IMG/VR virus record: IMGVR_UViG_3300031998_000051
Location: 13,819-77,818 of that record
Length of the DNA stretch: 64,000 nt
Source: a virus
Lineage: Duplodnaviria; Caudoviricetes
Direction: 5' to 3' (one strand)
Part shown: positions 1 to 64,000 of the stretch, piece by piece
How positions within the stretch are numbered: position 1 is the first letter of the stretch
How the letters are laid out: the number at the start of each line of letters is the position of its first letter
Program-made: the position numbers and the translations under genes
The notes under the pieces: generated by a model
Database searches by the model: none
Told to the model about the DNA's origin: nothing
What the model saw: the letters and a program-made list of their open reading frames with translations, nothing else

Positions 1-1
1 G

Positions 2-2983
2 GCTCAACTCAAAGAACTGAAGAAGAATAACGAGCAGACGCTGGCGGCAAAAAAGAAGTATCATGAAACAGAACTTGCGGTGCTGAAAAAGGCAAACACA
101 GATCAGCTCGCCGCATTGAAGGAACAGCAGAGTAATGCGCTCTCAGAGTTGAAAGAATCGCATTCAGCGCAGCTGGAAGCTCAAAAGGAAGCTAATTCAC
201 GGACATTGGAGCAGCTCAAAAAATCTAACGAGAAACAGTTGGAATCTTTGAAAGATGCTCATAGCACGGAATTGAAAAACCTAAAGGATTCCCAGTCCAA
301 TCAGCTGAAAGCGATGAAAGATTCGCATACCAATCAGCTTAATGCGGTAAAGGAATCGAACACTGCAAAGCTAAAGGCTCTTAAGGATTCACAGCAGAAA
401 TCCTTGAAGAACCTTAAACAGCACCATCAAGACCGACTGGCAGAAGTCAAGAAACAGAATGAGCGCGAGCTTAAAGAGCAGAAGGCAAAGCTGAAAGCGC
501 AAGCTGAAGCCGAAGCCGAGGGTATGTCTCTTCCGCAAGCAGCAATTGCGAAAGCTATCGGCGGCAAGCAAGGCATGGCGAGTGTTTATGCGATTGCTAA
601 TACAGATCAAGAGAAATGGGATTCTTACAAGGATTCTGTGAATTCGGCTGGCTTTTCTCTTTTGGATTTTTCCAAGAAAGCTGAAGAAGCCGGTTATTCC
701 ATAGATAGGATGAAACAGAATCTTGAAAAGTATGGAATAACCAGCGATGAATTCGAGACTGCTTTGAAGCGCAGCAATGGCAACGCCGAAGATTTCACTA
801 ATACACTCCTCGGTTTAGCTGATGAAGGAACGAATCTTGACGATATCATTTCTGACTTGGGCATTCCGATGGATAATCTGCAAGACATAATGGATAATAC
901 CAGCGGCGCAGCCGAAGGTATGAGCGACGTTATGCGCGATAATCTGAACGGTCAGTTGGAAATACTGAAATCGACCATTAACGGCATAAAAGAAGACGTC
1001 GGTAAAATCCTTATGCCGCTGGTTGAAAAAGTTGTCGCAAAGCTCCAGGCGGTTGCAAATTGGATTCATAATCTGGATGACAAAACGAAAAACCTTATTG
1101 TAACTGGCGCTGGTATTGTCGCAGCCATCGGACCGATTCTTGTGGTGGGCGGGAAGCTCAGTTCAAAGTTTGGAGGACTGCTGCAAAAAATCAGTGAAGG
1201 TAAAGGAATTATCGGCGGGCTGTTCACAAAGATGAAAAGCGGCGAAGGTGTTATTGGGATGCTTGGCGATAAATTCGCGGCGCTGGGTGCTGGGCCAATC
1301 GCGGGAATTGTAGCATCTATCGGTGTTCTGATTGCCGCTTTCGTCAACTTGTGGCAAAACAATGAGGAGTTCCGAGAAAAGATAACGGCCATCTGGGAGG
1401 GTCTCAAAACAAAGTTTGATGAATTCGGTCAACGAATCCTCGAAGGACTGAATAAAATGGGCTTTGACTTTGAGGACTTCGGTGAAGTCGTATCTGCGGC
1501 AATCGAAGGGTTAAAGACACTATGGAATGGGTTCTGTGAACTGCTTGCGCCAGTCTTTGAAGCTGCATTTGGACTTGTTTCAAGCGCTCTTGAATTAGCT
1601 CTCGATGTACTTGGCGATCTGTTCGAAGCGTTCACATCGCTGTTCTCCGGCGACTGGGAAGGCTTCTGGAATGGTATCGGGCAAATATTCACGGATTTGT
1701 GGGACGCGATTCAGCGAAATTTTCAGATCGTCATTGATGCTATAACCGGTATCATTGACGTGTTCCTTGGCTGGTTCGGGACAAGCTGGGAAGAAGTATT
1801 CGAGGGTGCAAAAACATTCATAGATGGCGTACTTTCCTCGATTGTGGGTTTCTTTGAGAATGCCATTGGTACAATCAAAAAAGCCTGGGAAGATGTGACC
1901 GGTTTTATTTCCCGGATAGGCGAAGAAGTATCAGAAAAGGCTACCACATTGTGGAATGGCATAAAGACAACCGTAACTGACACCGCACAAAAAGCTGTTG
2001 AGGGCGTAAAAGACTGGTGGGAAGGTATTCCCGGCTGGTTTGAAGGTAAATGGAATTCCATAAAAGAAAACGAGACGCTCAAAAAGGTCGGTGGAGCAAT
2101 AGAAGGATTCTTCAAAGACTCCTATAATGCTATCGCCGGTCCGAAAGGCGTCTGGACGAATGTCAGTGGCTGGTTTGAACAGCGCTGGAAAGATATAAAG
2201 GAAAACCAGACCTTGAAATCCCTCGGCGGTGCCATACAAGGATTCTTCAAAAGCCCATGGGATGCCATCACAGGACCGACAGGCATCTGGACAAATGTCA
2301 ATAGCTGGTTTGAGAAGAAGTGGAAAGCTATCGCAGAAAACAAAGAGCTTAAAGGCATTCTCGATGCCGTCACAAAGCCGTTTAAGAATGCTTATAACTT
2401 GATACTTGGTCAGGATGGCATTTTTGCAAAACTGAAGGAAGGCATCGAAAAAGTAATCGGAAAAATCAAAAGCATTTTTGATTTCAAATGGAGCTTTCCG
2501 AAGCCGAAGATGCCGCACTTCAATGTTTCATGGCACCAGGTAGGCCCGATTTCATTGCCAAGTGTTAGTGTCGAATGGTATAAGAAAGCTATGGACAACG
2601 CCATGCTTCTGACCAATCCGACCATATTCGGCATGATGGGTAATAAGCTGCTTGGAGGTGGCGAAGCAGGGAATGAGGTTGTCGCCGGTGCTGATAAGCT
2701 GATGTCGATGATCCAGTCTGCTGTTGCACAGACGATAGACCGGTCACGGTTTGCCGCCATGACGGTTGGCACCACGAATAGTTCCATGAACAGCCTTGCC
2801 GCAGGATCAGCCGATGATGCGACAGGGCGAACGATCATTGCAATGTTGTCCAGGTATCTGCCCTATCTGCCAGAGGTTGCCAACATGAAGATGGTGACTG
2901 ATACTGGCGTTCTGGTGGGACAACTTTCACCAGGGATCAACAAGCAGCTGGGCGTCATATCACAGCGGCAAAGGAGGCAGTGA
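2..2983 (+). CDS. Tail tape measure protein (5' truncated by window edge)
   Basis: Frame open from nt 2. 11-residue coiled-coil repeats, MRDNLNGQLEILKS TMP motif, hydrophobic and Trp-periodic repeats, C-terminal PKMPHF..W motif. Followed by Dit- and Tal-like genes. Confidence 0.92.
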   Translation, partial: AQLKELKKNNEQTLAAKKKYHETELAVLKKANTDQLAALKEQQSNALSELKESHSAQLEAQKEANSRTLEQLKKSNEKQLESLKDAHSTELKNLKDSQSNQLKAMKDSHTNQLNAVKESNTAKLKALKDSQQKSLKNLKQHHQDRLAEVKKQNERELKEQKAKLKAQAEAEAEGMSLPQAAIAKAIGGKQGMASVYAIANTDQEKWDSYKDSVNSAGFSLLDFSKKAEEAGYSIDRMKQNLEKYGITSDEFETALKRSNGNAEDFTNTLLGLADEGTNLDDIISDLGIPMDNLQDIMDNTSGAAEGMSDVMRDNLNGQLEILKSTINGIKEDVGKILMPLVEKVVAKLQAVANWIHNLDDKTKNLIVTGAGIVAAIGPILVVGGKLSSKFGGLLQKISEGKGIIGGLFTKMKSGEGVIGMLGDKFAALGAGPIAGIVASIGVLIAAFVNLWQNNEEFREKITAIWEGLKTKFDEFGQRILEGLNKMGFDFEDFGEVVSAAIEGLKTLWNGFCELLAPVFEAAFGLVSSALELALDVLGDLFEAFTSLFSGDWEGFWNGIGQIFTDLWDAIQRNFQIVIDAITGIIDVFLGWFGTSWEEVFEGAKTFIDGVLSSIVGFFENAIGTIKKAWEDVTGFISRIGEEVSEKATTLWNGIKTTVTDTAQKAVEGVKDWWEGIPGWFEGKWNSIKENETLKKVGGAIEGFFKDSYNAIAGPKGVWTNVSGWFEQRWKDIKENQTLKSLGGAIQGFFKSPWDAITGPTGIWTNVNSWFEKKWKAIAENKELKGILDAVTKPFKNAYNLILGQDGIFAKLKEGIEKVIGKIKSIFDFKWSFPKPKMPHFNVSWHQVGPISLPSVSVEWYKKAMDNAMLLTNPTIFGMMGNKLLGGGEAGNEVVAGADKLMSMIQSAVAQTIDRSRFAAMTVGTTNSSMNSLAAGSADDATGRTIIAMLSRYLPYLPEVANMKMVTDTGVLVGQLSPGINKQLGVISQRQRRQ

Positions 2984-2984
2984 T

Positions 2985-3680
2985 ATGTACCATTCGATAA
3001 AAATATCAGGTAAGAACACGTATGAGGAATGGGGCCTTGTGCCAACCAGCAGGCCGGTTATCAACCCGCCGCAGGTGAAAAGCACATATCTTGATCTGCC
3101 TTCCGTGCATGGCCAGCTCGACTACACCGAGTATCTGCTGCAGGAAGTACCGTATGGACAAAGGGAGGGCTCCTGGGAGTTCTCCCTGCGTCCACGCAGC
3201 AATTGGGCTAATGTGTATAGTTCCATCCTCAATTACCTTCACGGGAAGCGGCACATCGTCATTCTGGAGGATAATCCGCTCTATCAGTACGTCGGGCGGC
3301 TGTCCGTAAATGAATGGCAGTCCAACCAGAACCGCTCCATTATCGTGATCGATTACAACCTCGACCCATTCAAGTATAGTACCGAGGCTTCGGACGATAC
3401 AGAATGGATGTGGGATGACCTGTTCACGGACTGTATTCGGTATGGAAAGTTCACGGTCAGTGGGCAGAAATACCGCAACTTCATCAATGCCGGTCTGAAA
3501 GAGGCTATTCCTACAATCACATGCTCGGCAGCGATGACAGTAACATTCAACGAGACGGACTTTTCCCTTGTCAAAGGGAAGAACTACAACGCCAACTTCG
3601 CATTGCAACCCGGCGATAACGAAATGCTGTTTGTTGGCAATGGTGAAGTGACAATTTCATATCGGGAGGTGTCCTTGTGA
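2985..3680 (+). CDS. Distal tail protein (Dit-like)
   Basis: 231 aa directly after TMP; siphovirus Dit-like pattern (TYEEWGL..P..K..Y.D.P...G.LD; C-terminal L.PGDN...F.GNG.VTISYREVSL). Confidence 0.8.
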   Translation: MYHSIKISGKNTYEEWGLVPTSRPVINPPQVKSTYLDLPSVHGQLDYTEYLLQEVPYGQREGSWEFSLRPRSNWANVYSSILNYLHGKRHIVILEDNPLYQYVGRLSVNEWQSNQNRSIIVIDYNLDPFKYSTEASDDTEWMWDDLFTDCIRYGKFTVSGQKYRNFINAGLKEAIPTITCSAAMTVTFNETDFSLVKGKNYNANFALQPGDNEMLFVGNGEVTISYREVSL

Positions 3681-5434
3681 TATATCGAGTTTTGATGAAT
3701 GGACAGGACATCTTCAATCCGCAGGAAAGACAATATGCTTTGATCGAACCACATCTTTCAGTGGAACTGAATACCGCTGGGAGCTTTGAGTTTACCATGC
3801 ACCCTTCACATCCGTTCTATGACAGCGTGAATGCATTCACCTCCATGATCGATGTGTTTGAAAGTGAAGTGTTGCTGTGGTTCGGTCGGCCTATTGAAAT
3901 CACAACCGATTTCTATAACCAGAAAAAGGTATACTGTGAAGGAGCGTTAGCATTCTTCAATGACAGTATCCAGCGCCCATACGAGTATACCAGCATCTCA
4001 ATTCGCACATTCTTCCAAACTGTGATTGCAAATCACAATGCCCAGGTAGACAGCTATAAACAATTCACGGTTGGGAACATCACGATAGAGGATAAGAAAG
4101 TTTATCGCAAACTCGACTATGGCAGCACATTTGACTGTTTGAAGAAACAATGTCTGGATGCTGTGGGCGGTTATTTCTTCTTCCGGCGCGAGAATGGCGT
4201 GAACTATATCGACTGGCTGGCCGAGATGCCATACTCGACCAACCAGCCGGTTGAATTCGGTCTGAATATGCTGGATGCTTCTACAGAATTCGATATGACG
4301 GAATTCTGCACGGTTGTGCTGCCTATTGGCGATGAAGTGGATGGTGCAAGGCTGACGGTGGCAAGCGTGAACGACGGCAGTGACATCATAGAAAGCGATG
4401 CCGTATCAGAGTATGGCAAGATCGTCAAGTGTGTGGAGTTTTCGGGCGTAACTCATGCCGATACGCTATACGAAGATGGCGTGGAATATCTTCAAAACAG
4501 GCAGTTTGACAACATGACCATCGAATGCACAGCTGCGGAGCTGCATTGGCAAAACGAGAACTATACGCTGTTTCGGCTTGGCCAGAAGGTTCATGCGCAT
4601 TCTGTTCCACATATCATCGACAAGAATTTCGATCTAATGAAGCTGGATATTTCACTGGACACGGCAGAAAAGCAGATCACGCTCGGTACATACCGCAGGC
4701 CGACTCTGACGGAGATCACCAATGATGCAGGTTCGACTGCTGATCTTGGCGACATAACAGAACAATTATCTGACATCAGTAGCATCATAGATGGCATTAC
4801 AGACGTGCCTACCGTAGATGACATCACGGGAGACATTCGAGACACTCTGGATGATATTGATGATCTGCTTGATGATGAGGGTTTCCATGACCATATCCAA
4901 GACTTATTGGACGATAATGATTTAGATGACTGGCTGATCGACCACGGAGTACCGGAAGATGAATTGGATGATGTCACGCCAGAAGACGTCATTAATTATA
5001 TTCAAGAGGATATTGAAGAAATAACCGTTGATCTTGGCGATGCTGAGGACTATGACGACCTTAGTGACATAAACGATGATCTTGGCGACTATTGGAGCGA
5101 CAATGAAACTATTTTCAATTATGATACCAGCGGCGGCGGTAGTAGTAGCTACAGCGATATTGGCGGTAAGATATCCGGCACAAGCAGCACGATCAGTGGT
5201 GCCACAGATGACGGATCGCTTGCAGAAGTCAAAGCTCAGCTCACAGAGCTGACCAAGCGTGTTGATAGCTTGCGCGACTACAACGAGCTGATGGCTGCTT
5301 GGGAGAAAGAAGTTGATAAAAAGCTCGCAGACCTCGAAGAGCTGGTTGATGCCATTGCCAAGGATGCCTGGGTGCATGAGATCGACGGCGAGCGCGTTGA
5401 AGTTGGCATCGTGAACTTCGTGACCAATGTTTAA
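3677..5434 (+). CDS. Baseplate hub / Tal-like minor tail protein with acidic C-terminal extension
   Basis: Position after Dit; LNTAGSFEFT and EFGLNMLD..T.V.P.G motifs of prophage tail proteins; Asp-rich coiled C-terminus. Confidence 0.75.
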   Translation: MIYRVLMNGQDIFNPQERQYALIEPHLSVELNTAGSFEFTMHPSHPFYDSVNAFTSMIDVFESEVLLWFGRPIEITTDFYNQKKVYCEGALAFFNDSIQRPYEYTSISIRTFFQTVIANHNAQVDSYKQFTVGNITIEDKKVYRKLDYGSTFDCLKKQCLDAVGGYFFFRRENGVNYIDWLAEMPYSTNQPVEFGLNMLDASTEFDMTEFCTVVLPIGDEVDGARLTVASVNDGSDIIESDAVSEYGKIVKCVEFSGVTHADTLYEDGVEYLQNRQFDNMTIECTAAELHWQNENYTLFRLGQKVHAHSVPHIIDKNFDLMKLDISLDTAEKQITLGTYRRPTLTEITNDAGSTADLGDITEQLSDISSIIDGITDVPTVDDITGDIRDTLDDIDDLLDDEGFHDHIQDLLDDNDLDDWLIDHGVPEDELDDVTPEDVINYIQEDIEEITVDLGDAEDYDDLSDINDDLGDYWSDNETIFNYDTSGGGSSSYSDIGGKISGTSSTISGATDDGSLAEVKAQLTELTKRVDSLRDYNELMAAWEKEVDKKLADLEELVDAIAKDAWVHEIDGERVEVGIVNFVTNV

Positions 5435-5446
5435 GGTGGTGGCGAC

Positions 5447-6367
5447 ATGATCAACATCAATGGCCACAGGTTTATGACGCTGATCGACCCGATATACATC
5501 AACGGACGGCGCGTAAACAAAGTATTTGCGAACGGGAAACAGGTATATCCATGCCTGCCAGATGGAATAAAAGTTGTCACTTTGCCGACTAAAACCGAGT
5601 ATGAAGCAGGGGAGACAATTGACTATACAGGAATAGTCGTTACAGCAATTAATGCAGATGGTTCATTGTGGAAGTCTATCGACTATCCTGATGGCATCAT
5701 TCCATTTGATGAGTTGATTTTCCCAACGAAATACACTGGCGGTGAAGAAACGGTATATTATACCGACTATTCTGGCTTTAATTGTGTGATAATTCAAGCA
5801 AGGAAATATACAGAATACCGATATGATAGAAGTTCCTATTGGCAAAAGGATTGGCAGACATTTTATAGATCTTCACAACCGATCGGTCTGAATTACAGCT
5901 GGGAACATCCAGAAGTATTCTTTGGTATGGGACAAGTGTCCGGAGAAAACGATGTTGCAATGACGCAGTATAAAGGGAACCTATTTGCATATTTAATAAG
6001 CGGAAATAATGGTCACGATATATGCTATATGTCAACAGCGTCATACGGCAATCCATATTATTGGAGCTTTCCTTATGGTACTACTCACCGCCTTACGTTG
6101 AATAGGTTTGTACGCTTGTTTACTCTGAAGGGACAACGCGCTCCAATAAACTATGGTGATGAGTGCTATGATCCATACGGCTTTAATTTTGATTTGTACT
6201 ATTTTGATAAATTTCTTGTCCCTGAATCATCAGTCAACCCTCTCGGACGCAATCTTGATAGTTTGTCTCGCGTCCAACTTCCGTTTCAAATTCAATGGGA
6301 AAGATACAATGACAAGAAAGTCCTTGAAACATCTGTTGAACTACACGTCCATTATAGTGATGGATGA
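5447..6367 (+). CDS. Tail-associated protein with a bacterial Ig-like domain
   Basis: GIKVVTLPTKTEYEAGETIDYTGIVVTA is an Ig-like (Big_3-type) pattern; tail module context. Confidence 0.55.
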   Translation: MININGHRFMTLIDPIYINGRRVNKVFANGKQVYPCLPDGIKVVTLPTKTEYEAGETIDYTGIVVTAINADGSLWKSIDYPDGIIPFDELIFPTKYTGGEETVYYTDYSGFNCVIIQARKYTEYRYDRSSYWQKDWQTFYRSSQPIGLNYSWEHPEVFFGMGQVSGENDVAMTQYKGNLFAYLISGNNGHDICYMSTASYGNPYYWSFPYGTTHRLTLNRFVRLFTLKGQRAPINYGDECYDPYGFNFDLYYFDKFLVPESSVNPLGRNLDSLSRVQLPFQIQWERYNDKKVLETSVELHVHYSDG

Positions 6368-6396
6368 GAACTGCTATACAAAGAGGTGACGGACTT

Positions 6397-8244
6397 ATGA
6401 TTGCGGGCAACCCGCTCATTATTGGCGCACAACACCATGAATACTACAGCGGCAGCTATAGAGTAGACCCGAAAACATACTCGCAGACATTGTCTGTGTC
6501 TGGCATGGCAATGTCCAGCGATATTGTTGTCAATGCCTATCAGGAAGGCAGTGAAACGGCACACATCATAGGACGCACCATTGAAAACTTCACTGATGCG
6601 TTGGAGAACGTGACCGCCATCGGTGCATATGCTTTCTGCAACTGTATCTTCCTCAATGCTGCCAGTTTTCCTGCTGCGACCTTCATCGGAACCTATGCGT
6701 TTTCGAGCTGCACCCTGCTGCGCCGCATCTCTGCGCCGCTTGTATCGCAGATAGCAAGCAGCGCCTTTTTGAACTGCGCATATCTTGGCTCTGCTATATT
6801 TCCGTCTGCAAAGACCATCGGCGCAAATGCCTTCCAGGGCTGTTCAACAATATCAAGTGTCAGTTTTCCGCTGGCCAGCACAATCGGGTCTTATGCGTTT
6901 GCGGGATGCAGCTCACTGCCGTCCGCAAGTTTCCCGGCGTGCGAAAGCATATTCGCCTGGGCTTTCCAAAGTTGCACGTCCCTGGAGACGATCAACTTCC
7001 AGATACTGTCTCAAACTGTGCCTTCGCTCTTTATGAGCCTGACAAGTTTGAAGTCAGCTTTCCTGCCCAGCGTGAAGTCTATCTGGAATGACTGCTTCCG
7101 CTACTGCTCCAGCCTCGTGACTGTAAGTGCGCCGGAGACCATCTACATCGGCGCATATGCGTTCAACGGTTGTGAGAGGCTCCCTTCTGTATCATTCCCG
7201 AACGTCACGACGGTAGGCAACTATGCGTTTGCCAGCTGCTTCTCTCTGTCTCATGCCTACATTCCTCGAATTCCGTATGTTGCCAGCAGCATGTTCCAGA
7301 ATTGCAGCGCATTGCAGGCAGTTTCTTTTCCGAGCGCATCTATCGTCTATGTGGATGCCTTTGGTCGGTGCTATAGCCTGTCGAGCGTGTATATGCCGTC
7401 TGCCAGCACCATTCAAAACTGGGCATTCCAGTATTGCAGCAGTTTGAACACGGTGGACTTTCCGATCTGCTCTATCGTCGGCTCGAATGCGTTTCTGTAC
7501 GCCGGGCTTGCGTCGTCGGTTTCTTTCCCGTCGTTGCAGCAGATCCACATTTCAGCCTTCAGGTACAGCAACCTCAAGGATGCTTTTTTCCCGGCCTGCA
7601 CAGTTTTGTCACAGGAAGGATTCGGATGGTGTTCTCAACTGAGCAGGGCGTCATTTCCTGTTCTGACCAACATCCAGCCCATTGCCTTCTATATGTGCTC
7701 CAGCCTGCTAACTGTTTCCTTCCCGGAATGCACCGTCATAGGCGGCAACGGGACATATGGAGCATTTGAGAGCTGTGCCATGTCGAGCATTTACTTTCCG
7801 AAGTGCACAAGCATTGGGGAACGCGCCTTCCATTCCTGCGCGTCACTTGCAACTGTATCCTTCCCGAAGTGCACATGGATGGGGCGATATGCCTTTATGA
7901 ATGACTCCGTTCTAAATTCGGCGTTTTTTCCGATGCTGTCATTCGTGCCGAGCCAGGCATTCCAGAACTGTTACTCGTTGTCCACGGCATCATTCCCGAC
8001 GGCATCGTATATATCGGCAAGCGCATTCTTGAGCTGCTACTCGCTGCGCAGCCTATACCTGCTATCCACGGCAATGGTGGCACTGCAAAACTCAAACGCA
8101 TTTCATTCTACACCGTTCAGTCTTTCCAGTTATCTCGGTGCGTTTGGTTCTATCTTTGTGCCGGAGAGTCTCGTGGCAACATATAAGGCAAACGGAACAT
8201 GGAGCTGGTATTCTGACAGAATCACATCATACGTGGAGGGATGA
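6397..8244 (+). CDS. BspA-type leucine-rich repeat protein (LRR_5), putative adhesin
   Basis: About 22 repeats of ~22 aa (L.S.SFP....IG..AF..C.S); GAGGTG RBS before ATG 6397. Confidence 0.88.
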   Translation: MIAGNPLIIGAQHHEYYSGSYRVDPKTYSQTLSVSGMAMSSDIVVNAYQEGSETAHIIGRTIENFTDALENVTAIGAYAFCNCIFLNAASFPAATFIGTYAFSSCTLLRRISAPLVSQIASSAFLNCAYLGSAIFPSAKTIGANAFQGCSTISSVSFPLASTIGSYAFAGCSSLPSASFPACESIFAWAFQSCTSLETINFQILSQTVPSLFMSLTSLKSAFLPSVKSIWNDCFRYCSSLVTVSAPETIYIGAYAFNGCERLPSVSFPNVTTVGNYAFASCFSLSHAYIPRIPYVASSMFQNCSALQAVSFPSASIVYVDAFGRCYSLSSVYMPSASTIQNWAFQYCSSLNTVDFPICSIVGSNAFLYAGLASSVSFPSLQQIHISAFRYSNLKDAFFPACTVLSQEGFGWCSQLSRASFPVLTNIQPIAFYMCSSLLTVSFPECTVIGGNGTYGAFESCAMSSIYFPKCTSIGERAFHSCASLATVSFPKCTWMGRYAFMNDSVLNSAFFPMLSFVPSQAFQNCYSLSTASFPTASYISASAFLSCYSLRSLYLLSTAMVALQNSNAFHSTPFSLSSYLGAFGSIFVPESLVATYKANGTWSWYSDRITSYVEG

Positions 8245-8248
8245 GAAA

Positions 8249-9232
8249 ATGAGAAAACTGGATATTCTGGTGCCCGTGTACAACGAGGATGAACAGACCG
8301 TCAAGCCATTGTTTGACAGCATTGCCATCCAGCAGAACGTCAACCTGAGAGAGGACGTTGGCGTGATCGTCTGCTGCGACGGCGGATCATGCACCCTGAC
8401 CGATGCTTTCCGGAACAACTATCCGTTTACCATTGAATACATCTGCAGCGAGCATAAAGGCGTTTCGGCTGCCCGGAACGCCTGTCTTGATATGTCCGAA
8501 GCAGAGTATGTGATGTTCTGCGATGCCGACGATATGTTCTTCAATGCCTGCGCTTTCTGGATGCTATTCCAGGAGATGAAGGCTGGCTTCGACAGTCTCA
8601 CGTCGGTATTCGTCGAGGAGACGCGGGTGGACGGTGCAATCACCTATATCAATCGGCAGATGGACAGCACCTTTGTACATGGCAAGGTCCACCGGCGGCA
8701 ATATCTGGTAAGCAGGGGCATCCGCTGGAACGAGAACCTGACCATCCACGAGGACAGCTATTTCAACATTCTGGCGCAGAATCTTTCCGACCAGGTGAAA
8801 TACTGCCCCACACCGTTTTATCTCTGGAAGTGGCGCGATGACAGTGTGTGCCGGCACGATCCCAAGTATATCCTGCGGACATATCGGAACATGCTGGACA
8901 GCAACGACGCCCTGGTGGATGAGTTCATCCGCAGGGTAATGCCCGACAAGGCGACCTTCTACACAGCCTTCATGATCTTCGACGCCTACTATACCATGAA
9001 CAAGCCGGAGTGGATCAACCAGGAGAACATCGAATACCGCGACAGCACAGAGTGGAGATTCGCCGAATACTTCAAAAAGCATAAGGACCTCTGGGACGCC
9101 CTGCCCGCGCCGGAGAAGATGCAGATGTCCAACGGCGTGCGGACCCGAAGCGTCAACGAGGGCATGTTGATGGAGGCGGTGACCATTGACCAGTGGCTGA
9201 GGCACATCATGGAGGTGGGTATGAGTGGCTGA
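8249..9232 (+). CDS. Glycosyltransferase family 2
   Basis: LDILVPVYNE, GVSAARNACL, YVMFCDADD (DxD) and IHEDSYF motifs. Confidence 0.88.
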   Translation: MRKLDILVPVYNEDEQTVKPLFDSIAIQQNVNLREDVGVIVCCDGGSCTLTDAFRNNYPFTIEYICSEHKGVSAARNACLDMSEAEYVMFCDADDMFFNACAFWMLFQEMKAGFDSLTSVFVEETRVDGAITYINRQMDSTFVHGKVHRRQYLVSRGIRWNENLTIHEDSYFNILAQNLSDQVKYCPTPFYLWKWRDDSVCRHDPKYILRTYRNMLDSNDALVDEFIRRVMPDKATFYTAFMIFDAYYTMNKPEWINQENIEYRDSTEWRFAEYFKKHKDLWDALPAPEKMQMSNGVRTRSVNEGMLMEAVTIDQWLRHIMEVGMSG

Positions 9233-10121
9233 TATTTCGAGCTATATTGTCGATATAGAGCTGGCGGCCCGCGGCGAAGAAGTCAGGGACGCTATTATTG
9301 GCGCACTGAACGCCATCAACGAATCCGCGCTTGGCGTGTTCGATGACACGCCCACGGAGGGCAGTTCCAACGCAGTGACATCGGATGGCATCTATGACGC
9401 CCTGGTGCAGAAGCAGGACAAATTGACCTTCGATGATGAGCCTACCGAGGACAGCGACAATCCCGTCAAGTCCGGCGGGCTTTACGATGCTTTGCAGAAC
9501 ATCCAGCAGGCACTGACCTTCGACGATGTTCCCACGGAAGGATCCGACAATCCGGTGAAGTCCGGCGGCATCTATGATGCTTTGCAGAACATCGACTTCC
9601 AGATCGATGAGGAACCGACAGAAGGCAGTACTCATGCGGTATCATCTGGCAGCGTATATGATGGGCTGGCTGCGAAACAGGACACTTTGACTTTCGATGA
9701 TGTCCCGGTGATGGACTCGGAGAACCCGGTCAAATCCGGCGGTATATACACATCACTGCGCGGCTTGCATAGAACCGTCATGGCATCTGAGGTTACGCTG
9801 GGAACGACCTGGACCGGAAATGGACCCTATACCCAAACAGTCATAATCCCGTATGCCACAAGCCATTCCCTTGTCAACCTACAGCCGACAGACGAAGCAT
9901 TGGCACAGCTTATCAGTGATGGCGTCCGGGCGATGTGGATCGAAAACAACAATGGCACGCTGACGGCTCATGCTATTGGAGGTGTCAATTCTGTAGAGCT
10001 GACCATGCAATGTACGGTTGAGGATACAACTGAAACATTGGAGGTCGGCGTTATCGATGACATTCTTGTATTCCCTGGTTCGGACTATCCTTCAGTTGTT
10101 GATGACATTCTCTTATTCTGA
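9225..10121 (+). CDS. Tail fibre shaft-like repeat protein
   Basis: Five ~38-aa repeats LTFDD.PTEGS.NPVKSGG.YDAL; N-terminal AARGEEVRDAII motif. Confidence 0.65.
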   Translation: MADISSYIVDIELAARGEEVRDAIIGALNAINESALGVFDDTPTEGSSNAVTSDGIYDALVQKQDKLTFDDEPTEDSDNPVKSGGLYDALQNIQQALTFDDVPTEGSDNPVKSGGIYDALQNIDFQIDEEPTEGSTHAVSSGSVYDGLAAKQDTLTFDDVPVMDSENPVKSGGIYTSLRGLHRTVMASEVTLGTTWTGNGPYTQTVIIPYATSHSLVNLQPTDEALAQLISDGVRAMWIENNNGTLTAHAIGGVNSVELTMQCTVEDTTETLEVGVIDDILVFPGSDYPSVVDDILLF

Positions 10122-10139
10122 TGCGGAGGTAATAATGTT

Positions 10140-12194
10140 ATGGCTTTGCATGGTATCAGAGTGGGCGGGACAGTCCACCAATACGACTACAACTATCTCG
10201 CCAATAAACCTTCTATCGATGAAGGTCCAACCGAAGGCAGCACCAACCTGGTCGCCAGCGGCGGTGTGAAGGCTGCCCTGGACGCGAAACAGGGTACGCT
10301 GACCTTCGACAATACGCCCACGGCGAACAGCAACAACCCGGTCAAGTCTGGCGGCATCAAAACCGCCCTGGACGCGAAACAAAATAACCTGGTATTCGAC
10401 ACTACGCCCACATCCGGCAGCACCAACCCGGTCACGTCAGACGGTATCAAATCGGCGCTGGATGGTTTGTCCGGCGATGATGAATTCTCCGACAGCAGCA
10501 CGCACCCGGTACAGAACAAGGTCATCAAGGCAGCGCTTGACGGCATCGATGACGCCATCGACGATATCAACGAAGAGCTTGATGATATTGATGGAGAGTT
10601 TGACAAGGTCGTTCATGTGGACAGCGCGTCACAGGGTTTCACCGATCAGGAGAAGTACAACGCCCGTTTCGCCATTGGCGCAGTCGGTATCAACGACATC
10701 GGTGCACAGCGCTTCGGCGTTTCCGGTGTTGGAGGAAGCTCCCGGACGCTGACGAGACTGTATGACGCCGTGGGCATGACGGCTACGCCCAGCACCGATC
10801 TGGTGGCCGGTTCCTCTGACTTCGACAACTATGCGCCATTCAACCGCAAAAAGTGCGTTGGCACATGGACAGTTCCATCCGGCAGCAGTAAGGCATGGTT
10901 CACCGTTAATGCCTATTATGGCGATGCGGACTATGCTGAGGATGGTACCATGGGCGACTATGTGGCCGTCGAAGTTGACCCGTTCTATTATTATGATAAG
11001 GACGGGATCCTCGCGGTGTCCACATATCCCATGCCCGGGTATAAAATACACCCGGTCTGCCTGGACTACGACGGGAACATCAGAGCGCATTCATACATTC
11101 CGTGCTACGCGCTGGCGCAGGATGCAAACGGCAAGGCTGTATCACTCCCTGGCTACCAGAACCAGCGCGGCGGATACAAGGATCTGCGCGACTACGCCAA
11201 GACCTACGCTGATGCGGACGCCAAAGCATACGCCATGATCGAGCCGTCGGCGGTATGGCATTACGAGTGGATGCTGCAGACCATTGAGTTTGCAACGCAG
11301 GATATGCAGACCGTGATGTATGGCGCGGCCAGTATGAGATACTCTGATGATAAAATTGTTGCTGTCCCTGGTGCAAATAAAATTGTAGTTGGGAGTGCCG
11401 GTAGCAATTTTGTTGTTGGCCAGACGATTTATATCGGTTCAAGCTACAGTTCTTCTGTCGATGTAAGGACAAGCTATAATTGCATTACGGCAATAGAAAA
11501 ATGTACTTCGGATGGTACGCCGAGCAGTTCCGGTACATACTATCTTTTGACTTATGATGGAACAGATAGGTCGTCCAGTATTGTTGTGAATACGTGGGCA
11601 GTAGCATCTCGCCCATGGATCACAGGTGCAACGGCAGGCTATGCTCCCGGCGTTAATGCAATCCTCGGACATACCGGCTGTCCGGTCCATCTGACCAACG
11701 GCAAATATCCGATGCGGTACCGCTGGCGCGAGAATGTCTACGGCAATCAGAATATGACCGCGCTCGATCTGGCGGATGTGCGCGTTTCCGAGGGCAATGA
11801 CGTGTACCATCTTGAGTGGTACTTTCTTGCTGACCCACGCAAGTATATGTCGTATGGCAACTACGACAAGACCGTCCTCACCGATACGTCGAAGGGCTGG
11901 GTCAAGTTGGGTGCTACCACTCCTGCGGCCAGCTACGTCAATGGATACATCAAGGAACTTGGTGCGGATCCAGACTATCCCTTTGTCAAAGTTCCCGTCC
12001 TCACTACTGACGGCAGTGCGTCCACTTACTACTGCGACTATGCGTACCTCGTGTACTCCAACGAGGTTCGTGCGGTGCGTCGAGGCGGTTACGTGAACAA
12101 TGGTGCGTACGCCGGTCCGTGCTTCTTCAGCGCCAACGACAACGTCTCGTCCGCGGTCTGGTACTACGGCGCGGCCCTTTATTTTCTCCAGTAG
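10140..12194 (+). CDS. Tail fibre / receptor-binding protein, DGR target with C-terminal C-type-lectin-like variable region
   Basis: Same shaft repeats at the N-terminus; C-terminus RAVRRGG..NG..AGP.....N......W..GAAL; last 140 bp before the IMH match the downstream TR. Confidence 0.9.
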   Translation: MALHGIRVGGTVHQYDYNYLANKPSIDEGPTEGSTNLVASGGVKAALDAKQGTLTFDNTPTANSNNPVKSGGIKTALDAKQNNLVFDTTPTSGSTNPVTSDGIKSALDGLSGDDEFSDSSTHPVQNKVIKAALDGIDDAIDDINEELDDIDGEFDKVVHVDSASQGFTDQEKYNARFAIGAVGINDIGAQRFGVSGVGGSSRTLTRLYDAVGMTATPSTDLVAGSSDFDNYAPFNRKKCVGTWTVPSGSSKAWFTVNAYYGDADYAEDGTMGDYVAVEVDPFYYYDKDGILAVSTYPMPGYKIHPVCLDYDGNIRAHSYIPCYALAQDANGKAVSLPGYQNQRGGYKDLRDYAKTYADADAKAYAMIEPSAVWHYEWMLQTIEFATQDMQTVMYGAASMRYSDDKIVAVPGANKIVVGSAGSNFVVGQTIYIGSSYSSSVDVRTSYNCITAIEKCTSDGTPSSSGTYYLLTYDGTDRSSSIVVNTWAVASRPWITGATAGYAPGVNAILGHTGCPVHLTNGKYPMRYRWRENVYGNQNMTALDLADVRVSEGNDVYHLEWYFLADPRKYMSYGNYDKTVLTDTSKGWVKLGATTPAASYVNGYIKELGADPDYPFVKVPVLTTDGSASTYYCDYAYLVYSNEVRAVRRGGYVNNGAYAGPCFFSANDNVSSAVWYYGAALYFLQ
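12041..12180 (+). repeat. DGR variable repeat (VR)
   Basis: 137/140 identical to 12401-12540. The three differences (12045, 12054, 12090) are T in VR opposite A in TR (AAC to TAC). Confidence 0.93.
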
Positions 12195-12271
12195 GGGGTG
12201 AATCGGCGAAGCCGAGAGGGGGCCGCAGCCCCCTCGTAACCCCTAAAACCTAATCGCCGCGTAAGCGGCGA
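12192..12271 (+). other. DGR post-VR hairpin/cruciform cluster
   Basis: TCGGC-GAA-GCCGA (12203-12215), GAGGGGGC-CGCA-GCCCCCTC (12216-12235), enclosing TAGGGG/CCCCTA stem, and TCGCCGC-GTAA-GCGGCGA (12254-12271). Confidence 0.8.
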
Positions 12272-12326
12272 AATTTTTTCCAAAAAATGGAGGTTCTCTC
12301 GAATTTTGTTATAGCCTGACAAACAC

Positions 12327-12355
12327 CTGACAAAACATGGAGAACCTGCTATAAT
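12327..12355 (+). promoter_or_regulatory. Sigma70-type promoter for the TR-RT transcript
   Basis: CTGACA-17 bp-TATAAT, ending 46 bp upstream of TR. Confidence 0.7.
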
Positions 12356-12400
12356 GCTTCAAGCGGGATTGGATGTGATTCTTCTGGCCGTTTGGCATCC

Positions 12401-12540
12401 TGCGAACCTCGTGAACTCCAACGAGGTTCGTGCGGTGCGTCGAGGCGGTAACGTGAACAATGGTGCGTACGCCGGTCCGTGCTTCTTCAGCGCCAACGAC
12501 AACGTCTCGTCCGCGGTCTGGTACTACGGCGCGGCCCTTT
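12401..12540 (+). repeat. DGR template repeat (TR)
   Basis: AAC-rich copy of VR at offset +360; diverges at the 3' end (IMH ATTTTCTCCAG vs IMH* CTCTTACCCAG); followed by hairpin CCCGGCATGG/CCATGCCGGG (12554-12589). Confidence 0.92.
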
Positions 12541-12711
12541 CTCTTACCCAGCACCCGGCATGGCCGCTGATGCGACATCCCATGCCGGGACGGTGACCCG
12601 ATACGAAGACGAGGTATTTGTGCACATCCTTTTCCGTAGTTGGTAACAACTAAAATGCTCCCTGCTGGAGCGGCTTAGTAAACCATTGAAAGGCCGTAAG
12701 GGGAAAAAGGC

Positions 12712-14073
12712 ATGAAACGAGTTGGCAATTTGTGGGACAGCTTCATTTCGCTGAAAAATGCGGAGCTGGCTGTATACGACGGTACGCAGAATAAGCGCAC
12801 CGATTTTGTGGTGTATCGAAAGCTCGGATACCACGATAATATCCCGGAGCATATGGGCAAGCTGGATCCGAAGAAGGTGCGGCGTTATGCCCAGCACCGT
12901 ATCGATGATCTGAATAACGGCTGGACTGCCTCTGAAATGCGGCATTTGGTCGTGAAGCCCACCTATGGTAAAAAGCGGAATATCGACTGCCCATGCCTTG
13001 CCGACCATATCATACATTGGATGCTCATACAGACCATTCATGATCCTATCATGCGTGGAATGTATGAGCATTCCTATGGTTCGATTCCTGGTCGCGGTAT
13101 TGACGCTGCCCGGAAGACTGTAGAGAAGTGGGTGCGCCTGGATACAAAGGCAAAGTACTTCGTCAAGCTGGACATCCGCAAATTCTATGAACATATCGAT
13201 CACGACCTGTTGAAGACAGCTTTTCGTCGCGTCATCAAGGACACCAGAGTTCTGGATGTTATAGACAATGTCATTGACTGCGTTCCTTCCGGCGTTCCCA
13301 TCGGAACCTATACATCTCAATGGTTTGCAAACTTCTTCCTGCAACCTCTTGACCACCACATCAAGCAGGATATGTGCAAACTGCGGCGGGGCAAGCGCAC
13401 CAATTGGGCGGCGCATTATCTTCGCTACATGGATGACATGCTATTGCTCGGCACAAGCAAACGCGACCTTGAGAAAGCCATTAAGGAAATCATCAGGTTT
13501 TGCAGAGATGAATTGCATTTGGAAATAAAGCCCGCCTGGGAAATTCGCCGTATTGCCGTGGACTCCAATGACGTCGGCTCCGGCATCGCGCCTATTGATA
13601 TTGTCGGATACCGTTTCTTCCGTGATCATACCGAAGTCAGGGGCGGCATTTTTCTTCATACATCCCGTCTTGCGACGAAGATAGAAAAGCGCCTGCGTGA
13701 AAGAGGGGAGGTGCTGTTGCGCGATGCGGAAGGAATTGTAAGCCTGTGCGGTTGGTTCAGCCACGCAGACAGTCAGCACTTCATCAACGAATACATCAAG
13801 CCCAAGGTCAATTTGAAACTGATGAAAGAGGTGATATCGTATGCGAGTAAGCACGGAATTGTCGGAGAGGCCGCCCGTTTATTCTGTCACAAACGAGAAC
13901 GGGACGGCTTATATCAGATTCTATACGGACGTTCAGGAGGAGCAGCGCGACGACGGTTTTGTTTTCAAGGCAATTATGTGGGAGATGTCCTGCCCCTGGG
14001 CTCCGAACTTGGAGCGGAGGATCCACGACAACACGGCGAAGTGGCTGGCGAAGATCAAGGCCGTCACCCGTGA
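12712..14073 (+). CDS. DGR reverse transcriptase
   Basis: MKRVGNL start, YGSIPGRG, KLDIRKFYEHIDH, GVPIGTYTSQWFAN (DGR-type SQ motif), LRYMDD; adjacent TR/VR. Confidence 0.95.
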   Translation: MKRVGNLWDSFISLKNAELAVYDGTQNKRTDFVVYRKLGYHDNIPEHMGKLDPKKVRRYAQHRIDDLNNGWTASEMRHLVVKPTYGKKRNIDCPCLADHIIHWMLIQTIHDPIMRGMYEHSYGSIPGRGIDAARKTVEKWVRLDTKAKYFVKLDIRKFYEHIDHDLLKTAFRRVIKDTRVLDVIDNVIDCVPSGVPIGTYTSQWFANFFLQPLDHHIKQDMCKLRRGKRTNWAAHYLRYMDDMLLLGTSKRDLEKAIKEIIRFCRDELHLEIKPAWEIRRIAVDSNDVGSGIAPIDIVGYRFFRDHTEVRGGIFLHTSRLATKIEKRLRERGEVLLRDAEGIVSLCGWFSHADSQHFINEYIKPKVNLKLMKEVISYASKHGIVGEAARLFCHKRERDGLYQILYGRSGGAARRRFCFQGNYVGDVLPLGSELGAEDPRQHGEVAGEDQGRHP

Positions 14074-14200
14074 AGAAGAAGCTCGCGCAGAGCTTGAACG
14101 ACTGAAGGAAACCGCGACTGACAACGCCATCTGTGAGCTGGCGGACATCGTGGCAGAAATGATGGAAGCCATTTCAGAATTGGCTGAACTGATCGCATAA
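13841..14200 (+). CDS. Hypothetical phage protein (post-fibre, coiled C-terminus), overlaps RT 3' end by 233 nt
   Basis: Protein-like ORF ending TDNAICELADIVAEMMEAISELAELIA, typical of small genes after tail fibres; next gene follows with an RBS. Confidence 0.65.
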   Translation: MRVSTELSERPPVYSVTNENGTAYIRFYTDVQEEQRDDGFVFKAIMWEMSCPWAPNLERRIHDNTAKWLAKIKAVTREEEARAELERLKETATDNAICELADIVAEMMEAISELAELIA

Positions 14201-14217
14201 AGAAGGAGGGAAGTATC

Positions 14218-14406
14218 ATGGTTGACCTGTATGTGAGGATGGTTCTGGCTGGCCAGAAATCCATTGACGATATCAAGTCTCTTTGGCGTGATGCCGTCCG
14301 AATCAAGGTCTACGCCAAGCGGATCGAGCTTGGCGAGATCACCATTGAAGATGTGCCAGAAGAGTGGCGCGATGCCGTCCAGGCAGAACTGGATAAGGCC
14401 GCATAA
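14218..14406 (+). CDS. CD1375/XkdX-like small protein (duplicated motif)
   Basis: LYVRMVLAGQKSIDDIKSLWRDAV and VYAKRIELGEITIEDVPEEWRDAV; GGAGG RBS. Confidence 0.7.
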   Translation: MVDLYVRMVLAGQKSIDDIKSLWRDAVRIKVYAKRIELGEITIEDVPEEWRDAVQAELDKAA

Positions 14407-14420
14407 AAGGAGAATATCCT

Positions 14421-14588
14421 ATGAGCTATTTGCGTGTGATCGAGCGCCTCGAAAATATGCTGCATATGGCATTAGAGATCATCGACGAACAGTCAAAGCT
14501 CCTCGCCCAGCACGGAATTGAAACGGAAAGCGGAAAACTTGAAGCTGAAGAACAACGGTTCCGTGAGGACATGGAGCAATGGTGCTAA
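14421..14588 (+). CDS. Hypothetical 55-aa protein (not in ORF track)
   Basis: AAGGAG RBS; MSYLRVIERLENMLHMALEIIDEQ... Confidence 0.6.
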   Translation: MSYLRVIERLENMLHMALEIIDEQSKLLAQHGIETESGKLEAEEQRFREDMEQWC

Positions 14589-14608
14589 ACAGAATAAACG
14601 ACGGATAA

Positions 14609-14640
14609 AGCGTCAGCTGTAACAGGCTGGCGCTTTTCTT
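14609..14640 (+). terminator. Putative intrinsic terminator between tail and lysis modules
   Basis: AGCGTCAGC/GCTGGCGCT stem followed by TTTCTT. Confidence 0.5.
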
Positions 14641-14663
14641 ATGCAGAAAAGGAGGTATTGACT

Positions 14664-14825
14664 ATGCGCATGGATCCTTTTGATATGCCGGACGATGAGC
14701 TGGAAACCGAAGGCACGGGCGCGGAAGGCGAAATCGTGTATGTCCTCAACAATGGCACGGCAGAAGCGTTGAAGGTGCCGGACGATGTAGGAGAGGAGGA
14801 TCACGACAATGTTGACTACGATTAA
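14664..14825 (+). CDS. Hypothetical acidic 53-aa protein (not in ORF track)
   Basis: AGGAGGT RBS; stop overlaps the endolysin start. Confidence 0.55.
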   Translation: MRMDPFDMPDDELETEGTGAEGEIVYVLNNGTAEALKVPDDVGEEDHDNVDYD

Positions 14826-15786
14826 GCACGGCGACAGCGGCAGCCTTGTCAAGGCCGCACAGCTTCTTACTGGTTACGCTGATCGGAACAATGCCAGCGG
14901 CCAGTTTGACGCGGGCTTCGTGGCGCATATCGTCGCATGGCAAGGCAATCACAAGATCACTGCCGACGGCGAGATCGGCCCAGCGACATGGACGGCTATT
15001 GCCTCTAATGCGCCGACCTGCTCCACATCAAAGAACAAGACCAGCGCCGCGACGCAGGCACTCCAGCTTCTTCTCGACGGTGCTTCACTCACCGCTGACG
15101 GCATTTTCGGCAGCCGTACAAAGTCGGCGGTCGCAGCCTATCAGGCGGCATCCGGCCTTGATGCGGATGGCATATGCGGCAAAAAGACTTGGTCGGCGCT
15201 GATCGTCGGCAAGGAGAATGCCACCACGGACAGCCCAGTCGATACTTCCACTATCACGACCCATACGCCCGGCACATTCAAGCAGCCGGTCGATTACAAA
15301 CAGGCCGACAGCAGATGGGGCAAGAAAAACTATACCTCATGCGGCAAGGCAAGCCAGACAATGGCGAACAGCGGCTGCGGACCCACGGCCATGGCCGATG
15401 TCCTCGCCACCTGGTTCGGCACGAGCATTACGCCCTGGACGCTGGCACAGCTCGCCATGAAGTGGGGAGACCGCACGGCCAGCAGCGGCACGGCGTGGAG
15501 TTTCTTCGGTCACATCCAGAGCCACTTCAAGATCAAGAAAATGATCAGCACCACGTCCCTCGCCACGCTGAAAGCCTGCCTCGACGCCGGAGGCTATGTG
15601 GTATGCAGCATGGGACCCGGCTACTGGACCAAGGGCGGACATTACATCTGCTGCTGGAAGTATGATGGAACCTATGTCTACTGTAACGATCCCGCCAGCT
15701 CAAAGCGCACCAGGCAAAAGAGCAGCGAGTTTATGAATGAGCGCAAACACTTCTGGTGCTTCTATCCCGAAGTGGAGGCGGCGTAA
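14809..15786 (+). CDS. Endolysin: two peptidoglycan-binding domains plus C39-like cysteine peptidase
   Basis: LTADGIFGSRT/DADGICGKKTW PG-binding repeats; YKQADSRWG, SGCGPTAMA, GGHYI catalytic pattern; next to holins. Confidence 0.88.
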   Translation: MLTTIKHGDSGSLVKAAQLLTGYADRNNASGQFDAGFVAHIVAWQGNHKITADGEIGPATWTAIASNAPTCSTSKNKTSAATQALQLLLDGASLTADGIFGSRTKSAVAAYQAASGLDADGICGKKTWSALIVGKENATTDSPVDTSTITTHTPGTFKQPVDYKQADSRWGKKNYTSCGKASQTMANSGCGPTAMADVLATWFGTSITPWTLAQLAMKWGDRTASSGTAWSFFGHIQSHFKIKKMISTTSLATLKACLDAGGYVVCSMGPGYWTKGGHYICCWKYDGTYVYCNDPASSKRTRQKSSEFMNERKHFWCFYPEVEAA

Positions 15787-15926
15787 TGGCATCGACGATT
15801 CAGATCGCGGTGGCACGTGCCGACCTCATTCTGTGTACAATCGCGCACATCATTCCCCGGCTCCTGTTGGCATTCGTTGTGGGAATTGTCGCAGGAAAGG
15901 CGGTGCTGAAATGCCGTGGCCGATAA
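15786..15926 (+). CDS. 46-aa single-TM peptide, paralog of 46703-46849 (not in ORF track)
   Basis: ATG overlaps the endolysin TAA; MASTIQIAVARADLILCTIAHIIPRLLLAFVVGIVAGKAVLKCRGR. Confidence 0.55.
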   Translation: MASTIQIAVARADLILCTIAHIIPRLLLAFVVGIVAGKAVLKCRGR

Positions 15927-15980
15927 TTCTGACCGTCGTTGTTGTCATCTGGATAATGGCGACGATGTGAGGTGGTAACG

Positions 15981-16316
15981 ATGCAGCTGAAAGACCTTAC
16001 CTTTGGCACGTTTTTAGGCGCGGTTGTCGTGCTGCTGCTTCTGGTCGATATTTACATCAAGGTCATGACCGCGATTAAGACGGCCAGAGAAGAAAAACGA
16101 CGGCGCGATTCGCCCGTCACGACGCTGGAGGATACTGTGAAGGACCATACCGCAAAGCTGAAAAACGATCACGGAAGACTGAACGAGCTGGAGGATAGCA
16201 ACCGGGTAATCATGCGGGCGCTGATGGCGCTGCTCTCGCATGAGATCAGCGGGAACAGCGATGAGAAGCTGATAGCGTCCTTGGACGAGATTCAGAAGTT
16301 CCTGATCGAAAAATGA
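15981..16316 (+). CDS. Holin-like membrane protein
   Basis: One N-terminal TM helix plus coiled coil; lysis context. Confidence 0.6.
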   Translation: MQLKDLTFGTFLGAVVVLLLLVDIYIKVMTAIKTAREEKRRRDSPVTTLEDTVKDHTAKLKNDHGRLNELEDSNRVIMRALMALLSHEISGNSDEKLIASLDEIQKFLIEK

Positions 16317-16401
16317 CGAAATACTTGGATTTCGTATAAGTACACCTATACGTTTTCACATGAAAAATGCAGATTCAATGGACGATGAAAGGGGTATCAT
16401 C

Positions 16402-16887
16402 ATGAAGAAGATTCTCACTGTCCTGCTGGCCGCGATTCTGATGGCTGTTTTTTGCCTTTCCTGCATGGCCGAGACTGCCGCCGAGCCTCCTGCTGTCATG
16501 TTCACCGTGAACATCACACAGCTGCTCATCTCCATCATCGGCGTAATATTCAGTGCGCTGTTGGCCTGGATCATCAAGGCAATCATCCCTCCCGTAAAAA
16601 CGTGGCTGGATGAACATACTACCAATGAACAACAGACCCGCGCTTGGACGATGATAAAATGGCTGGTCGAAGCTGCCGAGCAGACAATTACAGGATACGC
16701 CAAAGGCTCGAAGCGTCTCGACTGGGTCATATCAGAATTGAAGAAACGCGGAATAGAAGCTGACCGCGCCATGATCGAAGCCGCTGTGAAGGAAATGAAA
16801 GATAAGGCCAGGGCGGACATCGCCAAGGCAATCACGACGGATGATGACTGCGAAGAATGCAGGATCAGCTTTGATGACGGGAAGTAA
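16402..16887 (+). CDS. Holin (LL-H-like) with signal-like N-terminus
   Basis: Hydrophobic helices, then LVEAAEQ....G..R...V...L......IEAAVKEM pattern. Confidence 0.7.
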   Translation: MKKILTVLLAAILMAVFCLSCMAETAAEPPAVMFTVNITQLLISIIGVIFSALLAWIIKAIIPPVKTWLDEHTTNEQQTRAWTMIKWLVEAAEQTITGYAKGSKRLDWVISELKKRGIEADRAMIEAAVKEMKDKARADIAKAITTDDDCEECRISFDDGK

Positions 16888-16895
16888 ATAAGGTT

Positions 16896-16929
16896 AGGCC
16901 CTGCCGATGGTGGCAGGGCCTGTTTTTTT
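16896..16929 (+). terminator. Intrinsic terminator ending the late operon
   Basis: AGGCCCTGCC-GATGGT-GGCAGGGCCT followed by a T-rich tail. Confidence 0.85.
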
Positions 16930-16936
16930 GTTTTGG

Positions 16937-17203
16937 CTATTCGTTGAGCAATTCAAGCAACAACATCTTCTGGTTGAATCCAATGCGGTAGCTCATCCAC
17001 AGATAGTCAACAACGTGCTCATACATCGCGCCGTCATCGTTGCCGTTCTTGCGGTAAACCAAAAGCCTGCTAAGGACATTTATGTCCCTGTCAGTCAGAT
17101 AGTGCTTTTCGCTGGCATATTTGACGGTGTCTCTGATCATTGTCACCGTGATGTTCAGCAGCTTCTCATCCATATCGTCATAGTATTTATCGGTGATGCT
17201 CAT
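16937..17203 (-). CDS. Hypothetical protein
   Basis: 88-aa ORF with AAAGGAG RBS. Confidence 0.65.
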   Translation of the reverse strand: MSITDKYYDDMDEKLLNITVTMIRDTVKYASEKHYLTDRDINVLSRLLVYRKNGNDDGAMYEHVVDYLWMSYRIGFNQKMLLLELLNE

Positions 17204-17248
17204 CGGTGGCTCCTTTCTGCCGTCGTAACCTTCGTGGAGGGTGCCTTG

Positions 17249-17389
17249 TTAATCCAGCGAATCAAAGTAGTCGGCTTCTGCTCTCGCGTTCTGGATGTAG
17301 TGGTAAGCGTCCCAGTCATCCTCGGTCCAGCTATCGCGTCCGATGCTGTTCAGGCGCTCCATCTCTTCATCTGCCCATGTTCTCGCCAT
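17249..17389 (-). CDS. Hypothetical 46-aa acidic protein (not in ORF track)
   Basis: AGGAAGGA RBS; MARTWADEEMERLNSIGRDSWTEDDWDAYHYIQNARAEADYFDSLD. Confidence 0.55.
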   Translation of the reverse strand: MARTWADEEMERLNSIGRDSWTEDDWDAYHYIQNARAEADYFDSLD

Positions 17390-17439
17390 TGTAATTTCCT
17401 TCCTGGGGCGGTTTCGCCGCCGCCCCTCGGCCTTTCGTG

Positions 17440-17889
17440 CTATCCAGCGATCTTGCCCTTGAACATCAGGTCGAACAGCATCGCCTTGAGCCTCATGATC
17501 TCATGCTCGCTCTCTGCGGCTTTCTTTTCCCACTTCGCGCACTCGCCATCCAGGCGGCAAACTTCCATGTCCAGGTAATGAACCTGTTCCCGCAGACCTT
17601 CATTGACGCGCACCGTCTCGGCCTGACGGCCTTTGGCAAGGTTGGCTTCGGTCATCGCGGTCTTAACCTTCTCCATAGCCTCCTGCGCTTCTGCCTTGGC
17701 CTTGGCTTCGCCCCTGTTGGCGCATTCGATGCTGTTGGTCACGCTATAGGCGGCATCCCATTCAATGTTCTGGTCGGCCAGCTCCCAGGCTCCCTCAAAC
17801 GCCGTTCCAATGTAGCTCTGCGGCCCAAGCTCCGCGACGATCTTCTTCATCTTCTCAAGCGCCCGGCGTTCTTGCTCTTTGGTGGTCAT
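17440..17889 (-). CDS. Hypothetical coiled-coil phage protein
   Basis: GGAGGT RBS before MTTKEQERRALEKMKKIVAELG; C-terminus EIMRLKAMLFDLM. Confidence 0.7.
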   Translation of the reverse strand: MTTKEQERRALEKMKKIVAELGPQSYIGTAFEGAWELADQNIEWDAAYSVTNSIECANRGEAKAKAEAQEAMEKVKTAMTEANLAKGRQAETVRVNEGLREQVHYLDMEVCRLDGECAKWEKKAAESEHEIMRLKAMLFDLMFKGKIAG

Positions 17890-17902
17890 TTCGTAAACCT
17901 CC

Positions 17903-17977
17903 TTAAGCCTTGAAAATAGCACGCGCAATTCCGCGCAAAACCATGTAGATAACTGCGAATGCGATAATGAATTTCAT
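17903..17977 (-). CDS. 24-aa hydrophobic peptide (not in ORF track)
   Basis: GGAGGA RBS; MKFIIAFAVIYMVLRGIARAIFKA. Confidence 0.5.
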   Translation of the reverse strand: MKFIIAFAVIYMVLRGIARAIFKA

Positions 17978-18039
17978 CTTGACGTTCCTCCGTTTTTATG
18001 ATATATTTTTGGTGTGGGGCGGTTGCCCGCCCCAGTCGG

Positions 18040-18168
18040 TCAGTTAAGTCCCAAGAGCTTAATGATGATCGCTGTGATCAGGCCGACCATCAGGTCGATT
18101 AAAGCGGGTGCCAGCCACTTTTCGACCCACGCCGGAAGTTTGTGTTTCCGGCGTTTTCTTTTGCTCAT
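18040..18168 (-). CDS. 42-aa basic-head single-TM peptide (type I toxin-like architecture; not in ORF track)
   Basis: AAGGGGGTGG RBS; MSKRKRRKHKLPAWVEKWLAPALIDLMVGLITAIIIKLLGLN; first gene after a consensus promoter. Confidence 0.6.
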   Translation of the reverse strand: MSKRKRRKHKLPAWVEKWLAPALIDLMVGLITAIIIKLLGLN

Positions 18169-18222
18169 TTTAACCACCCCCTTTAGTTTATTGTCATTCG
18201 GTATTCCCTCCTGACATTTTCA

Positions 18223-18331
18223 ATTATATCATAGTTGCCCATAATTGTCAATAGTTGCCCATAAGTTTGATTGTTAAATATTAGTTGCCCATAAGTATTA
18301 TATTGAAATATGTGCTCCTATGCGTTATAAT
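18223..18331. promoter_or_regulatory. Divergent promoters with three TAGTTGCCCATAA operator repeats
   Basis: Minus strand TTGACA(18251-18246)-17-TATAAT(18228-18223); plus strand TTGAAA(18303)-17-TATAAT(18326); 13-bp repeats at 18232, 18252 and 18282. Confidence 0.85.
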
Positions 18332-18355
18332 ACCAATATGAGGAGCGTGATCGAA

Positions 18356-18598
18356 ATGGGAAAACAAAACATTCAGGCCATCAACAAATGGCAAACGGAG
18401 AACACAGAGCTTATCCGCATTAGGCCCAGGAAAGACGAGTATCTGATCGAACGCATTCAGATGGCGGTAGACGCTGGCAAGACCAAGAGCAGACAAGGGT
18501 TTATCATAGAAGCCATAAAAGAAAAATTGGAGCGGGATGGGATCCCGATCATCGATCCATTCATCGAATGCACCGACAATGAAGCTCCGGGCGAATAA
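18356..18598 (+). CDS. Ribbon-helix-helix-like small regulator
   Basis: AINKW..EN.E.I.IR.RK.....IERI..A.......SRQGFII.AI.EKL pattern; divergent from the peptide operon. Confidence 0.6.
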   Translation: MGKQNIQAINKWQTENTELIRIRPRKDEYLIERIQMAVDAGKTKSRQGFIIEAIKEKLERDGIPIIDPFIECTDNEAPGE

Positions 18599-18612
18599 CC
18601 CGGAGCCTTTTT
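18584..18612 (+). terminator. Terminator between convergent genes
   Basis: GCTCCGGG-CGAATAA-CCCGGAGC followed by CTTTTT. Confidence 0.7.
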
Positions 18613-19364
18613 CATTCTGCGCTTGCCCGCGCTTTTCTGGCTTTTGCGTATCCGGCGTACCGTGCATTCAATGCGGCCTTTTCCTCTGGTGTCATGGCCG
18701 CTCGTTTTGCCCTGCGCCGCTCATTGTCCCTGTCGTACTGGGCGCGTTTCTGTTCCGGCGTAAGAGCGGCGAATCGCTCTGCGGCCTTTTTCCTTGCCTT
18801 TTCGCGGCGTTCCTCATCGCTCATGGGCGGCTTCTTCTCTTGGCGCGTCTTGCCCTGTTCGGCCAGCTTGCGGTCGTATCTGGCCTTTGCCCATGCAGTT
18901 TTCTTTTCGCGGTACTCTTTCGCTTTTTCATGGAAGGCATAGCCGCAAACAAGTATCGGTTTGTCCTTCCGGGTTCCAATGCGGCAGTTCCCAACGCAAA
19001 TGGGCGTTTTCACCACCAAATTTGCGAACATGGTATTCAGCCGGTTGCGCCATGCGCTGATGAAGAAGCAATGAAACTTTTTCCCGATGTCTTTAAAAGT
19101 CTTTTTCACCACAAGCTCCCAGAGCAGAATCAGCGCTTCGCCCATGGCATCATCAAACGTCCAGGAGAAGGCATTCAGAAAGCCCTTGCTTGCATTCAAG
19201 ATGATGGGCTTCATGCGGTAGTGAAGCTCCTTCAAACCGGCATCCAGTGGCGTCGTGGCGGCGCACAGTGCGGCGTATAGGGCTTCATTGGAAACGCCTT
19301 CATAGGCTGGGTCGAAGGTGTAGCAAGGCCGATCTGCGGCCTTCTTGTCGATTGCCTGCATCAT
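18612..19364 (-). CDS. Sigma70 region-2-like protein with long basic C-terminal tail
   Basis: LHYRMKPII.....DDAMGEALILLWELV.....F..FF.SAWRNRL resembles sigma region 2; C-terminus is K/R/E/A-rich; AAGGAGGT RBS. Confidence 0.55.
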   Translation of the reverse strand: MMQAIDKKAADRPCYTFDPAYEGVSNEALYAALCAATTPLDAGLKELHYRMKPIILNASKGFLNAFSWTFDDAMGEALILLWELVVKKTFKDIGKKFHCFFISAWRNRLNTMFANLVVKTPICVGNCRIGTRKDKPILVCGYAFHEKAKEYREKKTAWAKARYDRKLAEQGKTRQEKKPPMSDEERREKARKKAAERFAALTPEQKRAQYDRDNERRRAKRAAMTPEEKAALNARYAGYAKARKARASAE

Positions 19365-19524
19365 GGTGGTGACCTCCTTGTGTGTTTCTCTTTGGTAGTG
19401 TGTACATTACCATAGGTGCGCCAGTATTGGAATACCAGACGTACACAAGAATCACAGCCATGAATTGTTGGTATCGATCTATGAGAATAGCGGCTCTTTA
19501 TCAGAGCCGCCTTGTTCTTATTGG

Positions 19525-19941
19525 TTATTCATCGGTATCAGATTCGGCAATGAGGCCGCACTCAACCAAGTACTTCTGTATGGCTTCGCGCATCCGCTTG
19601 TCCTCTTCGGCGCGTCTGTTTTCTTCATCGCGCTTCTTTTTCTCCGCTGCCTTGACGGCGCGTTCCGACCGGGCATGCGCCACCTGTTCACGAATGGCGC
19701 GATCTCGCTCCTCACCTTCCAAGATCTCTGAATCCTTCACTAAAACCAACACCTCATCAATGTTTTTCTGGAGGGCATAGCAGAGCCTGCCGAGGTCATC
19801 AAGCGTAATGCTGTTGTTCATTCCGCTGATGATTTCGCCGATGGTTGTAGGTCGAATACCAGTGATGTCTGCCAAATCCACGCGCCGGAAATCGAACTCG
19901 CCAATCCAGATCTCCTTCACGTTCCACTTTACTCGCCACAT
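19525..19941 (-). CDS. Cro/C1-type HTH regulator
   Basis: DLADITGIRPTTIGEIISG....ITLDDLGRLCYALQKNIDEVL. Confidence 0.8.
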   Translation of the reverse strand: MWRVKWNVKEIWIGEFDFRRVDLADITGIRPTTIGEIISGMNNSITLDDLGRLCYALQKNIDEVLVLVKDSEILEGEERDRAIREQVAHARSERAVKAAEKKKRDEENRRAEEDKRMREAIQKYLVECGLIAESDTDE

Positions 19942-20100
19942 GTCAAAAGCCTCCTTGCGTTATATTTTACCAGACCATGGCGTTTTAGTCTGGCTTTTGT
20001 TAGCTTATGGCGAAATTCGGCAGACAACAAGGATTCTGTGATTTACGGATGATGCTTGTTAGTAAATCACGGATTCCGTTAGAAAATAGGTGATTGCAAG

Positions 20101-20148
20101 CAAAAAAACCAGACGATATGCGTCATAAAAGACGCTGTTCGTCTGGTT
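20101..20148 (-). terminator. Integrase terminator
   Basis: AACCAGACGA/TCGTCTGGTT stem with inner GCGTC/GACGC; poly-T on the minus strand. Confidence 0.7.
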
Positions 20149-20157
20149 CACAAAAGT

Positions 20158-21804
20158 TTAACAACCTACCGCCTCGGGAAAATACCAGGTAATCACAAAT
20201 CCAGAGGATGTAAGCGCTATTTTGTTATTGAGATTGCAGGTTAGCGCAAGGTCGGTGATGGTGTACCATCTTCGACTTACGCTAACCCTATCACCGTTAG
20301 CGGATTGCCCGGAATCTTCGGATTCCGGGTTTTCATTTTCCATGAGCCGAATTTCGAACATCTTCTTTTCTCCCGTGAAGTCCACGGACATAACGAAATG
20401 ATCCTTGTACAGATAAACAGCCCGCACAAAGTCGCGGATTATCATCCGTTGAAAATCCGGATCCTTATAGTCACCTTTGCGGATGGATTCCAGATAATCC
20501 ACCACCAAATCCCTGTCGATGTCCAGGGTGTTGTATTTCTCTATGGCGATCAGCCCTTCGAGCTTCTTCTTATCGGCCTGCAGCACTTCCATGCGCTCTT
20601 TGACCTCATCCGACATTATGCCCATTTCAATGGCGCGGATGATGTTGTCGATCTGTTTCTTGGTGGCGGTGAGCCGCTTTTCATATGTGGCCATTTTCGA
20701 CTTCGCATTGTACTTTTTGACGAAAACGACCATGTTGTCAGCGATCCAGTTCACCGTGGAATCATCCAGCACGCATTCAAGAACAGCCTTGGTAATCTCG
20801 GCTTCGATGTATTCCTTTGAAATGTTCGACTTTTCGCAGGCGTTCTGCGTCCGGCGCGTCTGGCAGGCATAGTAAAAATACTTGGTGCCAAGGTGTCCGG
20901 TCCCAGAGTAGCCCACCATTGCACCGCAGCAATAGCCACAGAACAGCTTCCCAGTCACAAGATAATCGTTATTCTCATGCCGCCTTGCACGAATAATCTT
21001 ATATTCGCCCAGCTTCTTTTTCGCCATTTCAAAATCACTCCGTTCTATGATCTGCGGCATACCGCCCTCGATGCGGATGTCATCATAAATATATGTCCCG
21101 GTATAGCGTTCGTTTTCAAGGATATTGTGAAACGAGTTTTTCTTCCATGGCTTTTTCTGCTTTGTCAGGACGCCACGGCTGTTCAACTCCCTGGCGATGT
21201 CGATGTACGTTTCATCATTGATAAACCGCCGGAAGATTTCAGCGACGATCTTTGCGGCTTCCTCATCCAGCGCATATCGCCCATCATCGCCCTTCTTATA
21301 GCCATACGGGATGGTGGAGACAACCTTGCACTTCTGGGCGCTGTCCCGGAGTCCGCGCCGGATGTCCTCGGCCATGTTCTCGGAATAGAACTGGTTCATG
21401 TTCATCATGGTGCGGAGCATGAACCGACCTGTGGCATTATCCTCGAATGCCTCTTTGCAATACACGACACGGACGCCAGCACGCGAAAGACGCTCCTCAT
21501 AGCGGAGAGCGTTGGTCATGTTGCGGCTGATGCGGTTGGACTTGTAAGCCAGGAGCACCTGGAACTCATGCCGATCAGCAGCGCGGAGCATCCGTTGAAG
21601 CCCTGGGCGGTTGTCCCTTTTGCCGGAGATTGCGCGATCTTCAAAGGTGGCGACTATTATCAATCCATGTTGTTTTGCGTAATCCTGGCACTCCGCGACC
21701 TGCTGCTCGATGCTGGCATCGTTCTGGACGGATGAAGAATACCGGGCATAGATTGCCGTGTTGAGTTGATCGAGTGCCTGTGTTTTCGTTTTTTTCATAG
21801 ACAT
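20158..21804 (-). CDS. int: Large serine recombinase (integrase)
   Basis: AIYARYSS catalytic motif, EDRAISG...RPGLQRM, SRISRN, PYGY recombinase domain, LVTGKLFCGYCCGAM and YYAC zinc ribbon, coiled coil. Confidence 0.95.
   Translation of the reverse strand: MSMKKTKTQALDQLNTAIYARYSSSVQNDASIEQQVAECQDYAKQHGLIIVATFEDRAISGKRDNRPGLQRMLRAADRHEFQVLLAYKSNRISRNMTNALRYEERLSRAGVRVVYCKEAFEDNATGRFMLRTMMNMNQFYSENMAEDIRRGLRDSAQKCKVVSTIPYGYKKGDDGRYALDEEAAKIVAEIFRRFINDETYIDIARELNSRGVLTKQKKPWKKNSFHNILENERYTGTYIYDDIRIEGGMPQIIERSDFEMAKKKLGEYKIIRARRHENNDYLVTGKLFCGYCCGAMVGYSGTGHLGTKYFYYACQTRRTQNACEKSNISKEYIEAEITKAVLECVLDDSTVNWIADNMVVFVKKYNAKSKMATYEKRLTATKKQIDNIIRAIEMGIMSDEVKERMEVLQADKKKLEGLIAIEKYNTLDIDRDLVVDYLESIRKGDYKDPDFQRMIIRDFVRAVYLYKDHFVMSVDFTGEKKMFEIRLMENENPESEDSGQSANGDRVSVSRRWYTITDLALTCNLNNKIALTSSGFVITWYFPEAVGC
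20239..20287. other. Candidate attP site
   Basis: 49-bp imperfect inverted repeat GGTTAGCGCAAGGTCGGTGATGGT-GT-ACCATCTTCGACTTACGCTAACC around a 2-bp core, the size and form of a serine-integrase attP; lies in the int 3' end. Confidence 0.7.
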
Positions 21805-21915
21805 CTTGCCTTTCGGTTTAATGTCTGCTATAATGAAATAGCAGACGATGAACTTGCCTTGTGAATCGGACTGTATAGCCTGCACCTGTGTGGCCGCACG
21901 GATGCGGGCGCTTTT

Positions 21916-22440
21916 TTATTTGAAATTGAGCGTTACGGGCGGCACGTCGTAGGAATTATAATCCGCATCATCGCAGTAGAAGGAAAGCTCAACCGTCTCC
22001 ACTTCTTCAATGGTGCTGATGTTCGCATCGGTCAGTAGCAATTTGAAATGCTCTTTTGCCTTATGTCCAGCTTCAATCTCGATGTAGCCGACATGCTCCA
22101 CCTGCCAGCCATTGATTGAAGACGTATTGACATAAATCTCGAAATTCTTATCCGAATTGTTCTCAACTACAAAATCAATTTGCAGCGCGTCATTCTCATC
22201 CACGTAATCGTCAAGGCTATAAGATTGAACCGTTGCTTTGACGCCTTCCACATCAAACAGCACGGCTCCATCAATGCCGGAGGCGGATCCGCCGCGCTTT
22301 GCAAGCTCGGCCTGGGCATTGGCGATCTCGGCTTGAATTGTCGCGTCATCCATTGATGCCCAATCAATCTCGGCAGCGAATGCAGAACAGCCAACCAGCG
22401 TTAGGACAAGCACCAGCAACGTACACTTGAACATCTTCAT
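21916..22440 (-). CDS. Secreted/surface protein of the immunity region (possible superinfection exclusion)
   Basis: Signal peptide, acidic beta-rich domain (DFVVENNSDKNFEI); co-oriented with the repressor. Confidence 0.6.
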   Translation of the reverse strand: MKMFKCTLLVLVLTLVGCSAFAAEIDWASMDDATIQAEIANAQAELAKRGGSASGIDGAVLFDVEGVKATVQSYSLDDYVDENDALQIDFVVENNSDKNFEIYVNTSSINGWQVEHVGYIEIEAGHKAKEHFKLLLTDANISTIEEVETVELSFYCDDADYNSYDVPPVTLNFK

Positions 22441-22510
22441 AACGACATCTCCTTTCATCTGTTACTCAAGAAAGCATTCAAGGAAATACTCTATATGCGT
22501 TTATCCCTCC

Positions 22511-23308
22511 TTATTCTTCTATGTAGTCGTAAAGCGTAATAGTGACCTTTGCGTAGTAGCCGATGGAATCGCGCTGGATGTCGCCATCCTCATCGAGCAT
22601 CTTGCTTTTGCCTCCCTTGATTTCTATATCGACATCCAGAATATCATCATTTTCTATCAGTTTTCTGACGTGGCTCACGCTGCCGCTTTTGATATAACCG
22701 ATATGCACATTATTCGCCATTACCTTAATGGCATAATTGCCGGTTTCGGCATTGTGTTCTTCTGGTACCAATTCAGCAGAAACTGAATCAAATTCATATT
22801 GGTAAACCCTTTCCCACGGTGAAAAGTTTTCTTTGAATTCTGATTTTGACAAATCATAATCATAATTATAGAGCCCAATGGATTGAATTTCACTTTGCCT
22901 AAATGAAACGCCAGCAACTTTATGATTCTCCGTTTTGTGCAGTCTTTTTGCGGGTGTCATTACTGCTGGTGCTGGCGTTGTTGTTGGCTTCGGTGTTGTC
23001 ATTTTTACACTGAATGTATATGATGGTGTCGGCGCAGGCGGCTCCGTGGGAACTGTTGTAGGTGTCTGCGGCGTGGAAGGTGTGAATGGTTCCATCTTGG
23101 GCTTTGGCTTCAGCTTTCTGGCAATGGTGCCACACAAACGCTTGATCGAGGTAATGAAAATCACCATCATGCCAAGCGCTCCAATCCCGGTTCCAGGATT
23201 GGAGTCTGGCGCAGAATTCTTGCTGATCATGTTCATGGCCATGCCAACGCACATAATCAGCAATCCGATTATGAATCCGCTCTTATACCATGGGCGTTTG
23301 ATTTTCAC
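22511..23308 (-). CDS. Membrane protein with Pro/Thr linker and HIRAN-like C-terminal domain
   Basis: Two TM helices, P/T-rich linker, HKVAGVSFR...LVPEEHN....AIKV....HIGYI. Start codon uncertain. Confidence 0.6.
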   Translation of the reverse strand: MKIKRPWYKSGFIIGLLIMCVGMAMNMISKNSAPDSNPGTGIGALGMMVIFITSIKRLCGTIARKLKPKPKMEPFTPSTPQTPTTVPTEPPAPTPSYTFSVKMTTPKPTTTPAPAVMTPAKRLHKTENHKVAGVSFRQSEIQSIGLYNYDYDLSKSEFKENFSPWERVYQYEFDSVSAELVPEEHNAETGNYAIKVMANNVHIGYIKSGSVSHVRKLIENDDILDVDIEIKGGKSKMLDEDGDIQRDSIGYYAKVTITLYDYIEE

Positions 23309-23429
23309 ATAGATCATCCTTTCTAACAAAATCCGTTAGACGCTTCCAAAGTCATATTCTGGTAGAATTTTTATGCTATAATCCTTCCAGCCACCGGTGA
23401 GCAAGATTATTCTATGGAGGTTGTTGCTT

Positions 23430-23564
23430 ATGGTTACTGACGCTGAATTGAATCTGGCGCTGTCTATTTTCCGGGCTCTGTCGCAGGAGAATCAGAAGAT
23501 TTTGCTTGATCTCTCAAGAGAGCTGCGGAAATTACAAGAAGAATATGCCGATTCTGATCGTTGA
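23430..23564 (+). CDS. 44-aa peptide antisense to the repressor 3' end (not in ORF track)
   Basis: Extended -10 TGCTATAAT (23374-23382), GGAGG RBS (23416-23420); MVTDAELNLALSIFRALSQENQKILLDLSRELRKLQEEYADSDR. Confidence 0.55.
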   Translation: MVTDAELNLALSIFRALSQENQKILLDLSRELRKLQEEYADSDR

Positions 23565-23856
23565 GTGCAGAGAAGTTATCTAAAAACTCCTGTTCAAAGA
23601 TCGTAAGCCCGCCCGATACGGTGGGCTTTTCTTCGTTCTGGTCAAGCAGTTCATCGGGATCTGCTTTTAAGAAATAGTCAAGCTCCATACCCAAAGCATC
23701 AGCAAACTGCTGGATCATCTGCAAATTCACCTTTTCATTATCTCTCTTGATAATAGAATAGATGGTGTTTTTGCTTATTCCAGTCATTGTTGCCAGTGTT
23801 CCAGGCTTTATTCCCTTCATCTTCAAAGCCTCTTCTAACTTTTTTCCGAGTGCCAT
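23464..23856 (-). CDS. CI-like XRE repressor
   Basis: N-terminal HTH (LATMTGISKNTIYSII...NLQMIQQFADALGMELDYF); divergent from a cro-like gene. Confidence 0.88.
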   Translation of the reverse strand: MALGKKLEEALKMKGIKPGTLATMTGISKNTIYSIIKRDNEKVNLQMIQQFADALGMELDYFLKADPDELLDQNEEKPTVSGGLTIFEQEFLDNFSALNDQNRHILLVISAALLRDQAKSSDSPATEPGK

Positions 23857-23892
23857 TTGATTTCACCTCCATACGAAATTTCTGTTACCTTT

Positions 23893-24010
23893 ATTATATA
23901 TGTCTTAACAAAAAATGTCAATGAAAAAATTTTGCATTTGCACAGATTTTCTATTGACAAGCACGCAAATTCGTGCTATTATTAGGTCACAAAGCACGCA
24001 AATGCGGGCT
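23893..24010. promoter_or_regulatory. Lysis/lysogeny switch: divergent promoters and operators
   Basis: Minus TTGACA(23921-23916)-17-TATAAT(23898-23893); plus TTGACA(23954)-17-TATTAT(23977). Quasi-palindrome AGCACGCAAATTCGTGCT in the plus spacer, repeated as AAGCACGCAAATGCGGGCTT at ~23992. Confidence 0.85.
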
Positions 24011-24036
24011 TTTGAACCGGTAAAGGAGGTGAAACA

Positions 24037-24249
24037 ATGTATCCGAATTTGGAAAGCGTCATGACGCTTAAGGGCATTACCTTAGAGAATTTTGCTGCCG
24101 CGCTTCACATTCACCGCAACACTGCAGCAAATAAGCTCAAGGGTGAGAGTGATTTCACTTACCCGGAAGCGATGATCATCTCGGAAGTTCTTTTTCCCGA
24201 GTATAAGGCGTCGTACCTGTTCAAACGGAAAGTCGAAGATGTAGGATAG
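24037..24249 (+). CDS. Cro-like HTH protein
   Basis: MYPNL...M...GIT....A.AL.IHRNT..NKL.G.SDFT..EA. Confidence 0.85.
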   Translation: MYPNLESVMTLKGITLENFAAALHIHRNTAANKLKGESDFTYPEAMIISEVLFPEYKASYLFKRKVEDVG

Positions 24250-24263
24250 GGAGATGAGTAGCA

Positions 24264-24449
24264 TTGGAATCAACGGCCACCAGCGGCGTGATCCGGCACG
24301 AGCTGATCCCGGAGCATACGCGCACGGACATCATGGAGGTAGTGTTCAAGGGCGTCACAGCCTACCAGCGTTACCTTCAAGAAAGCCCGGAGCGTATGCG
24401 GCAGTATCTGGAGCGAAAAGCCGAGCGGCAGAACGCTCAGCGCAAATGA
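24264..24449 (+). CDS. Hypothetical protein
   Basis: 61-aa ORF after cro with GGGAG RBS. Confidence 0.5.
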   Translation: MESTATSGVIRHELIPEHTRTDIMEVVFKGVTAYQRYLQESPERMRQYLERKAERQNAQRK

Positions 24450-24582
24450 AAGCGGCCCGCTGCTGGACATCAGCGAACCGCTCAGGTTAGAGAGATGAGC
24501 GTTAGGATTATCGGGCGATAACCTGTTGAAATGGCTCACCATTATTCTATATGATTTGCGGACTTTTGTCAAGGAGCGATTT

Positions 24583-24819
24583 ATGGCAAAGACCTATGAC
24601 GCCGTCGAAGCGGCGAAGGCGCAGGAGCATCACTGCAATGAGCGCAAGGTTCCGTTCTTTGCGCCGCGCAACGGCTGGTGCTGCTACTGCGGCAGGAACA
24701 TCTTCGAGCCGTATACCTACCGCCGGGAACCAATCCTGACCACAGGCATCAGCGTAGAAGAAGCCGGATCCCGCATCATTACCAGTTGCCCGCACTGCAA
24801 CCATACCTTCACAGATTGA
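24583..24819 (+). CDS. Hypothetical Zn-binding protein
   Basis: AAGGAG RBS; CCYCGRNIF...ITSCPHC. Confidence 0.65.
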   Translation: MAKTYDAVEAAKAQEHHCNERKVPFFAPRNGWCCYCGRNIFEPYTYRREPILTTGISVEEAGSRIITSCPHCNHTFTD

Positions 24820-24829
24820 GGATATCACA

Positions 24830-25435
24830 ATGATCTGGAACGAAGCGCCACAGGTGGGCTTCAATGAGAAGCGCCACCAGTACACCAAAGATGGATTGAT
24901 TCTTCCGAGCGTGACGCAGATCATGAAGCCGCTGACGCTTTCCGTTTACGATGGAACGCCCAGGCAGGCCATGAGCGATGCGGCAGACCGAGGAACGAAA
25001 GTCCATGCGGCAATCAGCGACCATGTGCTCTACGACATTCTGAAATATGATGATGAGATGGAGCTTTACGTTCGCGCATTCCTGGACTTCGAGAATCATT
25101 TCAAGCCCACATGGTTGGCGAGCGAGTGCAGGATACACCACAAGAATCTGGACTATGCCGGAACGATTGACCTGATCGGCTATGTAGAGCCGGATAACGG
25201 CAACGGCGTTGATGTGGTGGATCTGAAATGTACCGCACAAAACCACAAGATTCTGTTAGACACCCAGTTGGGAGCCTATGCGGAGGCCCTGAAAAGCCAT
25301 GATGTGAAGATTCGGAATTGCTATGGTCTACAGCTTTTGAAAACCGGCAAATATCGCTTCACCAAACAGGATCCAGTAAACGGCTTTATGCTGTTTCTGC
25401 ATTGCAGAGGACTTTACAACGCACTAAGGAGGTAG
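24830..25435 (+). CDS. PD-(D/E)XK (Cas4/RecB-like) phage exonuclease
   Basis: PSVTQI, RGTKVH, E.R.....YAGTIDLI, VVDLK, QLGAY. Confidence 0.8.
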   Translation: MIWNEAPQVGFNEKRHQYTKDGLILPSVTQIMKPLTLSVYDGTPRQAMSDAADRGTKVHAAISDHVLYDILKYDDEMELYVRAFLDFENHFKPTWLASECRIHHKNLDYAGTIDLIGYVEPDNGNGVDVVDLKCTAQNHKILLDTQLGAYAEALKSHDVKIRNCYGLQLLKTGKYRFTKQDPVNGFMLFLHCRGLYNALRR

Positions 25436-25440
25436 AGAAA

Positions 25441-26130
25441 ATGAGCGAATTGGCTGTAGTCAGCACGGACGCCAGCATCGAAGAGAAGTTGGAACAGTCC
25501 GGCGCGATGGCCATCAAGACCGCGAACGCCCTGGTCATTGACAACCAGGAATCTTATGAGGAAGGTGCCAAGTATCTGCGCGTGATCAAGGAACGCATCA
25601 AGCAGATCGGTGAATACTGGGCGGAGCCCAAGAAAGCCGCGCATCAGGCGCACCAGAACATCGTAGCCAAGGAAAAGGCCATGCTGGAACCCATGCAGAA
25701 GTCCGACAAGATCATCAACGAGAAGATGCGGGCTTATATGCGGGAACAGGAAGAGAAGCGCCGCAAGGCCGAAGCGGAAGCCAGGCGCAAGGCCGAGGAA
25801 GAAGCCAGACGCCTGCTGGATGAAGCCATCAAGGCCGAGGAGAATGGCGACGCACAGACAGCTGCCACCAATATGGCAATGGCAACGATGATCTCCGAGA
25901 CGCCCATTGCGCCGGTTGTGGAAACGCCGAAGGCGCAGGGCATCAACACTCGCAAGGTCTGGAAAGCCGAGGTCATGGATCCGGCAATCGTTCCGGCCTA
26001 TTACAACGGGATGGAGATCCGCGAAATCAATCAGTCGCAGCTGAACAAGATCGCCAGCTTGACGAAGGGCAGCGCGAGCATTCCTGGAGTGCGCTTCTTC
26101 GAGGATACCATTCTCGCAGTCAGGAGATGA
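25441..26130 (+). CDS. Coiled-coil phage protein of the recombination module
   Basis: Long helical region; C-terminal IPGVRFFE motif. Confidence 0.65.
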   Translation: MSELAVVSTDASIEEKLEQSGAMAIKTANALVIDNQESYEEGAKYLRVIKERIKQIGEYWAEPKKAAHQAHQNIVAKEKAMLEPMQKSDKIINEKMRAYMREQEEKRRKAEAEARRKAEEEARRLLDEAIKAEENGDAQTAATNMAMATMISETPIAPVVETPKAQGINTRKVWKAEVMDPAIVPAYYNGMEIREINQSQLNKIASLTKGSASIPGVRFFEDTILAVRR

Positions 26131-26504
26131 GCGCCATGGTAAATGTGATCTGCGATTACTGCGGCAAGCCTGCCGAGCTGGTAGACAGCATCATGGTTTA
26201 CCAGCACGACCACGGCAAGATCTGGTACTGCAAAGAGTGCCATGCGTGGGTAGGCGTTCACAGAGGCACGGAAAAGCCGTTCGGACGGCTTGCCAATGCT
26301 GAGCTTCGGCAGTGGAAGCGCAAGGCGCACCGCGCATTTGATCCCATCTGGCGCAACAAGGAAAGCACTACCCGCCGCGCCGCTTATGAGTGGCTGGCCG
26401 AGGAGATGGGATTGCCTGTCGAACAGGCCCACATCGGCATGATGGACATCGACCAGTGCAAAGAGGTCATCAGGATCTGCAAGGAGGCAATGAATAGGAA
26501 ATGA
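26127..26504 (+). CDS. DUF3268-like zinc-finger protein
   Basis: CDYCGKPAEL, YCKECHAWVGVHRGT..PFGRLAN..LR..K..AH..FD.IW, HIGM.D..QC. Confidence 0.8.
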   Translation: MSAMVNVICDYCGKPAELVDSIMVYQHDHGKIWYCKECHAWVGVHRGTEKPFGRLANAELRQWKRKAHRAFDPIWRNKESTTRRAAYEWLAEEMGLPVEQAHIGMMDIDQCKEVIRICKEAMNRK

Positions 26505-26755
26505 ACAAGGATTCGTACAAGACCAAGAATTCGTATAAGCCCAAGCCCAAGCGCGACAAGCACAAGGATGATCTGAAGGCCGCAATGCTGGTCAAGATGT
26601 CCGTGGAGCAGACCATCAGCGTGCCCATCGACGTTTACGACGGCCTAATCGCCAACACCGCACGACTGAACGTCCTGCGGAAGGTTCTGGAACGCGCCGA
26701 TGAATCCTACCAGACCAAGGCCATCATGAAGGCCATCCTGTTGCCGGAAGACTGA
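26501..26755 (+). CDS. Hypothetical protein
   Basis: 84-aa ORF overlapping the previous stop. Confidence 0.6.
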   Translation: MNKDSYKTKNSYKPKPKRDKHKDDLKAAMLVKMSVEQTISVPIDVYDGLIANTARLNVLRKVLERADESYQTKAIMKAILLPED

Positions 26756-26764
26756 CGCTTCCAA

Positions 26765-27001
26765 AGTTGGCATGACCGTGGACGGGTGCCAGCTCACTAC
26801 CAACCGCATGACTGTGATCAGATGCAGGTTGTCGACTTGATCGGTATGACCGTGGACGGGTACCGATTGCCAGGTAAACAGCATGGCCGTGGACGGGTGC
26901 TGCTGGCGCGTTTCAACCGCTGTTCACAAATGGCTGCTGACCGTGGACGGAGTAGTCGTGAACCGCAAATCCATCGCCGTTGACTGTGATCAGAACGGCG
27001 A
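26765..27001 (+). ncRNA. Array of six covarying hairpins (candidate structured RNA or ssDNA element)
   Basis: Different stems each enclose GACCGTGGACGG (x3, plus one GGCCGTGGACGG) or GACTGTGATCAG (x2); see findings. Confidence 0.7.
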
Positions 27002-27059
27002 GAAACCGACCGGGAATCATTAAGGCAAGCATCGACCGACGGAGCCGCAAAAGCTCAAA

Positions 27060-27301
27060 TTTGCAAGTTTCAAATCCAAAACTTGCAAAAATCGGCCACA
27101 AAATTTTTCACAACCGCTGGTATATATAGGTTGTGAATGCGAATTGAAGAATGAAGGATTTTTGCAACTGCAATTCACAAGTGATGGTTACCACCACACA
27201 GGGTAAGGGCTTAAATGCCCGCCCTTACCTGTGAAGTGGAAACCAGTAACCCGCGACGCCTGAGAATGGCGGTCATGAGCAGGTTGTGAATGGGTTGTGA
27301 A
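27060..27301. repeat. GGTTGTGAA repeats, palindromes and long hairpin (origin-like or regulatory)
   Basis: TTCACAACC 27107 (inverted), GGTTGTGAA 27129, 27282, 27293; palindrome TTTGCAAGTTT/AAACTTGCAAA; hairpin 27186-27251. Confidence 0.5.
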
Positions 27302-27329
27302 AAACAGAACGAGAAAAGGAGGTACCCGA

Positions 27330-28346
27330 ATGGGATTGAAGATCAGTTCCGGCAAAATCCCACGCGCTCAAAAGGTTGTGCTGTACGGCGTTGAAGGCAT
27401 CGGCAAAACAACTCTTGCGGCAAAGATGCCGGATCCGCTGTTTATCGACACCGAGGGCGGCACCGCCCACATGGATGTCAAGCGCATCGACGGAATCGGC
27501 TCATGGGAGCAGCTGATCGCAACAGTGGAGGAAGTCGCCGAAACACCCGGCGTTTGCAAAACGCTGGTGATTGACACCGCCGACTGGGCCGAGAAGGTTT
27601 GCATCGAATACCTTTTCGAAAAGAACAGCTGGACGAGCATTGAAACGCCCGGTTATGGCAAAGGCTACGTTGCGATTCGGGAGGAATTCATAAGGCTCCT
27701 GGACGCCTGTGACAAAGTCATCGCCGCAGGAATCAACGTGGTGATTACCGCCCATGCGAAGGTGAACAAAGTCGAACTTCCGGATGAGATGACGGCATAT
27801 GACCGCTGGGAACTCAAACTCACCAAGCAGACTGCGCCGCTATTGAAAGAATGGCCGGATGCGCTGCTGTTCGCCAACTACAAAACGCTGGTTGTGACTA
27901 CTGGCGACGGTCCGAACAAGACAGGCAAGGGCACCGGCGGCAAGCGCGTCATCTATACGACACACAAACCCGCATACGACGCCAAGAACCGTCACGGCCT
28001 GCCGGATGAAGTGGAGATGCGGTATTCCAATATCAAATCCATCTTCAACGATAATCCCGTGGTGATGGAATTACCGAAGAAGGAACCCAGCACACCTGCG
28101 CAGACCGTGGAGCCGCCCGCCGAGCCTATCAAGGAAGAAACGCTCGAAACCATCAACCAGATGATGAACGATGCTGGCGTCAGCGCCGAGGAAGTCCAGA
28201 GCGTAGTGGCAAAGAAGAGCGGCAAATTTGCTGCCGAGACGCCCATCTCTGAGTATTCCGAGAAGTTCGCCCAGAACTGGCTGATCAAGAACTGGCAGCG
28301 CGTGGTGAATACCATCGAGAACGACCCGAACCATGTACCTATCTGA
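27330..28346 (+). CDS. Sak4-like AAA ATPase recombinase (AAA_24)
   Basis: YGVEGIGKTTLA Walker A, LVIDTADW, VVITAH, AKNR.GLP. Confidence 0.85.
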   Translation: MGLKISSGKIPRAQKVVLYGVEGIGKTTLAAKMPDPLFIDTEGGTAHMDVKRIDGIGSWEQLIATVEEVAETPGVCKTLVIDTADWAEKVCIEYLFEKNSWTSIETPGYGKGYVAIREEFIRLLDACDKVIAAGINVVITAHAKVNKVELPDEMTAYDRWELKLTKQTAPLLKEWPDALLFANYKTLVVTTGDGPNKTGKGTGGKRVIYTTHKPAYDAKNRHGLPDEVEMRYSNIKSIFNDNPVVMELPKKEPSTPAQTVEPPAEPIKEETLETINQMMNDAGVSAEEVQSVVAKKSGKFAAETPISEYSEKFAQNWLIKNWQRVVNTIENDPNHVPI

Positions 28347-28362
28347 AAGGAGTTGAAATTCA

Positions 28363-28833
28363 ATGGCGAACAATGAAGCTTTGCTCGACTGGGATGACGT
28401 CTTGACGGAAGACGGTCAAGAATTTAACAGCTTGCCGGAAGGCGATTATACCTTCACGGTGACCAATTTCGAGCGCTCCTGGTATAAAGGCTCTGACAAG
28501 CTGCCGCCCTGCAATCAGGCCGAGATCACCGTGGAGATCGACAACAATATCGGCTACGCCATCAGCAAATTCAAGCTGCATATGGTGAAGCGCCTGGAAT
28601 GGAAACTGTCGGCTTTCTTCCGCTGCATCGGCCAGAAGAAGCACGGCGAACAGCTGAAACCCGACTGGAGCACCGTGGTAGGTTCTCGCGGCAAGGCGCA
28701 CTTCAAGCCGAGGAAAGGCACGAACACCGACAGCGACCGCACCTTCAACGAACTCGACAAGTTCTATGACTGGGATGAATCGGTCGGCATGAAGCCCGTC
28801 GGCGACGATGAGGATATGCCGTGGAATGACTGA
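28363..28833 (+). CDS. Single-stranded DNA-binding protein (DUF669-like)
   Basis: LPEGDYTFTV..FER pattern; acidic C-terminus DDEDMPWND; follows Sak4. Confidence 0.75.
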   Translation: MANNEALLDWDDVLTEDGQEFNSLPEGDYTFTVTNFERSWYKGSDKLPPCNQAEITVEIDNNIGYAISKFKLHMVKRLEWKLSAFFRCIGQKKHGEQLKPDWSTVVGSRGKAHFKPRKGTNTDSDRTFNELDKFYDWDESVGMKPVGDDEDMPWND

Positions 28834-30226
28834 TATGCAGGTGGTTATTGACAGCGCCATCCGCGTCACGGATCCAACCGTTGAGCTTCAAGAGTGGTGC
28901 AGGGCAGAGCTCGTCCAGATCAATCCTGATTTCATCAAAAAGGAAAAAATGGGTTTCTGGACGGGCAAAACGCCCGAGAAAATCCGCTTCTACGAAGTGC
29001 GCGGGAATACCTGGATTCTTCCATTCGGACTGATGAAGCGCCTGCGCGGATTGATTGATTTCAGGACCGTGCAAAGTGGATTCCAGCCCATTCAGTATGT
29101 GGATTACGGCGAGCCGTTGCCGCTTTACGATTACCAGCAGAAAGCAATGGATGAAACCGTCGCCGCTGGTTACGGAATCCTTCAAGCTCCTGCCGGAAGC
29201 GGAAAGACCGAAATCGGTGTTGCTATGATCAAGAAGTTCAGACGGACGGCGTTATGGCTGGCAACGACCCACGATCTGCTGAAACAGGCAAAGGAACGCG
29301 CTGAGCGGTACATGGACAAGAGCCTGATAGGGACCATCACGGGCGGCAAGGTGGACATCGGCAAGGGCGTAACCTTTGCGACGATCCAGACCATGAGCAA
29401 GCTCAATCTGGAAGACTACAAGCATCAATGGGATTGCATAATTGTCGATGAGTGCCATCATGTGGCTGCCAGTGCGAACAGCGCCACAATGTTCTACAAA
29501 GTGCTGATGAACCTGTCAGCTCGCCACAAGTACGGATTATCGGCAACTGTGCATCGCGCTGACGGCCTGATAAAATCCACATTCTCATTGCTTGGCAATG
29601 TGGTTTGCACCGTACCGAAGTCGGCAGTAGCCAACAAGATCATGCCGGTGGGCATCATCCAGGTGGAGACCAATGCGGAGATGCCGGAAGACTGCATGAG
29701 GGATGACCGGGTGGATTATACCAAGCTCATCAATGCGCTATGCGAGGACGAAGAACGCAATTGCACCATCATCGATCATCTGATCAATAACGGAGCATAT
29801 TCGTGCCTGATACTTTCCGACCGTCTCACCCATCTCGAAACGCTGATGGCAGAATTGCCGGAAGATATGCGGGATAAAGCGGTGATGATCTCCGGCAAGA
29901 TGGTCAGCAAGAAAGCCAAAGCAGAGCGCGACAATGCCATCGAGCAAATGCGAACCGGCGAGAAGCGTTACCTATTCGCAAGCTACAACCTGGCTAAGGA
30001 AGGTCTCGATATCCCAAGGCTTGAGCGCTTGTTTCTGACAACGCCGCAGAAGGATTTTGCGGTAGTGGTGCAGAGCGTCGGGCGTATCGCAAGAATCTTT
30101 GACGGCAAGGCCGATCCGATTGCCTATGATTTTGTAGACAACAATATCGGGATGATGATCGGAATGGCCAGGAAGCGGGCGCGAATCTACACCGAGAACA
30201 ATTGCTATTTTATCGAGAAAGGATAA
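28826..30226 (+). CDS. SF2 DEAD/ResIII-like helicase
   Basis: LYDYQ, APAGSGKT, IVDECHH, GLSAT, LAKEGLDIPRL, QSVGRIAR. Confidence 0.92.
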   Translation: MTDMQVVIDSAIRVTDPTVELQEWCRAELVQINPDFIKKEKMGFWTGKTPEKIRFYEVRGNTWILPFGLMKRLRGLIDFRTVQSGFQPIQYVDYGEPLPLYDYQQKAMDETVAAGYGILQAPAGSGKTEIGVAMIKKFRRTALWLATTHDLLKQAKERAERYMDKSLIGTITGGKVDIGKGVTFATIQTMSKLNLEDYKHQWDCIIVDECHHVAASANSATMFYKVLMNLSARHKYGLSATVHRADGLIKSTFSLLGNVVCTVPKSAVANKIMPVGIIQVETNAEMPEDCMRDDRVDYTKLINALCEDEERNCTIIDHLINNGAYSCLILSDRLTHLETLMAELPEDMRDKAVMISGKMVSKKAKAERDNAIEQMRTGEKRYLFASYNLAKEGLDIPRLERLFLTTPQKDFAVVVQSVGRIARIFDGKADPIAYDFVDNNIGMMIGMARKRARIYTENNCYFIEKG

Positions 30227-30235
30227 ACAAATGGC

Positions 30236-32278
30236 ATGGATAGCGTCACAGAGAGAAGGGTCTTAGCAGCGCTTGAAGCCATCCCTGTTGCGGATCTTAC
30301 GCGGGATGATTGGATCGCTGTTGGTATGGCTTTGAAGGATGAGGGATTCTCTGTTGGCGTCTGGGATGATTGGAGCCGGAATGACCGCCGATATCACCAG
30401 GGCGAATGCCAGAAAAAATGGGATGGCTTCAAGGGCAGCTCAAAGCCCAAGACAATAGCGACTGTTTTCCAGATGGCGAAGGAACGCGGCTGGACAGAAT
30501 TCGACGGCAATGCAGCGATTGGATGGGATGATGCCATTGAATACGATGGTGATGAATCGGGATTACCGAGTACAGCACCAAAGAAAAACTGGGATCCCGT
30601 TCAAGACCTGATTACTTACCTGGAAACGCTTTTCAAGCCGGATGAGAAGGTCGCTTACATCACGAATGAAGTCTGGAAGAACGATGATGGCAAATGGGTA
30701 CCGAGCGGAAAGGGCGTTTATAATCGGACAGTCGGAGAGCTGATCCAATCGCTTAGAAAGCATCCTGATGACATCGGCGCGACAGTTGGCGATTATAAGC
30801 CGGAAGCCGGAGCATGGATTCGCGTCAATCCCGTAGACGGTAACGGCGTCAAGAACGACAACGTCACCAGCTTCCGATATACGCTGGTTGAATCCGATAT
30901 CTTGCCGATTGCGGAACAGAATGCACTTTTCCGCAAGATGGAATTACCAATAGCGGCGATGGTTCACAGCGGTGGGAAATCGCTTCATGCGATTGTTCAT
31001 ATCGACGCTGGCAGCTATGAAGAATACCAGAAGCGCGTGGAATACCTCTACAGCTTCATGGAAAAGAACGGAATAGCGATTGACAAACAGAATCGCAACC
31101 CATCACGACTGAGCCGAATGCCCGGTATCATGCGAGGTGGGAATCGGCAATACCTGGTAGCAACCAATATCGGGCGCAAGAGCTGGAACGACTGGATGGA
31201 ATTCGCGGAAGGCTCATCTGATGAACTGCCTGGCATTGTTGAATTGTCCGACTTGCTTGCGGATCCGCCGCCGTTGGCACCGACATTGATTGATGGAGTC
31301 CTCCGGCGCGGACATAAGATGCTGATCTCCGGCAGCAGTAAAGCCGGTAAATCGTTTCTGCTGATGCAATTAGCTGTAGCGATTGCGGAAGGTCAACAAT
31401 GGCTCGGCTTCCAGTGTTCGCAAGGGCGCGTGCTTTACGTCAATCTGGAAATCGATAAGGCATCATGCGCTAACCGATTCGCCGTAATCCGCAAAGAACT
31501 CAAGACCCGCAATGTCTATGAATGCAGTCACGAGAACAATCTTCTGATCTGGAATCTTCGCGGATACGCTGTGCCATTAGATTTATTGGTGCCAAAGCTG
31601 ATCCACAGAACACGGGACTTGAATCTGGACGCCATCATCATTGACCCAATCTACAAGGTCATTACGGGCGATGAGAATAACGCCAGCGATATGGGCGCGT
31701 TCTGCAACCAGTTCGACAAGATCGCCACGGAGCTGGGCGCGGCGGTGATCTACTGCCACCACCACAGCAAAGGCGCACAAGGAGCCAAACGGGCGATGGA
31801 CAGGGCGTCAGGCTCCGGCGTGTTCGCCAGGGACCCGGATGCGCAGTTGGACTTGCTGGAGGTCGAATTAAGCGATGCACAGTTATTCTCCTTCGGAGGC
31901 AACAACGTCACGGCTTTTCGATTGGAAAGCTCACTACGTGAATTTCCGAACTTCAAACCAATCAACATCTGGTTTGAGTATCCGCTTCACAGAGTGGATA
32001 AAGATGGCGTTTTAAGGGACGCACCCGCACAGGGAACGCCAGCGGCAGGACGCACAAAGAACAAGCACAGCCAGACCGCAACGGATGCACGATTGGCCTT
32101 TGACAACGCTTACGATGTTCTGAACATGGACGGCGACAGCGTTTCAGCGGACGAGATGGCGAGTTACCTTGAGCAGGATGTCAAAACGATCTACCGCAAA
32201 GCAAGAGATTACGACGGATACGTACTGGACAAAAAGCGGGTTTACCGCATAGGTGGTGAAACGAATGACGGAGATTGA
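30236..32278 (+). CDS. Primase-helicase (PriCT-2, primase domain, AAA_25/RepA)
   Basis: DDWIAVGMALK PriCT; VESD and VHSGGKSLHA; GSSKAGKS, IIIDPIYK, CHHHSKG. Confidence 0.88.
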   Translation: MDSVTERRVLAALEAIPVADLTRDDWIAVGMALKDEGFSVGVWDDWSRNDRRYHQGECQKKWDGFKGSSKPKTIATVFQMAKERGWTEFDGNAAIGWDDAIEYDGDESGLPSTAPKKNWDPVQDLITYLETLFKPDEKVAYITNEVWKNDDGKWVPSGKGVYNRTVGELIQSLRKHPDDIGATVGDYKPEAGAWIRVNPVDGNGVKNDNVTSFRYTLVESDILPIAEQNALFRKMELPIAAMVHSGGKSLHAIVHIDAGSYEEYQKRVEYLYSFMEKNGIAIDKQNRNPSRLSRMPGIMRGGNRQYLVATNIGRKSWNDWMEFAEGSSDELPGIVELSDLLADPPPLAPTLIDGVLRRGHKMLISGSSKAGKSFLLMQLAVAIAEGQQWLGFQCSQGRVLYVNLEIDKASCANRFAVIRKELKTRNVYECSHENNLLIWNLRGYAVPLDLLVPKLIHRTRDLNLDAIIIDPIYKVITGDENNASDMGAFCNQFDKIATELGAAVIYCHHHSKGAQGAKRAMDRASGSGVFARDPDAQLDLLEVELSDAQLFSFGGNNVTAFRLESSLREFPNFKPINIWFEYPLHRVDKDGVLRDAPAQGTPAAGRTKNKHSQTATDARLAFDNAYDVLNMDGDSVSADEMASYLEQDVKTIYRKARDYDGYVLDKKRVYRIGGETNDGD

Positions 32279-32507
32279 GAAGAAGATTTTCGGCGATATG
32301 TACCGATTCGCCGAATCCCACGGAATACCACCGCCGAAGAACACCAAAGCCTGTGACGCTTACTGGAAAAAGATGCACGATGACGCCATCGAGCTGATCG
32401 GCGCGAAGTACAGCAACTATCCATTGGCGGTGCAGATGATGGTGGCGATTATCGAATACCGGGAAGAACAGCAGCATGCTGTGAACAGAAAGAGAGGTTT
32501 GGAGTAA
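32265..32507 (+). CDS. Hypothetical protein
   Basis: Helical 80-aa ORF overlapping the primase stop. Confidence 0.6.
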   Translation: MTEIEKKIFGDMYRFAESHGIPPPKNTKACDAYWKKMHDDAIELIGAKYSNYPLAVQMMVAIIEYREEQQHAVNRKRGLE

Positions 32508-32762
32508 TGGATAAGACCATGATTGCGTGGAAGAAGCACCTGAGCCGTCAGAGCGCAAAGCGCAAGGCCGCGAACAAGGCGGCGAAGATGTCCCGCAAAG
32601 CACAGCGCAAGTGAGGTGACGGGCGATGTTGAAATGGGTAGAGCCATTCATGTGGGCTTACATCAGGGTGATTGCATTCTGGCTTCAGCTGGTGGGCTGC
32701 ATTGGATTGATTGGATTTATGGTTGTCGGATTAGACAACGCAATGAATAAGCTGGTGGAGGA

Positions 32763-33197
32763 ATGATAATGGAACAAGGAATCATCATTCAGTTTCGTGA
32801 CAGCGACAAGGTGAGTATCTACAATCCCTGCTTCGATGTGACGCGCAACGAACTGGACATTGCGCTGAAGTCGGCGGTATCGGAGATGATCGACAAGGAT
32901 CTTACCAATTCCTCGGTGACGCTCAAACTGGACATTTGCGCCACTACCGAGGCGGTCGCTGATCGAAACGCACAGTCGGGATGCCGCGAGGCAAAGAACA
33001 TCGAGATCGGCGCGAAGGTCGGCTATACGCTTCAGTTCAAGAGCGAAGCCAAGTTCGACGTTGTCAGCGCGAAGCATGGCAAAGAACTGGTGATGGACAG
33101 CCAGGGCGAGTATTCCATGGTTTCGCACGAAGAAGCATCCGGGCAGCTTTCTATGTTCAATTCGTGGAACGAGTACAAGGCTGCCATGGAGCAGTAG
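32763..33197 (+). CDS. Hypothetical protein
   Basis: GGAGG RBS; 144 aa. Confidence 0.7.
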   Translation: MIMEQGIIIQFRDSDKVSIYNPCFDVTRNELDIALKSAVSEMIDKDLTNSSVTLKLDICATTEAVADRNAQSGCREAKNIEIGAKVGYTLQFKSEAKFDVVSAKHGKELVMDSQGEYSMVSHEEASGQLSMFNSWNEYKAAMEQ

Positions 33198-33253
33198 AGA
33201 CACTCAAACAGCCAACAGGCTGACGGGATAGAGAGATTAAGGAGGATTTTGAA

Positions 33254-33988
33254 ATGGCTACCACCGCAAAGAAGAACACGGATTCTCAGGAAATCATCAT
33301 CAAGCCGGTTAAGATTCAGAAGGCCGACATCACCATCGTCGGCGACACGCCGCTGATCGTTCATGCCTGGTCGGAAAAGGCCAAGCGCGAGATGCTGGAA
33401 GCACAGCAGAAGTTGAAGAAAGACAAGAAGGCAAAGGAGATCAGGCTCCCGGCAAATGAGTTTGTGAGCGCGGCCTACTGGTTGACGCCTATGCCGGAGC
33501 TTGGAACCGATCCCAGCGGCAAGGACACGCTTGCCAACTTTGAAAAGGCCATCGCAGCGGGCGCGAAGTTCGGCTTTCCGATCACGGCCATCAAGCAGGC
33601 GGCATTGGCGGCTTGCTACCGCGCAGGCATCATTCCCAACCAGATGGGCATGAAATGCAGCTTCTACCTCAACAGCAAGGACGGTGTCAACCTCGGCACC
33701 GGTTCCGAGCTGGCGGTGATCCAGTCCGACAATCCGCCGGTGATGCGTGAGGATATGGTCAAAATCGGCGGCGTGTCCAAGACGGCTGATTTGCGTTACC
33801 GCCCTATGTTCACCGATTGGAAAATCGATTTGACGGTCAGCCTGATTGATGTCGGCGTGTTCACGATGGAGTCGATCATCAATGCGATCAACCTTTCGGG
33901 TTACATGGGCGGCATCGGCGAATGGCGCATGGAGCGCGATGGTGACTTCGGCCACTACCATGTGGAGATTGATGGAGAGAGGGTGTAA
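33254..33988 (+). CDS. RAMP/Cas7-like RNA-binding protein (Vipr-like effector candidate)
   Basis: N-terminal ITIVGDTPLIVH strand, FPITAIKQAA helix (cf. RAMP IPGSSLKG), C-terminal Gly-rich loop SGYMGGIGEWRMERDGDFGHYHV; two genes upstream of the pentamer array. Confidence 0.72.
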   Translation: MATTAKKNTDSQEIIIKPVKIQKADITIVGDTPLIVHAWSEKAKREMLEAQQKLKKDKKAKEIRLPANEFVSAAYWLTPMPELGTDPSGKDTLANFEKAIAAGAKFGFPITAIKQAALAACYRAGIIPNQMGMKCSFYLNSKDGVNLGTGSELAVIQSDNPPVMREDMVKIGGVSKTADLRYRPMFTDWKIDLTVSLIDVGVFTMESIINAINLSGYMGGIGEWRMERDGDFGHYHVEIDGERV

Positions 33989-33990
33989 TC

Positions 33991-34473
33991 TTGGCAGCGT
34001 TTGAATGCAAGTATTCGTACCGTGTGCCTGGGCTTCAAAAGGCTCCGGCAGAGGTTGCGGGCAAAGTGTTCGAGGAGCTGGCGAACAGTGAAAAAGGCTT
34101 ATCGCCAAAGACGCTGGTAGATGCCAGCCGGGACGAGAATGCGCCGCTCCACGGAGAATTCGAATGGCGCGACGATGTGGCAGCAGAGAAATACCGCCTG
34201 TCTCAAGCGCAGGGCATTATCCAGAATCTGCGCATCGTGACAGTGCAGGCCGATGGTAGCGAGGCAATGGATCGTGCGTTTGTGGTTAAGCCTGGCGGCG
34301 AGAGCAATTATGTGGCGTTGCAAAGCGCATTGAGCCGTGAAGACTGGAAAGACCATCTGCTCGAAGAAGCCAGACGCGACGTCAAATGCTTCTTAGGCAA
34401 GTATCGCCGTTTGCGTGCTTTGTCTGGGATAACAAGTGCGATGGAGCAGTTTCTCCATAATGATGTCGGTTGA
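33991..34473 (+). CDS. Conserved partner protein between the RAMP-like gene and the array
   Basis: TTG start 2 nt after the previous stop; LSPKTLVDASRDENAPLHGEFEWRDDVAAEKYRLSQAQGII motif. Confidence 0.75.
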   Translation: MAAFECKYSYRVPGLQKAPAEVAGKVFEELANSEKGLSPKTLVDASRDENAPLHGEFEWRDDVAAEKYRLSQAQGIIQNLRIVTVQADGSEAMDRAFVVKPGGESNYVALQSALSREDWKDHLLEEARRDVKCFLGKYRRLRALSGITSAMEQFLHNDVG

Positions 34474-34480
34474 CGGTTGC

Positions 34481-35541
34481 GTAGGGCTCCGTTATAAAAA
34501 AGCCTGAGACATGGTAAGGATTGGCGGGTTGGAGTTAGGTATGGCGGCGAGGGTTATGGCAGTCGAGGATAGGCGCGGAAAGTTGCGGTTGCGCGGAGTA
34601 TGGCAAGGCACGGTATGGCAGTCTCGGAGGGGCACGTTAGTGCGCGGAGGGGCTTGCTCCGGATGCGAGGGGCTTGTCAAGGCAGTCTTGGAACGTTTCG
34701 GTTCGGTGCGTACAGGTGTTGCACGGTAAGGCTGGGCAGTCTTGGTTCGGTTAGGCATGGAGCTGTTAGTTCCGGCTTGATGAGGCAGTCGAGGATGGGT
34801 CAGGCGCGTAAACGGTGCGGCATGGTGCGGTCCGGCGCGGCAGTCGTGGACAGGAATGCAATGTCAATGTGAGTATAGGCATGATGCGGATCTGAACGGT
34901 GTGGCAGTAATGGATCGGTCAGTCGCGTAAAGGCGCGGCGGCGCACGGTTAGGCAGTCTCGGATGGGCAGTGCGATGTTACGGATGGTTCCGGCAATGTT
35001 CGGCTGGGCGCTGCAAGGCTTGGCAGTCTCGGATTGTTTCGGCGATGCTCGTTGAGGCAAAGCTGGGTATGGCAGTCTTGGAATGTCAGCGCGTGTTGAC
35101 GATTGCACCGGCGCGGCAGGAATGCCACGGGTTATGTAGGGCTCCCGGTCAACAAAAGCCCGAGACATGGAGAGTAGAGGCTGGTCTGTGTTTGGTATGG
35201 TTTGAAGAGGTATGGCAGTCGTGGACAGGAACGGATCGGTCAGTCCCGTATCGTTAAAGCAAGTAGGGTATCGGTTCGGTTTGGCAGTTAAGGACAGGAC
35301 AGGCTTGGAAGGTATGGTGGGTTTTGCATTGTATCGGATAGTTTTGTCATGGCAGTCAAGGCGAGGCGCGGAAGTGAGTGGCTTGTCGCGGATTCGCACG
35401 GAGTGTATCTGTGTGGCAGTTCTGGAAGCGATGGGTTAGGCTCGTACAGGCAAGGTAACGCGGGTTGTGGCAGCCGAGGATAGTTGCGGACGCGCCTGTC
35501 AAGTTGGTGCCTGGTGAGCCGTGTTGGGACAAGGCAGTCAC
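34481..35541 (+). ncRNA. Array of 17 pentamer-periodic (GGY-NN-like) units separated by GGCAGTC-NN, in two leader-headed sub-arrays
   Basis: GGCAG(T) junctions at 34558, 34617, 34681, 34735, 34784, 34839, 34903, 34952, 35022, 35071, 35115, 35214, 35283, 35351, 35415, 35469, 35533; 12 of 15 intervals equal 5n+4 nt. Confidence 0.88.
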
Positions 35542-35586
35542 GGAAATTCTGTAAGATTGGAGGTAACAACAACGGATATAAGAAGC

Positions 35587-36024
35587 GTGAGCTTCACTGT
35601 TCCGGGTGAGCCTGTCGGTAAGGCTCGCCCGAAAACAGTGAACATAAAGAACAGGGCTACAACGGTAACGTTCACGCCGGAGAAAACGGTGATATATGAA
35701 AACCTTGTGAAGGTCGAGTATCAACAACAATGCCATAACTTCTACTTCGGTGAGAAGCAACCATTGATAATGGAGATCATCTGTTATTACGGAATGCCGA
35801 AGTCTGACAGCAAGAAAAAACGGGCCGCGAAGCTGGCTGGAGAGATCAGGCCAACGAAGAAGCCGGACATCGACAACTGCATCAAAGCCATTGCAGATTC
35901 TTTGAACACTATCGCATACAAGGATGATACGCAAATCGTAAAGGTGGTTGCGGAAAAACGATATTCGGAGAAGCCCAGAGTGGAGATTACGATTTCGGAC
36001 ATAAATGAGGAGGACGGCAGATGA
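35587..36024 (+). CDS. rusA: RusA-like Holliday junction resolvase
   Basis: FTVPGEPVGKARP, KKPDIDNCIKAIADSLN..AYKDD.QIV. Start codon uncertain. Confidence 0.88.
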   Translation: MSFTVPGEPVGKARPKTVNIKNRATTVTFTPEKTVIYENLVKVEYQQQCHNFYFGEKQPLIMEIICYYGMPKSDSKKKRAAKLAGEIRPTKKPDIDNCIKAIADSLNTIAYKDDTQIVKVVAEKRYSEKPRVEITISDINEEDGR

Positions 36025-36897
36025 AACCCTACCCTATCACGTCTCCCGATCATTTGCGTGACCTCACGAAAATGGTCAAGTGGGACAAGGACAAGAAGGC
36101 CATATGGGATTTCGCCGATGACTGGTTTCGGAAAGGCGATCAGCGCCAGGTTACGCTTGAAGTCGGCAGTAGCGCCCAGGTGGTCTACACCACCGACAAG
36201 AAGCGGATCGTGCTGGCGACGCTGTATCAGCGGGCGGCAAAGGACTATGTGAACGGAGTGAGGGTATGAGCCATCTTCGCATACCGCAGCTCAAGGAGCG
36301 CTGGCACAATATTCCGCGCAATGAGGAAGTTGTCATCGCGCTTTGTCAGACACCGCACATTCAGCTTCATAATGGCAGGGCATACGACACCAAGGATGCG
36401 GATCCTGCGATGCTGGATTACTATCATCGGATGGAGCAGAGCGCATTGATGAAGCATGATAATCGAAAAGTTATCAACTCCACACACTTTCTGGAACTTG
36501 CAGAGAAGTACAGGCAGAGACGGGAGAGCATGGAAGCGATTTTGAAGGAGCTGGATGAATGATTTACATGACACAGATTCAGCTGAAAACCGCGCTGGAT
36601 GATATTCCGACAAGTGAAAACATCAATATTGCCCTGTGCAGTGTTCCGGCATATCAGGTAAACGGTATTGATACATATGAGCGCAGGCGGGCAGCGGAAG
36701 CAATCGCGTTATTCTATCGCCGGAGGGCAAGCGAGAACTGGGAAAAGGATCGCCGCAGCTATTCGAAAAAGAAGAAAACACGGCACTATGCCGACATGGC
36801 CAGAAACTGGCTCAAAAAGGCGCAGGCCATTGAGAGAATCATTCTGAAGTGGGACATGGAGGAGAAGCCGGATGAACATTATCAAGCCGTCATTTGA
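36021..36897 (+). CDS. Three overlapping hypothetical genes (36021-36269, 36266-36562, 36559-36897)
   Basis: ATGA-type coupled ORFs with protein-like composition. Confidence 0.55.
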
Positions 36898-37819
36898 GAT
36901 TCTGGAACGCGACGAGAAGCGCGGCGGACTGGCCATTATCGAACTGGCCGGACGCACCTGCTACAAGAGCGATCCGGGCAAGACGCCGGAGAGCGCCGAG
37001 AAGTTTGCCCGCGGGCTTATCAAGCGCCATCACAATTCCGTGCTGGAGCACGGCGATATGATTTTCGAAGTCAATGACAACATCTATGAAACGCTGCGCT
37101 CCATGCTCATTAACATTGATGACGCCGGTGAACCGGTGCCTATGCTGAACATGACGCGGATCGGCGGCAGGTGCATCGTCTCCGGCAACATTCGTGCATG
37201 GCGGGAACTGTTCGCCATCGGCGAACCGATCAGCATCGCATTCATCGGACACTTTGAACCGGTTTTCGTGAAGGGCTATGGATTCAGATTTGAGGAGTAT
37301 GTCGGAGAACCGCATATGTATGTCCGGCAGATCTTCTATAGCTCCCTTCATGAGTGCAATGAAAAGCTGGTGCATATCCGGCAGTCGGTTCGGTTTATCT
37401 GTGACCGCGCTATTCAGAATGAATTTGTGCGGCATCGCACGGCGAGCTTCAGCGTTGAGAGCAGCCGATACTGCAACTACTCGCAGGATCGTTTCAATAA
37501 CGAGATCACGGTCATTGAGCCGTCATTCCTGATTCCGGGAACCAAGGCATACAGGCTTTGGGAATCGTCCTGTGAGACCAATGAAGATGCGTATTTCATG
37601 CAGCTCAACGAAGGCTTGATGGCGCAGGAAGCCCGAAATGTTCTCCCGTTGTCGCTGAAAACCGAAATGGTTATGACCGGCAACCTTCGCGCCTGGAATC
37701 ATTTCTTCGATATGCGAGCGCGGCAGACTACCGGGCAAGCCCATCCGCAGGCGGTGGAGCTGGCGGCTCCATTGATGGGCGAAATGACTATGCGTTTCCC
37801 GGATGTCTTTGGCGAGTAG
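36872..37819 (+). CDS. thyX: FAD-dependent thymidylate synthase
   Basis: AGRTCYKS, HNSVLEHG, EFVRHRTASFSVESSRYCNY (RHRx7SxR motif), EARNVLP. Confidence 0.9.
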   Translation: MNIIKPSFEILERDEKRGGLAIIELAGRTCYKSDPGKTPESAEKFARGLIKRHHNSVLEHGDMIFEVNDNIYETLRSMLINIDDAGEPVPMLNMTRIGGRCIVSGNIRAWRELFAIGEPISIAFIGHFEPVFVKGYGFRFEEYVGEPHMYVRQIFYSSLHECNEKLVHIRQSVRFICDRAIQNEFVRHRTASFSVESSRYCNYSQDRFNNEITVIEPSFLIPGTKAYRLWESSCETNEDAYFMQLNEGLMAQEARNVLPLSLKTEMVMTGNLRAWNHFFDMRARQTTGQAHPQAVELAAPLMGEMTMRFPDVFGE

Positions 37820-37821
37820 CC

Positions 37822-38997
37822 ATGTACAAGATATTCATTGTCGAGAATGGCGAGAGGTATTACCTGCGCGACTGGTTCGTCTATGAAGACAATGATTGCC
37901 TGGTATTTACTGCCAATGGTAAGTACGCGATGCGATTCAAGAGCCTAACATTGATGAACGATTACATTTATCAGTTGAAGGCGAACGGCTACAGTCCGAG
38001 AACGGAATACTTTTGAAAGGAGCGAAAAACCGTGAAGCAGACCACCATACAGATTAGCATTTTCGAGACCGGCGATCTGGTTGAGATTGACTTCGATGGG
38101 ATTCGATTGGCGAATAAGCGTCGCAGTCTTGCGAACGTATCCAAGGGGCTGATCCTCTCGACGAAGGAAAAGATGGATGGATCCTTCTCCTACAAGGTGC
38201 TGGGCGACAACGGCGTGGTGATAACGCTGCAGCAGAACGAGCTCAAGAACAATGTGTGTCTTGGTCATATTGACCTGACCATGTTGCTCGGTAAGGATGA
38301 AAACAATGGCTGACAGAGCATTGGTGATTAAGACCTACGGCAACCCGGAGATCGCCGGAGCGATTGTGGACGGATTGTCCAGGCAGATGATCCCGCTGAA
38401 CTGTGCGGAACTTGACGCGGTGAAAGCCGAATTGAAACGCCTCCAGGCGCGTGAAGGTACGCGGCAGTATCGGCAACGCAAGGACTGGGATGCTACAAGC
38501 GCTGAGCTTCGGCGCAAGTATGGTGTAAAGCCTCATGGGGCGGCTTATGACTACTTCGTGATTGCGTGGGCGCTGACATCCCTGACAGTAGCCGAATGCT
38601 GTCGGCGTTTGTCGGTTCGGATAAGGGAGGGCAAGCATCGATGTTAGTGGTGCTGTTCATTCTGGGCGCGATCTTCGGCGGATGTGCGGTAATCATCAAC
38701 CAGCGTATGGTGGAATTGCAGACGGAGTGTTTTCGCAAGAAGATAGACCGTTTGCAGGACAAGCTCCACAACGACAGAGTTGAGTTTGAAAGCAGGAACG
38801 CTTATCGGGCAGGATATCGGGATGGTTATAGAGCCAATACGGCTATCAAAGGACGAATGTCCGATAAAGGAGTGAGACACGATGGACAAACGGCAGAAGG
38901 AGATAACGCTGCGGGAAATCATAACGGAAGCCGCAGACCAAAGCGCAAAGAAGGTGCTGAAGCTTCAGCAAAACAAGCCTCCGCGCAAAGAGATTAA
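37822..38997 (+). CDS. Four hypothetical genes (37822-38016, 38032-38313, 38306-38647, 38641-38997)
   Basis: Consecutive ORFs with RBSs; the last has an N-terminal TM helix. Confidence 0.5.
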
Positions 38998-39586
38998 AAA
39001 CAGCTACTATCAGGCTATGGAATCCCTGCTTCGAGCCTATCCAATTCGTGTGCGCATGATGGAGCATCCCGAGGAATTTGAATTCTACAAGCCTGATCAC
39101 TCAAAAGATATCAGCATTGCGCCGCCTCCCGGAACCGGCGTTGTTGACAAGATCGAATCTGCCGAGATGTATATCGAGGGTCGGAAACGCGCCTATGAAC
39201 ATGAAGTATTCCGGCGGCTTGAAGTAGAATACGCTATGGCTCCATTCAAACATCGGCAGGAGTTCCACGTTATCCGATTGTTCTACTTTAATGAGGACGC
39301 GCATGGGAATTTTCGTGGATTGGATGCTAAGCATCTGACATGGGAAGAAATCGCCGCAGAGATGGAAAGTATCGGAATCCAACGCTCCATTACGGTGCTT
39401 CGTCGGTGGCGCTCATCTCTTGTGCGTGAGATGACCATTATGATGTTCGGTGCGGACGGCGCATTGGATATAGAATCAAATCGCAAGGAGGATAAGCATG
39501 GCACACAAGACAATGGACATGAAGGGTCGGTTCTTCCTGTACAACAGGAAGAATCGGATGTACCTGCACAGGAAGGGAACGCTTGA
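38882..39586 (+). CDS. Putative phage transcriptional activator (ArpU/RinA-like)
   Basis: MESLLRAYP N-terminus; C-terminal HTH-like TWEEIAAEM....SITVLRRWRSSLV..M. Confidence 0.6.
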   Translation: MDKRQKEITLREIITEAADQSAKKVLKLQQNKPPRKEIKNSYYQAMESLLRAYPIRVRMMEHPEEFEFYKPDHSKDISIAPPPGTGVVDKIESAEMYIEGRKRAYEHEVFRRLEVEYAMAPFKHRQEFHVIRLFYFNEDAHGNFRGLDAKHLTWEEIAAEMESIGIQRSITVLRRWRSSLVREMTIMMFGADGALDIESNRKEDKHGTQDNGHEGSVLPVQQEESDVPAQEGNA

Positions 39587-40035
39587 TGACGGTTACGGGC
39601 CACAGGCATACATTTACTGGTCGCCGTATTTCGTAAGTGCACAAGGATTTGACAGCCGCAAGGCCGCAGAATCGATGCGCAGGAATCTGAAAGCGGAAGG
39701 CCACATCGTGGAGATCGTGACTGAAGCGCAGAAGAGGTATCCTGATGCGAAAAAGAAAACCGGTCGTTAATTACCGCATCTATCCGTATCCAATTTATTC
39801 TTGCCCGGTTTGCGATTGCAATCTCGCGTTCAGCGGATACTGGCGTGCGAAGTTTTGCCCGGAATGCGGATTAGGAATTGACTGGACTGGTTTTTCGCCG
39901 GAGCGCGATCCAGTTGAAGAAGCAAAGCCCTGGAGGGCTGGCTGGTGGGATTGGCGCACGGAAGATAAGAATCGACATGAACGGGAGGAGGACGCAAAGA
40001 AATGTCAAGGCTCGAAGACGTCGTTAAGGCGCTGA
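39498..40035 (+). CDS. Two hypothetical genes (39498-39770; 39745-40035, Zn ribbon)
   Basis: Second has CPVC...FCPECG..IDW. Confidence 0.55.
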
Positions 40036-40469
40036 AATGTTGCCCGAATGGGTTTTGCATTCCGCATTGTCCTTATTCTGGTATCGGCGCAAAGGATGAC
40101 ACGGACACCTGCAAAAGGCAACTGTTCGATGATGCTGCCGATCTGCTGGCAACGCAGGAAAAGCAGATTGAGCTTCAGTACACCACCATCGAGAAGCTGG
40201 CGTTATACATCAAATGCAATGCGCCAAGGCTCATGACGCTGGAAGAAGTCAATGCGATGGGCTGGGATTGCTGCTATCTCGAAGAAGAGATGATGAACGA
40301 TGTGGCGCTTCACCAGATATTCGGCAAGCATCACGTTCGTTGCATCACATGGCCTATGATCACATCCTGCAAGCTGATGTATGGCGAGGACTCATACAAT
40401 AAGCGTTGGCGGTGCTGGGACAAGAAGCCTTCCGATTCTGACAGAGAGGCGGCAAAGTGGGATGTCTAA
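40002..40469 (+). CDS. PRVMT...WRCW cassette-family protein
   Basis: APRLMTLEE and YNKRWRCWDKKPSDSDREAAKW. Confidence 0.7.
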   Translation: MSRLEDVVKALKCCPNGFCIPHCPYSGIGAKDDTDTCKRQLFDDAADLLATQEKQIELQYTTIEKLALYIKCNAPRLMTLEEVNAMGWDCCYLEEEMMNDVALHQIFGKHHVRCITWPMITSCKLMYGEDSYNKRWRCWDKKPSDSDREAAKWDV

Positions 40470-40740
40470 GCGCAGGCAGAATCAGAATGTGCAGTGGTAT
40501 TACATCAGCCGCAATACGAATCAGGATTTGCTTCAAGGAATCAGTGTTCTTGACAACAGGCACAATATGCCGATTGTCATTTGGACGCCGCACAATACAT
40601 TCTCACTTGCCCGGCGCTTTTCGACGGTCGACAATGCCATACGCTACATCGAAACAATGCACCTTTCCAATGTCTCAGTAGTCGATAAAGACTGCAATGT
40701 TTTCTGGGAGAACGAGGAGGAAGCCCATGACCGATTATAA
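40462..40740 (+). CDS. Hypothetical protein
   Basis: Starts MSKRRQNQ, overlapping the previous stop. Confidence 0.5.
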   Translation: MSKRRQNQNVQWYYISRNTNQDLLQGISVLDNRHNMPIVIWTPHNTFSLARRFSTVDNAIRYIETMHLSNVSVVDKDCNVFWENEEEAHDRL

Positions 40741-41146
40741 GAAGGTGCTTTCCGGCGTGAACCGGTGCATTGCAAGAGAAGCGCCGTTGTGTCCCTACTA
40801 TCCGTGCGCACGGGATGGCGCTGTGGAGTGCGGATTGCTGGCCGACGTCCAGAAGGTTCTGAAGTTCAAAGAGCCTCGCGTGATGACCTTTGATGAGGTT
40901 CAGAGCTTGACGGATGAAATCTGTCAGTGGATGTGGATCGAAGAGCGCCAGCACGTGACATGGAATCTTCACCATATGCGGACATTCGTCTATTCGTATC
41001 ATCCTGATAACGGTAGCTTTTACATCATGGCGAACTGCCATCACGACATCGTGAAGCTGGAGGGCGATGAATACAACAAATCATGGCGGGCATGGACGGT
41101 AGAGCCGACACACTATCAGCAGGAGGCAGTACCGTGGAAGGATTGA
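40727..41146 (+). CDS. PRVMT...WRCW cassette-family protein
   Basis: KEPRVMTFDE and YNKSWRAWTVEPT..QQEAVPW. Confidence 0.7.
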   Translation: MTDYKKVLSGVNRCIAREAPLCPYYPCARDGAVECGLLADVQKVLKFKEPRVMTFDEVQSLTDEICQWMWIEERQHVTWNLHHMRTFVYSYHPDNGSFYIMANCHHDIVKLEGDEYNKSWRAWTVEPTHYQQEAVPWKD

Positions 41147-41308
41147 ATGTTGTGTATACCAGCAATCGCATTGATGTGGTGCGGTGTCGTGACTGCAAGT
41201 ATTCCCATATGACCGTTCATGACAGTTGCAAATTCTGCGACTTCTGGCAGGATGAAATCTATGTTGACGGCAGTTTCTATTGTGCCGCCGGAGAGAGAAG
41301 GGATGAAG

Positions 41309-41509
41309 ATGGCCTGTAATGATTATTGCGAAATCGACAAGCCGGAGCCGGGACCGTGCCCGAAATGTGGCGGCACACCGCTTATGAAGGTGAACACTCT
41401 GACGGCGTGGATCCGCTGCACGAAATGCGGATACTGCGTTGCAGCGGATGACGTAAAGAATGCCATCAAGGCATGGGAAGGAACAGAAGACAATGGCAAA
41501 GCTGATTGA
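41309..41509 (+). CDS. Lar-like (restriction alleviation) Zn-ribbon protein
   Basis: PCPKCGG....IRCTKCG.....AIKAW. Confidence 0.55.
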   Translation: MACNDYCEIDKPEPGPCPKCGGTPLMKVNTLTAWIRCTKCGYCVAADDVKNAIKAWEGTEDNGKAD

Positions 41510-42210
41510 TCCCATTAAACTGATAGAGCATCCGAAGAATACGCCGATGTTTGTCGAGTGTCGCGGCCAGAAGGAATTTCGATTCAAGGTTGCCTGGAAA
41601 TACAACGAGGAGCTGCATTGCGTTCTTCCAATCGGCGGAAAAATTCGATACGACATTGACAAGTATAACATCGGGTGGCGAGCTTGGGACGAATTGCCAA
41701 CAGAGCAGGATCTGGATACCACGCCCTGGATACGGGAGGATACGCAATGAAGATCATTGACGGTCACGCCATGATAAAGCGCGTGGAGGAGCTATACCGC
41801 AAGGGAGGTGTTGATCTGTCGTATTTCAATATTGTTCGTGAAGCTGTCCAGATGGAACCCGCATTACATCTGGATGAGATGACAAAAGAAACGCCAGAGA
41901 ATGAAAAGTAGTACATGAATCTGGAGGCATAAAAATGGCAAAACTTCTTGACTACTGGGATGCGGCAAACTGCCGTGATCTCATCTATTTGGAAGTATTC
42001 TCGGCGGTAAAAGGAACCACAGTTGTCATTCCGGCAAAGCTGCATCGGATTGAATCAGGAATGCTGATTTACACCGATGATACCCAATTTGGACATGGTT
42101 GTATGCAAAAGGATTACAACGTCTGGGATATATTCGGATGGCGTCCGTGGAATTCAGAACCGACTGACGAAGAAAGGATTCATGAAACATGGGCAGCGTA
42201 TCGAAGATAG
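41493..42210 (+). CDS. Three small genes (41493-41750 and 41935-42210 cassette-family C-motif; 41747-41911 hypothetical)
   Basis: YNIGWRAWDELPTEQD...PW and YNVW..GWRPWNSEPTDEER...TW. Confidence 0.6.
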
Positions 42211-42980
42211 ATTGGTGCGATTCTTCATGGTCGCCTGTCACCGGATGCCTGCATGGGTGTGAATACTGTTATGCGCGGAGAATCGCGGAGCGGTTCGGTT
42301 CACATCAGATGCCGATATTTGTAGATTATCCTATTCTGTGTGAGCCTGTACGCTGTACAGACACATACGAGTATATGCGCATGGCAGGGATAAGCGCCGG
42401 GAGGATTCAGCCCTATCCATTTGACTTCACGCCGACATTTCATCGGTATCGCTTGGATATTCCGAAGAAGTGGACGAAGCCGCGCACAATATTCGTCTGC
42501 TCTATGGCTGATCTATTCGGCGAATGGGTGCCGGATGAGTGGATCAAGGCCGTATTTGATGCCTGCGAACAAGCACCACAGCATCGATACCTGTTTCTTA
42601 CCAAGAATCCATCCAGGTATACACAGCTTATGGAAAAGGGCATTGTTCTTCCGAATTACATCAAATGGTGGTACGGATATACCATTGACGGCTTGAAGTC
42701 TGTTCCACGCGACGCACCAATCAATAAAGGCGTGTTTTGCAGCGTTGAGCCGATTCAGCGCAAGCCGGATTTGCGGATGCTTGATGAAATCGCCATGACA
42801 TCCTGGGCGATTATCGGCGCGGAGACAGGCAATCGCAAAGGGAAGATTATCCCGGAGCGGAGTTGGATTGAATCCATCATTAATCGGTGCAGGGATGAAA
42901 TGATCCCGGTTTTCATGAAGGAAAGCCTGCGCGACTTGATGGACAGCGATTTCAAACAGGAATATCCGTGGGAGGTTTAA
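42189..42980 (+). CDS. DUF5131 / phage Gp37-Gp68-like protein
   Basis: SKIDWCD.SW.PVTGC..GC.YCYA, IFVCSM.DLF, YLFLTKNP, WAIIGAETG. Confidence 0.85.
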   Translation: MGSVSKIDWCDSSWSPVTGCLHGCEYCYARRIAERFGSHQMPIFVDYPILCEPVRCTDTYEYMRMAGISAGRIQPYPFDFTPTFHRYRLDIPKKWTKPRTIFVCSMADLFGEWVPDEWIKAVFDACEQAPQHRYLFLTKNPSRYTQLMEKGIVLPNYIKWWYGYTIDGLKSVPRDAPINKGVFCSVEPIQRKPDLRMLDEIAMTSWAIIGAETGNRKGKIIPERSWIESIINRCRDEMIPVFMKESLRDLMDSDFKQEYPWEV

Positions 42981-42983
42981 GGT

Positions 42984-44315
42984 TTGAGAGAGATTGTCGT
43001 TGATAACTTCGCCGGAGGCGGCGGCGCATCAACCGGTATTGAGATTGCTATCGGGCGCAGTGTGGACATCGCCATCAATCATGATCCGGCAGCCATCGCA
43101 ATGCATCGGGCGAATCATCCGACCACAACGCACTATACGGAGGATGTGTGGAAGGTGGATCCCGTGGAAGCTTGCGCAGGACATCCCGTGGCGCTGGCAT
43201 GGTTCTCTCCTGACTGCAAGCACCATTCCAAAGCTAAGGGCGGCAAGCCGGTAGACAAGCATATTCGCGGCCTTGCATGGGTGGCAGTCAGATGGGCAAA
43301 AGCGGTGCATCCCAGGGTGATCATGCTGGAGAACGTCGAGGAATTCATGGACTGGGGCAGGCTGGACGCAAACAGCCGCCCTGATCCACGGTACAAGGGC
43401 GAAACATTCAGACGCTTCATCCACCAACTGGAGAGGCAGGGCTACCATGTGGAATACAAGCTGCTCCGCGCTTGTGACTATGGGGCTCCCACCATCCGGA
43501 AGCGATTCTTCCTGATCGCCAGGTGCGACGGTCAGCCCATCCGCTGGCCAGAGCCGACACACGGCGATCCTGACGGTCTGGAAGTCTTGGCGGGATTGAA
43601 AAAGCCATGGGTGCCGGTGGCCGATGTGCTGGACTTCTCGTTACCATGTCCTTCCATCTTCGCCACATCTGAGGAGATCATGGAACAGTACGGCATCCGG
43701 GCAGTAAGGCCACTATCAGAAAAGACATTGCAGCGGATAGCGCGAGGCATTGAGAAGTTCGTGCTTGAAAACCCGAAGCCGTTTCTGATTCAGTATCACG
43801 ACAGTGCGGAGTTTCGAGGGCAGGGCGTAGACAAGCCGCTTCAAACCGTGGACGCATCGAACCGCTATGGCCTGGTATCGGCCTTTATCAGTCAGTTCAA
43901 CAACAACAGCGTCGGGCAGGAACTGACAATGCCGCTCAACACCATGACTGCGAGAAGCAATCACTTTGCGGAGGTCTGTGCTTTCTTGGTGAAATACTAC
44001 GGGAACGGAGAGAATGCTGTATCGTGCGCGTCACCTGCGCCAACCATCACGGCAAAGGACCGGCTCGGATTGGTGACGGTCAAAGGGCAGGATTACCGGA
44101 TCGTGGACATTGGTTTGCGAATGCTGACGCCGAGGGAACTCTTCGATGCCCAGGGTTTTCCGCCTGACTACATCATCGACGTGGACGCCGACGGAAAGAC
44201 CTATCCGAAAAGTGAACAGGTGGCGCGGTGTGGAAACGCCGTATGCCCACCGATACCGACAGCACTTGTGAGGGCAAATCTGCCGGAGCTGTGCAAGTTT
44301 GAATCCAGTGCGTAA
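42984..44315 (+). CDS. C5 cytosine DNA methyltransferase
   Basis: DNFAGGGG, FSPDCKHHS, MLENVEEF, T.RKRFF, GNAVCP. Confidence 0.92.
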   Translation: MREIVVDNFAGGGGASTGIEIAIGRSVDIAINHDPAAIAMHRANHPTTTHYTEDVWKVDPVEACAGHPVALAWFSPDCKHHSKAKGGKPVDKHIRGLAWVAVRWAKAVHPRVIMLENVEEFMDWGRLDANSRPDPRYKGETFRRFIHQLERQGYHVEYKLLRACDYGAPTIRKRFFLIARCDGQPIRWPEPTHGDPDGLEVLAGLKKPWVPVADVLDFSLPCPSIFATSEEIMEQYGIRAVRPLSEKTLQRIARGIEKFVLENPKPFLIQYHDSAEFRGQGVDKPLQTVDASNRYGLVSAFISQFNNNSVGQELTMPLNTMTARSNHFAEVCAFLVKYYGNGENAVSCASPAPTITAKDRLGLVTVKGQDYRIVDIGLRMLTPRELFDAQGFPPDYIIDVDADGKTYPKSEQVARCGNAVCPPIPTALVRANLPELCKFESSA

Positions 44316-44332
44316 ATTCATAGGAGCAGAAT

Positions 44333-45157
44333 ATGAAGTGTGAATTGTATCATGATTCCTTCCAGAATTGGAAGCGGTGGCCGATCCAGAAAGCCCAGCT
44401 GATTATCGCCGACATTCCGTATAACCTGGGCGATGCCGCATACGGCTCGAATCCCATGTGGTACATTGGAGGCGACAATAAGAACGGAGAAAGTGATAAA
44501 GCCAAGAGCAGCTTTTTTCACAGTGACGGCTATTTTCGGATCTCCGAATACTTCATGTTCTGCTCCCGATTGATGAAGCCTGAACCGAAACAAGGCAAGG
44601 GCGGCGCTCCGTGTATGATCGTATTCTGTGCCTTCCAACAGCAGGCTGATGTCATTCATTGGGCGGCTGATGCCGGATTCGGAAAGTATATCCCGTTGGT
44701 TTTTATCAAGAACTACAGTCCGCAGGTGCTCAAGGCCAACATGAAGATCGTCGGCGCAACAGAACACGCTCTGGTGCTGTACCGGGATCGGCTTCCGAAG
44801 TTCAATAATCATGGCAAGATGATCTTCAACTGGATGCCCTATGAAAGAGACGGACCGTCTGTTCCGAAAATCCATCCGACGCAGAAGCCTGTAAAACTGC
44901 TGAAACGGCTAATTGACATTTTTACGGATGTCGGAGATGTGGTGATTGACCCTTGCGCGGGAAGCGGATCCACGTTGCGGGCGGCAGCGGAAATGCGGCG
45001 CAATGCCTATGGATTCGAGATTGATAAGGGCTTCTATCAAAAAGCACAGTCGGAAATGTTGAAGTCGATTACACTGGATCAGGTCAGTATCCTGGATTTG
45101 GAAGCGGATGACAGAATCCGTCAACGGCAATCACAGATGAAAATCGAGGTGGAATGA
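44333..45157 (+). CDS. N4/N6 DNA methyltransferase (beta class)
   Basis: ADIPY, HPTQKP, DPCAGSGST. Confidence 0.9.
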   Translation: MKCELYHDSFQNWKRWPIQKAQLIIADIPYNLGDAAYGSNPMWYIGGDNKNGESDKAKSSFFHSDGYFRISEYFMFCSRLMKPEPKQGKGGAPCMIVFCAFQQQADVIHWAADAGFGKYIPLVFIKNYSPQVLKANMKIVGATEHALVLYRDRLPKFNNHGKMIFNWMPYERDGPSVPKIHPTQKPVKLLKRLIDIFTDVGDVVIDPCAGSGSTLRAAAEMRRNAYGFEIDKGFYQKAQSEMLKSITLDQVSILDLEADDRIRQRQSQMKIEVE

Positions 45158-45158
45158 G

Positions 45159-46134
45159 ATGGGTTATACCGATGAACCGCGCCAGTGCATTGTGGAGGAC
45201 GCGCAGGCGCTTTTCCACGGATGGGCTGATGTGGAAAAGCCGAACATTGAGGACGGCAAGCAGGTCGGCAGATGGAAGCAGGTGGTGGCAATCATTGAGT
45301 TTCGCAATGGTCATGTCAAAGCGGTGAATCCGACCGCCGTGCGGTTTCTGGACGGCGCGGAGATGTTTTCCAGGTACAGATGGGATATGAAGGAGAATGG
45401 TGAATAATGTCATCAAACAGCAAAGGCATAGATTGGCGTGCCGATTTGAAAAGCACAATGTGGGATATGTTCTGGGTAAAGCAGAACGCATCACCCGCCG
45501 ATACAGAAGCCGACAAAGAAGCGCTGAAGAATAACGTGGCGAGGCTGATCCGCATGGCAACACAAAAAATCGGGTATGACGGCACCAAGCGCACCAGCAA
45601 AAGCCCTTGACTGGAACAGCCTGGATACCACACTGATGATGATCGCTTGCGCGGCGACATCCCTCTGCTTGAATGGAGAATTTGGCGATATGCCAGAAAC
45701 GATTGAAGGTGATATTTGATGGTGCTTTACATTTGCGACTGCAAGAAACCTTGTGCGGCTGGTATCGGATGCCATCGCAGCGGTTCGGATGTCGGGTTAT
45801 GCAGCTACACAACGGACCCGGAACACGCGCTGTATGGGCCGTGCGCAGATCCGCAAAACCACCCGGAGCGTTTCGGTCGTGTTTTCAGTGATGAGACTGA
45901 TGCATGGAATGGTGACTATTACGAGAAGGAAGTGCAAAAGTGAAGATCATCAAAGAGGGCGATATTCGGCGACTGAACACGACCAGAAGATTTGAATGTC
46001 CTGCCTGTGGCTGCATCTGGTTAGCCAACGCATCGGAATACCGTAGAGAATGGGATCTTAATGACGCGCATATCGTTTGCAATTGTCCGACCTGCCACAA
46101 ATATGTATACAGAGAGATAAACCAGGACGATTGA
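45159..46134 (+). CDS. Four small hypothetical genes (45159-45407, 45407-45610, 45716-45943, 45940-46134)
   Basis: Coupled ORFs with RBSs; the last two are Cys-rich. Confidence 0.55.
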
Positions 46135-46691
46135 AGGACGTGATTGCTTTGGGTGGCAGATTATGGAAAGAGGATGAGATTCGGTTTCTGAAAAGAAATT
46201 CAAGCAGGGAGCTGTCATTTGTAGCAAGCTATTTGAATCGGACTGAAAATGCTGTCTATCAGAAAGCGATAAGTCTTGGATTGGATGTTCATCGCAGTCA
46301 AATATCCTCAAAAACATATAAGAAAGACCTTGAGCGGTTTAGTAGGTCCGGGCGCAAACGATACGATGAACGTAAAGAAGAAGGGCTTTGTACACGGTGT
46401 GGTAAGAGATGGGCCGAAGCAGGACGAAGGAAGTGCCGACCATGCCGGGAGCGCGACCAAAAGCATTACAGGAAAAACAACACCCGCGAATACCTGTATA
46501 ACTACAAGAAGCGTCAAAAAGCCGAACGCAAAGAGAATAACCTTTGCGTGAATTGTGGACAACCACTTGATTCGAGCGAGATCGGCATCAATACATTCTG
46601 CGCCAGATGTCGAGAGCAGAGAAGAGAGGCGCAGAATGTAAGACGGCTCCGAATGCGGATTCACGGCATCAAGCGCACAGATCGAAAGTGA
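46131..46691 (+). CDS. Myb-like HTH plus GxCxxC Zn-ribbon repeat protein
   Basis: W.EDEI.FL....L.RTENAV..KA..LGL; GLCTRCG...CRPC; LCVNCG...CARC. Confidence 0.65.
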   Translation: MKDVIALGGRLWKEDEIRFLKRNSSRELSFVASYLNRTENAVYQKAISLGLDVHRSQISSKTYKKDLERFSRSGRKRYDERKEEGLCTRCGKRWAEAGRRKCRPCRERDQKHYRKNNTREYLYNYKKRQKAERKENNLCVNCGQPLDSSEIGINTFCARCREQRREAQNVRRLRMRIHGIKRTDRK

Positions 46692-46702
46692 GGTGATTGG
46701 GT

Positions 46703-46849
46703 TTGGAAACAACACAGATTCAGATTGCGGTAGCAAGAGCAGACATCATACTTTCCTACGCCGGATTCATTCTGAAATACTTCATTCTGCCAGCTATAAT
46801 CGGCGGCGCGGTGGGCTGGCTGATCGGGTGGTGCAGGCGTGGGAAGTAG
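46703..46849 (+). CDS. 48-aa single-TM peptide, paralog of 15786-15926 (not in ORF track)
   Basis: GAGGTGA RBS, TTG start; (M)ETTQIQIAVARADIILSYAGFILKYFILPAIIGGAVGWLIGWCRRGK. Confidence 0.55.
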   Translation: METTQIQIAVARADIILSYAGFILKYFILPAIIGGAVGWLIGWCRRGK

Positions 46850-47255
46850 GCTGAGTAAGGCCGAGCGCGTTCGGAAATTCGGTGAGGTATTTACGCCCGA
46901 TTGGATGGTATCAAGAATGTGCGATTTGCTGGAAGAAGAATCTCCGGGAGCGTTTGCGCCAGACAAGACATTCCTTGAACCGACCTGCGGCGACGGTGCG
47001 TTCGTGGTGGAAATCCTCCGTAGGAAGTTTGAACGGTGCAGCTGCCGGGAGGATTTTACCACCGCGATCAGCAGCGTGTATGGGCTTGAGATACAGGCCG
47101 ATAATGTCGCTGAATGTATCCGGCGCGTGACAGCGCTTTGCGTACAGTATTTTAAGCCGACCAAGGAAGAATTGCAGATCATCAACGACCATTACATCAT
47201 GTGCGACAGTCTGAAGGTTATGAGGATGATGAGCGATGAGCGGTTACAATCCTGA
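46839..47255 (+). CDS. Truncated N6 methyltransferase-like protein (SAM-binding half only)
   Basis: GEVFTP.W.V..M.DLL, FLEPTCGDGAF, VYGLEIQ; ends before any NPPY motif. Confidence 0.7.
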   Translation: MGSRLSKAERVRKFGEVFTPDWMVSRMCDLLEEESPGAFAPDKTFLEPTCGDGAFVVEILRRKFERCSCREDFTTAISSVYGLEIQADNVAECIRRVTALCVQYFKPTKEELQIINDHYIMCDSLKVMRMMSDERLQS

Positions 47256-47751
47256 AAGAGCGAAAGCGCGACGAGATGCGCGAAGAGAGCAAGGTATCTG
47301 TACGACGTGCGGAAAACGACCGGCATTCGGACATTTCGTTCAATGTCCATATTGCATAGAGAAAGGCGCATTGTATAACGCCAGATCTCATATCAAAAAT
47401 CGTGAAAAGATAAATGAACGACAGCGTGAGAATCGGCGTAAAGTTATTGATGCTGGTATTTGTCCATGTTGCCGCAAACCAAATCCTGATACTTCCAGAG
47501 TTTGGTGCCCTAAGTGCCGAGCAAAAGCTCATGCACAATTTATACGCAATTATGTTCACAAGGTCAGGCCAGACGGCATTTGCTTACGATGTAACAGACC
47601 AACTGAACCAGGACGTAAACTGTGTGAAGTGCATCGGATGATGGCAGCAGAAGCCGGACAAAAAGGCAGGGATGCGCAGAACAGAAGCAAACACCCTTGG
47701 AGACTGGATGAGGATATCAGACGAACTATAATAAGGGAGCGTGGTAACTGA
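47236..47751 (+). CDS. GxCxxC Zn-ribbon repeat protein
   Basis: GICTTCG, GICPCC and GICLRC repeats. Confidence 0.7.
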   Translation: MSGYNPERAKARRDARREQGICTTCGKRPAFGHFVQCPYCIEKGALYNARSHIKNREKINERQRENRRKVIDAGICPCCRKPNPDTSRVWCPKCRAKAHAQFIRNYVHKVRPDGICLRCNRPTEPGRKLCEVHRMMAAEAGQKGRDAQNRSKHPWRLDEDIRRTIIRERGN

Positions 47752-48278
47752 TGATCTGGGGCAATGAACGACTTAAAGACCTACTGAAGCACGGAATGAT
47801 AATGGGTGGCGATGAGGCGCTTGTGAATCCGGCATCCATCAATCTGCGACTTGGCGACAGCTTCATCAAGCCGATTCCCGGCAACACTGTGGAGCTGGGC
47901 GGTGAGATGAAATATATGCCGGTGATGAAACAATCGGACGGCACCACAATTATCATGCCGGGTGAATTCATGCTTGCCACCACGATGGAACATGTATCCG
48001 TGCCGGTGAACTGCGCGGCATTCGTCCAGGGTCGGTCATCCATTGGACGCATCGGATTGATGGTGCAGAATGCGGGATTCGTGGATCCCGGATTTACTGG
48101 ACATATTACTTTGGAGCTGAAGAATGACAGCCCCTGCGCCATCGTGCTGAAACCGGGTTATCCAGTAGCACAGCTGATTTTCATGGACGCCGTGGATGTT
48201 TCCGAAGGATATAAGGGCAAGTATCAGAATCAGGTCGAAGCGACCGGGAGCAGGATGTACCTTGACAATATAGCATAA
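47751..48278 (+). CDS. dcd: dCTP deaminase
   Basis: VNPASINLRLG, GRSSIGRIGL, AGFVDPGFTGHITLEL, VAQL.F, KYQNQ. Confidence 0.92.
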   Translation: MIWGNERLKDLLKHGMIMGGDEALVNPASINLRLGDSFIKPIPGNTVELGGEMKYMPVMKQSDGTTIIMPGEFMLATTMEHVSVPVNCAAFVQGRSSIGRIGLMVQNAGFVDPGFTGHITLELKNDSPCAIVLKPGYPVAQLIFMDAVDVSEGYKGKYQNQVEATGSRMYLDNIA

Positions 48279-48291
48279 GAAGGGTGAGAGA

Positions 48292-48723
48292 ATGATCGGT
48301 TCGCTTGTTGAAATGGCAAACATGAAACCCGAAGTTACTGACTTTACCATCGACGGTCATTGTTCACAGTGCGGTGCTTGCTGTTCCGATTATCTCCCGA
48401 TATCTCATGAGGAATTGGATCGGATCCGCGCTTATGTCAGGAAGCATAACCTTCATGAGCATAAATCAGTGATGATGACTGGCAACTACCTGGACGCGAC
48501 CTGTCCGTTTCGGGACAACGTAAGGAAGTGTTGTGACATCTACGAGGTAAGGCCGGAAATCTGCCGTTGTTTTCAGTGCAATCAGGGCATAGACGTTATC
48601 AAGGCAAACAAGGCGCTTATGCACCAGAAGAACAAGCCTATATCTCTGCGCGGCGAGATTTTCGGCAATCAGGCCGCAAAGACCTATGGTATGTTCCTCG
48701 GCGCTGTCCTTGGATTATGCTGA
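48292..48723 (+). CDS. YkgJ-like Fe-S cluster protein
   Basis: CSQCGACC, CPF.....CDIYEVRPEICR.F.C. Confidence 0.8.
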   Translation: MIGSLVEMANMKPEVTDFTIDGHCSQCGACCSDYLPISHEELDRIRAYVRKHNLHEHKSVMMTGNYLDATCPFRDNVRKCCDIYEVRPEICRCFQCNQGIDVIKANKALMHQKNKPISLRGEIFGNQAAKTYGMFLGAVLGLC

Positions 48724-48739
48724 TGGAGGTGTTGATACC

Positions 48740-49231
48740 TTGAAAGATCCTCGTGAAGTAATACTTGATTTCATCGCCCGCTTTAAGGGCAGCGAAGAAG
48801 TGTTTTTACATGGCTGCTGTTACTGGTTTGCCAGGATTCTCGAAGAGCGTTTCTATTCGCATCCAGGCGCTGAAATCAAGTATGAGCCGGTTGAAGGGCA
48901 TTTCATCACAAAGATCGATTATAGGTATTACGATGTTCGCGGCGATGTGACGGAATGCTATCGCGGAAAGCCAATGTATGACCTGTATGAGCTTCACAGA
49001 GATCACTGCAAGTATTATGATCACCTGATGCGCGATTGCAGAGATTTTGCGGAGGATGAAGATGAGAAGAATACTGATGTTTTCGCACTGTTGAAAGCGC
49101 AGGATCCAATAAATCCTGAGCGCAGTGGTAAGGGAACGTATTGGTATTACTGCTGTGGTAACTGTGGACAGCCTCTTGATCCGGGTGATCCGTTTTGTCG
49201 GAAGTGCGGAAGGGCGGTGAAATGGGAATGA
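48740..49231 (+). CDS. Hypothetical protein with LLKAQ motif and C-terminal Zn ribbon
   Basis: GGAGGTG RBS, TTG start; HGCCYWFA; CGNCG...FCRKCGRAVKW. Confidence 0.6.
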   Translation: MKDPREVILDFIARFKGSEEVFLHGCCYWFARILEERFYSHPGAEIKYEPVEGHFITKIDYRYYDVRGDVTECYRGKPMYDLYELHRDHCKYYDHLMRDCRDFAEDEDEKNTDVFALLKAQDPINPERSGKGTYWYYCCGNCGQPLDPGDPFCRKCGRAVKWE

Positions 49232-50873
49232 CTGAACAGCAATTACGAGCGCGAGTAATCGCAGGGCTTGAATGGATGGCTGAATCGCACATAGGGGTAG
49301 AAAAAAGGATAGCGGATGAAGCTCTTGCCTTACTGAAAGCACAGGAACCGAGGTTGATTACCTACGACGAACTAAAAGCCATCGATAGAACTGACAACAC
49401 CGTCTATGTCGAGCGCCGGACAAAAACCTTTTATAATGAGGTGGCATTTGTCGCCATCGAAAAGGTTTACGGCGATACTATCACATTCAACGGCCAGAAA
49501 AGCATATTTGGACACAGCAAGAAGGATTACGGCAAGACCTGGCGCTGCTGGACATCCCGCCCATCGAAGGAAGAAATGGAGGCGACACCGTGGAACTGAG
49601 CATTATTTCGGAAAAATTGGAAGATATTCGGAATTACTTAGACGTTGAGCTTCATCCAGTTGTTTCGCCTGACAGATGGGATGTCTATTCTGAATTGCGT
49701 GATATGGTGGATGACATTATCGCCCTGCTGAAAGCGCAGGAGCCGCGAGTGATGACGCTGGAAGAAATAGACAACAGGCTTGCCGAATCCAGCGAAGAGT
49801 ATAATAAGATTTTTTGGGCCGAGGTAAAGAGCCGGACAAGATACTCTTTTGGAGTTTTTCAACTGAGCATATTAGACGATGATGATTACGAAGCGCTTTT
49901 GCTTGGGTGTTCATGGTCTGCATTGTACAGGAGATCATCCTATGGTATTAGGTGGCGCTGCTGGACATCCCGCCCGACCGACGAGCAGCGAAAGGAGGCG
50001 AGGTGGGATGAATAACCATCGCTATCCGAAGGAAAAGTATGACAATCTGAATATGCCGAACGGTGATATGAGCGATGTGTCATACTCGGCAGTTAGTAGC
50101 CATCTTGTGAAAACGATAAAGGACACGAAGTGTGTTTACTGTTTTGCGCCGATTCCGAAAGGCGATTTTGCCCTATCCGAAAAAGGCTTTATTGATCGTA
50201 AACCGTATCTGGTGCATTACTGCATGGATTGTGTAGATGACATTATTGACGGACAGGAAGGCAAGATTGACTACGCAGAGATAGGATACAACAAGTGGGC
50301 AGAACGATATGAAAAGTACACACAAGCCCAACGTGAGTACGAAGCTGCCGTTGAAATGACTGAATATTGTGCGCGGTATGAACCAACTTACAATCCAGAA
50401 GATGGGAGTATGTGATTATGCGATTCACAGATGAGATGATCGCCGAGGATGAGAAGCGATGGCATGCGCGGGATGTTGTGATGGAGCTGGACTATTGTTC
50501 AACCTATATGCGTGACCGTAAGGATATAACCAATCTGGATATTCGGTTCTATGCCTATATCATGCGGAAGGCACGAGATCTGTTGAAAGCGCAGGAGCCG
50601 CGCGTGATGACTTGGCGGGAAACTATTGGTGCCGCGTTAGAGTGTAAGCCAGTCTACATCGAAGTGAAGGACAACGAGGATAAAGAACCGGGCGATGACA
50701 GGTGGGCTATGGTGACGCAGTATAAGGATAATATGACAAACGGCATGATTCGTGCAATGTCATCTTATATTACAAGCGAAATACTGTTTGCGGAAAACTA
50801 CGGCGAGACATGGCGCTGCTGGTCATCCAAACCAAACAAATCGCAGAAGGAGGCGAAACCGTGGGAAGGCTGA
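49228..50873 (+). CDS. Three cassette-family paralogs (49228-49599, 49590-50015, 50412-50873) and one hypothetical (50008-50415)
   Basis: Each paralog has LLKAQEPR.(M/I)T and YG..WRCW.S.P...Q/E.EA..W. Confidence 0.75.
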
Positions 50874-51169
50874 TTGATGCTGACACGTTGAAGCCTTTAC
50901 TCAGAAAACAGTATGACCATTACAGATACCGCCCAGATGACTTTGCAATAGGAGTGTGTACAGGGTTGGTGAATGCGATGGAGGAGCTTGATGCCGCGCC
51001 TGCCGTGGATGCCGCGCCAGTGGTACATGGGAGATGGATAAAGCCTGAGCAGAGCCTGTGGACAATGGCCGATTGTTCGGTATGCGGGGAAATGAGCATT
51101 GTTGCCAATACTGCAAAATACTGCCCACATTGTGGGGCGAAGATGGACATTCGCTCCACAAACGGGTAA
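50861..51169 (+). CDS. Common phage hypothetical protein (LIDAD...HGRW...Zn ribbon)
   Basis: RLIDAD, AAPVVHGRWI, CSVCG, YCPHCGAKMD. Confidence 0.7.
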   Translation: MGRLIDADTLKPLLRKQYDHYRYRPDDFAIGVCTGLVNAMEELDAAPAVDAAPVVHGRWIKPEQSLWTMADCSVCGEMSIVANTAKYCPHCGAKMDIRSTNG

Positions 51170-51209
51170 AGGGAGGCGAAACCGTGGGCAGGATGACAGA
51201 AGGTGCAGA

Positions 51210-51419
51210 ATGGATAAGCTGAAACCGTGTCCTTTCTGTGGAAATGATGATGTTACGCTGATGACGCGCAGGGGAAAAGATGGATGGCGCGACAGGTTCT
51301 TCGTCCTGTGCGATTATAACAATGGAGGATGTGGAGCTTCTGGAGAGTGGTGTCATTATCCTGAAGAAGCGGTTGATGCGTGGAACAGGAGGGCGCATGA
51401 GCAAACAGGGGATAAATGA
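51210..51419 (+). CDS. Lar-family restriction alleviation protein
   Basis: KLKPCPFCG...VLC.....GCGA......EEAVDAWNRRA. Confidence 0.75.
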   Translation: MDKLKPCPFCGNDDVTLMTRRGKDGWRDRFFVLCDYNNGGCGASGEWCHYPEEAVDAWNRRAHEQTGDK

Positions 51420-51828
51420 ATGCGAAAATGTGGACTGGCTGCGACTGCTCGGCAATAACGGCTGGCAATGGGATTCGCAGAAGTCCTATGATGAAGAATA
51501 CAGCTTTTATGAGGCAAAGATCCTCGGCTGGAGTTATGATGTCGGTTGTTGGGCGAGAGTGTCGGACAATTACAAGGGTGAAATGGCAAGTGGCGACTAT
51601 GGCGTCGCTTGGATAGAGTGTGATGTCTCCACGTACACCAGCGCAGAGTATCTTTCGATAAACGATGCTCGTGAGATCATTTGTGCCATCGAAAATGCAG
51701 AGGCAAACCTTCTAAAATGTGGAGTGCCGTTTGTCAGAGGGTACAAGTTTAACGGCAAGAACGCTTCAAACAAGGCGCGACGCAATGTCGCTCTACGCAG
51801 GAAGTTGGGACTGGACAAGGATGAATGA
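51397..51828 (+). CDS. Hypothetical protein
   Basis: 143-aa ORF with GGAGG RBS. Confidence 0.55.
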   Translation: MSKQGINECENVDWLRLLGNNGWQWDSQKSYDEEYSFYEAKILGWSYDVGCWARVSDNYKGEMASGDYGVAWIECDVSTYTSAEYLSINDAREIICAIENAEANLLKCGVPFVRGYKFNGKNASNKARRNVALRRKLGLDKDE

Positions 51829-51858
51829 GCGTGGACGAGAAAAAAAGGAGTGCAAAAA

Positions 51859-52509
51859 ATGAATTTGAAAAAGGGTAGCAAAGGCGCAGATGTGAAGGCC
51901 GTTCAGACTAAACTGAAGGAGCTGGAATTCTTTTCCGGCTCCGTGGATGGCATATTCGGCTCCAATACCGAGAAGGCCGTCAAGGCATTTCAGAAGAGCG
52001 CCGGCCTTACTGCCGATGGCATTGCTGGACCCAAGACCATCGCGGCGCTGGACATAGATGCCGGAAAAGCACAGGAACAGAGCACCACAGATGACATGGT
52101 TCATGGCACCGCCAAGAATATGGACTGGTGGACAAGCGACATCCAGAAGATATTCGCCGTCGGCGTGATCGCCACTATCACGGACGTGGATACTGGGATC
52201 AGTTGGAAAGAGAAGCGATTTGCCGGGAAGAACCACGCCGACATCCAGCCTCTCACGAAAGCGGACACCGCAAAGCTCAAGAAGGTATATGGCCACTGGT
52301 CATGGAAGCGCCGGGCGGTATTCGTGACGATCAACGGCGAGAACTATGCCGCATCCATCCACGGGATGCCACACGGTGGGAGCAACCTCAGCAACAACTT
52401 CCCTGGTCATCACTGCTGCCATTTCCTGAATAGCCGGACACATGGTTCGAATAAAGTCGATGCGAACCATCAGAAGATGGTCGCTAAGGCCGCAAAGGCG
52501 AAGCTGTAG
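51859..52509 (+). CDS. Peptidoglycan-binding-domain protein with uncharacterised His/Cys C-terminal domain
   Basis: [17 protein letters not shown]...[14 protein letters not shown]...[12 protein letters not shown]; C-terminal GMPHG...GHHCCHF...TH. Confidence 0.8.
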
Positions 52510-52517
52510 GCACAATC

Positions 52518-53312
52518 ATGGGGCGTGATTTCAAGCTGAAAAGCAAGACGTGCAAAGAGCGGTACAACTGGTACAAGGATCGCGGCATTTGTACGACTTG
52601 TGGGAGAGTTTGGTCAGAACCCGGCAAAGTGCGCTGCAAGGCTTGTGAGGCGAAGATTGTTGCCGCTCACGAAAAGCGGCGCGAGGAACACAGACAGGCC
52701 AAACAGGAACAGCGGCAGCAGCGGATCGCCGCCGGGATCTGTACGGAATGCAGCAAGCGACCTGCGACGGAGGGAATGAGGATGTGCCCTCGCTGCCGCG
52801 CAATGAGGAACGACAGCACCAGGGAGTACAAGATCGAGAAGCGCATCGAGAGGGATGTGCGGGAAGCGAGGAAAAAAATGAGTTTTTACAACGCATTATT
52901 CGGTTTCAGCCCTGCATGCGTTTTTATCATGCCGATGCTTGGCAGGAAGCAGGATGAATGGCCACGATTCCGCGATTGCTTAATCACCGAGGATAAGAAC
53001 ATAGCCATATACACCCGCGTAGGCGGCAACAACCGCAACTGCGGATATGGCGAAGAAAAGCTCTATAAGGACGAAAACTTCATCCGAACCTACGATGACG
53101 ATTTCGATAACACCTACGCCACCTATGAGTTCAAGGTTCCGGAGAGATGGAAAGACGATTTTGAGAAGCTCACCAATGGCCATGCAGAAGATGTATCTGA
53201 CGAGTATGTCGCCATGCTTGAAGAATTCTTTCCGAAACTGGCAGAATCCGGGACGCTGAAAAAGATTCTTCGCCCTTCTGAACATGAGGAGGTGGAGGAG
53301 CAGGATGGATAA
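52518..53312 (+). CDS. Zn-ribbon repeat protein fused in frame to a second hypothetical domain starting MSFYNALFG
   Basis: GICTTCG and GICTECS repeats; internal ATG at 52879 after an A-run. Confidence 0.6.
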   Translation: MGRDFKLKSKTCKERYNWYKDRGICTTCGRVWSEPGKVRCKACEAKIVAAHEKRREEHRQAKQEQRQQRIAAGICTECSKRPATEGMRMCPRCRAMRNDSTREYKIEKRIERDVREARKKMSFYNALFGFSPACVFIMPMLGRKQDEWPRFRDCLITEDKNIAIYTRVGGNNRNCGYGEEKLYKDENFIRTYDDDFDNTYATYEFKVPERWKDDFEKLTNGHAEDVSDEYVAMLEEFFPKLAESGTLKKILRPSEHEEVEEQDG

Positions 53313-53942
53313 GCTGAAAGCTCTCGAATGGTTCCTCCGGCGGCGCTCAATGGGTTTATCCGACAGATGTCAAGAAGCCGAGGATGTGGCAATAGAAGCA
53401 ATAAGAGCCATAATTGCACAGGAACCAAGGGTGATGGAATTCAGTGAGATCATGGCTATCTATAATGCCGATCCTTTTCATGTATGGCCGTACAATACGC
53501 CACCATTCCTGTACATCCAGGAACATCCACATGTTCGACATAGCAGTGAATCGTGGGCAGCGTGGCGAGAAATCAAGGATATCATCGAGGGAGAATTGTT
53601 TGGTCACACAGCTAAAAGCTACGGCGTAACGTGGCGCTGCTGGAATAGGAAACCCACCAATGAGCTGAGAGAGGCGGTGAAGTGGGAATGAATGATTTCT
53701 TGGTGTTCATTGACAAGCTGATAAACTACTTTCCTGTTCATGTGGAAATCCATTACAGCAAAATTGTGGACTGGTGCATTCGTGTCACGAAGGTTGGATG
53801 CGCATCGGACTACCCGGAAAGCGATCACATCGACAATGATGCTATCTTGTGCGACGTGCAGGATTGCGATATGGAGTTGGCCTTCGCCAGAGCACATGTC
53901 GCTGTTAAGGATTGGTTGCTCCGTTTCAACGATGGTTATTGA
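53305..53942 (+). CDS. Cassette-family paralog (53305-53691) and hypothetical (53688-53942)
   Basis: AQEPRVME and YGVTWRCWNRKPTNELREAVKW. Confidence 0.65.
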
Positions 53943-53956
53943 TTGTGGGAATCAAT

Positions 53957-54646
53957 ATGAAGATTTACGGATTGCAAAAGATGACGCTTCTGGATTATCC
54001 GGGACATCTCGCCTGCACTGTGTTTCTCGGCGATTGCAATATGCGGTGTCCATTCTGCCACAATTATGAGCTGGCGACCAAGCAGATCCAACCGGCGATG
54101 ACACAAGCGTATCTGATGGATTTTCTGAAAGGTCGCAAAGGCAGACTGGATGGCGTGGCGATAACCGGCGGCGAACCGTGTATCAACAACGATCTTCCGA
54201 CATTGCTCCGTGAGATCAAGACGCTCGGCTATAAGATCAAACTTGATACCAATGGGACGAATCCGAATATGCTGCGCAGACTGATTGATTGGAATATGGT
54301 CGATTACGTCGCTATGGACGTGAAGAACAGCCCGGAAAAGTATCCAATCACTACAGGAGTCAGCGGTTTCATTACGCCGGTTCGCAACAGCATTGATTTG
54401 TTGATTCACAGCGGCATTGACTACGAATTCCGCACCACGGTCGTCAATGAGCTGCACACAGAGGAGGACTTCAAGGCGATTGGTGCAATAATCCATGGCG
54501 CGAAACGATACGCCTTACAAGTTTTCACCGACCGGGACACCGTGCCGTATGGCAACTTTCACGCTCCGGGCAAAGAAACATTGATGAAGTATCGGGATAT
54601 TGTAGCTGATCACGTTGGCGAAGTGATAATCCGTGGGCTTGATTAG
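53957..54646 (+). CDS. Anaerobic ribonucleotide reductase activating protein-like radical SAM enzyme (NrdG-like)
   Basis: GLQKMTLLDYPGHLACTVF..CNMRCPFCHN, GVAITGGEP, IKLDTNG, DYVAMDVK, YEFRTT. Confidence 0.85.
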   Translation: MKIYGLQKMTLLDYPGHLACTVFLGDCNMRCPFCHNYELATKQIQPAMTQAYLMDFLKGRKGRLDGVAITGGEPCINNDLPTLLREIKTLGYKIKLDTNGTNPNMLRRLIDWNMVDYVAMDVKNSPEKYPITTGVSGFITPVRNSIDLLIHSGIDYEFRTTVVNELHTEEDFKAIGAIIHGAKRYALQVFTDRDTVPYGNFHAPGKETLMKYRDIVADHVGEVIIRGLD

Positions 54647-54658
54647 GAGGCGGAGATA

Positions 54659-56527
54659 TTGTCGGATGATGTAAAGAAAGCCATTATCGCCATAGAACGG
54701 ATGCAACGCACCGTTAGGCAAGTATATGACCAGGCTTCTGTATGTGGTGATGAAAGGGTTGTAAGAGAAACAACAACGGACTTGGATGGTTTGTCTACTG
54801 CCATAGAATTGCTCGACAATCAGGAAAAGACCATTTCTGAACTGGTTGGTATGCTTGAAAACTTAAGCGGTGAGCTTTATGACAAGTGTTTCAAGCCCAG
54901 AGAAATGACCTGTGATGAGATCGAAAGGCGCTTTACATGGTATGGTCAATTTCCACTATGGTATGACGCGGTAGAGATCCCGGATCCAGTTCCAGTCTTG
55001 TATGTCGGCTTTTCTGCTCCTGGGCTGCCGATGTGCTTTATCGGTGCTACGGGTAAGATCACAGCGAAACGTGAGGATTATGGCGTCAAATGGCAGACGT
55101 GGAATCTACGACCGGCGATCAGATTGAGGAGGAACGAATATGCTGACAACGGAACGTCAGAAAAGAATCTGTAAGAAGTACAGCGCCTATGACGATACCG
55201 GGCATGTACACTGCAAAGAGTGTCCGCTGAACGATGGCCATTATGTTGATATGCCGCCGATGACCTGCAAGGCTTTTATGCACTACGACAGAAAGATAAA
55301 GGAATGGGTTGAAGATGCCGTACAAGGATCCGAAAGTTGATCGGCAATATACTCGGGAACGCTATCACTGGCTGAAGGATCATGGTATTTGTGTGGTCTG
55401 CGCTGCAAATTACAATGAGCCTGGTCATGTATACTGTAAGGCTTGCGCCGCAAAACAGCGGCGCAGTCATTCCACCTATAATCTGACAGTTGATAGAGCC
55501 AAGCGCCAGCGCGAGAAACGAAACGAGCGTATCCGTAACGGGCTGTGTGGTGATTGTGGTCAACCTGTATTTGACGATCATGTCAACTGCTCGAAATGTC
55601 GGGAGAAGCGGAGAGTGATTGAACATATCGCAAGAATCAGGAAACGAATCAGAAGGGAGATAGGATTGTGAATAGTGATATTGAAGTTGAACTGAAGGCT
55701 GCGATGGAACGCGCTATCAGTCCGCTGGTAAAGGACATCAATCGATACAAAATGCAGCTCGCGGACAAGGAAGCGTATATCAGTCAGCTATTATCGGAAA
55801 TTGCAGATCTGCGCCACAATCATGAGGACAGCGGATTGAAGCGTGATCAACCGATGAACTGCAAGTATAAGCTGTATCCGATTACCAAGGGACAATTCGC
55901 GGGACAGACGGAAACACAATGGTTTTGTCCATCCTGCCGCATGAGCGTCAGCAACTGGGAAACCTATTGCATCAGCTGCGGTCAGCGGTTGAACCGTAAA
56001 TATCTGCCGGAATTGGAGGTCATGGACGACGATTGGATCGGAGGCGATTGATGTGGCAATGATCGGATTTCATCATGGCGCACTGTGCAAGTCATATGAA
56101 GAACAGGCTAATGAACAGGGATTCACATTAGGCGATAAGGCAGATTTCTTGAATGATCTCGGTTTTAAGCTGGTTTACATCTGGATTCACGGTCTTTTGA
56201 CGGACAGCCAATATGACGCGGCATTGAAGAAACTGCAAAAGCAATTGGTAAAAGCGGCGAAACGCCTGCCGCCGAAGGAGGAAAAACATGAGCGAGAAGA
56301 AGCCGACTAATCCAGTCAAAGCAATCCGTGCTAAGTGCCTGGACTGCTGCTGCGGGCAGATACGCGAGGTGGAGCTGTGTCCGTGCACATGGTGTGCGCT
56401 GTATCCGTTCCGGTTTGGGAAGAATCCGTACAGGACGAAGCGCGAAATGACGGAAGACCAGAGGGCGGCAGCGGCGGACAGGCTGCGCAGAGCACGCGAG
56501 AAGCAGAAGGAGCAGAAGGAGGATTAA
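54659..56527 (+). CDS. Six hypothetical genes (54659-55174 divergent cassette paralog, 55140-55340, 55309-55671 Zn-ribbon repeat, 55668-56051, 56053-56310, 56288-56527)
   Basis: Coupled ORFs; 55309 has GICVVC and GLCGDC repeats; 56288 has KAIRAKCLDCC....C....C.LYPFRFG. Confidence 0.6.
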
Positions 56528-56529
56528 CG

Positions 56530-57087
56530 ATGGCAGAGAAACCAATCCTTTTCAACACCGAAATGGTTCGGGCGATCCTGGATGGCAGGAAGACGCAGAC
56601 GCGGCGGCTATGCAAAGGGCAGCCGCAGGATGGTATCACCAGCCCAGAGACGCTTGGTTATGAGCCTCCATACAAACCCGGCGATATCCTTTGGGTGCGT
56701 GAGACATGGCAACGGATATTTGACGAATCCGGCTGGCACTATGAATACAAAGCCGATCATGAGGACGGACAATTGCAAATTTGCAATACACCTATTGGCT
56801 GGAGGCCGTCCATTCATATGCCGCGTGAAGCAGCTCGGCTGTTCCTGCGCATAATCGATGTTAGAGCAGAACGGCTCCAAGATATGACGCCGGAGGACTG
56901 CATGAATGACGGTAGCTTCAATCAATATGCGGTGAATCTTCTGGGCATTGCACCATTGTTTGGCGCATTGTGGGACAGCACCTTGAAGAATGCCGATATT
57001 CCGAAATACGGATGGTTCGCAAATCCGTTCGTTTGGGTTTATGAATTTGAAAAAATACCGAATGAAGAGGTGATTAAAGATGAATGA
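56530..57087 (+). CDS. ASCH-like phage protein
   Basis: KPILFNTEMVRAILDGRKTQTRR, PGD.LWVRETW, WRPSIHMPREAARLFL, NPFVWVYEF. Confidence 0.8.
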   Translation: MAEKPILFNTEMVRAILDGRKTQTRRLCKGQPQDGITSPETLGYEPPYKPGDILWVRETWQRIFDESGWHYEYKADHEDGQLQICNTPIGWRPSIHMPREAARLFLRIIDVRAERLQDMTPEDCMNDGSFNQYAVNLLGIAPLFGALWDSTLKNADIPKYGWFANPFVWVYEFEKIPNEEVIKDE

Positions 57088-57531
57088 TCCGAAAAGCATC
57101 AACAATGAGCGCAAAGAGGGCGTATGGGTCTATACGACGGTGACGGGCGGCTTGAAATACTGGTATTGCTCCGTCTGCGAAAGCGCCTATCATCGCAAGG
57201 ATCCGCACGACCGCCGATACTGCTATTTTTGTGGTGCTCGTATGAAAAAGGAAGGACAGCTTCACGGATAGTAATACAGGAGTAATAAAACATGAGCAGA
57301 TTCATTGAAGAAGGCAAAGACGAGCACGGCAAATACCTTCTGACCATGTTGGATGATCCTGATTTGTGCAGGCATTTGTATGATGAAGTATGCTGTAATG
57401 CCGATAACCAAGATCGCGTCGGCGATTCCACATGGAAATATGAATGCGTTGCCGGAGCATGTCCCTACTTTGAGATTGAGCCGTTGGATGAACTGGACGC
57501 GCTGCGAAAAGGTGTAAAGACGTACCGTTGA
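57080..57531 (+). CDS. Two small Cys-rich hypothetical genes (57080-57271, 57292-57531)
   Basis: YCSVC...YCYFCGARM; AGGAG RBS. Confidence 0.55.
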
Positions 57532-57547
57532 AATGGAGGATTCTGGC

Positions 57548-58015
57548 ATGGAAACAAAACGGATGACGGCAGGCGAGCGGGACACGATGCTGCGGATTGT
57601 AACCGCGTTGAACATTCTTGTCGAGGAACCTGAAAAGCTCAAAGAGCGGATGAAGAACGTGCCGTACTATAACCGGGATGTCTGAATGCTGAAGGCAAAG
57701 GCACTGTCGATGATTGAAAAATTGACGGATACGGTGCCGAAATCGCAGGCATGGCAATGGTACAGAGAAGTGAAAAGCGTTACTTATATGGTCGGCGTCC
57801 CTGGCGTTTCGTCTCGTAATAATGACAAGTTTGGCGTATGGCTGCCGAACAATATCATCAATGCACTGATAGACGGATGCAAGGAACAATGCTTGATGTG
57901 CAATCTGGATAAAGGCCAACGGCGGGCTTGTAAGCTCAAAAAGACATTGGACGCCATTCCAAACGACATCCCGGACAAGCTGGACGGCGACTGCCCATAC
58001 TACGCTCAATTATGA
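57548..58015 (+). pseudogene. Single gene interrupted by in-frame TGA at 57683
   Basis: GGAGG RBS then 45 codons, TGA, and the same frame continues as the 57686-58015 ORF, which has no RBS. Confidence 0.65.
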
Positions 58016-58036
58016 TATTGGAAGAAGGAATGACCG

Positions 58037-58659
58037 ATGTATATCATCAAGAAAGATGGATTGTATCTTATGGCCTATCAGTATAACGGAATCAGAGAAT
58101 TTGACGCGAAAGGCAATTATACCGATATACCGACCGGCTATTACAGCGCGGATCGACGTGATGCCCAGGTGTTCGATAATACCGCACTCGCCGATACACT
58201 CGGTGCGAAAGCGATCAAAATCCAGGAGAAAAACAATATCAGGAGGAATTACCGATGACACGTAAAGAGATTCTCGATACTGCATTGAAGTGTGTGAACG
58301 GCGACCGCGATGAACAGTACGGCAAGCCGGAGAACAGCTTTAACACCATCGCCAGACTGTGGAATGCCTATATCGACGCACTGGCTGGCGACGATGGTGC
58401 AAACATTGTCTTCAGAGATACTGATGTTGCGGCGATGCTGGCGCTTCTGAAAATCGCCCGGATTTCTTCCGGCGTCCAGAAAGATGACAACTGGATTGAC
58501 CTTGCTGGATATGCCGCCTGCGGCGGTGAGTGCGGAAGCCAGAAGCCACACGTGAATAAATGTGTAGACTGCGAATTCTACACGGATGAAATTGGCCCGG
58601 CTGATCGCATATATGGATGTATGCTGCATGAGTGCGCGAAGAAAAAGAACGGGACTTGA
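58037..58659 (+). CDS. Hypothetical (58037-58258) and DUF6378-like protein (58255-58659)
   Basis: EILDTA..CVNGDR..QYG.PENSF..IA.LW.AY...DNWIDLAGYAACG. Confidence 0.75.
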
Positions 58660-58719
58660 CAAAAACGCTAAAATGGTCAAAAGGTGTGCATATGGTGTGC
58701 AAATAGCGTACTTGACTGC

Positions 58720-58790
58720 ATATGGTATAATTAAAATGGGTTTTATGATGATAAGCCCGCATGAGCGCGTCACAACGACGCGCTTTTTTC
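58720..58790 (+). promoter_or_regulatory. Extended -10 promoter followed by a terminator-like hairpin
   Basis: TGGTATAAT at 58723-58731 with no canonical -35 at 17 bp; GCGCGTC-ACAAC-GACGCGC-TTTTTT at 58764-58788. Confidence 0.55.
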
Positions 58791-58953
58791 ACGCCATGAA
58801 TAGTCTGCCAAATCTATTCACGACACGTCACATGCCACTTTCATTCTGAAAGGAGGCAAGTCGGTCTGCGTCTCCTCCTTGGCGCAGAGTTTCAGTATGC
58901 GGTTTGTCGCCACAGGCCGTATCATATGATACCGACAGCGAAGGAGAGACACC

Positions 58954-60132
58954 GTGGAAAAGAGATATATAGAGATCGACATAGCCGACCTCGTGCCCTA
59001 TGACCGCAACCCACGCAAGAACGATCACGCGGTGAAAGATGTCGTAGAGAGCATGGAACAGGTCGGCTATATCACGCCCATTGTCGTGGATGAGAATATG
59101 CTTATCCTCGCCGGTGAGACGCGATGCAAGGCGTTGAAGAAGCGCCACGTCAAGCGCGATAAAGTGCTGCAGGTATTCGGTCTGACGGAAGAACAGAAAA
59201 AGAAATACCGGCTGCTGGATAACAAGGTCGGCGAAATCGCTGAATGGGATCTCGATCTTCTGGCCGGAGAACTGGAAGCTGTGGATTTTGGCGATTTTGA
59301 TTTCGGCTTCGATGACCTGATGGCAGACCTTGATACGGACAGCGAAGGAGAGGCGGCGCAGGCGGTTGACGATAATTATGATCCAGTCCTGCCTGAAACG
59401 CCGAAATCTAAGCTTGGTCAAATCTATCAACTTGGTAGACATCGCCTGATGTGCGGCGACAGCACTAACGCACATGATGTCGCTATCCTGATGGATGGTG
59501 CGCAGGCCGATATCCTGCTCACGGATCCGCCGTACAACGTGGCCTATGAGGGCGGCACAGGCATGACCATCCAGAATGATAATATGGAGGATGCAGCCTT
59601 TCGGCAGTTTCTCCGGGATGCCTTTCTGTGTGCTGACCTTTCCATGAAGCCAGGTGCGGCGTTTTACATCTGGCACGCAGATTCCGAGGGTTACAACTTT
59701 CGCGGCGCTTGCCATGACATCGGCTGGCAAGTCAGACAATGCCTGATCTGGAACAAAAACAGCCTGGTACTTGGGCGGCAAGACTACCAATGGAAGCATG
59801 AACCGTGCTTGTACGGTTGGAAATCAGGTGCTTCGCATATATGGCTTTCTGACCGCAAACAAACCACGGTGCTTGATTTTGACAGGCCGACAAAATCCGA
59901 GCTGCATCCAACAATGAAGCCCATTCCGTTATTCGACTACCAGATTCGGAATAGCTGCCCGAATAACGGCATTGTTCTTGACCTTTTCAACGGCTCCGGC
60001 ACAACCATCATGGCGTGCGAACAAAATGGGCGCACAGCCTATTGCATGGAGCTGGATCCGCGCTACATTGACGCAACCATACAACGCTTCGAGCAGTTTA
60101 CCGGGCAAAAGGCGGTGCTTATCAGTGAATAA
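58954..60132 (+). CDS. ParB-N-terminal domain fused to N4/N6 DNA methyltransferase
   Basis: LVPYDRNPRKN, ILAGETR, HRLMCGDST, LTDPPYNV, HPTMKP, DLFNGSGTT. Confidence 0.92.
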   Translation: MEKRYIEIDIADLVPYDRNPRKNDHAVKDVVESMEQVGYITPIVVDENMLILAGETRCKALKKRHVKRDKVLQVFGLTEEQKKKYRLLDNKVGEIAEWDLDLLAGELEAVDFGDFDFGFDDLMADLDTDSEGEAAQAVDDNYDPVLPETPKSKLGQIYQLGRHRLMCGDSTNAHDVAILMDGAQADILLTDPPYNVAYEGGTGMTIQNDNMEDAAFRQFLRDAFLCADLSMKPGAAFYIWHADSEGYNFRGACHDIGWQVRQCLIWNKNSLVLGRQDYQWKHEPCLYGWKSGASHIWLSDRKQTTVLDFDRPTKSELHPTMKPIPLFDYQIRNSCPNNGIVLDLFNGSGTTIMACEQNGRTAYCMELDPRYIDATIQRFEQFTGQKAVLISE

Positions 60133-61642
60133 GCGCCTGACGCTCGGCAGCCTGTTCGACGGCTCCGGCGGTTTTCCGCTGGCCGGACTTCTCGCCGGTA
60201 TTGAACCCATCTGGGCTTCTGAAATAGAGCCTTTTCCCATCAGAGTAACGACAAAGCGAATCCCACAGATGAAGCATTATGGCGACGTTTCAATTCTGAA
60301 CGGCGCACGGCTTCCGCCTGTGGACATCATTACATTCGGTTCACCTTGCCAGGATATGTCCCTGGCAGGACGCAGAATCGGATTGGATGGTGAACGGTCA
60401 AGCCTGTTTTATCAGGCTATTCGCATTGTCAGAGAAATGAGGGAAGCCACAGATGGAAAATATCCGCGATACATCGTCTGGGAGAACGTCCCAGGCGCTT
60501 TCACATCCAACAAAGGCCGTGACTTCAAATCCGTGCTCGAAGCTATCATCGACATTAAAGCGCCCGGCGCTTCGGTGCCTGCGCCTGATAAAGGACGCTG
60601 GCAATACGCCGATTTATACCTGGGCGACGGATGGTCATTGGCTTACAGAGTGCTCGATGCGCAATACTACGGAGTCGCCCAACGTCGCCGTCGCGTGTTC
60701 CTTGTCGCGGATTTTGATTCCGAATGCGCCGGAGAAATACTCTTTGAGCGCCAGGGCTTGCAACGGGATTCTGGAACGCGCGAAAACCCGCAATCGAATA
60801 CTGCCGGAGATTCTGAAGGCCGGATTGGAACAACAGGCGAATCAATAACCTATGCTGCCGGATTTATCCCGTTCACCAGTATGAAAGCCGGAAACAGCAT
60901 CGGCTTTGAAGATGAACGCTCGCCTACGCTTCGAGCTTGTTCCGATACCGCTGTGCTGATGTTTGACAACCATTCCCAGGACAGCCGCTATGATGGTCCG
61001 TTGGATATTGCCGGAACAATCGCGGCGCAATACGGAACCGGCGGCAACAATCAACCGTTAGTGATGGAGCCGATCCGACAAACGCCATTCAGCATCGGCG
61101 GCTTTAACAGCCTCGCATGGCTTTCCGATAATCCTCGGGCAGGAATCTATAAAGCCGATACAGTGCGAACACTGGACGCTTCCGACAGCAATCCCAGCGC
61201 CAATCAAGGCGGTACGGCCATTGTGGAAACCTATGCCATGACAGTCGGCTACTATATGCAAGTCGCCAAGGACGTGACGCCGCCGCTTATGGCGCGGGAT
61301 TTCAAGGATCCCATTGTGGTGAATGCGCCACGCTATCGCGTTCGGCGATTGATGCCGATGGAATGCGCACGATTGCAGGGCTTTCCCAGCGATTGGTGTA
61401 CAGACCTCGTTACAGAGAATCCGACCGAGGATGACATCGCTTTCTGGGCTGACGTCTTTGAAACGCATCGGCACACAGTCACCAGAGCAAAAACACCCAA
61501 GACCAAAAACCAAATTATCAAGTGGCTGCGCAATCCACATACGGACAGTGCGGAATATCGCCTCTGGGGCAATGGGGTCGCATTGCCCTGCGTCTATTTC
61601 GTTCTCGCCGGTATCGCGGAGAACAGTATCCGCTTTCACTAA
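60125..61642 (+). CDS. C5 cytosine DNA methyltransferase
   Basis: SLFDGSGG, GSPCQD, WENVPG, QRRRRVF, RRLMP.ECARLQGFP, GNGVALP. Confidence 0.92.
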   Translation: MNKRLTLGSLFDGSGGFPLAGLLAGIEPIWASEIEPFPIRVTTKRIPQMKHYGDVSILNGARLPPVDIITFGSPCQDMSLAGRRIGLDGERSSLFYQAIRIVREMREATDGKYPRYIVWENVPGAFTSNKGRDFKSVLEAIIDIKAPGASVPAPDKGRWQYADLYLGDGWSLAYRVLDAQYYGVAQRRRRVFLVADFDSECAGEILFERQGLQRDSGTRENPQSNTAGDSEGRIGTTGESITYAAGFIPFTSMKAGNSIGFEDERSPTLRACSDTAVLMFDNHSQDSRYDGPLDIAGTIAAQYGTGGNNQPLVMEPIRQTPFSIGGFNSLAWLSDNPRAGIYKADTVRTLDASDSNPSANQGGTAIVETYAMTVGYYMQVAKDVTPPLMARDFKDPIVVNAPRYRVRRLMPMECARLQGFPSDWCTDLVTENPTEDDIAFWADVFETHRHTVTRAKTPKTKNQIIKWLRNPHTDSAEYRLWGNGVALPCVYFVLAGIAENSIRFH

Positions 61643-61850
61643 CCTTCTACGAGCTTGCCATAGGTTCGTCATAGAAGGCACCTCCTTGAGGCTATAAGCC
61701 GAGCCGCATGGACCTGTCGGTGGTCTTTTCAGTTTTCATACGCCGTCGGTGCGTCCATGGGTGCCCGCCTGTCGTCGTTTGGTTTTGATGATCACTCCTT
61801 TCCGCTGACGATGATTAAAGGCGGGCTATTCTTTTTCAGCAGGTGATTGA

Positions 61851-62726
61851 ATGAGATATCAGGGTGGAAAGAGCAAAATTGCAAAACCTATATCGGAGGT
61901 TATCAATGCAGTATCAAGGCGGCAAAACGAAGATCTCCTCTCAGCTTGCATCGGAAATTTTAGGGGGGGTACAGCGCATACCCTTGTGAGTTTGTTTTGC
62001 GGCTCATGCGCTGTCGAAGCCAAACTCGCGCCAAGCTATGAACGCATTATCTGCAACGATGCACACCCATATCTCATATCCATGTGGAAAGCTCTTCAAG
62101 TCGGATGGGAACCGCCGGACATTGTAACCGAAGCCGAATACCAATACATAAAAGACCATAAGGATGAGGATCCCGCGCTTTCTGGATTTGTGGGATTCGG
62201 CTGCACATTCGGCGCGAAATGGTTCGGCGGCTATGCCCGTGACAAGCGCGGATGTGTTACGAGGGGGGGGTACGCTCCAAGGTCTAAAACATCCCTCCTT
62301 AAAGTCTTTTCAGAATTGAACCGCACAAGCTCAGCGGGAGAAATCAAGGGCAGAATATTCGCGTTGGAATCCAAACGCACAACGTTGGCCGACAGCGCGG
62401 CCATGAACAGCAAAGTCACATTCACCTGTCTCGATTACAGGGATGTGAAGATTCCACCGAAATCAACCATCTATGCTGATCCTCCGTATGCCGGGACGCT
62501 CGCCTATAAAGGCGTTGAGCCTTTTGACAGCGATGCCTTCTGGCGCTATATGCGGAAGCTGGCAAAAGATGGTCATACCGTATTTGTCAGCGAATGCACC
62601 GGGCCGGATGACATCAGGGTCGTTTGGTCTAAGGAATACGGCGGCGGGATGAAGAATAGCGGCATTACCGCAAGCAAAACCCGGCGCATTGAAAAGCTGT
62701 TCATGCTTACGCCCGATAACTGTTAA
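61851..62726 (+). CDS. Dam-like (D12 class) adenine methyltransferase
   Basis: MRYQGGKSKIA, SLFCGS..V, ICND, IYADPPY. Confidence 0.88.
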   Translation: MRYQGGKSKIAKPISEVINAVSRRQNEDLLSACIGNFRGGTAHTLVSLFCGSCAVEAKLAPSYERIICNDAHPYLISMWKALQVGWEPPDIVTEAEYQYIKDHKDEDPALSGFVGFGCTFGAKWFGGYARDKRGCVTRGGYAPRSKTSLLKVFSELNRTSSAGEIKGRIFALESKRTTLADSAAMNSKVTFTCLDYRDVKIPPKSTIYADPPYAGTLAYKGVEPFDSDAFWRYMRKLAKDGHTVFVSECTGPDDIRVVWSKEYGGGMKNSGITASKTRRIEKLFMLTPDNC

Positions 62727-62749
62727 TCCACTCACAGCAAGTAACCCGC

Positions 62750-62980
62750 CCACGATCCGGGCATCGGTGAAGCTGTGGGTTTTAAGAGCCCGGCACGCCT
62801 CTCAACGATGCGGACCACGCCGGGACATTTTATAGACCTGCCAGCGCCTCTGCTTGCATGCGTACCTTGGAGGCGGCTTCGGACGTTGAGCCTGTCAGCG
62901 TTCACCAATTGTATCCGTGATACCTACGGGCCACGGGTCAACCTGGCGGCTATGGTGTGCACACTGTACCGCCTTTTTTC
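62750..62980 (+). ncRNA. Candidate structured intergenic RNA ending in a terminator
   Basis: Several stems (CCGGGC/GCCCGG, GCCTC/GAGGC, CCGTG/CACGG) and GGCGG...CCGCC-TTTTTT. Confidence 0.35.
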
Positions 62981-63121
62981 ATGCCGCGAGTCAGGGTCGC
63001 ACCCTGTGGACGGCACTCTCACGACACGGACGGTGATAGCTACACCGATAGCGCGGGATGCTGCTCCGCCCGCGCTTTTCCGTGTCCATACCAGCGGAGC
63101 AGAGAACAGGAGCAGATACAA

Positions 63122-63559
63122 ATGGATGGCGTAAAAGAACAACGGACAAGCTGGCGCGATGAGGAATTGTCGCTTCGACACAGAGAGTGGGGCTTTGATT
63201 GTCCCGCCGTGGACATTGACTTCCTCCTCATCGAATACAATCACGCAAAGGTCAAGGCGCTGGTTGAATACAAGAAGGAATTCGCCTACATCCCAAACAC
63301 ATCGCATCATACCTTTCGCGCTATCGCCGATCTCGGAGACCGGGCGGATATTCCCGTATTCCTCTGCGTTTACTCCGGCGACATGACAACCTATACCGTT
63401 ACCGCGCTCAATGACAAGGCACGGCAATGGTGCCCGGAAGACAATACCGTCTTTTCCGAATATGAATGGGTGAAACTTCTCTATGATGTACGTGGCTATG
63501 GCGCGATCACTCTGGATGTGCAGCGACGCTTGAAGCAGCGCATGAGGACGGTGAGCTGA
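63122..63559 (+). CDS. Hypothetical protein (possible PD-(D/E)XK fold)
   Basis: DIDFLLIEY......LVEYK pattern. Confidence 0.55.
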   Translation: MDGVKEQRTSWRDEELSLRHREWGFDCPAVDIDFLLIEYNHAKVKALVEYKKEFAYIPNTSHHTFRAIADLGDRADIPVFLCVYSGDMTTYTVTALNDKARQWCPEDNTVFSEYEWVKLLYDVRGYGAITLDVQRRLKQRMRTVS

Positions 63560-63942
63560 TGCCGTACAAGCCAAACAAGCCTTGCGGCCATCCCGGCTGC
63601 GGGAAGCTCGTACCCTATGGCACGATGTACTGTGATAAGCACCGTCCATTGCATCCAAAGGAAGAAGTCCCGCGCTCTGCTGATTCTCGTGGCTACACAA
63701 AGAAGTGGCGCAAGGCAAGAGAAGCATACCTCGCCGCGCATCCGCTTTGCGTGGAGTGCGCGAAGGAAGGACGCTATGTCAAGGCCGATGTTGTTGACCA
63801 TATCATCCCTCATCGCGGCGATACAACGCTGTTCTGGGATAAAAATAACTGGCAAAGCCTCTGCAAGCATCACCACGACGTCAAGACCAAGACCATAGAC
63901 CGCGAATATATCGAAAACCATCCGTGGAAGGGCAGGCCGTGA
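63559..63942 (+). CDS. HNH endonuclease (packaging-associated)
   Basis: PCGHPGC..., RGY..KW.KAR..YL..HPLCVEC, VVDHIIPH.GD..LFWD..NWQSLCK.HH..KT; usual position before terminase/cos. Confidence 0.92.
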   Translation: MPYKPNKPCGHPGCGKLVPYGTMYCDKHRPLHPKEEVPRSADSRGYTKKWRKAREAYLAAHPLCVECAKEGRYVKADVVDHIIPHRGDTTLFWDKNNWQSLCKHHHDVKTKTIDREYIENHPWKGRP

Positions 63943-64000
63943 CCGAAAAACGGCGCGATGGGTAGGGCGGGTCCGATCTCTACGGACCCGCCCGGGCGAC

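Follow-up and report, generated by a model that had tools for sequence, protein, structure and literature searches.

A conserved, strand-specific array of hairpins with a fixed head beside the early genes of a prophage-like genome

Between the last early gene and the replication operon of a prophage-like genome from the rumen lies a gap of 574 nt (26756-27329), the first 240 nt of which are occupied by hairpins. The question is what this array is, whether it acts as RNA or as DNA and what might read it. We studied it within a window of 64,000 nt, i.e. the whole stretch of DNA that was analysed, which is part of an IMG/VR virus record of 77.8 kb. The public runs containing the stretch are bovine and goat gut metagenomes. 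The features of the window that are needed to place the array are the following:

20158-21885, minus strand: serine integrase
23464-23856, minus strand: CI-like HTH gene
about 23900-23980: divergent consensus promoters, with the early rightward promoter at 23954-23982
26127-26504, plus strand: DUF3268 gene (Pfam E=1.8e-43)
26501-26755, plus strand: 84-aa ORF with a Lys-rich N-terminus
27002-27059, plus strand: C/A-rich, G-poor and variable spacer from the array to the Sak4 promoter region
27107-27137, plus strand: promoter-like region of the Sak4 operon, with an extended -10 TGGTATATA (27118-27126)
27330-28346, plus strand: Sak4-like AAA_24 annealing protein, first gene of the replication/recombination operon

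On the plus strand the early order is a Cro-like HTH gene, small ORFs, two exonuclease genes (a PD-(D/E)XK nuclease and a phrog_10477 exonuclease), the DUF3268 gene, the 84-aa ORF and the array, which begins 9 nt past the stop of the 84-aa ORF, the last of the early ORFs. The preliminary description had placed the hairpins one gene downstream of a DUF3268-like zinc finger gene, and the Pfam match bears this out. The structure model of the DUF3268 protein (pLDDT 88) has an N-terminal zinc ribbon and a three-helix domain, and a fold search with this model returned no significant match; the model of the 84-aa ORF reached a pLDDT of 57. The Sak4 gene is followed by phrog_2698, a DEAD/ResIII helicase, a PriCT_2/AAA_25 primase-helicase and, further on, RusA. 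No terminator-like site was found on the plus strand between the early promoter (23954-23982) and the array. The simplest reading of this arrangement is that the array forms the 3' part of the early transcript, which would run rightward from about 23950 through the Cro-like gene, the exonuclease genes, DUF3268 and the 84-aa ORF into the hairpins.

Six tandem hairpins had been reported for 26765-27001. A direct check of the sequence found all six on the plus strand with coordinates and letters correct, and the minimum free energy (MFE) fold of 26756-27010 (plus strand) recovered each of them with the proposed geometry, in which the lower stem carries a 5' bulge of 2 nt, an upper stem of 3 bp and a tetraloop. 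The units are as follows:

hairpin 1, 26765-26794, plus strand: 9-bp lower stem (two G-U), GA bulge, CCG/CGG, UGGA loop
hairpin 2, 26801-26831, plus strand: GCAU/AUGC stem, GA bulge, CUG/CAG, UGAU loop
hairpin 3, 26839-26868, plus strand: 9-bp lower stem, GA bulge, CCG/CGG, UGGA loop
hairpin 4, 26869-26907, plus strand: CAGCAU/GUGCUG stem, GG bulge, CCG/CGG, UGGA loop
hairpin 5, 26930-26959, plus strand: 9-bp G-U-rich lower stem, GA bulge, CCG/CGG, UGGA loop
hairpin 6, 26974-27001, plus strand: 8-bp lower stem, GA bulge, CUG/CAG, UGAU loop

All six kept this geometry when folded alone, at -9 to -14.9 kcal/mol each, and a covariance model of the single hairpin (R1) scored about 30-35 bits on every hairpin of the array. 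The values were -14.9 kcal/mol and 34.8 bits for hairpin 1, -13.6 kcal/mol and 35.5 bits for hairpin 3 and -13.4 kcal/mol and 33.5 bits for hairpin 6. Hairpin 2 (-10.9 kcal/mol, 30.6 bits) has its stem lengthened by AACC/GGUU over a bulged A. The core of hairpin 4 folds at -9.0 kcal/mol (32.8 bits), and in the fold of the window it gains GCCAG/CUGGC beyond an internal loop that contains the strain variant 26874. Hairpin 5 folds on the plus strand only, at -11.9 kcal/mol compared to -3.5 kcal/mol for a misfolded structure on the minus strand. The fixed head that had been proposed, a G(A/G) bulge with a 3-bp stem and a UGGA or UGAU loop, is present in all six hairpins of the window.

A second array was found in a related contig, L009, whose Sak4 protein is 66% and whose DUF3268 protein is 53% identical to that of the window, while its 84-aa ORF is alike over 28 residues only. 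The gene order is shared and five hairpins of the same design stand at the equivalent position. Only the first hairpin is recognisably orthologous (hairpin 1 aligns with the first unit, r1, of L009); the other stems and the linkers differ. The loops are UGGA (four times) and UGAU (twice) in the window and UGAA (twice), UGAU (twice) and UGGA (once) in L009. The units are spaced by 36-54 nt in the window, with 36-38 nt for the first four, and by about 50-57 nt in L009, and this variable spacing fits separate sites, not one compact fold. What the units have in common is a head of only 14 nt, and the stems differ from unit to unit. We rejected coding sequence as an explanation, as there is no conserved ORF common to both arrays. 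The AACCGC-like linkers of the preliminary description do recur, with four copies on the plus strand in 26802-27117; they are not kept in the L009 array, however, and hence the linker word carries little weight.

In order to evaluate the pairing we aligned 12 hairpins, namely six from the window, five from L009 and one strain variant. Pairing was found in 95.5% of the cells compared to 63.1% in shuffles, and none of 500 shuffles reached the observed value, where the kinship of the 12 hairpins is ignored. In L009 four of the five hairpins form two recently duplicated pairs, which leaves fewer than 12 independent comparisons. Of the 11 pairs of the alignment nine have changed at both partners, and when the partner columns are shifted by 1-3 positions the pairing falls to 29-51%. 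The stems had been said to differ and yet to pair throughout by covariation, and a lack of stem covariation in homologs had been named as evidence against the structure; the L009 array keeps its pairing with other stems. With its pairs kept via compensatory changes, the array is a candidate structured RNA motif in the general sense.

The head itself is the constant part. The 12-nt pattern GRCYGTGRWCRG occurs in six copies on the plus strand within 220 nt and in one copy elsewhere on the minus strand of the 64-kb window. The expectation is 0.26 per window and none of 100 shuffles reached seven copies; the whole 77.8-kb record holds no further copy. Across the 12 aligned hairpins six positions are invariant (U8, G9, G13, U14, G15 and C18), whereas stems and linkers diverge. 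They comprise the U closing the lower stem, the first G of the bulge, both bases of the loop-closing G-C pair and the U and G of the loop itself. The closing U pairs with either G or A, and the consensus of the head reads U-G(N)-YYG-UGRW-CRR-R. As the six positions stay fixed while the stems and linkers around them diverge, we count them in favour of a head that is read by its sequence.

The pairing also has a clear strand preference. G-U pairs occupy 17 of the 132 cells, and on the opposite strand they turn into A-C mismatches. Summed over the six hairpins of the window the folding energy is -73.7 kcal/mol for the plus strand compared to -56.4 kcal/mol for the minus strand, and for the five hairpins of L009 it is -75.2 compared to -55.6 kcal/mol. 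In both arrays the better-folding strand is the sense strand of the flanking genes. The strand asymmetry of the preliminary description holds. G-T pairs are tolerated in single-stranded DNA as well, so that the strand asymmetry alone cannot tell RNA from plus-strand single-stranded DNA. We conclude that the array is a real, conserved and strand-specific structured element of a design that is not catalogued in Rfam.

Strains of the same phage gave a further view of the constraint. We compared contigs from four other gut metagenomes, which are 90-99% alike, over 26450-27350 and counted the variable sites:

hairpin array, 237 nt: 3 variable sites
84-aa ORF, 255 nt: 14 variable sites
spacer after the array, 59 nt: 12 variable sites
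promoter and 5'UTR, 290 nt: 8 variable sites

For the array against all flanks the Fisher test gave p=0.004, or 0.07 in the worst case that three unlisted variants all fall in the array. The three variants of the array are one in an internal loop (26874), one that turns a G-U into an A-U pair (26933 G>A in hairpin 5, also seen in contig L008) and one that weakens an outer pair. We take the small number of variable sites in the array as purifying selection among strains.

To see how widely the array occurs we searched around relatives of both flanking genes. Near-identical arrays were found in three short ENA contigs (L008, L170 and L171), with a Sak4 protein that is 96% identical in L008. Two contigs with 64-65% identical Sak4 proteins (L172 and L173) share the palindrome, the promoter-like region and the 5'UTR hairpin with the window and have no array; a further contig (ERZ1029111, whose Sak4 protein P0002 is 69% identical) has the same gene order with a gap of 617 nt. 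Sak4 relatives of at most 57% identity led to 80 IMG/VR loci and 80 GTDB genome loci, and neither a purpose-written finder nor R1 detected an array hairpin in these 160 loci. Above 15 bits R1 had no match in the roughly 1 Mb around the 160 Sak4 relatives and 11 DUF3268 relatives, or elsewhere in the window. The 11 DUF3268 loci (70-75% identity) contain DUF3268 and the small ORF and lack both a long intergenic region and an array, as in these phages the small ORF is directly followed by the next gene. Members of the 84-aa ORF family thus also follow DUF3268 in phages that have no array. R1 run on 146 Clostridia genomes matched only singly, within coding regions and never in clusters, and thus gives no hint that the head was copied from a housekeeping RNA.

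Pattern searches in larger collections did not extend the distribution. A degenerate three-head pattern run on IMG/VR gave chance matches only, among the matches listed; a stricter pattern gave four viral loci in IMG/VR, none above 16 bits by the model, and 38 loci in JGI metagenomes, none of them convincing. We rejected two of these loci as high-GC coding-like repeats (L306 and L328), one from brine as a near-identical 26-nt tandem repeat with a U-GU-CCG-UGAU-CGG-A hairpin (L326) and two from rumen as a near-identical 51-nt tandem repeat with a CCGTGGACGG core (L316 and L339). These repeats are near-identical and were picked by the pattern itself, and hence we do not count them as relatives. 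The brine repeat (L326, 12153-12317, minus strand) has 6.3 copies and stands upstream of an unannotated ORF and a signal-peptide peptidase gene; its match to the head may be due to chance, as the pattern selected for the head, or it may be a distant analogue. The rumen repeat (L316, 3436-3781; L339, about 1120-1500, minus strand) has 6.8 copies with an upstream inverted copy of CGTCCAC and a strong terminator before it, and with a unit of 51 nt, a multiple of three, it may be coding.

Among the loci searched the array is thus known from two independent lineages only. The distribution points to a rare, lineage-specific insertion of about 250 nt, without a tie to the Sak4 promoter or to DUF3268 and its small neighbour ORF. 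Close relatives share the Sak4 promoter and have no array, which makes the array look like a lineage-specific accessory.

The region between the array and the Sak4 gene has signals of its own. The extended -10 TGGTATATA is flanked by an inverted repeat TTCACAACC / GGTTGTGAA, the half-sites of which co-vary in L009 (TTCGCCACC/GGTGGTGAA, at about 2770-2800), and we read 27107-27137 as the putative promoter and operator of the Sak4 operon. Downstream of the array the sequence turns AT-rich, and this stretch contains a perfect palindrome of 11 bp and recurring GGTTGTGAA boxes; additional boxes of this kind were seen at 27282-27300. Contigs from other gut metagenomes match just 27104-27144 with unlike flanks, which places the promoter-operator core in other contexts too. 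The Sak4 leader contains a long hairpin (27191-27240 in the window, 2850-2897 in L009, also present in L172 and L173) that is topped by a conserved GGCUUAAA(A/U)GCC, with an additional base on its 3' side. Compensating changes in the stem are seen in four phages, the array-less ones included, and the hairpin is probably a cis-regulatory RNA of the Sak4 operon in its own right.

We then compared the array to known RNA families. Rfam 15 at gathering thresholds reported a single match across the whole window, an abiF RNA at 62789. Relaxed searches of both strands (26500-27400 at E<=10 and 23300-28500 at E<=1) yielded chance-level matches to eukaryotic or unrelated models only, and at E<=1 nothing was found in the array in L009, L008, L296, L299 and L302. 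In contig L296, which comes from an unrelated DUF3268 phage, a type II hammerhead ribozyme was seen in the early region (82-147; RF02276, 44.4 bits, E=3e-6). The array does not correspond to the mini-ykkC, pan, STAXI or DUF3268 motifs of Rfam 15. The last of these had been named in the preliminary description as a candidate; it is named after the same neighbouring gene family, but it did not match in the window, in L009 or in three other DUF3268 loci at E<=1 to 10, i.e. in the window or four other DUF3268 loci. Its architecture differs as well, since the DUF3268 RNA motif is a k-junction RNA according to PMC10573300. The literature searches yielded nothing relevant besides the k-junction papers that name this motif.

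Several other identities were considered and rejected. Palindromes of the REP/BIME type do not fit, as there is no other copy in the 77.8-kb record or in the roughly 1 Mb of loci and there are no clusters in the 146 Clostridia genomes. For an intrinsic terminator we found no terminator-like site on the plus strand in 26400-27300 and no U-run after any of the six hairpins; in L009 a run of six Us starts 9 nt past the last hairpin, which is non-canonical for a terminator. A CRISPR array or a set of RNA anti-CRISPR units was dismissed on account of differing stems, of no significant match to an Rfam CRISPR-DR model in the array and of no adjacent cas gene.

Of the systems that the array resembles, the CsrB/RsmZ sponges, which work by multivalent binding of one protein, come close in having many hairpins per RNA with the same loop motif, differing stems and variable spacing. 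Unlike them, the array directly follows an ORF and does not form an sRNA gene by itself. A CsrA site requires GGA within its loop, and a CsrA/RsmA sponge was rejected because GGA is found in only 5 of 11 loops and is not conserved. The operators of MS2 and PP7 share the lower stem, the 5' bulged purine, the short upper stem, the small loop with fixed bases and the free stem sequence. Each of them, however, occurs once in its RNA phage genome and overlaps a start codon, whereas the array puts six sites into a dsDNA prophage, each with a bulged G, three base pairs in the upper stem and UGRW as its loop, and we know of no coat-like binder for it. The nut sites of lambda also place a small hairpin in an early operon downstream of early genes, here with a small basic ORF just upstream, and the boxB hairpin is read by a peptide. 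In contrast to the six copies of the array, boxB consists of one bulge-free stem of 5 bp under a GNRA-like pentaloop, and the array has neither a boxA-like conserved linker nor an evident downstream terminator. We therefore rejected a lambda nut: a tetraloop and a bulge take the place of the boxB design, the linker word is not kept in L009 and no terminator was found.

The mini-ykkC/guanidine-II and pan motifs repeat a simple hairpin in which the stem varies and loop or bulge bases are conserved. In mini-ykkC the tandem hairpins vary in their stems and keep their tetraloops together with the G-C pairs that close them, and for pan a dimeric protein binder has been proposed. These motifs have two copies in 5' leaders, and their head sequence differs from that of the array. 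Antitoxin RNAs of the ToxI type are likewise tandem units, of about 36 nt, in a phage or phage-defence locus, and phage-borne mimics of type III antitoxin RNAs are known. ToxI repeats are near-identical direct repeats that form pseudoknots upstream of a toxin gene, whereas the array has no adjacent toxin gene and only the 14-nt head is common to its units. A type III toxin-antitoxin array was thus rejected, as the units share the head only and the next genes are Sak4, phrog_2698 and the helicase. On present evidence the array does not amount to a new class of system.

A hairpin whose lower stem varies freely, and which has a bulged purine, a short upper stem and fixed bases in a small loop, is of the classic protein-recognised kind, as in MS2, PP7, boxB and TAR, the latter two being bound by basic peptides. 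With this shape repeated five to six times at variable spacing, as in CsrB and RsmZ, we read the array as a multivalent RNA platform or sponge for one putative head-reading protein, a tentative choice to which we give slightly less than an even chance. Every hairpin would offer one and the same small surface for recognition on a stem whose sequence is free, i.e. a U paired with G or A, a 5' bulged G (with an optional second base), a 3-bp stem closed by G-C and a UGRW loop. Several copies, or an oligomer, of one RNA-binding protein would then bind the heads multivalently, and the platform or sponge would either titrate this protein or control the fate of the early transcript at the separately promoted Sak4-helicase-primase operon. 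As relatives with the same downstream promoter lack the array, we lean towards an accessory role, such as titrating a host or phage factor or tuning early-transcript fate, and regard an essential antitermination or origin function as less likely. The version in which a neighbouring protein is the binder is weakened, since DUF3268 and the 84-aa ORF are common elsewhere without the array. A more specific version is possible but unlikely in our view: the array may be a multivalent phage RNA decoy, accessory and patchy in its distribution, that soaks up a host hairpin-binding protein early in infection, and its target would be an immune sensor or effector or a global RNA regulator.

The other readings have to explain the same head, strand and location. 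If the plus strand acted as single-stranded DNA, the hairpins would form when the DNA is unwound or resected and would serve replication or recombination, for instance by marking where the PriCT_2/AAA_25 primase-helicase primes or where a helicase is loaded, or by belonging to an origin with the AT-rich palindromic region. The array does lie within a recombination/replication module, with PD-(D/E)XK exonucleases on one side and Sak4, the helicase and the primase-helicase on the other; the AT-rich stretch, the 11-bp palindrome and the GGTTGTGAA boxes follow it, and G-T wobbles and one-stranded hairpins are compatible with single-stranded DNA. We nevertheless consider this improbable. Relatives have the same Sak4 gene, promoter region and palindrome without the array, which is hence not core to the region, and a candidate iteron array of 1 kb about 2 kb downstream of the primase-helicase gene is more origin-like. 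Moreover the favoured strand is the sense strand of a continuous operon, for which RNA needs no extra assumptions. We grant a similarly low probability to an element that acts at the 3' end by structure only and has no specific partner, blocking 3'-to-5' exonucleases or pausing or insulating transcription. The position of the array, last in the early unit and right ahead of an operon with its own promoter, the moderate stability of -9 to -15 kcal/mol per hairpin and the C/A-rich, G-poor spacer that comes next would all suit it. A purely thermodynamic role would not need six invariant head positions that include the bulge and the loop, though, and six copies exceed what protection of a 3' end requires. 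To our knowledge UGRW is not among the classic extra-stable tetraloop families, which together with the missing U-tract after every hairpin of the window argues against such an element.

Very improbable, by comparison, is a tandem sensor of a small ligand in the style of mini-ykkC/guanidine-II, or a precursor that is cut into small hairpin RNAs. The architecture resembles the tandem hairpins of mini-ykkC, and the 36-38 nt spacing of the first four units resembles processed repeat RNAs, but Rfam gave no match, the array stands downstream of genes and not in a 5' leader, and it has six copies, not two. We also found no adjacent nuclease or toxin gene, and the units are not near-identical, unlike antitoxin or CRISPR repeats. 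We give about as little credit to the idea that the heads (12-14 bp) are iterons or operators read as double-stranded DNA, or that the array is a functionless decaying repeat, even if six copies of 12 nt in the same orientation, intergenic and beside a regulated promoter, would suit such sites. Arms that differ and remain complementary, compensatory changes and strand-specific G-U pairs are unexpected for duplex sites, and decay is at odds with the low variability among strains and with an array retained at the same place in a lineage with 66% Sak4 identity.

For the platform or sponge, the pairing and the six head positions that were kept despite free divergence would map what a partner reads. 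They give a ready bait for pull-downs and a clean design for mutants, and the array is worth following up at the bench because the sequence already tells which bases to mutate. If a partner is found, it would define a new RNA-protein recognition module in phages infecting uncultured rumen Clostridia and possibly a new RNA-based regulatory or counter-defence device, with a generality that is limited by the two lineages so far. The decoy, if true, would be an RNA counterpart of the protein anti-defence sponges with a recognition head not described before.

Two further non-coding elements were observed in the window. Between the phrog_15946 gene and RusA, downstream of the primase-helicase gene, lies the non-coding array of 1 kb mentioned above (34513-35541), with about 17 units ending in GGCAGTC-NN-GGA and a strong skew of G over C. 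It is a candidate for an origin or iteron region or for a long ncRNA. The abiF RNA motif (62789-62825; RF03085) stands near the right end of the window with 37.3 bits, which equals the gathering score, and suggests an AbiF-type abortive-infection locus beside or at the end of the prophage.

Follow-up and report, generated by a model that had tools for sequence, protein, structure and literature searches.

The locus studied here raises the question of what a Cas7-like gene, a coupled partner gene and a 1-kb stretch of recurring GG dinucleotides do together in a phage genome. We analysed a window of 64,000 nucleotides (positions 13,819 to 77,818 of IMG/VR record IMGVR_UViG_3300031998_000051) from a phage genome of 77.8 kb that is complete (100%, as CheckV reports); the listed public runs holding DNA of the locus are bovine gut metagenomes (DNA runs). 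An earlier note on this DNA had proposed a minimal module of filament protein, accessory protein and guides that would act on competing phages or host loci by binding rather than cutting. Our reading, to which we give a probability of about 93%, is that the locus is a VIPR system of this rumen phage, in which vipr and vap are joined by some 16 vrRNAs in a staggered array, with targets in rival phages.

VIPR (Viral Interference Programmable Repeat) is a CRISPR-related weapon first described in 2026. It comprises a lone ancestral RAMP (Vipr), an accessory gene (vap) and vrRNAs of 9-16 GGY-NN pentamers; Vipr polymerises with one protomer per pentamer and hides GGY, the NN pairs read dsDNA while skipping every third base, and rival phages and satellites are thereby transcriptionally silenced (10.64898/2026.04.26.720920, 10.64898/2026.04.26.720927, 10.64898/2026.10.15.759431). 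Transcription and processing of vrRNAs, their binding by Vipr and the resulting repression are established for SUSP1 and P. fulva only (VIPR preprints).

The locus is set in the replication module of the phage, with a primase-helicase on one side and RusA on the other. The RusA gene starts at 35521, and the roughly 1 kb between vap and RusA is free of credible ORFs. The reading-frame layout described earlier, a 244-aa ORF followed 2 nt on by a 160-aa ORF and 8 nt further by a leader, was confirmed throughout. The two genes are as follows.

33254..33988, plus strand: vipr, encoding the 244-aa Vipr protein, a lone Cas7-like RAMP by profile, fold and GG-contact residues.
33991..34473, plus strand: vap, a 160-aa accessory gene with a TTG start (PHROG 15946, function unknown).

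Neither protein had a match in Pfam, both fell into PHROGs families of unknown function only, and Rfam gave no match in 33000-36200. The 244-aa protein is a member of a very large family, which counts 2,373 clusters at 50% identity (E<=1e-3). A 74-member profile of it (A1) matched one solved structure, PDB 36pp, at chain 36pp_D, "SUSP1 Vipr protein" (E 9.5e-14), and the single sequence found the same chain at E 4.4e-5. Using hhalign, the family aligned with SUSP1 Vipr at a probability of 98.4%, the significance by profile methods being confined to the C-terminal third.

The AF2 model of the protein, built on 74 relatives (pLDDT 93.3, pTM 0.86), predicts a minimal RAMP with an RRM core, a G-loop and a thumb. 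Searched with Foldseek, it retrieved at E<=1e-3 solely Cas7-family RAMPs (type VII Cas7, Csm3, Cmr4 and Cas7-11). VIA-align superposed it on Csm3 (9g9g_I) with Z 11.2 over 157 residues at an rmsd of 3.8, and all 50 entries listed were Cas7-type RAMPs. The RAMP fold proposed in the earlier note is thus borne out by the top matches of both structure searches. Its three motifs are present in the order it gave, and in the model ITIVGD forms the first strand (21-30), ITAIKQAALAACYR a long helix (110-123) and GGIGEWRMERDGDFG the glycine-rich loop that precedes the last strand. The predicted RRM core, glycine-rich loop and thumb are shared with the Cas7 backbone subunits Csm3, Cmr4 and type VII Cas7 (Z 9-11 over about 155 residues).

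In SUSP1 Vipr, residues H17, R138, D177, W178 and R179 hold the two guanines, and C173 helps exclude purines from position 3 of the repeat (VIPR preprints). The five guanine contacts correspond to H37, R183, E223, W224 and R225 of the 244-aa protein. The last four were placed by hmmalign against SUSP1 Vipr; H37 was placed by eye, from an N-terminal stretch that matches without gaps (IKITGTRPFLSHA / ITIVGDTPLIVHA). The replacement of D177 by E223 is conservative, and R183 and R225 are invariant across the 74-sequence alignment. The pocket residue C173 is replaced by G219. The G-loop (residues 219-225, encoded at 33908-33928) reads GGIGEWR, and CGVGDWR in SUSP1. By homology, the 244-aa gene is a Vipr gene.

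The partner gene starts 2 nt past the vipr stop. Its product was modelled with a pLDDT of 92.5 as an N-terminal alpha/beta domain followed by a C-terminal helical hairpin. Foldseek found nothing for this model at E<=1e-3, and a wide VIA search gave only helical-hairpin matches (Z 5-6) besides weak winged-helix-like ones to the N-terminal domain; as the latter reach only Z ~5, a DNA-binding role of the protein is only a guess. Similarity to vap1 of SUSP1 was not detectable.

Using a closer alignment (A3) among other searches, we gathered 125 related loci with Vipr identities of 27% to 92% from viral contigs and genomes (viral contigs, Clostridia, Selenomonadales, Collinsella, Alphaproteobacteria and others); a single-protein search of genome contigs with the 244-aa sequence returned no related loci. 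Linkage was counted in the 102 distinct loci whose downstream sequence covers at least 1.5 kb. In 99/102 of them vipr is followed by a gene for a homolog of the 160-aa protein, and a GG-pentamer array on the vipr strand lay within 1.5 kb in 85/102, the order being vipr-vap-array in 26 loci and vipr-array-vap in 58. Within the same loci, array-like windows made up 0.153 near vipr and 0.0013 far from it, a 115-fold difference. The coupling of vipr to both the partner gene and a same-strand pentamer array, which the earlier note had suggested be surveyed among homologs, therefore holds across the family, and this co-conservation marks the 160-aa gene as a conserved accessory gene (vap). Two of the relatives are cultured phages with the same vipr-vap type and very regular GGC-NN arrays, their genes being annotated as hypothetical.

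L408:2126-3576, Mycobacterium phage Quico: array, gp57 (vipr) and gp58 (vap).
L409:2483-3796, Gordonia phage Ecliptus: gp19 (vipr), array and gp20 (vap).

Downstream of vap, GG recurs at lags 5, 10 and 15 at 2.5x, 2.3x and 2.1x the expectation and at lag 20 likewise within 2.1-2.5x, while the intervening lags are depleted. Elsewhere in the 64-kb window, no 150-nt segment of the two strands attains the lag-5 count of the array. The consensus consists of GG-H-NN pentamers on the vipr strand, with A27/C36/T21/G1 at position 3 and variable bases at positions 4-5; one G is missing from many of the internal pentamers. The loss of the cysteine in the G-loop of the protein coincides with A being common at position 3 of the repeat (27/85 pentamers). 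At GGCAG(T/C) junctions the region falls into some 16 units, each 49-70 nt long. The length is 4 mod 5 in 11/15 units, so that the register of pentamers runs unbroken from a shared G to the next GGCA: the last G of GGCAG opens G-TC-NN, 9-12 GG-H-NN pentamers follow, and the next GGCA closes the unit. A 33-nt leader (GTAGGGCTCC...AAAAGCCYGAGACATGG) is present twice and divides the array in two, so that each sub-array follows one copy. The parts are listed below, with the slash marking the junction.

34470..34498, plus strand: candidate array promoter (TTGACG, 17 nt, TATAAA; read by eye).
34481..34513, plus strand: leader copy 1 (GTAGGGCTCC...AAAAGCCTGAGACATGG; direct repeat families D5 and D14).
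34513..35136, plus strand: vrRNA sub-array A, about 10-11 guides with GGCA/GTC-NN junctions.
35137..35170, plus strand: leader copy 2 (direct repeat families D5 and D14).
35170..35541, plus strand: vrRNA sub-array B, about 6 guides.

Leader copy 1 begins 8 nt past the vap stop. The candidate promoter (hexamers at 34470-34475 and 34493-34498) overlaps the stop codon of vap. No plus-strand site near the array was reported by the promoter and terminator scanner, which missed this candidate because it demands a T at the end of the second hexamer. A good -35/-10 pair is found upstream of leader copy 1 only. The guides at 34784-34838 and 34903-34951 share the run GGTCA-G(G/T)CGC-GTAAA (repeat family D7, 81% identity), which suggests duplication and divergence of a guide within the array.

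In the staggered vrRNA arrays that the preprint describes for other VIPR types, neighbouring units overlap by 1 nt, each ending where the following one starts (fig. S18, 10.64898/2026.04.26.720920). In the same way, the final G of GGCAG here opens the following pentamer, G-TC-NN. The architecture fits this "staggered" form as given in the text description of the preprint, and, judged by its repeat pattern, the 1-kb stretch after vap consists of GGH-NN pentamers in a staggered vrRNA array.

To read the guides, we decoded the units as NN-x-NN-x according to the published one-base-skip rule. IMG/VR was scanned with the first eight dinucleotides of six guides, after which the remainder of each guide was scored; in all, searches of public collections or genomes covered nine guides. 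Two of them gave clear targets.

35351..35421, plus strand: guide matching DUF7307 genes (Pam3 gp33-like, PF23984) of other phages; peptide IVTETVNANTLASF.
34617..34687, plus strand: guide matching DUF2800 genes (PD-(D/E)XK exonuclease, PF10926) of other phages; peptide KPQGKPALVPE.

The first matched 24/24 NN bases in 13 viral contigs and 22/24 in 18 more, all within DUF7307 genes. The second matched 23/24 in 9 contigs and 22/24 in 46, and 101/115 of its seed matches lay within DUF2800 genes. For both guides the third bases vary among the matches, and the base left out falls on the wobble position of the codon. With a few dozen seeds, we estimate that an 8/8 extension is expected by chance 3e-4 times and a 7/8 extension about 1e-2 times. 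The DUF2800 and DUF7307 genes are absent from the complete phage genome, which also holds no self-target at >=80% NN match, as in the published VIPR systems (VIPR preprints). Thus, as decoded from the array, at least two guides are aimed at genes of rival phages, in agreement with the earlier proposal that competing phages are targets.

The other guides searched gave less. Guide 34681 had 6 matches (best 20/22), consistent with chance, and guide 35469 had 4 (best 21/24), with nothing clear among them; guide 35415 gave 9 matches at 18-19/20 in metagenome contigs, in inconsistent phases. The full guide 34558 had 0 matches in metagenome contigs, and guide 35214 had 0 in viral contigs and 0 at <=3 mismatches in 401 genomes from the order to which an Oscillospiraceae MAG belongs. 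In 1.9 Mb of related vipr loci, no window guide had a significant match. In the fetched loci, guides 34617 and 35351 were the only ones of 17 units to reach an NN match of >=85%, and no locus was matched by two different window guides.

A further guide bears on the strongest alternative, in which the VIPR system would be mainly an anti-defence device whose guides silence host immunity genes (BREX brxL) and not rival phages.

34839..34909, plus strand: brxL partial-match guide (BREX type 1 operons; peptide VQIMKDYMAS).

This guide matches brxL at a conserved motif with 20/24 bases, the first 10 dinucleotides being exact, in 16 contigs. The matches sit inside complete BrxC-PglX-PglZ-BrxL operons, again with the skipped base on the wobble position. 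However, of all guides in the array it is the most degenerate in GG content, and its AT-rich seed found 83 matches, about 67 of them outside brxL, so that chance alone would, by our estimate, give a four-base extension about 0.1-0.3 times. Moreover, no other array of the clade matched BREX loci, and BrxL protein already made would survive transcriptional silencing. The significance of the brxL match is therefore moderate; the match is suggestive and we treat it as a lead only. It seems doubtful that this guide gives the phage an RNA-guided silencing of host BREX besides that of rival phages, and we consider a system directed mainly at host immunity unlikely.

The decoding rule itself was examined across the clade. 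When every array was searched with spaced seeds against every vipr locus fetched, a one-base skip gave 646 matches versus 470 for reversed guides; skips of 0 and 3 gave no excess and a skip of 2 a small one (407 versus 350). For one-skip matches of >=9 dinucleotides, 126 related arrays gave 874 versus 20 for reversed guides, a comparison run against the loci brought in by the guides of the window. The skipped base fell on codon position 3 in 467/593 of the clade matches, which are not independent since their targets are homologous.

These results bear on a second alternative, according to which the repeats are a DNA element (an iteron replication origin, a partition or a packaging site) bound by the 244-aa and 160-aa proteins, with no guide RNA involved. 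The position between primase-helicase and RusA in the replication module would suit such an element, as would the relatives, whose loci stand ahead of a replication organiser and DnaB, and the listed runs with this DNA are DNA runs. Against this, a solved Vipr is a homolog of the 244-aa protein, whose predicted fold is that of a RAMP, the repeats show a strong strand asymmetry, and the variable dinucleotides yield exact gapped, wobble-skipping gene matches, which iterons do not predict; we regard a DNA element as very improbable. A CRISPR-Cas module that is minimal or has degenerated (a cryptic array and a Cas7 of type III/IV-like kind) and reads contiguous spacers is hardly credible, for although the nearest solved folds are Csm3, Cmr4 and type VII Cas7, the locus is without CRISPR repeats or spacers, Tandem Repeats Finder found nothing, the repeat unit is 5 nt, zero-skip decoding gave no excess over the control while one-skip decoding did, and Cas1 is absent from the complete 77.8-kb genome, as the earlier note had indicated for the locus.

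The locus falls outside CRISPR-Cas class 1. No tandem or CRISPR-like repeats were found at the locus, which unlike class 1 effectors has no adaptation genes, large or small subunits or nuclease. Its periodicity is 5 nt with three bases hidden, whereas that of class 1 Cas7 is 6 nt with one base flipped.

Among the known systems, the closest comparison is with the Escherichia phage SUSP1, whose type II VIPR consists of Vipr (PDB 36pp), vap1 and four vrRNAs. Vipr is homologous, with the same GG-binding residues, and the gene order vipr, vap, array is shared (read from the SUSP1 genome, where pentamer arrays flank vipr-vap1). In both, the guides are made of pentamers whose NN vary, they match coding DNA under the one-base-skip rule with the wobble position left out, and their targets are rival mobile elements. 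In contrast to SUSP1, vap is of a family unrelated to vap1, and position 3 of the repeat is A, C or T here instead of the published pyrimidine, with G219 in the place of C173. About 16 guides stand head to tail through GGCA/GTC, whereas the four of SUSP1 are separate RNAs of about 100 nt with pseudoknotted tails. The host is a rumen Clostridia-type bacterium and not E. coli, and the target class differs from that of the characterised type II systems. Seven VIPR types, six vap families and staggered arrays have already been reported in 10.64898/2026.04.26.720920. At the level of sequence, the locus displays every feature by which a VIPR system can be recognised.

By analogy with the SUSP1 experiments, the array would be transcribed from the promoter at the end of vap and then cut at the junctions. 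One Vipr protomer would bind each GGH-NN pentamer of the processed vrRNA, giving a helical filament that conceals the GGH bases and exposes the NN pairs. These would pair with rival dsDNA with every third base skipped, so that a guide would read the first two letters of successive codons. The array would be aimed in this way at conserved coding motifs of rivals, in the DUF2800 PD-(D/E)XK exonuclease gene and the DUF7307 gene. Binding to the DNA would block transcription rather than cut, and Vap would enhance the silencing. Binding without cutting by a filament of fixed periodicity, as the earlier note had it, is what the VIPR preprints demonstrated experimentally for SUSP1 and may be expected here by analogy. 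The earlier interpretation was essentially right; the one-base-skip code was not foreseen in it.

The targets of the related arrays extend this picture. About 20 independent arrays of the clade target DUF2800, an Enc34-type SSB (PF10991) or a family A DNA polymerase, which belong to one replication module; the observation concerns L280-L394 (for example L280:8919-10620 and L282:5754-7814). More securely than for brxL, the matches indicate that this large clade, with members in actinophages and in prophages of Clostridia and Alphaproteobacteria, is directed as a whole at one replication module of rivals. The main text of the three preprints does not mention the module targets DUF2800, SSB and PolA (10.64898/2026.04.26.720920, 10.64898/2026.04.26.720927, 10.64898/2026.10.15.759431).

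The phage is itself matched by the guides of others. Its portal gene (PF04860), 10 kb before the start of the window, is matched at L127:3666-3704 (genome G000). A guide of another phage (L104:10765-10829) matches it with 23/26 NN bases on the plus strand, the best match of the search, and a guide of a third phage (L065:2687-2731) matches the same 40-bp site with 18/18 on the minus strand. Both matches fall on the motif NIENQSLEFVKYT with the skipped base on the wobble position, and that of the L104 guide begins exactly at its GGCA/GTC junction. Guides from two further loci (L063 and L032) match vipr genes of other phages (L115:1719, L099:3992, L106:2654, L108:10421 and L109:8062) over 8-10 dinucleotides, those of 8 dinucleotides being near background. 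They resemble the published guides of SUSP1 relatives against the VIPR of their own relatives (10.64898/2026.10.15.759431).

VIPR is already in print (2026 preprints), and the locus leaves the known picture of its working unchanged. Beyond the models in E. coli and Pseudomonas, it provides a natural case that is well resolved and notable in four respects: its accessory protein is a different one, the third base of the repeat is relaxed, the guides form a head-to-tail array, and natural targets can be decoded. It also confirms that a VIPR system can be recovered by reading sequence alone. Because the same vipr-vap type occurs in cultivable phages of Mycobacterium smegmatis and Gordonia terrae, its biology is testable. 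Furthermore, the target analysis points to an arms race among rumen phages, in which the guides of this phage would read conserved codons in the replication genes of its rivals, while on the other side the guides of two other phages would read its own portal gene.

What the first reader, a model, noticed from the sequence alone, without database searches (positions are those of the whole stretch)
34513..35541. 1-kb non-coding array of 5-nt-periodic GGY-NN units: candidate guide RNAs with a non-contiguous code
Seen in sequence: 17 units, each closed by GGCAG(T). The junction consensus is GGCAGTC-NN-GGA (GGA follows 14 of 16 junctions). Between junctions the sequence parses into whole pentamers with a G-rich first three bases and variable last two, e.g. 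34690-34734 GGAAC GTTTC GGTTC GGTGC GTACA GGTGT TGCAC GGTAA GGCTG. 12 of 15 junction intervals are 5n+4 (59,64,54,49,64,49,49,44,69,64,54,64; exceptions 55,70,68). A 5-nt period is incompatible with codon structure, and the units differ, so this is not a simple satellite. Inference: each unit is a guide RNA whose constant triplets are bound by successive subunits of the adjacent RAMP-like protein, while the NN pairs spell a gapped target (unit at 34626: GG,AC,AG,GC,GG,TT,CC,TG,GG,TT,AA). This matches my recollection of the recently described phage VIPR architecture, which I cannot verify here; it is not a CRISPR repeat-spacer array.
Basis: partly seen in the sequence, partly recalled or inferred. 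Interest (0 to 1): 0.97.

Follow-up and report, generated by a model that had tools for sequence, protein, structure and literature searches.

The report
Phage VIPR guide-RNA array, staggered type
This 1-kb stretch is the guide-RNA array of a phage VIPR system, a CRISPR-related RNA-guided DNA silencer first described in 2026 preprints, so it is a new example of a known kind; two of its 17 guides spell genes of rival phages.

Summary
Window 34508-35536 (+) holds 17 back-to-back units of 5-nt repeats (G, G/T, not-G, N, N), with identity peaks at lags 5, 10, 15 and 20 (z 6-7).

- ORF 33254-33988 is a Vipr. A profile of it hits the solved SUSP1 Vipr (PDB 36pp) at E=1.8e-13, and its model (pLDDT 94) matches only Cas7-type RAMPs.
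- ORF 33991-34473 is the accessory gene. It accompanies vipr in 107 of 115 related loci.
- Same-strand pentamer arrays follow vipr in 71 of 75 viral loci and 35 of 40 bacterial loci.
- The published 1-nt-skip rule holds. Across two sequence sets, 21 guides reach at least 90% match with skip 1, against 0, 0 and 1 for skips 0, 2 and 3.

Two window guides have targets. Guide 1 matches the G-loop codons of sister phages' vipr (19/20; own copy 17/20). Guide 8 matches a conserved helicase motif (18/18), and all 3 exact hits in IMG/VR lie in that motif.

Units are separated only by a 4-nt GGC-A step, with no tail, which fits the published "staggered arrays".

Expression is untested and 15 guides have no target. 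The scan has noted VIPR in at least 44 other genomes. It is a new member of a known kind.

The parts
33254..33988 (+). vipr: 244-aa Cas7-like RAMP, the guide-binding subunit
   Evidence: phmmer hits PDB 36pp_D 'SUSP1 Vipr protein' at E=4.4e-5; a 90-sequence profile hits it at E=1.8e-13 over chain residues 52-189. The AF2 model has pLDDT 94.2. The top Foldseek hits listed (49 ranks shown of 500+, E up to 3e-3) are all CRISPR RAMPs: type VII Cas7, Csm3, Cmr4/6, Cas7-11, type IV Csf2 and type I-A Cascade. The SUSP1 residues that read GG align to conserved residues here: R138 to R183, D177 to E223, W178 to W224, R179 to R225. It matches phrog_4652.
33991..34473 (+). vap candidate: 160-aa accessory protein of unknown fold
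   Evidence: tblastn finds a homolog next to vipr in 107 of 115 related loci. The order is vipr-array-vap in 78 and vipr-vap-array in 23, the latter as here. It matches phrog_15946. There is no Pfam or PDB match and no BLASTP similarity to the vap1 of the SUSP1-type phage Z31.
34470..34498 (+). possible sigma-70-type promoter TTGACG-17 nt-TATAAA, overlapping the vap stop codon
   Evidence: Read directly from the sequence; it would place the transcript start near 34505-34508, at the first unit. The consensus scan did not list it, because that scan requires T at the last -10 position. This is inference only.
34484..34504 (+). leader hairpin 1 (GGGCU / A-rich loop / AGCCU), followed by GA|GACAU
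   Evidence: RNAalifold on 7 leaders from the window, L006 and L007 gives 5 pairs, one of which is kept through changes on both sides in 2 sequences (CG to UA and AU).
34508..35118 (+). sub-array 1: 11 vrRNA units (plus one 2-pentamer remnant at 34956-34969), each n pentamers + GGC + A
   Evidence: Register caller and right-anchored parse; period-5 statistics.
34508..34560 (+). guide 1 (NN: AT AA TT GG GG TA AT GG GG AT), aimed at sister phages' vipr
   Evidence: With a 1-nt skip it matches 19/20 in the vipr of L006 (3237-3265) and L007 (10601-10629), in frame over the codons of INLGGF/YMGGI. Shuffled guides reach at most 17.
33887..33915 (+). the phage's own vipr site homologous to the guide-1 target
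   Evidence: It matches guide 1 at only 17/20. One whole NN unit is lost (GG to TC, Gly to Ser) and there is one Leu-codon change.
34907..34954 (+). guide 8 (NN: AT TC CA GC AA GC GG AC TA), aimed at a helicase motif of related phages
   Evidence: 18/18 with a 1-nt skip in L177:4353-4378(-) and L173. It scores 15-18/18 at the homologous site in 78 of 80 phages that share the primase. The whole-IMG/VR exact scan gives 3 hits, all in the codons of YVPAFAWEM. The homologous L006 guide hits the same site at 21/22.
35119..35163 (+). internal spacer with leader hairpin 2 (stem 35139-35143 / 35157-35161), which splits the array
   Evidence: The same element as leader 1. L006 has 2 such leaders and L007 has 3.
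35164..35536 (+). sub-array 2: 6 vrRNA units
31685..31716 (-). site in this phage's own primase/helicase gene that matches a guide of a rival phage
   Evidence: The guide at L008:11362 (that phage's Vipr is 68% identical) matches 20/22 with a 1-nt skip, codon-aligned over SDMGAFCNQFD.

Best explanation
The region is the vrRNA (guide RNA) array of a VIPR system carried by a 77.8-kb phage. Prophage relatives suggest the host is a gut or rumen Clostridia/Oscillospiraceae bacterium.

The module is vipr (33254-33988), vap (33991-34473) and two sub-arrays with 17 guides in all. Each guide is 8-13 pentamers of the form G-G/U-H-N-N.

By analogy with the solved SUSP1 complex, one Vipr protomer binds each pentamer. 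It holds the first three bases and presents the two N bases. The concatenated NN pairs then pair with double-stranded DNA in which every third base is skipped (target NNxNNx...). In coding targets this puts the read bases on codon positions 1-2 and the skipped base on the wobble position. Binding is expected to silence transcription of the target.

This array is of the tail-less 'staggered' kind. Guides abut and are separated only by GGC-A, a 4-nt step that shifts the pentamer register by -1. That shift would interrupt the protein filament and so mark where one guide ends and the next begins.

At least two guides are aimed at rival phages. Guide 1 targets the G-loop-coding part of the vipr gene of the closest sister phages, while the phage's own copy is recoded. 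Guide 8 targets a conserved C-terminal motif of the ResIII/DEAD helicase in a broad group of phages that share this phage's primase; this phage's own helicase lacks the motif.

What is shown: protein homology and fold, array grammar, co-occurrence, and skip-1 target enrichment. What is inferred: transcription, processing at GGC|A, filament assembly, repression, and self-immunity by recoding.
For: Homology and fold. The profile hits the PDB chain of SUSP1 Vipr at E=1.8e-13. The pLDDT-94 model matches only Cas7-type RAMPs. The GG-contacting residues named in the cryo-EM paper align to residues that are conserved in these alignments (R183 and R225 invariant in all 90 sequences; E223 and W224 invariant in the closer set).

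Array grammar. Period 5 has z about 7. The pentamer profile in the window agrees with the family-wide profile over 4077 pentamers: G 92%, G/T 93%, Y 88%, N, N.

Co-occurrence. An array follows vipr on the same strand in 71/75 viral loci and 35/40 bacterial loci. vap is present in 107/115 loci.

Skip rule. 331 unique guides were scanned against 1.2 Mb of related phage DNA. At 90% NN match or better, skip 1 gave 11 guides against 0, 0 and 1 for skips 0, 2 and 3; shuffled guides gave 0-1. A second, independent 0.97-Mb set gave 10 against 0, 0 and 0, with shuffled guides at 1-2.

Targets are codon-aligned with the skipped base at wobble. Several of the mismatches I inspected lie at the first base of a codon, and some fit a Leu TT/CT or Arg AG/CG alternative.

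Guide 1 matches 19/20 in sister vipr genes and 17/20 in its own. Guide 8 matches 18/18; its only 3 exact matches among 2.9 million IMG/VR contigs all lie in the same helicase motif.

The genome is a virus record, and the module sits between a primase/helicase gene and RusA and ThyX genes.
Against: There is no expression or processing data; the sequencing-run tool could not be used.

Fifteen of the 17 guides have no identified target. Four exact-pattern scans of IMG/VR and three 3-mismatch scans of the four closest relatives' whole records (plus the L177 contig) found nothing.

The pentamers are looser than the published GGY: only 32% are strict GGY, and position 3 is A in 28%.

The phage's own vipr still matches guide 1 at 85%. 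That is above the 80% cut-off the discovery paper used to call targets, so self-avoidance is not demonstrated.

The paper states that the staggered architecture, unlike the ribozyme and single-guide types, was not confirmed by small-RNA sequencing.

Scanning the guides against bacterial-genome loci gave no clear enrichment.
Confidence: 0.88

Rival explanations
1. The array is transcribed and bound by Vipr, but most units are decoys or sponges, or decayed copies. Only a few guides would be functional; the degenerate pentamers (GT, CG or AG in place of GG) would mark dead units.
For: Only 2 of 17 guides have targets. Per-unit conformity to G-G/T is 0.54-0.92. Three units have internal register slips (intervals of 55, 70 and 68). 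The October 2026 paper describes satellite-borne vrRNAs that redirect VIPR to decoy sites.
Against: [quoted passage not shown] Guide 1 itself has conformity of only 0.70 and still has a 19/20 target. The lack of targets is most simply explained by the small databases searched with mismatches allowed.
Confidence: 0.07
2. A DNA-level element rather than an RNA gene: a G-rich, period-5 tract (GG every 5 nt) that forms two-tetrad G-quadruplexes or acts as a protein-binding iteron array in replication or packaging. It lies in the replication module.
For: The strand is 40% G with GG spaced 5 nt apart. It sits between the primase/helicase and RusA genes.
Against: This does not explain three things: the strict linkage to a Cas7-like gene in more than 100 loci of unrelated genome contexts; the hypervariable positions 4-5; or why the NN pairs read with exactly one skipped base spell conserved codons of other phages. 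Homologs of the protein are experimentally shown to bind such RNAs.
Confidence: 0.02
3. A VIPR array that guides cleavage or another activity by the accessory protein, rather than transcriptional silencing. This would resemble the published types III-V, whose vap genes encode nucleases or helicases.
For: The vap here has no recognisable family and is unrelated in sequence to the DNA-binding vap1 of SUSP1-type phages, so its activity is open.
Against: At 160 aa with no nuclease or helicase motif found by Pfam at E<=0.01, it is small for an enzyme. In the literature the nuclease-bearing types are enriched in host defence islands, not in phages.
Confidence: 0.1

Closest known systems
VIPR systems with 'staggered' vrRNA arrays (bioRxiv 10.64898/2026.04.26.720920, fig. 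S18 legend; type number not determinable from the held text)
   Same: A lone Vipr RAMP plus one accessory gene in a phage. [quoted passage not shown] There is no CRISPR array and no cas1/cas2.
   Different: The paper did not confirm the staggered type by small-RNA sequencing, and the figure itself is not held. Whether its '1-nt overlapping positions' equal the GGC-A 4-nt step found here is therefore my reading. This locus also has leader hairpins that split the array, and a looser third position (H rather than Y).
Type II VIPR of Escherichia phage SUSP1 and relatives such as Shigella phage Z31 (PDB 36pp; bioRxiv ...720920, ...720927, 10.64898/2026.10.15.759431)
   Same: The Vipr is homologous (E=1.8e-13 by profile; 31% identity over the C-terminal 83 residues to the Z31 protein). 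The gene order vipr-vap-array is the same. The 1-nt-skip target rule is the same, as are codon-aligned targets and guides aimed at relatives' vipr genes.
   Different: SUSP1-type vrRNAs are about 100 nt, are separately spaced, and each ends in a constant tail of about 35 nt with a pseudoknot. Here the units are 44-69 nt, abut each other and have no tail. This Vipr is 244 aa against 195-202 aa. The vap proteins show no sequence similarity. This locus has 17 guides; SUSP1 has 4.
Class 1 CRISPR-Cas backbone (Cas7, Csm3, Cmr4 filaments on crRNA)
   Same: The fold is the same (Foldseek E down to 2.8e-5). The logic is the same: one subunit per fixed number of guide nucleotides, with a thumb that breaks the pairing periodically.
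   Different: The step is 5 nt with 2 read bases, rather than 6 nt with 5 read bases. There are no repeat-spacer arrays, no adaptation genes and no Cas5, Cas6, Cas8 or Cas10. It is phage-borne.

Membership tests
VIPR system | A Vipr protein: a minimal RAMP (RRM core, glycine-rich loop, thumb) homologous to characterised Viprs | tested here: met
   PDB 36pp_D SUSP1 Vipr at E=4.4e-5 (single sequence) and E=1.8e-13 (profile). The AF2 model has pLDDT 94, and the top Foldseek hits listed are all CRISPR RAMPs (Cas7, Csm3, Cmr4/6, Csf2 and the like). The G-loop GGIGEWR aligns to CGVGDWR of SUSP1.
VIPR system | vrRNA genes made of tandem GGY/NN (YNNGG) pentamers, at least 4 units, next to vipr | tested here: met
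   17 units of 8-13 pentamers lie 520 nt downstream of vipr on the same strand. The consensus is G, G/T, H, N, N. It is looser than GGY, but the paper allows 'a related consensus' and internal degeneracy.
VIPR system | A minimal locus: vipr plus one accessory gene (vap), with no CRISPR array and no other cas genes | tested here: met
   The neighbours are a primase/helicase, a DEAD helicase, RusA and ThyX. There is no tandem or CRISPR-like repeat. The 160-aa ORF is linked to vipr in 107/115 loci.
VIPR system | Noncontiguous targeting: the NN pairs match DNA with exactly one skipped base | tested here: met
   This is computational evidence only. Skip 1 gives 11 and 10 guides at 90% match or better in two sequence sets, against 0-1 for skips 0, 2 and 3 and 0-2 for shuffled guides. 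Window guides 1 and 8 match 19/20 and 18/18.
VIPR system | vrRNAs are expressed, processed and co-purify with Vipr; binding represses transcription | not testable with these tools
   No RNA data could be obtained. This needs small-RNA sequencing, pull-down and reporter assays.
VIPR system | Viral or proviral genome context | tested here: met
   G000 is a 77.8-kb virus record. Relatives are IMG/VR contigs and prophage-like regions of Clostridia and Alphaproteobacteria genomes.
Type II VIPR (SUSP1 / P. fulva clade) | Each vrRNA ends in a constant 3' tail that folds into a conserved structure (a pseudoknot in the SUSP1 clade) | tested here: not met
   Units are separated by only GGC-A. The Z31 locus shows the tails clearly for comparison. 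The locus should therefore not be filed as type II.
Ribozyme-interspersed VIPR arrays (types I and V examples) | Hammerhead ribozymes between vrRNAs | tested here: not met
   An Rfam scan of 32000-37000 at E<=1 gave no match, and there is no room for a ribozyme between units.
CRISPR array | Identical direct repeats of 24-48 nt separated by unique spacers | tested here: not met
   TRF found nothing. The only constant string is about 7-12 nt long (GGCAGTCnnGGA).

The most novel reading that the evidence does not exclude
In this large clade, guide boundaries may be encoded solely by a -1 register slip. One 4-nt GGC-A step among the 5-nt repeats would break the Vipr filament and expose the junction to cleavage. 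A single transcript could then be cut into many guides with no tail, ribozyme or Cas6-like enzyme.

In addition, the phages appear to form a reciprocal targeting network. This phage aims at its sisters' vipr gene and at a helicase motif it lacks, protects its own vipr by recoding one Gly codon, and is itself targeted in its primase by a rival's guide.
Probability: 0.35. Interest if true: 0.55.

Novelty: new member of a known kind. Interest (0 to 1): 0.4.

Why it matters
VIPR was published only in 2026, and its experiments cover type II systems of E. coli and Pseudomonas phages.

This locus extends the 1-nt-skip code, by computation, to a distant clade with thousands of metagenomic members (4225 proteins at E<=1e-3). 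That clade belongs to gut and rumen Firmicutes phages and uses the tail-less staggered architecture, which has not been validated experimentally.

The locus offers concrete, testable guide-target pairs. The targets are replication genes (helicase, DNA polymerase A, primase) and the rivals' own vipr. It also offers a simple hypothesis for how guides are punctuated.

The compact grammar of 45-70-nt guides with no tail could be of practical interest for multiplexed programmable repression.

Tried and rejected
- Single-sequence AlphaFold gave pLDDT 35 and was unusable. It was replaced by a run with a 90-sequence alignment.
- megablast of the locus against GenBank phages found no match.
- The search for related loci with the single protein in genome contigs found nothing. 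A closer alignment worked.
- The Rfam scan found no family, and ARAGORN found no tRNA.
- The promoter and terminator scan found no + strand site. The TTGACG-17-TATAAA reading is mine and is weak.
- vap was compared with Pfam, PDB sequences, the ESM Atlas and Z31 vap1. No function emerged.
- Exact-pattern scans of IMG/VR for guides at 34621, 35218, 34685 and 34562 gave 0 hits.
- Scans allowing 3 mismatches, over the whole records of the four closest relatives plus L177, for guides at 34621, 35218 and 35355 gave 0 hits.
- Scanning all guides against 0.6 Mb of bacterial-genome loci gave no clear skip-1 enrichment: 3 short guides against 0-1.
- The genome search 'relatives' is not available for a virus record.
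- My first guide extraction, anchored on GGCAG as a pentamer, omitted the first NN. It was corrected after the family-wide register analysis.
- Protein-coding was rejected. The long antisense ORF 33032-34108 and the ORFs listed inside the array are by-products of the skewed composition. The + strand vipr has thousands of homologs.

Full report
**Observation**

Window 34513-35541 is 40% G and 18% C on the + strand. Base identity peaks at lags 5, 10, 15 and 20 (z = 6.8, 7.4, 7.1 and 6.2 against shuffles) and has troughs at lags 2, 3, 7 and 12.

Anchoring on the 17 junction GGCAG strings parses almost all of the sequence into whole pentamers. Over 177 pentamers, position 1 is G in 79%, position 2 is G in 65% and T in 22%, position 3 is not G in 94%, and positions 4-5 are essentially random.

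Tandem Repeats Finder reports nothing, so the units are not copies of each other. No comparable pentamer run exists anywhere else in the 77,818-bp genome on either strand.

**Refined grammar**

A register-tracking caller was run on 75 related viral loci together with this phage's own genome. It shows that units are joined by one 4-nt step. Of 682 called units, 425 end in the partial pentamer GGC and 418 start after a single A.

In the window the first pentamer of each unit is GTCNN (GACAU after a leader) and the second is usually GGANN.

Over 4077 pentamers the family profile is G 92%, G/T 93%, C/T 88%, N, N. This is the published GGY/NN motif.

The array is split into two sub-arrays (34508-35118 and 35164-35536). 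Each is preceded by a short hairpin plus GA|GACAU. In 7 leaders the 5-bp stem is kept, with two sequences changed on both sides of one pair.

**The proteins**

ORF 33254-33988 has no Pfam family. It matches phrog_4652 and has 4225 metagenomic homologs.

It hits the PDB chain 36pp_D, 'SUSP1 Vipr protein', at E=4.4e-5 alone and at E=1.8e-13 as a 90-sequence profile. With that alignment AlphaFold gives pLDDT 94.2. The top Foldseek hits listed (49 ranks shown of more than 500) are all CRISPR RAMPs: type VII Cas7, Csm3, Cmr4/6, Cas7-11, type IV Csf2 and type I-A Cascade.

The residues that the cryo-EM paper names as reading the two guanines (R138, D177, W178, R179) align to R183, E223, W224 and R225. 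R183 and R225 are invariant across the 90-sequence alignment, and E223 and W224 are invariant in the closer 23-sequence alignment.

C173, one of the residues lining the pyrimidine pocket in SUSP1, aligns to a glycine here. This may explain why A is tolerated at position 3, but that is inference.

ORF 33991-34473 has no family and no PDB relative. A homolog lies beside vipr in 107 of 115 related loci. It comes after the array in 78 loci and before it in 23, the latter as here. That linkage makes it the accessory gene (vap). It shows no similarity to the vap1 of the SUSP1-type phage Z31.

**Co-occurrence**

A same-strand, G-rich, period-5 array starts at or just after the end of vipr in 71 of 75 IMG/VR loci. 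The same holds for 35 of 40 loci in bacterial genomes. Most of the exceptions are short or truncated contigs, though a few (for example L035 and L059) have ample sequence downstream of vipr.

The nearest bacterial contexts are gut and rumen Oscillospiraceae, Acutalibacteraceae and other Clostridia MAGs. More distant ones are Alphaproteobacteria.

**What is known**

The held library contains three 2026 preprints on VIPR. According to these:
- Vipr is a minimal RAMP that polymerises one protomer per GGYNN repeat.
- It sequesters GGY and presents NN.
- The NN pairs recognise double-stranded DNA with every third base skipped.
- The systems are mostly viral and silence rival mobile elements, including other VIPR systems.
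[quoted passage not shown] The paper says small-RNA sequencing confirmed the ribozyme and single-guide types, and it does not say so for the staggered type.

**Test of the code**

I took 331 unique guides called from the related loci and the window. I scanned them against 1.2 Mb of those loci plus this genome, with all arrays masked, using skips of 0-3 and shuffled NN order. At 90% NN match or better, skip 1 gave 11 guides. Skips 0, 2 and 3 gave 0, 0 and 1, and shuffled guides gave 0-1.

A second, independent 0.97-Mb set of phages sharing this phage's primase gave 10 for skip 1 against 0, 0 and 0. Shuffled guides gave 1-2.

The hits are codon-aligned with the skipped base at wobble. Several of the mismatches I inspected lie at the first base of a codon, and some fit a Leu TT/CT or Arg AG/CG alternative. 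This fits the published idea that the code tracks codon periodicity.

Six guides from different phages converge on the DNA polymerase A gene of L007. Four of them hit one site at about 4247-4290, and the other two hit nearby sites.

**Targets of this array**

Guide 1 (34508-34560) matches 19/20 in the vipr genes of the two closest sister phages, L006 and L007, whose Viprs are 91-92% identical to this one. The match is in frame over the G-loop codons. Shuffled guides reach 17 at most. The phage's own vipr matches 17/20, having lost one whole NN unit through a Gly-to-Ser change.

Guide 8 (34907-34954) matches 18/18 in two phages. It scores 15-18/18 at the homologous site in 78 of 80 primase-sharing phages. 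The site encodes YVP(A/T)FAWEM in the C-terminal extension of a ResIII/DEAD helicase. The window's own helicase (28808-30226) has no such motif.

An exact scan of all IMG/VR contigs found three matches to guide 8, all in that motif. The sister phage L006 keeps a homologous, longer guide that hits the same site at 21/22.

In the other direction, a guide of phage L008 matches this phage's primase gene at 20/22 (window 31685-31716). A guide of L066 matches G000:3576-3607 at 20/22.

The other 15 guides have no target in what I could search.

**Mechanism proposed**

The array would be transcribed either from the vipr-vap operon or from a possible TTGACG-17-TATAAA promoter at 34470-34498, which is my reading and was not called by the scan. 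Vipr filaments would assemble on each run of pentamers. The 4-nt GGC-A step puts the next run out of register, so filaments end there and the junction is cut. This is inference, consistent with the 'staggered' legend.

Each ribonucleoprotein would then bind rival-phage DNA by the 1-nt-skip rule and block transcription of replication genes or of the rival's own vipr. The role of vap is unknown.

**Verdict**

This is a genuine VIPR locus of the staggered, tail-less architecture. It is not type II: there is no 3' tail. It is not a ribozyme array and not CRISPR.

The kind is already published, and earlier notes of this scan report it in at least 44 other genomes. It is therefore a new member of a known kind.

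It adds three things: skip-1 evidence for a large Firmicutes-phage clade, two concrete guide-target pairs, and a punctuation hypothesis. Expression and function remain untested.

Noticed in passing
L007:3900-4840 (IMGVR_UViG_3300028832_002712): Six guides from six different phages (L045, L054, L056, L061, L065, L067) and one from L006 converge on the DNA polymerase A gene of this sister phage. Four of them hit the same site, which encodes GKVAELALGYGG. It looks like a hot spot of inter-phage targeting.
   Followed up: partly
window 31685-31716 (-), and G000:3576-3607 (before the window): This phage is itself a predicted target. A guide of L008 matches its primase gene at 20/22, and a guide of L066 matches a gene near the left end of the genome at 20/22. 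Both use a 1-nt skip.
   Followed up: partly
window 34484-34504 and 35139-35161; L006 and L007 leaders: A short hairpin with an A-rich loop, followed by GAGAC, precedes every sub-array. The stem covaries (GGGCU/AGCCC, GGGAU/AUCCC, GGGUU/AACCU). In L008 and L009 it is replaced by AGCU-GAAA-AGCU, overlapping the vap stop codon. Its role (5' end formation, promoter context or filament stop) is unknown.
   Followed up: partly
L011, L016, L044 and most loci with Vipr 52% identical or less: Gene order differs between clades: vipr-array-vap in 78 loci and vipr-vap-array in 23. In the former the array begins within a few bases of the vipr stop codon.
   Followed up: yes
window 34956-34969; L006 (L001:4042-4055): A 2-pentamer mini-unit (GTCTC GGATG GGC A) is conserved between the window and its sister phage. 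It is too short to be a guide; it may be a remnant or a spacer.
   Followed up: no
window 33032-34108 (-): A 358-aa antisense ORF spans the whole vipr gene. A longest-ORF gene caller would pick it over the real + strand genes. The ORFs listed inside the array (for example 34800-35399, -) are likewise by-products of composition.
   Followed up: partly
window 35521-36024: The RusA resolvase ORF as listed starts at a GTG inside the last guide unit. The Pfam match begins at residue 28, so the true start is probably downstream, after the GGAGG at about 35560.
   Followed up: no
Mycobacterium and Gordonia phages (e.g. Donkeykong, Ecliptus, UmaThurman), Cyanophage Cy-LDV1: Cultured actinobacteriophages and a cyanophage encode full-length homologs of this Vipr (28-31% identity), annotated as hypothetical proteins. 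These are possible isolate-based models for this branch of VIPR. I did not check them for arrays.
   Followed up: no
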